A stretch of 63,081 bases of DNA, counting the filler, from Octopus bimaculoides (taxonomy: Eukaryota): NCBI RefSeq assembly GCF_001194135.2. It is 7 parts of 6 records of this genome, joined end to end, with 100 filler letters (N's around TTAATTAATTAA, not from the genome) between each part and the next. Parts side by side here need not be neighbours in the genome. Positions count along the whole stretch, not along the records: positions 38,087 to 44,742 come from NC_069009.1; 6 more parts are not named here. The stretch is one strand, 5' to 3'. This document shows positions 1 to 63,081 of the stretch, in pieces. The translations under genes were made by a program, and so were the position numbers. The number at the start of each line of letters is the position of its first letter. The first letter of the stretch is position 1. Below the pieces are notes generated by a model, which saw nothing but the letters and a program-made list of their open reading frames with translations, was not told the DNA's origin and did no database searches.

Positions 1-28915: not shown

Positions 28916-29008
28916 TTATACCATCTTTTTTCTGTTGCTATTCCATAATGTTGGCATAGCTTCCAGTGTATATAGGTCCCAGCTCTGTCGTGTCTGTGAA
29001 TATATTCC
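28916..29008 (-). mobile_element. R4/Dong-clade (RLE) non-LTR retrotransposon fragment, 5'-truncated
   Basis: EYIHRHDRAGTYIHWKLCQHYGIATEKRWY matches the R4/Dong segment EY..RHD.V..YIHW.LC..Y.....KWYEH that follows the CCHC knuckle. Cut by a gap. Confidence 0.75.
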
Positions 29009-29013
29009 TTCTT

Positions 29014-29073
<60 letters not shown>
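29008..29073. repeat. (CTT)n(TTA)n compound microsatellite
   Basis: Visible runs. Confidence 0.95.
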
Positions 29074-29074
29074 G

Positions 29075-29190
29075 GCAGAGTTGTTAGTACAATCGATAAA
29101 ATAAATGCGAGTCAATTACTGAAGTTGATGCAATTGACTTACCCGCTTCCCGGGATTGCTGGTATTGTGCCAAAACTTGAAATTATTTTA
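29075..29190 (+). mobile_element. Diverged SINE family B 3' part
   Basis: TCGATAAAATAAAT...GATGCAATTGAC...GCTGGTATTGTGCCAAAACTTGAAA. Confidence 0.55.
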
Positions 29191-29203
29191 AACATCATTG
29201 TTG

Positions 29204-29251
<48 letters not shown>

Positions 29252-29470
29252 GCGAGCTGGCAAAATCGCTAGCGCGCTGGACGAAATGCTTAGCGGTATT
29301 TTGCCCTTGCTACGTTCTGATTTCAAATCTGCCGAGGTCGACTTTGCCTTATATCCTTTCGGGATCGATAAATAAGTACCAGTAAAACACTGGGGTCGAC
29401 ATAATCGACTAGTCACCTCCCCAACAATTTCAGGCCTTGTGTGTGCCTCTAGTAGAAAAGATTACTATTA
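29252..29470 (+). mobile_element. SINE family B, near full length
   Basis: GCGAGCTGGCAAAATCGCTAGC...CCGAGGTCGACTTTGCCTT...AAGTACCAG...AGGCCTTGTG...TAGTAGAAAAGATT. Confidence 0.88.
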
Positions 29471-29830
29471 TCATTATTTTACCTGGCACTATAATTCACT
29501 TTCGATAGTTAAAAATAATGAAAGGATGATATTTACCTGAGGCCAGAATCTCATCGATCCCTTCACACTCTTCTTCATTTTTGTGTGTCACACAAAAGGA
29601 AAAAAAAATGGTGCAGAGGTTTTTATAAAATAATTAATATAAATAAATAAATTGAAATTTAACCTTAATCTACAACATAAGCGATCTCTTTCTCTGATGT
29701 CACCCTGCAGTGAAAAGCTGCCAAGGTAGGCAATGGTGGCTATTCCTCTCTCCACGGCCACAGTCAGACCCGTCCGCATATATTCATGACGATAATCGCC
29801 TGAAAATTAAACCGAACGTCGTCTTAACAG

Positions 29831-29927
29831 GCGGCGCAAGAGTACAGGGTGAAAGATGTCAGTCCAGGTCGCTTTTCGTGCCTCAAGCGGGCTTGTCTAC
29901 TTTTATGGCATCGGCGTGTCTGCGCAG
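29831..29927 (+). CDS. Candidate coding exon (AAQEYRVKDVSPGRFSCLKRACLLLWHRRVCA); an alternative acceptor gives 29711-29927
   Basis: GC/CpG-rich block with donor CAG|gttagt. Acceptor gtcttaacag gives a phase 0 start in frame with exon 26981-27118. The upstream acceptor caccctgcag gives a 217-bp phase 1-2 exon. Confidence 0.35.
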
Positions 29928-29935
29928 GTTAGTTC

Positions 29936-29988
29936 TAACTACTGCTACTACTATCACCACCACCACCACTACTACTACTATCATCACC

Positions 29989-30019
<31 letters not shown>

Positions 30020-30049
30020 TTACTACTACTACTATCACCATCACTACTG

Positions 30050-30082
<33 letters not shown>

Positions 30083-30420
30083 TTACTACTATTACTGCTA
30101 CTACTTTCACCACCACCACCACTACTACTACTATCACCACCACCACCACTACTACTATTATTAATACTATTACTATCACCACCACTACTACTACCACCTA
30201 CACCATCACCACTATTACTACTACTACGACTAATACTACTACTATTACCACCACCTATACCACTACTGCTACTACTACTACTACTATCATCACCACCACC
30301 ACCATTAAACTACTACTACTACTATCACCACCACTTTCATTACTATTATCACAACTGCTATTACTACCTCCACCACCACCACCACCACCACGACTACCAC
30401 TACTACTACTACTACTACTG
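29936..30420. repeat. Compound trinucleotide tract (ACT/ACC/ATT/ATC)n
   Basis: Visible. Produces the poly-Thr, poly-Tyr/His and poly-Val ORFs. Confidence 0.95.
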
Positions 30421-31306
30421 GTAAAGTTTTCAGATAACATTTAGAAATTGGTCATGATTCTCAGCTTGGATGTCCGTCGGCAAAAATTGTGAGGTGCCCT
30501 TCACCCCCCAGCCCCCACCCCACCACCATCATCGAAACTTGTAGCACACTCCACTCTCACCACTTCCATTTCGCTGCCAGTGACGCTACGTNNNNNNNNN
30601 NNNNNNNNNNNNNNNNNNNNNNNNNNNNNNNNNNNNNNNNNNNNNNNNNNNNNNNNNNNNNNNNNNNNNNNNNNNNNNNNNNNNNNNNNNNNNNNNNNNN
30701 NNNNNNNNNNNNNNNNNNNNNNNNNNNNNNNNNNNNNNNNNNNNNNNNNNNNNNNNNNNNNNNNNNNNNNNNNNNNNNNNNNNNNNNNNNNNNNNNNNNN
30801 NNNNNNNNNNNNNNNNNNNNNNNNNNNNNNNNNNNNNNNNNNNNNNNNNNNNNNNNNNNNNNNNNNNNNNNNNNNNNNNNNNNNNNNNNNNNNNNNNNNN
30901 NNNNNNNNNNNNNNNNNNNNNNNNNNNNNNNNNNNNNNNNNNNNNNNNNNNNNNNNNNNNNNNNNNNNNNNNNNNNNNNNNNNNNNNNNNNNNNNNNNNN
31001 NNNNNNNNNNNNNNNNNNNNNNNNNNNNNNNNNNNNNNNNNNNNNNNNNNNNNNNNNNNNNNNNNNNNNNNNNNNNNNNNNNNNNNNNNNNNNNNNNNNN
31101 NNNNNNNNNNNNNNNNNNNNNNNNNNNNNNCACAGCCACCACCACCACCACCACCACCACCAAAATCTCATTAGTCATCACAATCAAACGACGAAGCTTT
31201 TAAGTGTTCTCTTGACCTGCTAGAAAATGTAGTCAATCCCCTTCACATTACACTCTAATATCTTTAAAAAACAAAGAGGTTATTAATGTAGTCCTAGGTA
31301 AACTAG

Positions 31307-31642
31307 TGAAGGTGCATGGCTCACTGATTAGAGCGTCGGGCTCACAATCATGAGGTAGTGAATTCGATTCTCGGACCAGGCTGTGCGTTGTGTTCTTGAG
31401 CAAGACACTTTATTTCACGTTGCTCCAGTTCACTCAGCTGTAGAAAGGAGTTGCAGCGTCACTGGTTCCAAGCTGTATCGGCCTTTGCCTTTCCCTTGAA
31501 TAACATCGGTGGCGTGGAGAGGGGAGGCCGGTATACGTGGGTAACTGTTGGTCTTCCATAAACAACCTTCCCCAGACTTGTGCCTCGAAGGGTAACTTTC
31601 TAGATGCAATCCCATGGTCATCCATGACCGAAGGGGTCTTTA
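31307..31642 (+). mobile_element. Full-length tRNA-derived SINE (family C-related head, different 3' body)
   Basis: TGGCTCACTGATTAG A box, GAATTCGATTC B box, then TGTGTTCTTGAGCAAGACACTTTATTTCACGTTGCTCCAGTTCACTCAGCTG. Confidence 0.85.
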
Positions 31643-32354
31643 TCTAGGCAAAGGATATATGAAAACAAGATAGGATTGGCACAGTAGGAATGACCTTGAC
31701 CAGAGATGTTTGCTCAAGAGGGGTTAATAAACAAGAATATTCATGTTACTTGATAAAAATATTCTGAAGAATAACATGGAGGAGATCCCACCAACCCCGC
31801 TGCACGCTTGGTGTAATTAACACCAACTGACCACCTGCTTGCTTGGTTTCCATCTTCGACCTGTATTTTACTCAATCCTAGTGACTCCGCCAGTCAGGAT
31901 TTATTATTCATCTACATTTTTTGTGTGCAAACTTTGGCAAAGTTTTTGAGGAAGACTAGCAGTTGTCCATGCATGCACATCCCACCCTCTCCCTAACACC
32001 GATGTTATCCAATTAAAGTTGGTCGCCTTAGGACCGATACAACTCAGGACCAGCATCGTCGCAGAAGTTGCTTTCAGAAGGCAAAGAATTGGAACAGATA
32101 TATTTCAGCATCTTTCCCCAACTTCTAACAGTTTCCACCAATCTGCCGTCCTGGACTGGTAAAATTTTTCATCAATTCTGTAACGACTACAGTCACCGTT
32201 GACCAAAGCGGGATTTGAGCAAGGAGCGCAGAGTCACAATAAGTACTGCGTAGTATGCTACTCAACACTTAAACGATTTTACCAATTCGACACCATTTTG
32301 ATATTACATTATCAAAATGATTAGCTATTGCAATTTCATGACTCATGAAGTTAC

Positions 32355-32505
32355 ACTGACCCCAATGCTTAACTGGCACTTAATTTATCGATCCCGAAAG
32401 GATGAAAGGCAAAGTCGACCTCGGCGGAATTTGAACTCAGGACGTGCAGACAGACGAAATGCCGCTAAGCATTTTGTCCGGCCTGCTTAACGATTCTGCC
32501 AGCCT
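32355..32505 (-). mobile_element. SINE family B copy
   Basis: GAAAGGATGAAAGGCAAAGTCGACCTCGGCGGAATTTGAACTCAG core. Confidence 0.9.
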
Positions 32506-32523
32506 TCTTCTAACCTAATATAT

Positions 32524-32805
32524 TCTTTTCTACTCTAGGCACAAGACCCGGAATTTTCTGAGGAGGGGGGGGGGCAGTCGATTCGATCGACCCTAGTACG
32601 CAACTGGTACTTAATTTAGGCACAAGGCCCGAAATTTTCTGAGGAGGGTGACCAGTCGATTAGATTGACCCCAGTACGTAAATGGTATTTAATTACTCGA
32701 CCCCGAAAGGATGAAAGGCAAAGTCGACCTCGGCGGAATTTGAACTCAGAACGTAAAGACGAAATGCCGTTAAGCATTTTACACGGCCTGTCAGCTCGCC
32801 GCCTT
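32524..32805 (-). mobile_element. SINE family B copy with an internal ~80-bp duplication
   Basis: Same core as the adjacent copy. TAGGCACAAG...TTTTCTGAGGAG...CAGTCGATT...GGTA.TTAATT occurs twice. Confidence 0.9.
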
Positions 32806-32963
32806 CTTCTAACCTAATATATTGCTGAGGCTTCAACCTCTGCGCTGCACTATACTTCCGTAGAACAGATTATTTATTAGGAGACAGTTTTCGTTAAAAC
32901 TAACACGTTTGCAATAATGCCAGGGAATACTCAAACATGTACCAAGTCACTCTTAGTCACCCT

Positions 32964-33340
32964 TTGTTGTTGTTGGCATTCCGTCGCTTACGACGTCGAG
33001 GGTTCCAGTTGATCCGATCAACGGAACAGCCTGCTCGTGAAATTAACGTGCAAGTGGCTGAGTACTCCACAGACACGTAGTTCTCGGGGATATTCAGCGT
33101 GACACAGAGTGTGACAAGGCTGACCCTTTAATTACAGGCATGACAAAAGCAGGAAGTAAGAGTGAGAGAAAGTTGTGGTGAAAGAGTACAGCAGGGTTCG
33201 CTACCATCCCCTGCCGGAACCTCATGGAGTTTTAGGTGTTTTCGCTCAATGAACACTCACAACACCCGGTCTGGGAATCGAAACCGTGATCCTATGACCA
33301 CGAGTCCTCTGCCCTAACCATTGGGCCATTGCACCTCCAC
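32964..33340 (-). mobile_element. Full-length SINE family C with (CAA)n tail and 12-bp TSD
   Basis: Minus-strand head GTGGAGGTGCAATGGCCCAATGGTTAGGG...GGTTTCGATTCCC. TSD CTTAGTCACCCT at 32952-32963 and 33340-33351. Confidence 0.92.
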
Positions 33341-34029
33341 TTAGTCACCCTACCACGCATCTAACCACCATTTATCTTCAACCTACGTACTTTCGTTCCG
33401 CATGGCCTTAATTTACGTCCTAATTTTCTTTAATTGCACTGTCTATTGTCATATCTTAGATCTTCATGTGTTGTTTGTATTAGTTTCTGGCCTATATTTG
33501 TTTGTGTTGTAGCAATTATACATAGAGCTTGGTCATATTTTTGTGTTGTGACAATTACACATACCGCTTGGTCGTATTCCCCATAATCGCTTATTTGTTC
33601 ATCCGCTCATTCATTTACATGTTCATTCCTTCATTCACTTAATCACCCATTATCTCATTCTTTTCCTTCCATAAAGTCTCACTTTTGATATCAACATCCA
33701 ACATCAGTGAAAAGGTGCCCTCTGGACAGAGAAAATTATATTCCACTTGGATAAATCGAAGCAGTTGACTAGAAAAGGAAATAAAGAAGGAAAGAGGGAA
33801 AATGGAAAAAAAAAGAAAGAAAATTTTAGAATCAATTGAAATGTTTATGAAAGTCTAGATTTTACGCACACCTTCACATTTACACAAAGTCACACACACA
33901 CACACACACACAGACACACACACATACACACACATATGTATACATATATATATATATATGTATATGTATATATAATACTTACATCGATATGCAGGTATAT
34001 ACCAACAGGTATATGATTATATCCTTATA

Positions 34030-34096
<67 letters not shown>

Positions 34097-35003
34097 GTAT
34101 GTATATACATATATATATATATATATNNNNNNNNNNNNNNNNNNNNNNNNNNNNNNNNNNNNNNNNNNNNNNNNNNNNNNNNNNNNNNNNNNNNNNNNNN
34201 NNNNNNNNNNNNNNNNNNNNNNNNNNNNNNNNNNNNNNNNNNNNNNNNNNNNNNNNNNNNNNNNNNNNNNNNNNNNNNNNNNNNNNNNNNNNNNNNNNNN
34301 NNNNNNNNNNNNNNNNNNNNNNNNNNNNNNNNNNNNNNNNNNNNNNNNNNNNNNNNNNNNNNNNNNNNNNNNNNNNNNNNNNNNNNNNNNNNNNNNNNNN
34401 NNNNNNNNNNNNNNNNNNNNNNNNNNNNNNNNNNNNNNNNNNNNNNNNNNNNNNNNNNNNNNNNNNNNNNNNNNNNNNNNNNNNNNNNNNNNNNNNNNNN
34501 NNNNNNNNNNNNNNNNNNNNNNNNNNNNNNNNNNNNNNNNNNNNNNNNNNNNNNNNNNNNNNNNNNNNNNNNNNNNNNNNNNNNNNNNNNNNNNNNNNNN
34601 NNNNNNNNNNNNNNNNNNNNNNNNNNNNNNNNNNNNNNNNNNNNNNNNNNNNNNNNNNNNNNNNNNNNNNNNNNNNNNNNNNNNNNNNNNNNNNNNNNNN
34701 NNNNNNNNNNNNNNNNNNNNNNNNNNNNNNNNNNNNNNNNNNNNNNNNNNNNNNNNNNNNNNNNNNNNNNNNNNNNNNNNNNNNNNNNNNNNNNNNNNNN
34801 NNNNNNNNNNNNNNNNNNNNNNNNNNNNNNNNNNNNNNNNNNNNNNNNNNNNNNNNNNNNNNNNNNNNNNNNNNNNNNNNNNNNNNNNNNNNNNNNNNNN
34901 NNNNNNNNNNNNNNNNNNNNNNNNNNNNNNNNNNNNNNNNNNNNNNNNNNNNNNNNNNNNNNNNNNNNNNNNNNNNNNNNNNNNNNNNNNNNNNNNNNNN
35001 NNN

Positions 35004-35042
<39 letters not shown>

Positions 35043-36133
35043 GCACACATATTTATATATAAATGGGCACAGGCATACATATATGAATTCACGCGCACAT
35101 TCATTTTTACGAGATATGTTGGCACACATTTGTATGAATAAAATTGAATATATGTGTAAACATGCAGAAATATCCCTGGGTCATGAACGCGTGCACAAAC
35201 CTGTATATATAGTGAGTATATGTGTGTCAATGCGTTGTTTATGAATATATGAACATATGTATAAAGCCAACCATATATTAACAACGCCAGAAAGTATCCG
35301 CATCTATAAACATATACACAACCATCGATTCTTTTATAAATGTTATTCATAGACGAATAATTATATATCTATATACAGAAGGTATTCAGTCACACACACG
35401 CACGCGCACACGCACACATACACACGCACACGCACACACACACACACGCACACACACACACANNNNNNNNNNTGTATATATATATATGTGCATATATGTG
35501 TATATGTGTACATATATACATATATACGCTCATACATACATGCATAAAGTTCGGTCAGATATACAAGCATGGACGAGACGCACATATATATACAAGTGTT
35601 TGATGGCTGTGTCACATCCGATGTATCAATAGAAATATTTTGTTGTTTAGTTTACATCTTTCGTAATTGTCGTTTGTAGTGTAGCCTGAGATTATTTTAA
35701 CAATGTTTCGCGAATGGAATCTATGCCTGGATCGCTCGAATAAGCGAAGTAGAGAATATAGGCCTACTTTACATTTTTTGAAACAAACATAGATTTAATA
35801 TATACAATATATACAAGGATGGTAAAAAAAAATTCCTCTAGTTAATCCCCCTCTTTCTTCTGTCCTTCTTCTCTCCTCTCTCACTCTCCTTCTCTCTCTC
35901 TCTCTTTCTTTCTGTCTTTCTGTCGCTTAATGTCTCCCTCTATATTACGCTCTTTCTCCCTGTTGCCTCCATATAGTCGCATATCTTTAACACGCCTACG
36001 AAGACGCACATACGTCTGTATATGATGGAGCAATTTTTCAGGAATCGCTCGCACGCAGACACATCAAAATGCACTATCAAGCATTAAACGCTTATACACA
36101 GACACACACACGCACTCACGCACGCATGCACTT

Positions 36134-36171
<38 letters not shown>

Positions 36172-36530
36172 AATCTCTCTCTCTCTCTCTACTCGCATTC
36201 ACATTCCATACATTCACACAAGTTTCACAATCACGCAAATATCTTCATACTTGTACAGGCACATCTGACATCTATAAAAATTTACTAGTAAATGTGATAT
36301 ACATAGACATATGCACACATACATACAGTTATACACGGGGACACACGCACACTAATATATATACAGAAAAGGACCCGCACAAACGTGTACGAACGTAGGC
36401 ATGCGCAAACACGCTCACACACGCATACACCCATCCAACCTGATTATGCAAAAAAAAAAAGGATAAATTAGGCACTGTGAACAAACAGCATTTTCATGAA
36501 TATCGCAGTCATAACTCGAAATAGTAAGCT

Positions 36531-36577
<47 letters not shown>

Positions 36578-36611
36578 ATACAGCGCTTAAAGAGATGATG
36601 ATAATATAAAT

Positions 36612-36820
36612 AAGAATAGTTTCTAATTTAGGTACAAGACCAGCAATTTTAATAGGGGATAAGATCAGTTGATAACTTCGACCCCACTATTTGAGTGGTA
36701 CATTATTTTATCAACCCTGAGGGATGATAAGTTGACCTCTGCTAGATTTGAACTCAGAACATAAAGCGCACGCTCGAATGCTACAGAGAATTCTTTCGAA
36801 CGCTTTAACTGCTCAGCCTG
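36612..36820 (-). mobile_element. Diverged SINE family B
   Basis: GGTACATTATTTTATCAACCCTGAGGGATG...GTTGACCTC...TTTGAACTCAGAAC. Confidence 0.75.
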
Positions 36821-36834
36821 TCTCCACATGAACG

Positions 36835-37005
36835 ACTCTATTGTGAATATCGCTCTGCTACCTTCCTTTGACCGGGAAAGTCTGGTTGCTTTTCCCTTTC
36901 TGATTGCTATGGCGAAAGAAGCTGTTTGGTAACGCGACTTAAAAGACTGAGAACACTTACCATTTTGGTGAAGCCCTCATCGACTTTTTTTCAAGTTCCA
37001 CCAAA
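36835..37005 (+). mobile_element. Possible Tx1/L1-like LINE 3' coding remnant
   Basis: SIVNIALLPSFDRESLVAFPFLIAMAKEAVW...FFKFH resembles, from memory, the C-terminal region of Tx1-like ORF2. Stops are present. Confidence 0.35.
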
Positions 37006-37542
37006 CACATAGCAAGACCTTCTGTTCAAACCACCCTTGTTTAATAACAGGTTTTAAAGCCTGGCCCGAATGGAGCCACTGATTTCTTTTATTAGGATTG
37101 CGATACTAGATCAATTTTCCTCCCAAGTCACTATTCGACGGCCATCTCGAGGATTTGCCTGCAGTTGTCTACATATGTTCACATGTCATTTAGCCAAGTC
37201 ATTGGTCACTTCATGAGGAGCTTCACAACAGCGTCTCTTCACAAGGTCGAACTTATGAAGGTGTCGAGTGATACACATGAAGAGAGACACATAGATAGAG
37301 AAGAAGAGAGATGAGTGATAGCGATAATGGCAAAGATCAGTAAACGAGATCGAAACAATCTTGCAACAGTCTTTTGTATTAAATGCCGGAAAAGGTTACA
37401 GATTTATAATCACAAAAACCGTCAATATAATACTGACATAAGATGATACATTATTGGTCACTAAATTCCTCACGATTTGTGTTTAGAGGCTCATTCTTGA
37501 AAAGATCAGTATCCATACATACACATCTATTGGTACATATAT

Positions 37543-37955
37543 AGGCGTGGCTGTGTGGTACGAAGCCTGTTTCCCAACCACATAGTTCCGGTTTCAGTCC
37601 CGTTGCGTGACACCTTGGGCAAGTGTCTTCTACTACAGCCTCAGGCCGACCAAAGGCTTGTGAGTGGTATTGGTAGGGGGAAACTGAAAGAAGCCCGTCG
37701 TATATAAATAAATATACATATATGAATATGTCTGTGTGTATGTTTTGTGTCTGTGTGTATGTTTTGTGTCTGTGTTTGTACCCCGCCACAGCTTGACAAC
37801 TGTAATGTATCGGTTCGGCAAAAGAAACTGATAGAATAAGTACAAGGATTTGAAAACTAAATCCTGCGATCGATTCATTCGACCCCCAAATCCCTTCAAA
37901 CCGGTGCCGCAGCGTAATCGCAGTCAAATTACTCAAGCAAATATAAGATAAAAGG
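37543..37955 (+). mobile_element. SINE family A, near full length (tRNA head, CORE-like block, internal microsatellite)
   Basis: AGGCGTGGCTGTGTGGTA...GGTTTCAGTCCC...CACCTTGGGCAAGTGTCTTCTACTA...GAAAGAAGCCCGTCG(TA)n...GGCAAAAGAAACTGATAGAATAAGTAC. Confidence 0.9.
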
Positions 37956-38628
37956 TATATTAATACACACACACACACACATTATANNNNNNNNNNNNNN
38001 NNNNNNNNNNNNNNNNNNNNNNNNNNNNNNTTAATTAATTAANNNNNNNNNNNNNNNNNNNNNNNNNNNNNNNNNNNNNNNNNNNNTATATATATATATA
38101 TATATATATATTCACACACACAAACACATATATACTTCAACACACACACAAACACACACTCATACACACAAAAGCACCCACTTATTAACAATCGCAGCTT
38201 ATATAACCAACTGCTTATTGTTACAAAAATTAACCGAACCCAGACTCTTTTACGAGTTCACCGTTTATCAGCCAGTCTGTGTACATATGCACATGTGTGT
38301 GTGTGTGTGTGTGTGAGTGAACGCATGTGTGCTGCTTATGACGTCAGAAGCAGTGAACGTGAGATGAACATCAACAAACGAGTGTTTCTTTTTCCTTTTC
38401 TTGTACCATTTCTTGAGAGCAGGTATCACAGGAATATGAGGCCTACCAGAGTTTAACCATTAACCATTTAAGAATATTGTATCATGTTAGAAAATCTCTG
38501 CTCAAGATAGAAGCAGTTATACAAACCAAAAATGTACTGCTTGTGGGCTACTTTAAAGCGGCAGTCCTATTAAGGAGGCGACGATACTGTAATTTAACCC
38601 CAGGAAGACATAGCCTCCAGCTAGTTTA

Positions 38629-39166
38629 TTCACGAAACAAATTGAAGGCATGACTGATCTCAATTACTGGGACCGCCTTAAAGCCTTGAAGCTCTACTCT
38701 CTCCAGCGCCGCCGCAAGCGGTACATCATCTGTACGATGTGGAGAATATACCACCAGCATTGCCCAAACGACATGAACATTAGTTTCAAGGTTCATCCAA
38801 GGCTGGGACCATGGGCCATATGTCCCCTGCTCAATTCAGGATCACAACATATAGGTACACTGCGGCATAATTTCTTTTCCTCAACAAGCCCTGCCCTGTT
38901 TAATATTGTCCCGAAACAGATAAAAGAGGAAAAGGATCCCATCACCTTTAAACGGAGTCTGGACAGATTTCTTCAAGGAATACCAGACAAGCCACCCATA
39001 CCTGGATACAACTCACTCAATAAGAACTCACTACTTGAATGGACCATAAACAAAACTCGACTTAAAAAGGATTTAGATAATCCTATCAGGTGGTGCTATC
39101 AAGTTAGACATGGCCTGGACCAATCTTTGGTCGAAACATATCTAAGTTTTATCTAAGTTTATCTAA
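38629..39166 (+). mobile_element. 5'-truncated CR1-group LINE, ORF2 C-terminus plus 3' tandem tail
   Basis: FTKQIEGMTDLNYWDRLKALKLYSLQRRRKRYII...FNIVPKQI...FKRSLDRFLQGIPDKP...NSL is typical of the post-RT region of CR1-group LINEs. Ends in (ATCTAAGTTT)n-like repeats at 39140-39166. Confidence 0.85.
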
Positions 39167-39339
39167 TGCGCTTCTCACATCTGATATTTATTGCAAGTGA
39201 GAGATAACTTCTGTCACCCTAGCTTCAGGACCATGTGGTTTTGATCTGTATTGTGTCTCCTCGGTGGTGGGCACTTGTTGCCAGGCATGGCTGCAGTTTA
39301 CCTTGCCTGCAATATATAGAAAACACAGTAGTAAAGATT

Positions 39340-39430
39340 GTTTGCCAACATAACAAGGCAGTCCTGGTTTAGGACGAATGTTGCTGTAACTTAGCCCCAG
39401 GAAACATCGTCTTCAGCTGGCTATACGACA
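39340..39430 (+). repeat. Unclassified repeat, homologous to 38563-38626
   Basis: GGCAGTCCT...TGTAA.TTA.CCCCAGGAA.ACAT.G.CT.CAGCT.G occurs on both sides of the LINE fragment. Confidence 0.6.
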
Positions 39431-39705
39431 CAATCTGTGTCCTTATATTTTGGGGGAATTCAGCACTGAATTTCCCTGGAGAACATTCTTTTCGTTTATG
39501 GTTTGACCGTTGATGGTCAATTTCTAGCGTAAAGGATGTCCACTTAGTGGTCATCCCTTCTCACATGTATGTAATATAATTTTTCTGAATTTTCAGAATT
39601 TTCTTTATGCCAGGCCACTGGTTTTAAATTGGTGTTAATTAAATTAATATCCAATTTATTACCCCCTTTTTATTTAAATTATAACGTTTGAATGAAAAAT
39701 ATCCC

Positions 39706-39922
39706 TTTCTACTATAGGCACAAGGCCTGGATTTTGTGGGGAGGGGCACAGTCAATCACATCAATCCCAATACTCAAATGGTACTTAATTTATCGACACC
39801 CCCCTGAAAGGACAAAAGGCAAAGCTGACCTCGGCGGAATTTGAACTCAGAATGTAGCGATGGGTGAAACACCATTATGCATTTCGCCCGGCATGTTAAC
39901 AGTTCTGCCAGCTCACAGCCTT
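39706..39922 (-). mobile_element. SINE family B
   Basis: AAAGGCAAAGCTGACCTCGGCGGAATTTGAACTCAGAATG...TTCTGCCAGCTCACAGCCTT. Confidence 0.88.
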
Positions 39923-40079
39923 AAAATGAAAAATATTCCGTCTACACAAATGTATGTGCAAGCATATGTATATATATCTATGCATGCATGTACAATATAC
40001 ATGTGTATATCTACATATATCTATATCTACATATGTATGTCTATGTATATATATATGTATCTATATATATGTGTATGTA

Positions 40080-40138
<59 letters not shown>

Positions 40139-40297
40139 GTATGTATATATATATATATTACTATCATCATCATCTCACATATACAAGAGATATGCTTGAT
40201 CATGTTGCTGGCAACAAGAGATTCCATCTGTTATCACAAACTGAATTCTGATAAAATGATACATTATATATGTATATATATATATATACATATATAC

Positions 40298-40344
<47 letters not shown>

Positions 40345-40850
40345 NNNNNNNNNNNNNNNNNNNNNNNNNNNNNNNNNNNNNNNNNNNNNNNNNNNNNNNN
40401 NNNNNNNNNNNNNNNNNNNNNNNNNNNNNNNNNNNNNNNNNNNNNNNNNNNNNNNNNNNNNNNNNNNNNNNNNNNNNNNNNNNNNNNNNNNNNNNNNNNN
40501 NNNNNNNNNNNNNNNNNNNNNNNNNNNNNNNNNNNNNNNNNNNNNNNNNNNNNNNNNNNNNNNNNNNNNNNNNNNNNNNNNNNNNNNNNNNNNNNNNNNN
40601 NNNNNNNNNNNNNNNNNNNNNNNNNNNNNNNNNNNNNNNNNNNNNNNNNNNNNNNNNNNNNNNNNNNNNNNNNNNNNNNNNNNNNNNNNNNNNNNNNNNN
40701 NNNNNNNNNNNNNNNNNNNNNNNNNNNNNNNNNNNNNNNNNNNNNNNNNNNNNNNNNNNNNNNNNNNNNNNNNNNNNNNNNNNNNNNNNNNNNNNNNNNN
40801 NNNNNNNNNNNNNNNNNNNNNNNNNNNNNNNNNNNNNNNNNNNNNNNNNN

Positions 40851-40888
<38 letters not shown>

Positions 40889-40999
40889 TACATGCACATA
40901 CACAAACGTATATATGTATATACATGCACATACAGACACATGTATGTGTAAGTATGTTTATACATACTTTATGTACAGTTATAGATACAGATACCCATA

Positions 41000-41050
<51 letters not shown>

Positions 41051-41517
41051 GGTATCTAGGGTATACAGCTACAGACAGCATAACCCAAAGATGCACAGCT
41101 CAAACAACTCAAGAAGTACATTGGTAAAGCAGCTGCTTCTCTGTCGAGACCTCCCCCCACCCACGAAAAATAAGGAAATATAGAAGGAGAGAAATGAAAG
41201 TATGGAAGTACAAACAGATCATAACATCTATCAAGGTCAGGGCATACAGGACTTGTGTTGGTTTGTTATCAACGGACCTTTGGAAGTGAGTGTGGTTTGG
41301 ACAACATACTGCAGACAAGATTACAAACTGCGTCTGGTATGATCCATACATTTGCACATACACGTGTGTGTGTGTGTGTTCAAAGTGTCTATAAAGTGTG
41401 TGTGTGATTCAAAATAATTGTAGCTTTGTAACCATACATGATAGAACTAAATTGCACACACTTTATACACACCCTGTGCGTGTATGTGTATATATGATGC
41501 AGAAGGATCATTAAACA

Positions 41518-42125
41518 GGCGCAGGAGTGGCTGTGTGGTAAGTAGCTTTTAATGTAGCACCGGCATCAGTGCTTTTAATGTGGAACTAGCACCAGTGCTA
41601 TTAATGTGGCACCAGCACCAGTGCTTTTAATGTGGCTCCAGTGCTATTAATGTAGCACCAGCATCAGTGCTTTTAATGTGGCACCAACATCAATGCTTTT
41701 AATGTGGCACCAGTGCTTATAATGTAGCACCAGCACCAGTGCTATTAATGTGGCTCCAACACCAATGCTTTTAATGTGGTACCAGTGCTATTAACATAGC
41801 ACAAGCACCAGTGCTTTTAATGTGGCACTAGCACTATTAATGTGGCACCAACATCAATGCTTTTAATGTGACACCTGCATGAGCAATGTGTGTGTGTGTG
41901 TCTGTGTTTGTCCCCCGCCACCATCACCACCTGACAACCAGTGTTGGTATGTTTACATCCCCCTAATATAACAGTCCAGTGAATGAGACCGATAGAATAG
42001 GCACCAGGTTTAAAAACAAATAAGCATTGGGGTCAGTCCATTCGACTCAAATTTCTTAAAGGCAGTGCCCCAGCATGGCCGTAGTCTAACGACAGAAACC
42101 AGCAAAAGATAGAAGATAAAGATAG
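41518..42125 (+). mobile_element. SINE family A with its middle replaced by a minisatellite
   Basis: Head GGCGCAGGAGTGGCTGTGTGGTAAGTAGCTT at 41518-41548 and 3' half GTCTGTGTTTGTCCCC...GTGCCCCAGCATGGCCGTAGTC at about 41885-42125. Confidence 0.75.
41545..41878. repeat. Minisatellite, about 14 units of GCT(T/A)TTAATGTGGCACCAGCACCAGT (26 or 20 bp)
   Basis: Units parsed by eye. A 26-26-20 pattern gives a 72-bp higher-order period. Confidence 0.93.
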
Positions 42126-42644
42126 AGTGTAGAACCACGGTGCCTGTAACCAAGTTGTTCCGTTGTGTTGTACACGCATACCTCTAAAGCAACATTATAC
42201 AGCCTGTCACATACATTCCTCTTTTAATGTAATGCATCCATCTGATGTGAGTTAGTACTCGTAGCAGCCTAGTAATAGTATATCCTGGTTGAACAAAAAT
42301 ACAGCCAAAAACAGAGCATACACAAATGAAGAGAGTCTGCTTTAATGTGTTGTAATGCTATCGTAGGGTTAATTGTGAAAAATCTGATACTGTAAGACAT
42401 GTTAGATAGCGGTTATGGCTTTATAGTACACTGCTTTTCTGTATGGTTACCATGGTTACTTGTTTGTTTGTTTAACACTAAATCAGTCCCTGATCCAGTA
42501 GACTTATGATCAAAGATGTTCCAGCCATGACCATCCCATCTTTCATTCAGGCATTGTGTATTTAGGACTACATTATTTAATGTATAGTATGAAGGTTATA
42601 GCTATATAGTACTTTTTTTAGCCCAAGGTCAGTCCTGATCTTTT

Positions 42645-42800
42645 TTTATTTTTTCATTCTTTTACTTGTTTCAGTTGTTTGACTGTGGCCATGCTGGAGC
42701 ACCACCTTTAGTCGAGCAAATCGACCCCAGGACTTATTCTATTGGTCTCTTTTTGCCGAACCGCTAAGTCATCGGTTGTCAAGCGATGCTGGGGGGACAA

Positions 42801-42858
<58 letters not shown>

Positions 42859-43020
42859 GACGGGCTTCTCTCAGTTTCTGTCTACCAAATCTATTTACAA
42901 AGCTTTGGCCAGCCCAAGGTTATAATAGAAGGCACTTGCCCAAAGTGCCACACCGTGGGACTGAACCCAGGACCATGTGGTTGAGAAACAAGCTTCTTAC
43001 CACACAGCTATGCCTGCACC
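42645..43020 (-). mobile_element. Full-length SINE family A with internal (TA)n(TG)n
   Basis: Head rc GGTGCAGGCATAGCTGTGTGGTAAGAAGC...GGTTCAGTCCC; tail rc CAGCATGGCCACAGTCAAACAACTGAAACAAGTAAAA. Confidence 0.92.
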
Positions 43021-43087
43021 TATATTTTTTGTTAATTTTTTTGTTTGTTTGCTTTGTTTGTTGGATTTCTTTCCTCTTTTCCTGCAG

Positions 43088-43400
43088 TTCCAGTTGACTG
43101 CATCTGCTGGCTTTGTAACAAGAGAAATCACTGAAGCGGAAACAAGCCATGACATAATAGTTTCTGCCTCCACTGCCAGGCTAAATATAGAAATGGTCCG
43201 AGACAAGGAAGACATAACGCTCGGTTCCACATGACTGCATATCACACCGGCTGAATGCTGACCAACGGTGCAAAGTTGGCAGCTTCGAGTTGCAAGACCG
43301 GTGCTCCCTGCTGCAGGTCCTGCAGATGGTTTGCGACAACTGACGTGTGCATCCTAGGTCATGTGACGCAATCTACCCAACCTGTTACCCCTCTGTTTTC
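43088..43400 (+). other. GC-rich coding-like block: candidate terminal exon or decayed transposase
   Basis: Long pyrimidine tract ending cctgcag, then FQLTASAGFVTREITEAETSHDIIVSASTARLNIEMVRDKEDITLGST* (43088-43234). Weak resemblance to the C-terminal half of hAT-type transposases. Confidence 0.25.
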
Positions 43401-43534
43401 AAAGTGGAAACTGAAATATTTAAGGTTGGGGGGGGGGCGATTGGTAGGGTCTGCAGAAGATCGGATACAATACCTTGTGGTATTCATTGTGGTTCTTTAA
43501 GATCATCATCATCATCATCATCATCATCGTTAAG

Positions 43535-44329
43535 CAGACATAACTAACGACACACTGACATAGCCTCCATAGGCTGTTTGTGGTTAAACAGACATAACTA
43601 ATGACACACACAAACAGCCATAACTAATCAAAGGGTGAGAGAAAGAGAATTCTGGCTACACAGACATAACTAATGATGCAGAAAGACACACAGACAATCT
43701 ATAGTTCAACAGACATAACTAATCCCATGTATTGACAAACACCGGTTAAACAGACAGATCTGGTCAGACATAACTAATGACACACCTAAATGCAAGGAAA
43801 TCTCAGGTTTAGCAGACATAACTAATGACACACACGCACAGACATAACTAACCGCATACATACTGAGAAGATCTGGTTAAAAAGACATAACTAATGACAC
43901 ACCTAAATGCAAGGAAATCTCAGGTTTAGCAGACAACTAATGACACACACACACAGACATAACTAACCGCATACAGACTGAGAAGATCTGGTTAAAAAGA
44001 CATAACTAATGACACAACTAAACGCAAGGAAATCTCAGGTTTAGCAGACATAACTAATGACACAACTAAATGCAAGGAAATCTCAGGTTTAGCAGACATA
44101 ACTAATGACACACACACACAGACATAACTAACCGCATACATACTGAGAAGATCTGGTTAAAAAGACATAACTAATGACACACCTAAATGCAAGGAAATCT
44201 CAGGTTTAGCAGACCTAACTAACGACACACATACAGACATAACTAATCGCAAATGCACAAGAATGGTCTCTGATTAACAGACATAACTAACGACACACCG
44301 GATAAACACAATCTCGAGTTAACAAAGAC
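43535..44329. repeat. Core-and-spacer tandem array: 19 copies of CAGACATAACTAA(TGACACAC)
   Basis: Cores at 43535, 43589, 43615, 43661, 43710, 43765, 43813, 43839, 43882, 43930, 43954, 43997, 44045, 44093, 44119, 44162, 44210, 44234, 44278. Outer spacers are unique; inner spacers form a ~117-bp higher-order repeat. Confidence 0.95.
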
Positions 44330-44448
44330 GCACACATACACATAAACACACACACACACACACACACATGCACGCGTGCATGCGCACACACACGCACACA
44401 CACACAGTCTGCCTGTTTTTCTGCTTAAGCCAGTTCTCGTGCACTCAC

Positions 44449-44505
44449 CTTCCGGAACTGAAAAAAGATCTTTTTCAAGATCTTTGAAGTGACATGATAT
44501 GTCTC
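44449..44505 (-). CDS. Candidate 57-bp symmetric exon (DISCHFKDLEKDLFSVPE or ETYHVTSKILKKIFFQFRK)
   Basis: ctaatttgcgcag acceptor with a CTAAT branch-like site and strong donor AAG|gtgagt. Length divisible by 3; two frames open. Confidence 0.3.
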
Positions 44506-44605
44506 CTGCGCAAATTAGATTCTTGGGTACCCAGGTGGAAGAACACAGCACGGGTGGGTAGACAGTGGGCACACAGACAGGCAGACAAATAGACAGACAG
44601 ATATT

Positions 44606-44642
<37 letters not shown>

Positions 44643-44882
44643 TTACAAATTAAAAGGGTAAAGGATTGCTGATCCCTTAATTATGTTTATAAATATATAT
44701 GAGCTTTTAAATAAGTTCTCCACCAATAATGGTGCTTTCATANNNNNNNNNNNNNNNNNNNNNNNNNNNNNNNNNNNNNNNNNNNNTTAATTAATTAANN
44801 NNNNNNNNNNNNNNNNNNNNNNNNNNNNNNNNNNNNNNNNNNATATATATATATATACATACATATATATATATATACATAC

Positions 44883-44944
<62 letters not shown>

Positions 44945-44951
44945 ATACATA

Positions 44952-45003
<52 letters not shown>

Positions 45004-45015
45004 TATATATTAATA

Positions 45016-45067
<52 letters not shown>

Positions 45068-45984
45068 ATTATACACTTCATATATATGTATACCATCGTA
45101 AAATACACACGCAGGATGTCTATTTCGCTATTTTACTATTGTTAGTGAACAAGCTAATTAATTACTCAATTAAGTAATCGATTGCTTGATTGTTTGATTA
45201 ATTGTTCAATGAATCAATCAGTGAATCACCTGCTTTGTCAGTATCCTTCCATCGCCATGGCATTTTTACAACCTTTTCAATGACGTGTCCGAGTTACTTT
45301 AGTTTTGCCTCATTGTCGCTGAGTTTCATTTTTATGTATTTAAAATTTTGGCGAGTATATATATTTGTATACTTTTCTTTACCATTTTTTGTAAATTTTT
45401 TATTCTTTTCTCTGTATCACACACAATTCTTTATACACTCTAGTCTTCTACTTGTCACAAATTTCCTTCCTATTTTTCCTTATATGTCTTGCTTCCCAAT
45501 AACCATAGTAACTAATATCTGAACTAGCTAACAACTATTAATTCTATTATATCCAAAATAATCTCTTATACATTCTGTTACCGAAAAATACAAGTTTCTT
45601 GCGGGGTGTTTCGTTCTTGGTTTTTTTCCTACCAGAAAAATTAATTTATTGTAGCTATCTGTTAGATATACAGTTAGCTGTTTGTACGTCTACTACATTA
45701 CATTACTGCATTTCAAGGAAACGTTTTAAAATTTCTCCATTAAAGATTTGTTGAAGTGCTTTCTGAAGGATATCAAAGATAATGTTAGGGAACAGGATGC
45801 GTAACTCGAAGACCAGGGAATCTTGCAAGGACGACCCACAACTTCTCCGCATTGAGAGGTCGCAGTTTCAGTGCCACAGACATGCGATCCGAATGCCGCA
45901 GGAGAGAATAACAATCACAAGACAGATTCCTCAAGCTCAGTCGACCAGCTGGAGATCTAAGTATAGACTGGCTTAGCTCTCTGC

Positions 45985-46210
45985 CGGTTACGATGCCGAG
46001 TGTTCTGGTTGATCAACAGAACGTGATCAACCTGCTCGTGAAATTAACTTGCAAATGGCTGAGCACTCCACAGACTTAACGTGGTCTTCAGGGAAATTCA
46101 GTGTGACATAGTGTGTGACAAGGTTCTCACTTTAAATTACACACACAGCTCATATTTGCCACATGAGTAGAGTGAAGCAATAAGAAATACAGTGTTTTGC
46201 TTAGAGCAGT
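45985..46210 (-). mobile_element. SINE family C, partial
   Basis: CCTGCTCGTGAAATTAACTTGCAAATGGCTGAGCACTCCACAGAC matches 33030-33080, followed by the reverse complement of the V/Meta-like domain. Confidence 0.8.
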
Positions 46211-46512
46211 CACTAAATACATGAAGTGGAGTAAAAGCATTTGCGAGTTTCCTAGCATTAACGGAAATCTTTCAGTCAGCCTGTCGGTTGAGGGAAGGAG
46301 AGAGAGCAAGAGAAGGCTAATGTTTGAAACAACAAGTATAAATACTATCAGACCTGTCGAAGGTCAAAGGAGAGATGTCTTTACATACTGAGTGATTAAC
46401 ACTCTAGGAGACAAATCCTGTACACCAGAAACCGGCTCCTATCTTACATCTTTAGACACATTTATAAATTGAAACTTTGTCCTGTTACTGAGCTCAGAGG
46501 AATACCGAAGGG

Positions 46513-46568
<56 letters not shown>

Positions 46569-46630
46569 ATGGAAATATTGAATTATAGATATGTATATAT
46601 ACATATATGTATATGGGTGTGTATATATAT

Positions 46631-46770
46631 TCTTTTATTCTTTTATTTGTTCTAGTCATTTGACTGCAGCCATGCTAGAGTACCGCCTTTAGTCGAACAA
46701 ATCGACCTCAGAACTTATTCTTTGTATGCCTGATACTTATTATATTGGTCTCTTTTGTCGAACCACTAGC
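46631..46770 (-). mobile_element. SINE family A 3' part, abutting the Penelope-like element
   Basis: GTCATTTGACTGCAGCCATGCTAGAGTACCGCCTTTAGTCGAACAAATCGAC. Confidence 0.88.
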
Positions 46771-48110
46771 TTCCCACCAGGTCATAGGACAGAAAACTTA
46801 AGCAATACTTAGCAGAACAGTCCACAACTCCTCTACTATACTGTGGGTATATAGGCGACATTAATATCATAGTTAAAACCAACTCTACTACCGGTAATGT
46901 AGAAACTGAGAGGAACATAATGAAGAACATCCAGCAAGTAGCTAACTCCATCCACCAAAGTATTCCACTAAGCACCCCAGCAATAGACTCCCCGTCCTCG
47001 ATACTGAACTTTGGTTAGAGTCTGTAAACAACAGAGTGCAGCTCCCCCTTCTCTATTACATGAAACCCGTAGCTTCGAAATGTATTGTCTACAACAACTT
47101 AGCTTTGTCACACAACATGAAAATTAACATACTGATAGCAGACTTAGTTACGATAATGAACAACGTGTCCCCACTATGCAAACCCTATGAAACGAAGAAA
47201 CATGTGCAGAACTTCATGCACCGCATGCAGTTCTCGGGATAAGATCAGAAAGATAGCGTTCGAGTATACAGAGGTGCTAGAAAGAAGTTACATAATATTA
47301 TATGTAATGAAACCAGTGGTAACTGCCCTAGATATCGAAGCAAAGACTGGAATAGGATACAAAGAGCTTGTGACAAAGCAAACAGGGTGAACAAGTGGTA
47401 TAAATCCGACAAATATCAAGGAGTGATGTTTGTAGAGGCCACAGCCCATGGAGAACTGGCCCGTAGATTTAGGAAAACTCTAAAGGAGACCAAACTCAAC
47501 ATTAAGATTGTTGAAAAGTCAGGGACCTCCATCAGATCACAACTATGTAGGACGAAACCCCTTTGAGAATACCGTATGCACCAATGATAACTGCATGGTA
47601 TATAGGATTAGCCCTGGCATTAACTATAGAACTAGAAATGTAGCCTACAGCATAAGATGCATAGAAGATGCTTGTAAAGACATGAACATGATATACATAG
47701 GAGAGACATCTTGGATCATTGCAGAAAGACTAANNNNNNNNNNNNNNNNNNNNNNNNNNNNNNNNNNNNNNNNNNNNNNNNNNNNNNNNNNNNNNNNNNN
47801 NNNNNNNNNNNNNNNNNNNNNNNNNNNNNNNNNNNNNNNNNNNNNNNNNNNNNNNNNNNNNNNNNNNNNNNNNNNNNNNNNNNNNNNNNNNNNNNNNNNN
47901 NNNNNNNNNNNNNNNNNNNNNNNNNNNNNNNNNNNNNNNNNNNNNNNNNNNNNNNNNNNNNNNNNNNNNNNNNNNNNNNNNNNNNNNNNNNNNNNNNNNN
48001 NNNNNNNNNNNNNNNNNNNNNNNNNNNNNNNNNNNNNNNNNNNNNNNNNNNNNNNNNNGTCCTCATAAATGAAACATCCCCAGTACTAAATAGGAAATAT
48101 ACGTAGTGGA
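46771..48110 (+). mobile_element. Penelope-like element (RT C-terminal half plus GIY-YIG endonuclease), decayed and interrupted by a gap
   Basis: LLYCGYIGDINIIV (YxDD degenerate, 46848-46859), ANSIHQSI, LPVLDTELW, YMKPVAS, RMQFSG, VMFVEATAHGELA...IKIVEKSG, NVAYSIRC...YIGETS, and VLINETSPVLNRK after the gap. Confidence 0.88.
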
Positions 48111-49257
48111 TAATCATACCCACATACCCACAGTTTATATTTATATACAGGTAGAATAGTTAGTGGGCTGTTATGTAAATGTATGTACGTGTGTGTCTAT
48201 GTATATGTATATGCACATGTATGTAGGCAAATTGATATGAAAGTAAACAAATCGGCATACAGACGGATAGGTACATAGATAATATGAACAGACTAGCACA
48301 CACATACGCAAATGAAGAACAGAAACACATGACCATATACACACACACTTCATTTCACCTAAGGACACATATAGAGACACGTCCACACATATGGAGATAC
48401 ACATCAATACATACAGACACAGTACATAGTCCCCAAACACATACGCACACAGACACACTCAGACATGCACACACAGACACACACATACACACACACACAC
48501 ACACATGAAAACGCACACACATAAAAAACACAAACACATGAAAATGCAGAATACATACATGTAAACGTACACACATAAATATATATATACGTACACACAT
48601 ATATACATGCATGCACAATTACATGCATGCATACCTACATACATACATGCCTATGCGCGCACACACTGACCCCCACACATGCGCACAACCAAACCAAAAG
48701 AACGCAGCTTGAATAATGGACAGAGTAAACCACTATTCAAAAGTTTGCAAGACGCAGCGAAAATTCTTGAAAAAAAGTAAGTAAATGAGTGGAAATATTA
48801 CCGCTGAGTGTGTTAAATTATAAGGCACTAAAAGAGAATGACTCCCCTCAGACACAACAGAATATGCTTCAACACACAAACTCACATAAAGAATCTTGCA
48901 AACCAATCCTCGCATTCGGTAGCAAATTGTATTTATTTGGGCAGTCTAGTGTGTGGCATTATTCTGTAGTAATGCCCTTATATAAATATAAACGAATAAT
49001 TATATTCTTGGGAATAGAAATTTCCCTCATCAATTTTTTTGCACGCTAGTTTCCTGATAAAATTCTTGTAAAAGATTTTTATCCCATTATTGAATTTATT
49101 AATTAAATATATACCCGGAATATTCAGTGCTGAATTTTATTCCGTTTTAGACACGTGNNNNNNNNNNNNNNNNNNNNNNNNNNNNNNNNNNNNNNNNNNN
49201 NTTAATTAATTAANNNNNNNNNNNNNNNNNNNNNNNNNNNNNNNNNNNNNNNNNNNN

Positions 49258-49345
<88 letters not shown>

Positions 49346-49663
49346 TTGCTTATGTACGTATATGAGTATCCTATTAAATAACAAGCTTGTGCATGTCGTG
49401 AATCCATCCATCCATCCATCTAGCCAGCGAGCTAGCCAGCCACCCTCCATCAGTATATACATACATATATGCATACAAACATATACACTCACATACCCAG
49501 AATCCCTAGAACACACGTGTATTTTATCATAATCTTATCCATATATATATGCGCTACTGTATATTTGTGATTGTATGCATATATATATGTATGTATATAT
49601 GCGCTCGTATGGGTATATGTACGCACAATTTCTGTGTGTGTGTGTGTGTGCATNNNNNNNNNN

Positions 49664-49702
<39 letters not shown>

Positions 49703-49958
49703 GACATATGAATGTAGATGTGCGGGATACGCAAAAGAGCGGGGTGTGATCCTCTCTGATATTAACCGATTTAACATATGTCATTCAATACATGACTCTG
49801 CCACCCACCATGAGATATTGTGTGGATATGTGCAACTAATTATATATACATATATAAACATACACACACACACACACATACTTATGTATAGATATATATA
49901 TTAATATACATATCTATATTCATGTATAAACATATATGAATTTACATATTTTTATATA

Positions 49959-50008
<50 letters not shown>

Positions 50009-50009
50009 T

Positions 50010-50063
50010 TTTTTTCTCTTAGTCTTTTACTTATTTCAGTCATTTGACTGCGGCCATGCTGGA
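50010..50063 (-). mobile_element. SINE family A 3' terminus
   Basis: TTTTACTTATTTCAGTCATTTGACTGCGGCCATGCTGGAG. Confidence 0.75.
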
Positions 50064-50977
50064 GTTGTATCAGCTAACTGTTTGGTTGTTTTGCGTTCTT
50101 GTCCCATTTTTGTATTATATATATANNNNNNNNNNNNNNNNNNNNNNNNNNNNNNNNNNNNNNNNNNNNNNNNNNNNNNNNNNNNNNNNNNNNNNNNNNN
50201 NNNNNNNNNNNNNNNNNNNNNNNNNNNNNNNNNNNNNNNNNNNNNNNNNNNNNNNNNNNNNNNNNNNNNNNNNNNNNNNNNNNNNNNNNNNNNNNNNNNN
50301 NNNNNNNNNNNNNNNNNNNNNNNNNNNNNNNNNNNNNNNNNNNNNNNNNNNNNNNNNNNNNNNNNNNNNNNNNNNNNNNNNNNNNNNNNNNNNNNNNNNN
50401 NNNNNNNNNNNNNNNNNNNNNNNNNNNNNNNNNNNNNNNNNNNNNNNNNNNNNNNNNNNNNNNNNNNNNNNNNNNNNNNNNNNNNNNNNNNNNNNNNNNN
50501 NNNNNNNNNNNNNNNNNNNNNNNNNNNNNNNNNNNNNNNNNNNNNNNNNNNNNNNNNNNNNNNNNNNNNNNNNNNNNNNNNNNNNNNNNNNNNNNNNNNN
50601 NNNNNNNNNNNNNNNNNNNNNNNNNNNNNNNNNNNNNNNNNNNNNNNNNNNNNNNNNNNNNNNNNNNNNNNNNNNNNNNNNNNNNNNNNNNNNNNNNNNN
50701 NNNNNNNNNNNNNNNNNNNNNNNNNNNNNNNNNNNNNNNNNNNNNNNNNNNNNNNNNNNNNNNNNNNNNNNNNNNNNNNNNNNNNNNNNNNNNNNNNNNN
50801 NNNNNNNNNNNNNNNNNNNNNNNNNNNNNNNNNNNNNNNNNNNNNNNNNNNNNNNNNNNNNNNNNNNNNNNNNNNNNNNNNNNNNNNNNNNNNNNNNNNN
50901 NNNNNNNNNNNNNNNNNNNNNNNNNNNNNNNNNNNNNNNNNNNNNNNNNNNNNNNNNNNNNNNNNNNNNNNNNNNNN

Positions 50978-51011
<34 letters not shown>

Positions 51012-52559
51012 TATTTACACATACACACACACATACACACATAGGTATGTATATATATATAATGTATGAATGCGTGTATAAATACGTGAAAATACTAACA
51101 CATGAATGTTACATGAAAATATAATTATGTTCATATACATGCTTGGGTAAGCACAAGAGACGAGAGGTGTATATGTATGTGTATAAATGCATGTATAATC
51201 CTACGTGTGTATATAATTACATATATTTGTATATCTGTATATGTTTCTTCCTCTGTGTGTGTGCGTGTGTGTGTTTGTGTGCATGTTAAATTTCTGTATT
51301 ATGATTTCATAATTTTCTCCTTACTCACGTTAAATTTGTTACCAAATATGTCATAAGATTGATATGAGATTACGATAAGATTGTCTTAATATATGTCACA
51401 AGATTGTCATAACATTGTTTAGGATTTGTCTTAATATATAGCAATTTTATTGCTATTAACAACGTATGCTTGCGTGTGTTTTAGTAAAGAGGTATGCGTG
51501 TGCTTGTGTGATAGAGTGTGCGTGAAAAGGAGGAAACTCAGCGTGTATATATGCGTATGTTGGTGTGAATGAGAGTGCGCACGTTTCGTAGTATATATGT
51601 GTGTGTTTGTGAGTGTATGTGAGCATGTGATGTATGTATATGTGTGTGTATATATATGTGCATGTGTGTGTGAGGGTGGCTACTTCATTGTGCTGTCGAA
51701 GTTTTCAAGTCTGTGATAAGTTGTGAAAAAAAAAAACTGTGAGAACTTAAGGAAACATGCTTACGTACGTATGCATGCATGTATGTATGTATATATATAT
51801 ATATATATATATNNNNNNNNNNNNNNNNNNNNNNNNNNNNNNNNNNNNNNNNNNNNNNNNNNNNNNNNNNNNNNNNNNNNNNNNNNNNNNNNNNNNNNNN
51901 NNNNNNNNNNNNNNNNNNNNNNNNNNNNNNNNNNNNNNNNNNNNNNNNNNNNNNNNNNNNNNNNNNNNNNNNNNNNNNNNNNNNNNNNNNNNNNNNNNNN
52001 NNNNNNNNNNNNNNNNNNNNNNNNNNNNNNNNNNNNNNNNNNNNNNNNNNNNNNNNNNNNNNNNNNNNNNNNNNNNNNNNNNNNNNNNNNNNNNNNNNNN
52101 NNNNNNNNNNNNNNNNNNNNNNNNNNNNNNNNNNNNNNNNNNNNNNNNNNNNNNNNNNNNNNNNNNNNNNNNNNNNNNNNNNNNNNNNNNNNNNNNNNNN
52201 NNNNNNNNNNNNNNNNNNNNNNNNNNNNNNNNNNNNNNNNNNNNNNNNNNNNNNNNNNNNNNNNNNNNNNNNNNNNNNNNNNNNNNNNNNNNNNNNNNNN
52301 NNNNNNNNNNNNNNNNNNNNNNNNNNNNNNNNNNNNNNNNNNNNNNNNNNNNNNNNNNNNNNNNNNNNNNNNNNNNNNNNNNNNNNNNNNNNNNNNNNNN
52401 NNNNNNNNNNNNNNNNNNNNNNNNNNNNNNNNNNNNNNNNNNNNNNNNNNNNNNNNNNNNNNNNNNNNNNNNNNNNNNNNNNNNNNNNNNNNNNNNNNNN
52501 NNNNNNNNNNNNNNNNNNNNNNNNNNNNNNNNNNNNNNNNNNNNNNNNNNNNNNNNNNN

Positions 52560-52615
<56 letters not shown>

Positions 52616-53109
52616 GCTCACACACATATATAAATACACACGCATATATAGAGAGAGACAGAGATAGATAGATATAGAGAAATATATATGCATATGTACA
52701 GACAAACATACATACATACATACATACATACATACATACATACATACAAACATATAAATACATATACATACATGCGTTTTGCCGCACATGCTTATGTTCA
52801 AATTCATTATTTAGCAAAGCATGCTTAAGACATACATATAAATGCAAATAACAAATGAAATTGAAACAGACAGACGGAAACTGTACAGAGTCTGTAGCCT
52901 TCTTCAATTATACATGTTTCGCTGTCTTTTTACATTGTATGCACCACAGGCGCTGATGTAGAATGAGTCGCAAACACACCCACTCAGGTATAGAAAGACA
53001 TAGTGAGGCAGGTTACGGGCGTATGTATGAAAATATTTAAATACACGTGCGTTTGCATGTGTGTATGTGTATGTGTGCGAGTTTGTAAGCACGTGTGTTT
53101 ATGTGTGTA

Positions 53110-53196
<87 letters not shown>

Positions 53197-63081: not shown

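What the first reader, a model, noticed from the sequence alone, without database searches (positions are those of the whole stretch)
43535..44329. Repeat-spacer array of 19 near-invariant CAGACATAACTAA cores, each an ACUAAY (Quaking/SF1-type) site
Seen: a 13-bp core is almost invariant while the DNA between cores is not. The first five and last two spacers are unrelated to each other, apart from a weak GGTT(T/A)A lead-in. The central spacers form a young ~117-bp higher-order repeat with periods 48/26/43. Neutral minisatellite decay should erode core and spacer equally, so selective conservation of the core suggests a binding-site array. Established: ACUAAY with an adjacent UAAY half-site is the STAR-family (QKI/How, SF1/BBP) recognition element. 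Read on the + strand, every intact core has AUAACUAAY, and a + strand gene may span this region (exon 26981). Inference: an intronic RBP sponge or splicing element, a homotypic TF-site cluster, or transposon subterminal repeats next to the possibly hAT-like block at 43088-43400. The architecture superficially mimics a CRISPR array, but this is a eukaryote and the spacers are not uniform.
Basis: partly seen in the sequence, partly recalled or inferred. Interest (0 to 1): 0.72.

Follow-up and report, generated by a model that had tools for sequence, protein, structure and literature searches.

The report
Minisatellite with a conserved 13-bp box
This is an ~830-bp tandem repeat in repeat-rich, octopus-like DNA in which one 13-bp box has stayed almost unchanged while the rest of each unit has decayed, a pattern already known from satellite DNA; nothing available here shows that it works as an RNA-binding-protein sponge.

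Summary
The cores are real. CAGACATAACTAA occurs 18 times at two or fewer mismatches (0.38 expected), all on the + strand, and a 19th core carries a 2-nt deletion.

It is not a repeat-spacer array. The whole stretch is about 6.5 head-to-tail copies of a ~117-bp higher-order repeat with three subunits (A 48, B 26, C 43 bp). The outer "unrelated" spacers align weakly but recognisably to their matching subunit.

The contrast between core and spacer holds. Between old copies the box is 94-97% identical and the rest 52-54% (P about 2e-7), roughly a 27-fold difference in rate. So the box is under sequence-specific constraint.

Conservation covers 13 nt, and 21 nt in A and B subunits. That is much more than the 6-8 nt a STAR protein reads, and no TACTAAC is present. 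No coding remnant and no terminal inverted repeat was found in the flanks. Exchange junctions fall inside the box.

Best reading: a satellite-type conserved box, meaning a DNA recognition or junction site, possibly carried by a mobile element.

Transcription, genomic copy number and orthologues could not be tested. Interest is moderate to low.

The parts
43535..44329 (+). Array of 19 boxes (CAGACATAACTAA) in units of 24-55 bp. It is about 6.5 copies of a three-subunit A-B-C higher-order repeat.
43536..43661 (+). H1, an old copy of the higher-order repeat (units 1-3, A-B-C). The third box reads AGCCATAACTAA (43616-43627).
43662..43765 (+). H2, an old copy that lacks the B subunit. It ends in a truncated unit, AGACAGATCTGGTC (43752-43765), broken after AGACA.
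43766..43882 (+). H3, a young A-B-C copy (117 bp).
43883..43997 (+). H4, a young copy. Its B-subunit box has a 2-nt deletion (AGACAACTAA, 43931-43940).
43998..44045 (+). An extra A subunit, a 48-bp duplicate at 98% identity.
44046..44162 (+). H5, a young copy. The block 44045-44214 is 99% identical to 43765-43934.
44163..44278 (+). H6. Its A subunit is young and its B and C subunits are old. The B-subunit box reads AGACCTAACTAA (44211-44222).
44279..44366 (+). H7, a partial last copy. An A subunit is followed by a decayed B subunit that runs into the (CA)n tract.
   Evidence: nhmmer E = 1.4e-4
43502..43528 (.). (ATC)9 microsatellite a few bases upstream of the first unit (only GTTAAG lies between).
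44331..44406 (.). Imperfect (CA)n microsatellite continuing from the last, B-like unit.
43088..43500 (.). Unique left flank, 48% GC, CpG observed/expected 0.54. No protein homologue in any frame.
43023..43087 (.). T-rich (TTTG)n tract between the SINE copy and the left flank. It is either a pyrimidine tract ending in CAG or the complement of an A-rich retroposon tail. Undecided.
44407..44586 (.). Right flank rich in dyad symmetry. It has a 10-bp perfect inverted repeat (44407-44416 with 44577-44586) and the palindrome AAAAAGATCTTTTT (44462-44475).

Best explanation
This is a complex minisatellite: about 6.5 head-to-tail copies of a ~117-bp higher-order repeat. Its three subunits (A 48 bp, B 26 bp, C 43 bp) descend from one unit of about 45-50 bp.

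Shown:
- Every subunit begins with the box CAGACATAACTAA, extended to 21 bp (CAGACATAACTAAYGACACAC) in A and B subunits.
- The middle copies are young duplicates made by unequal exchange, and the outer copies are old.
- Between old copies the box has changed about 27 times less than the rest of the unit.
- The ends of the most recent duplication fall inside boxes, as does one internal deletion.

Inferred: the box is held by sequence-specific constraint. Most likely it is a recognition site read on double-stranded DNA by a sequence-specific protein, and it also serves as the preferred junction for the exchanges that grow and shrink the array. This is how conserved boxes in satellite DNA and binding-site arrays in mobile elements are thought to work.

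Not tested: whether the constraint acts on this locus, or acted on a dispersed element family from which this copy came.
For: - Box count is far above chance.
- The A-B-C order runs through the whole array.
- Outer spacers align to their matching subunit type.
- Box versus non-box identity is 35/36 against 47/90, P = 1.9e-7. The box columns were defined independently, as the sequence shared by A, B and C within one copy.
- The information profile is flat at 2 bits over 13 nt, with a sharp 5' edge and a partly conserved 3' extension.
- The 20-mer is present in 12 units, including old ones.
- The 99% identical 170-bp block starts at a box and ends inside a box after CAGAC, exactly where the two damaged boxes lie. 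The truncated unit also breaks after AGACA.
- There is no RNA structure on either strand (z = +0.98 and +1.32).
- There is no coding signal in the array or its flanks.
- Precedent: a 17-bp Box 1 with a single change between satellite monomers that are only 32% identical, located at monomer junctions in higher-order repeats (PMC3694981).
Against:
- Copy number in the source genome, orthologous loci and transcription could not be examined.
- Among the young copies the box is no better protected than the rest (34-36/36 against 79/81). Present-day constraint at this locus is therefore not shown, though power is low.
- All three box lesions lie in the 5' half. AACTAA followed by a pyrimidine is intact in 19 of 19, which is the part the STAR reading predicts to matter most (n is small, P about 0.1).
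Confidence: 0.45

Rival explanations
1. RNA decoy for STAR-family proteins (QKI or SF1). [quoted passage not shown]
For: - AACUAAY is intact in 19 of 19 boxes, and the next base varies only between C and U.
- The + strand RNA would be A/C-rich and unstructured.
- Precedent: the Gomafu tandem UACUAAC repeats bind SF1 (PMC3116199).
Against: - Conservation spans 13-21 nt. CAGACA and GACACAC are unexplained by a 6-8 nt STAR site.
- TACTAAC is absent, 0 of 19.
- The claimed half-site UAAC overlaps the core site.
- No evidence of transcription is available. No exon or coding homologue is found in the flanks.
- The Gomafu paper itself notes that clusters of TACTAAC occur in other transcripts without being conserved.
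Confidence: 0.07
2. No functional constraint. The box is kept by the array's own turnover: slippage or unequal exchange guided by microhomology that starts and ends in the box, plus very short conversion tracts centred on it.
For: - Exchange junctions map inside boxes.
- Conservation falls off gradually on both sides of the box (GGTTAAAC before it, YGACACAC after it), as short conversion tracts would produce.
- Young copies show no extra protection of the box.
Against: - Exchange copies whole units, so it cannot keep boxes intact in old outer units whose spacers are near saturation (about 0.76 against 0.03 substitutions per site).
- From general knowledge, conversion tracts as short as 13-21 nt between otherwise diverged flanks are not an established process.
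Confidence: 0.2
3. The array is the central repeat block of a dispersed non-autonomous mobile element, for example a Helentron-type HINE as in oysters or another DNA transposon. The box would have been conserved at the level of the element family.
For: - The layout is a microsatellite, then tandem repeats, then a right flank with a perfect 14-nt palindrome. This resembles Cg_HINE elements (PMC7492417).
- The surroundings are dense in SINE and LINE copies.
- The flanks are richer in GC (48%) than the neighbourhood.
Against: - Inverted matches between the flanks are at chance level. Only a 7-mer, CAGTTCC/GGAACTG, was found, one of seven such matches.
- No transposase or other protein remnant is present.
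- There is no second copy in the 6.6-kb piece.
- A search with the array's translated frame found no similar frame in the protein collection.
Confidence: 0.2
4. Related to small RNAs. The 21-nt box would be a target or sponge site for a small RNA, or the source of one.
For: - The conserved block in A and B units is 21 nt long.
- The 8-mer seed site of Ovu-Novel-19_5p, CACAGACA, occurs 5 times and overlaps the 5' half of the box.
Against: - That seed covers only CAGACA plus two bases outside the box, and occurs in 5 of 19 units.
- No other listed octopus miRNA seed k-mer matches the box on either strand, although the table was stored truncated.
- There are no hairpins and no Rfam family in the array.
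- An overlap with one seed among many is expected by chance.
Confidence: 0.04

Closest known systems
Conserved boxes in satellite DNA: the CENP-B box of alpha satellite, and Box 1 / Box 2 of Meloidogyne satellites (PMC3694981)
   Same: A short motif of 13-20 bp is nearly invariant among monomers that are otherwise 32-64% identical. The monomers are arranged in higher-order repeats, and the motif lies at monomer junctions and rearrangement points.
   Different: The present array is one 0.8-kb locus with units of 24-55 bp, not long arrays of ~170-bp monomers. The box has no similarity to the CENP-B box. Genomic abundance and chromosomal position are unknown.
Gomafu/MIAT tandem UACUAAC repeats that bind SF1 (PMC3116199)
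   Same: Several ACUAAY-type motifs lie in one orientation, separated by poorly conserved sequence.
   Different: Gomafu has about 7 copies of the exact UACUAAC in a proven, conserved nuclear RNA. Here the motif is AACUAAY, embedded in a longer invariant block, and transcription and conservation across species are unknown.
Binding-site arrays carried by mobile elements: the 12 Su(Hw) sites of gypsy and the 12-bp TNPA motifs of En/Spm (recalled from general knowledge, not checked with tools here)
   Same: Many copies of a ~12-bp motif sit within a few hundred bp, separated by variable spacers.
   Different: No element ends, coding remnants or further copies were found. All boxes here are direct repeats in a single cluster.
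Central repeats of Helentron HINE elements in the oyster (PMC7492417)
   Same: A molluscan genome, a short satellite-like array next to a microsatellite, and a palindrome in the right flank.
   Different: The defining 11-12 bp subterminal inverted repeats were not found above chance. HINE monomers are not described as having a conserved core with variable remainder.
CRISPR arrays
   Same: Only a superficial look of repeats alternating with spacers.
   Different: Eukaryotic repeat-rich context, a 13-bp non-palindromic core, unequal spacers that are homologous to each other, and no cas genes.

Membership tests
Minisatellite with higher-order repeat structure | Head-to-tail copies with a multi-unit period | tested here: met
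   TRF reports periods 115, 165 and 48 at 95-98%. nhmmer with the higher-order repeat profile finds 8 consecutive matches and none elsewhere.
Minisatellite with higher-order repeat structure | All units trace to a common ancestral unit | tested here: met
   Seven of the eight outer spacers align to a central subunit type (z 2.3-4.7; u18 fits A and C about equally); u3 is not significant. A and C share the tail ATCTnnGGTTAAA. B is A with its 3' part deleted.
Satellite-type conserved box | A short motif conserved far above the rest of the monomer | tested here: met
   35/36 against 47/90 identical columns, P = 1.9e-7.
Satellite-type conserved box | The motif lies at junctions of rearrangements | tested here: met
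   Both ends of the 99% identical 170-bp block lie in boxes, and the truncated unit breaks after AGACA. This rests on only three events.
Satellite-type conserved box | A high-copy family in the genome | not testable with these tools
STAR-protein (QKI/SF1) site array, Gomafu-like | ACUAAY present in the units | tested here: met
   19 of 19 boxes: 13 ACTAAT and 6 ACTAAC.
STAR-protein (QKI/SF1) site array, Gomafu-like | Optimal SF1 site UACUAAC | tested here: not met
   TACTAAC is found 0 times.
STAR-protein (QKI/SF1) site array, Gomafu-like | Conservation confined to the protein's 6-8 nt footprint | tested here: not met
   The invariant block is 13 nt, and 21 nt in A and B units. CAGACA is as invariant as ACTAA.
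STAR-protein (QKI/SF1) site array, Gomafu-like | Transcribed on the strand that carries the motif | not testable with these tools
STAR-protein (QKI/SF1) site array, Gomafu-like | Motif array conserved in related species | not testable with these tools
   No cephalopod genome can be searched at the DNA level. Pattern scans of three collections returned only unrelated tandem repeats.
DNA transposon with subterminal binding-site repeats (hAT, CACTA) | Terminal inverted repeats | tested here: not met
   The best inverted alignment between the flanks equals the mean of shuffles (144 of 300 shuffles as good).
DNA transposon with subterminal binding-site repeats (hAT, CACTA) | Transposase coding remnant | tested here: not met
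   No homologue for any frame of either flank. No flank frame reaches a Pfam curated cut-off. The full HMMER search gave only two spurious hits to repeat proteins.
Helentron HINE | 11-12 bp subterminal inverted repeats | tested here: not met
   Only a 7-mer match at chance frequency.
Helentron HINE | A microsatellite in the left flank, central tandem repeats and a 3' palindrome | tested here: met
   (ATC)9, the array, and AAAAAGATCTTTTT at 44462-44475. The right flank folds with z = -3.35.
CRISPR | Uniform, mutually unrelated spacers with cas genes in a prokaryote | tested here: not met
   Spacers are 12-43 nt and homologous to each other. The context is SINE/LINE-rich, octopus-like DNA.

The most novel reading that the evidence does not exclude
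The array is transcribed and works as a decoy RNA. Nineteen single-stranded AACUAAY sites, within a longer conserved 21-nt module, would hold QKI/SF1-type proteins and perhaps a second factor or a small RNA. That would be a cephalopod counterpart of Gomafu/MIAT that arose independently from a minisatellite.
Probability: 0.07. Interest if true: 0.7.

Novelty: new member of a known kind. Interest (0 to 1): 0.3.

Why it matters
If the constraint acts at this locus, the array offers about 20 natural replicates of a 13-21 bp recognition site for an unknown cephalopod factor. Its inner copies are young and its outer copies old, so it could be used to find that factor. It would also let one test whether conserved boxes in tandem repeats are protein-binding sites, recombination junctions or both. 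If the array turns out to be one copy of a dispersed element, it is routine repeat annotation.

Tried and rejected
I tried it once with Octopus bimaculoides run ids taken from the data statement of PMC8967140. So there is no RNA, DNA-depth or polymorphism data.
- Other copies through proteins: a search with the array's translated frame found nothing. Exact look-ups of four window reading frames were not on record.
- Other copies through DNA patterns: a two-box pattern gave 25 metagenome contigs, 5 bacterial genome contigs and 0 viral contigs. All are ordinary whole-unit tandem repeats that share the 12-mer by chance.
- Coding exon or transposase in the flanks: nine concatenated reading-frame segments from both flanks (both strands) gave no hit at E <= 0.1. 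Pfam gave nothing above its cut-offs. The full HMMER search of the 88-aa minus-strand frame gave two spurious hits to repeat proteins.
- Terminal inverted repeats: none above chance.
- Known RNA families: none in the array. The sub-threshold miRNA hits all lie in TA/CA microsatellites.
- RNA structure: none on either strand.
- Literature: the core string is in no relevant paper, and no paper found describes this repeat in cephalopods.
- Octopus miRNA seeds: only the Ovu-Novel-19 site overlaps the box.
- Sampling related genomes through LINE homologues: 40 kb from ENA assembly ERZ25071824 and two 1-kb contigs hold neither the box nor the SINE, so they come from other organisms.

Full report
OBSERVATION

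The 13-mer CAGACATAACTAA occurs 18 times at two or fewer mismatches: 13 exact and 5 with one mismatch. All copies are on the + strand between 43535 and 44290. Dinucleotide-preserving shuffles give 0.38 on average. A 19th core at 43931 has lost two bases and reads AGACAACTAA. No copy lies elsewhere in the 6.6-kb piece, even at three mismatches for the 20-mer or with a profile search. All 19 cores keep AACTAA followed by a pyrimidine: 13 ACTAAT and 6 ACTAAC. TRF confirms the young central repeat with periods of 115, 165 and 48 bp at 95-98% identity.

ANATOMY

Cutting the array at each core gives units of 24-55 bp. They fall into three types:
- A, 48 bp, with spacer TGACACACCTAAATGCAAGGAAATCTCAGGTTTAGC.
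- B, 26 bp, with spacer TGACACAC plus a short CA-rich end. It is A with its 3' part deleted.
- C, 43 bp, with spacer CCGCATACATACTGAGAAGATCTGGTTAAAA.

The order A-B-C runs through the whole array, not only the centre:
- H1, 43536-43661.
- H2, 43662-43765. It has no B subunit and ends in a truncated unit, AGACAGATCTGGTC.
- H3, 43766-43882.
- H4, 43883-43997.
- An extra A subunit, 43998-44045.
- H5, 44046-44162.
- H6, 44163-44278.
- H7, partial, 44279-44366. It decays into the (CA)n tract.

A profile built from the copies finds these eight consecutive matches (E from 1e-34 to 1e-4) and nothing else in the piece. Seven of the eight outer spacers align to a central subunit type better than nearly all shuffles (z 2.3-4.7; 0-8 of 500 shuffles as good); u18 fits A and C about equally. 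Only unit 3 does not. So the "spacers" are homologous, and the object is a diverged tandem repeat rather than a repeat-spacer array. It sits between an (ATC)9 and an imperfect (CA)n microsatellite.

IS THE CORE REALLY BETTER CONSERVED?

The box can be defined without looking at conservation between copies: it is the sequence shared by A, B and C within one copy. At those 36 columns, H1 and H3 are identical at 35. At the other 90 columns they are identical at 47 (hypergeometric P = 1.9e-7). H1 against H6 gives 34/36 and 49/90 (P = 5e-6). H3 against H6 gives 35/36 and 63/83 (P = 0.003). In crude Jukes-Cantor terms this is about 0.03 against 0.76 changes per site, a ratio of roughly 27.

The information profile over 11 non-redundant units is 2 bits, or close to it, at all 13 positions of CAGACATAACTAA. 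It has a sharp 5' edge. A partly conserved extension, YGACACA, follows, and a weak GGTTAAAC precedes. In A and B units the conserved block is 21 nt. The 20-mer AGACATAACTAATGACACAC is found in 12 units at three or fewer mismatches, including the old units 1, 2, 17 and 19.

Among the young copies H3, H4 and H5 the box is no better kept than the rest (34-36/36 against 79/81). Power here is low.

HOW THE ARRAY CHANGES

A block of about 170 bp (43765-43934) recurs at 44045-44214 with 99% identity. The alignment shows that the identity starts exactly at the C of a box and ends inside a box after CAGAC. At that right end sit the two damaged boxes: a 2-nt deletion at 43931 and an A-to-C change at 44215. 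The truncated unit at 43752 also breaks after AGACA. So three independent rearrangement junctions lie in the 5' half of the box. All three box lesions, including AGCC at 43616, are in the 5' half. AACTAA is intact in all 19.

CONTEXT

The piece is repeat-rich, octopus-like DNA.
- A LINE ORF2 tail at 38650-39156 has 29 homologues. One is named as an Octopus bimaculoides protein and one carries a reverse-transcriptase domain. In locus L034 the homologue follows endonuclease and reverse-transcriptase reading frames.
- The same tRNA-like SINE head occurs twice in opposite orientation, at about 41517 and about 43022.
- There is a 506-N assembly gap at 40345-40850.

The flanks of the array (43088-43500 and 44407-44600) are 47-48% GC against 37-39% nearby, with no CpG island. 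No reading frame of the flanks has a protein homologue. The one full HMMER search gave two hits to unrelated tandem-repeat proteins. Inverted matches between the flanks are at chance level. The right flank is rich in dyad symmetry (DNA fold z = -3.35) and holds a perfect 14-nt palindrome. Neither strand of the array folds better than shuffles, and no Rfam family matches it.

INTERPRETATION

The specific Quaking/SF1 reading is weaker.
- Those proteins read 6-8 nt. Conservation here covers 13-21 nt, and CAGACA is as invariant as ACUAA.
- The optimal SF1 site TACTAAC is absent.
- The supposed half-site overlaps the core site.
- The Gomafu paper, the best precedent, itself notes that clusters of TACTAAC in other transcripts are not conserved (PMC3116199).

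The pattern matches what is described for satellite DNA. In Meloidogyne, a 17-bp Box 1 differs by a single change between monomers that are only 32% identical. It lies in higher-order repeats and marks the junctions between monomers. The authors link this to protein binding and to transposition-like or illegitimate recombination (PMC3694981).

I therefore read the box as a DNA-level recognition and junction site. I leave open whether it belongs to a dispersed element. The layout of microsatellite, repeats and palindrome recalls oyster Helentron HINE elements (PMC7492417), but their defining subterminal inverted repeats were not found.

A purely mechanical explanation, in which exchange and very short conversion tracts centre on the box, fits the junction data. 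It cannot easily keep boxes intact in old units whose spacers are near saturation.

WHAT COULD NOT BE DONE

Transcription, strand, read depth and length polymorphism are therefore untested.
- No searchable collection holds the source genome. Pattern scans returned only unrelated tandem repeats, and look-ups based on proteins found nothing.
- Copy number and conservation at orthologous loci, which are the decisive tests, remain open.

VERDICT

The array is real and well defined, and it shows a genuine contrast between core and spacer. It belongs to a known kind of object: a tandem repeat with a conserved box. The RNA-sponge reading is not excluded, but it is unsupported and explains only part of the conserved block.

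Noticed in passing
window 41517-41879: A second minisatellite (periods 26, 46 and 72 bp, about 13 units) begins directly after a tRNA-like SINE head. It appears to be a SINE-internal segment that has expanded into a tandem array.
   Followed up: partly
window 41517-41548 (+) and 42960-43022 (-): Two copies of the same SINE head (GGYGCAGG..GCTGTGTGGTAAG.AGCTT) lie in opposite orientation. ARAGORN calls no tRNA. The right-hand copy ends 65 bp before the left flank of the array.
   Followed up: partly
window 38650-39156 (+): A 168-aa reading frame is the C-terminal tail of a LINE ORF2. It has 29 homologues, the best at 73% identity. One is named as an Octopus bimaculoides protein, and in L034 the homologue follows endonuclease and reverse-transcriptase frames.
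   Followed up: yes
window 40345-40850: A 506-N assembly gap lies between TA-rich microsatellites. The '328-nt inverted repeats' reported around it by the repeat finder are artefacts of the N run.
   Followed up: yes
window 43659, 43689, 43837, 43952, 44117, 44572: The 8-mer seed site CACAGACA, listed for the octopus miRNA Ovu-Novel-19_5p in the supplement of PMC9699675, occurs five times in the array, overlapping the 5' half of the box four times (the fifth, 43689, lies in a spacer), and once in the right flank. It is probably a chance overlap in CA-rich sequence.
   Followed up: partly
window 44407-44586: The right flank is rich in dyad symmetry. It has a 10-bp perfect inverted repeat (GTCTGCCTGT / ACAGGCAGAC) 160 bp apart around two GATC-centred palindromes. 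The DNA fold z-score is -3.35.
   Followed up: partly
window 43023-43087: A T-rich (TTTG)n tract ends in CAG. It could be a pyrimidine tract with a 3' splice site on the + strand, or the complement of a decayed A-rich retroposon tail on the - strand. The frame that follows has no protein homologue.
   Followed up: partly
window 38087-42900, several places: All sub-threshold Rfam miRNA matches (mir-297, mir-3149, mir-1277, mir-466) fall in TA/CA microsatellites and are low-complexity noise.
   Followed up: yes
L010 1-1440 (metagenome contig JGI24697J35500_11198427): An ordinary 30-bp satellite, in which the whole unit is conserved, shares the 14-mer AAGACATAACTAAC with the array. The rest of the unit is unrelated, so this is taken as chance.
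   Followed up: partly
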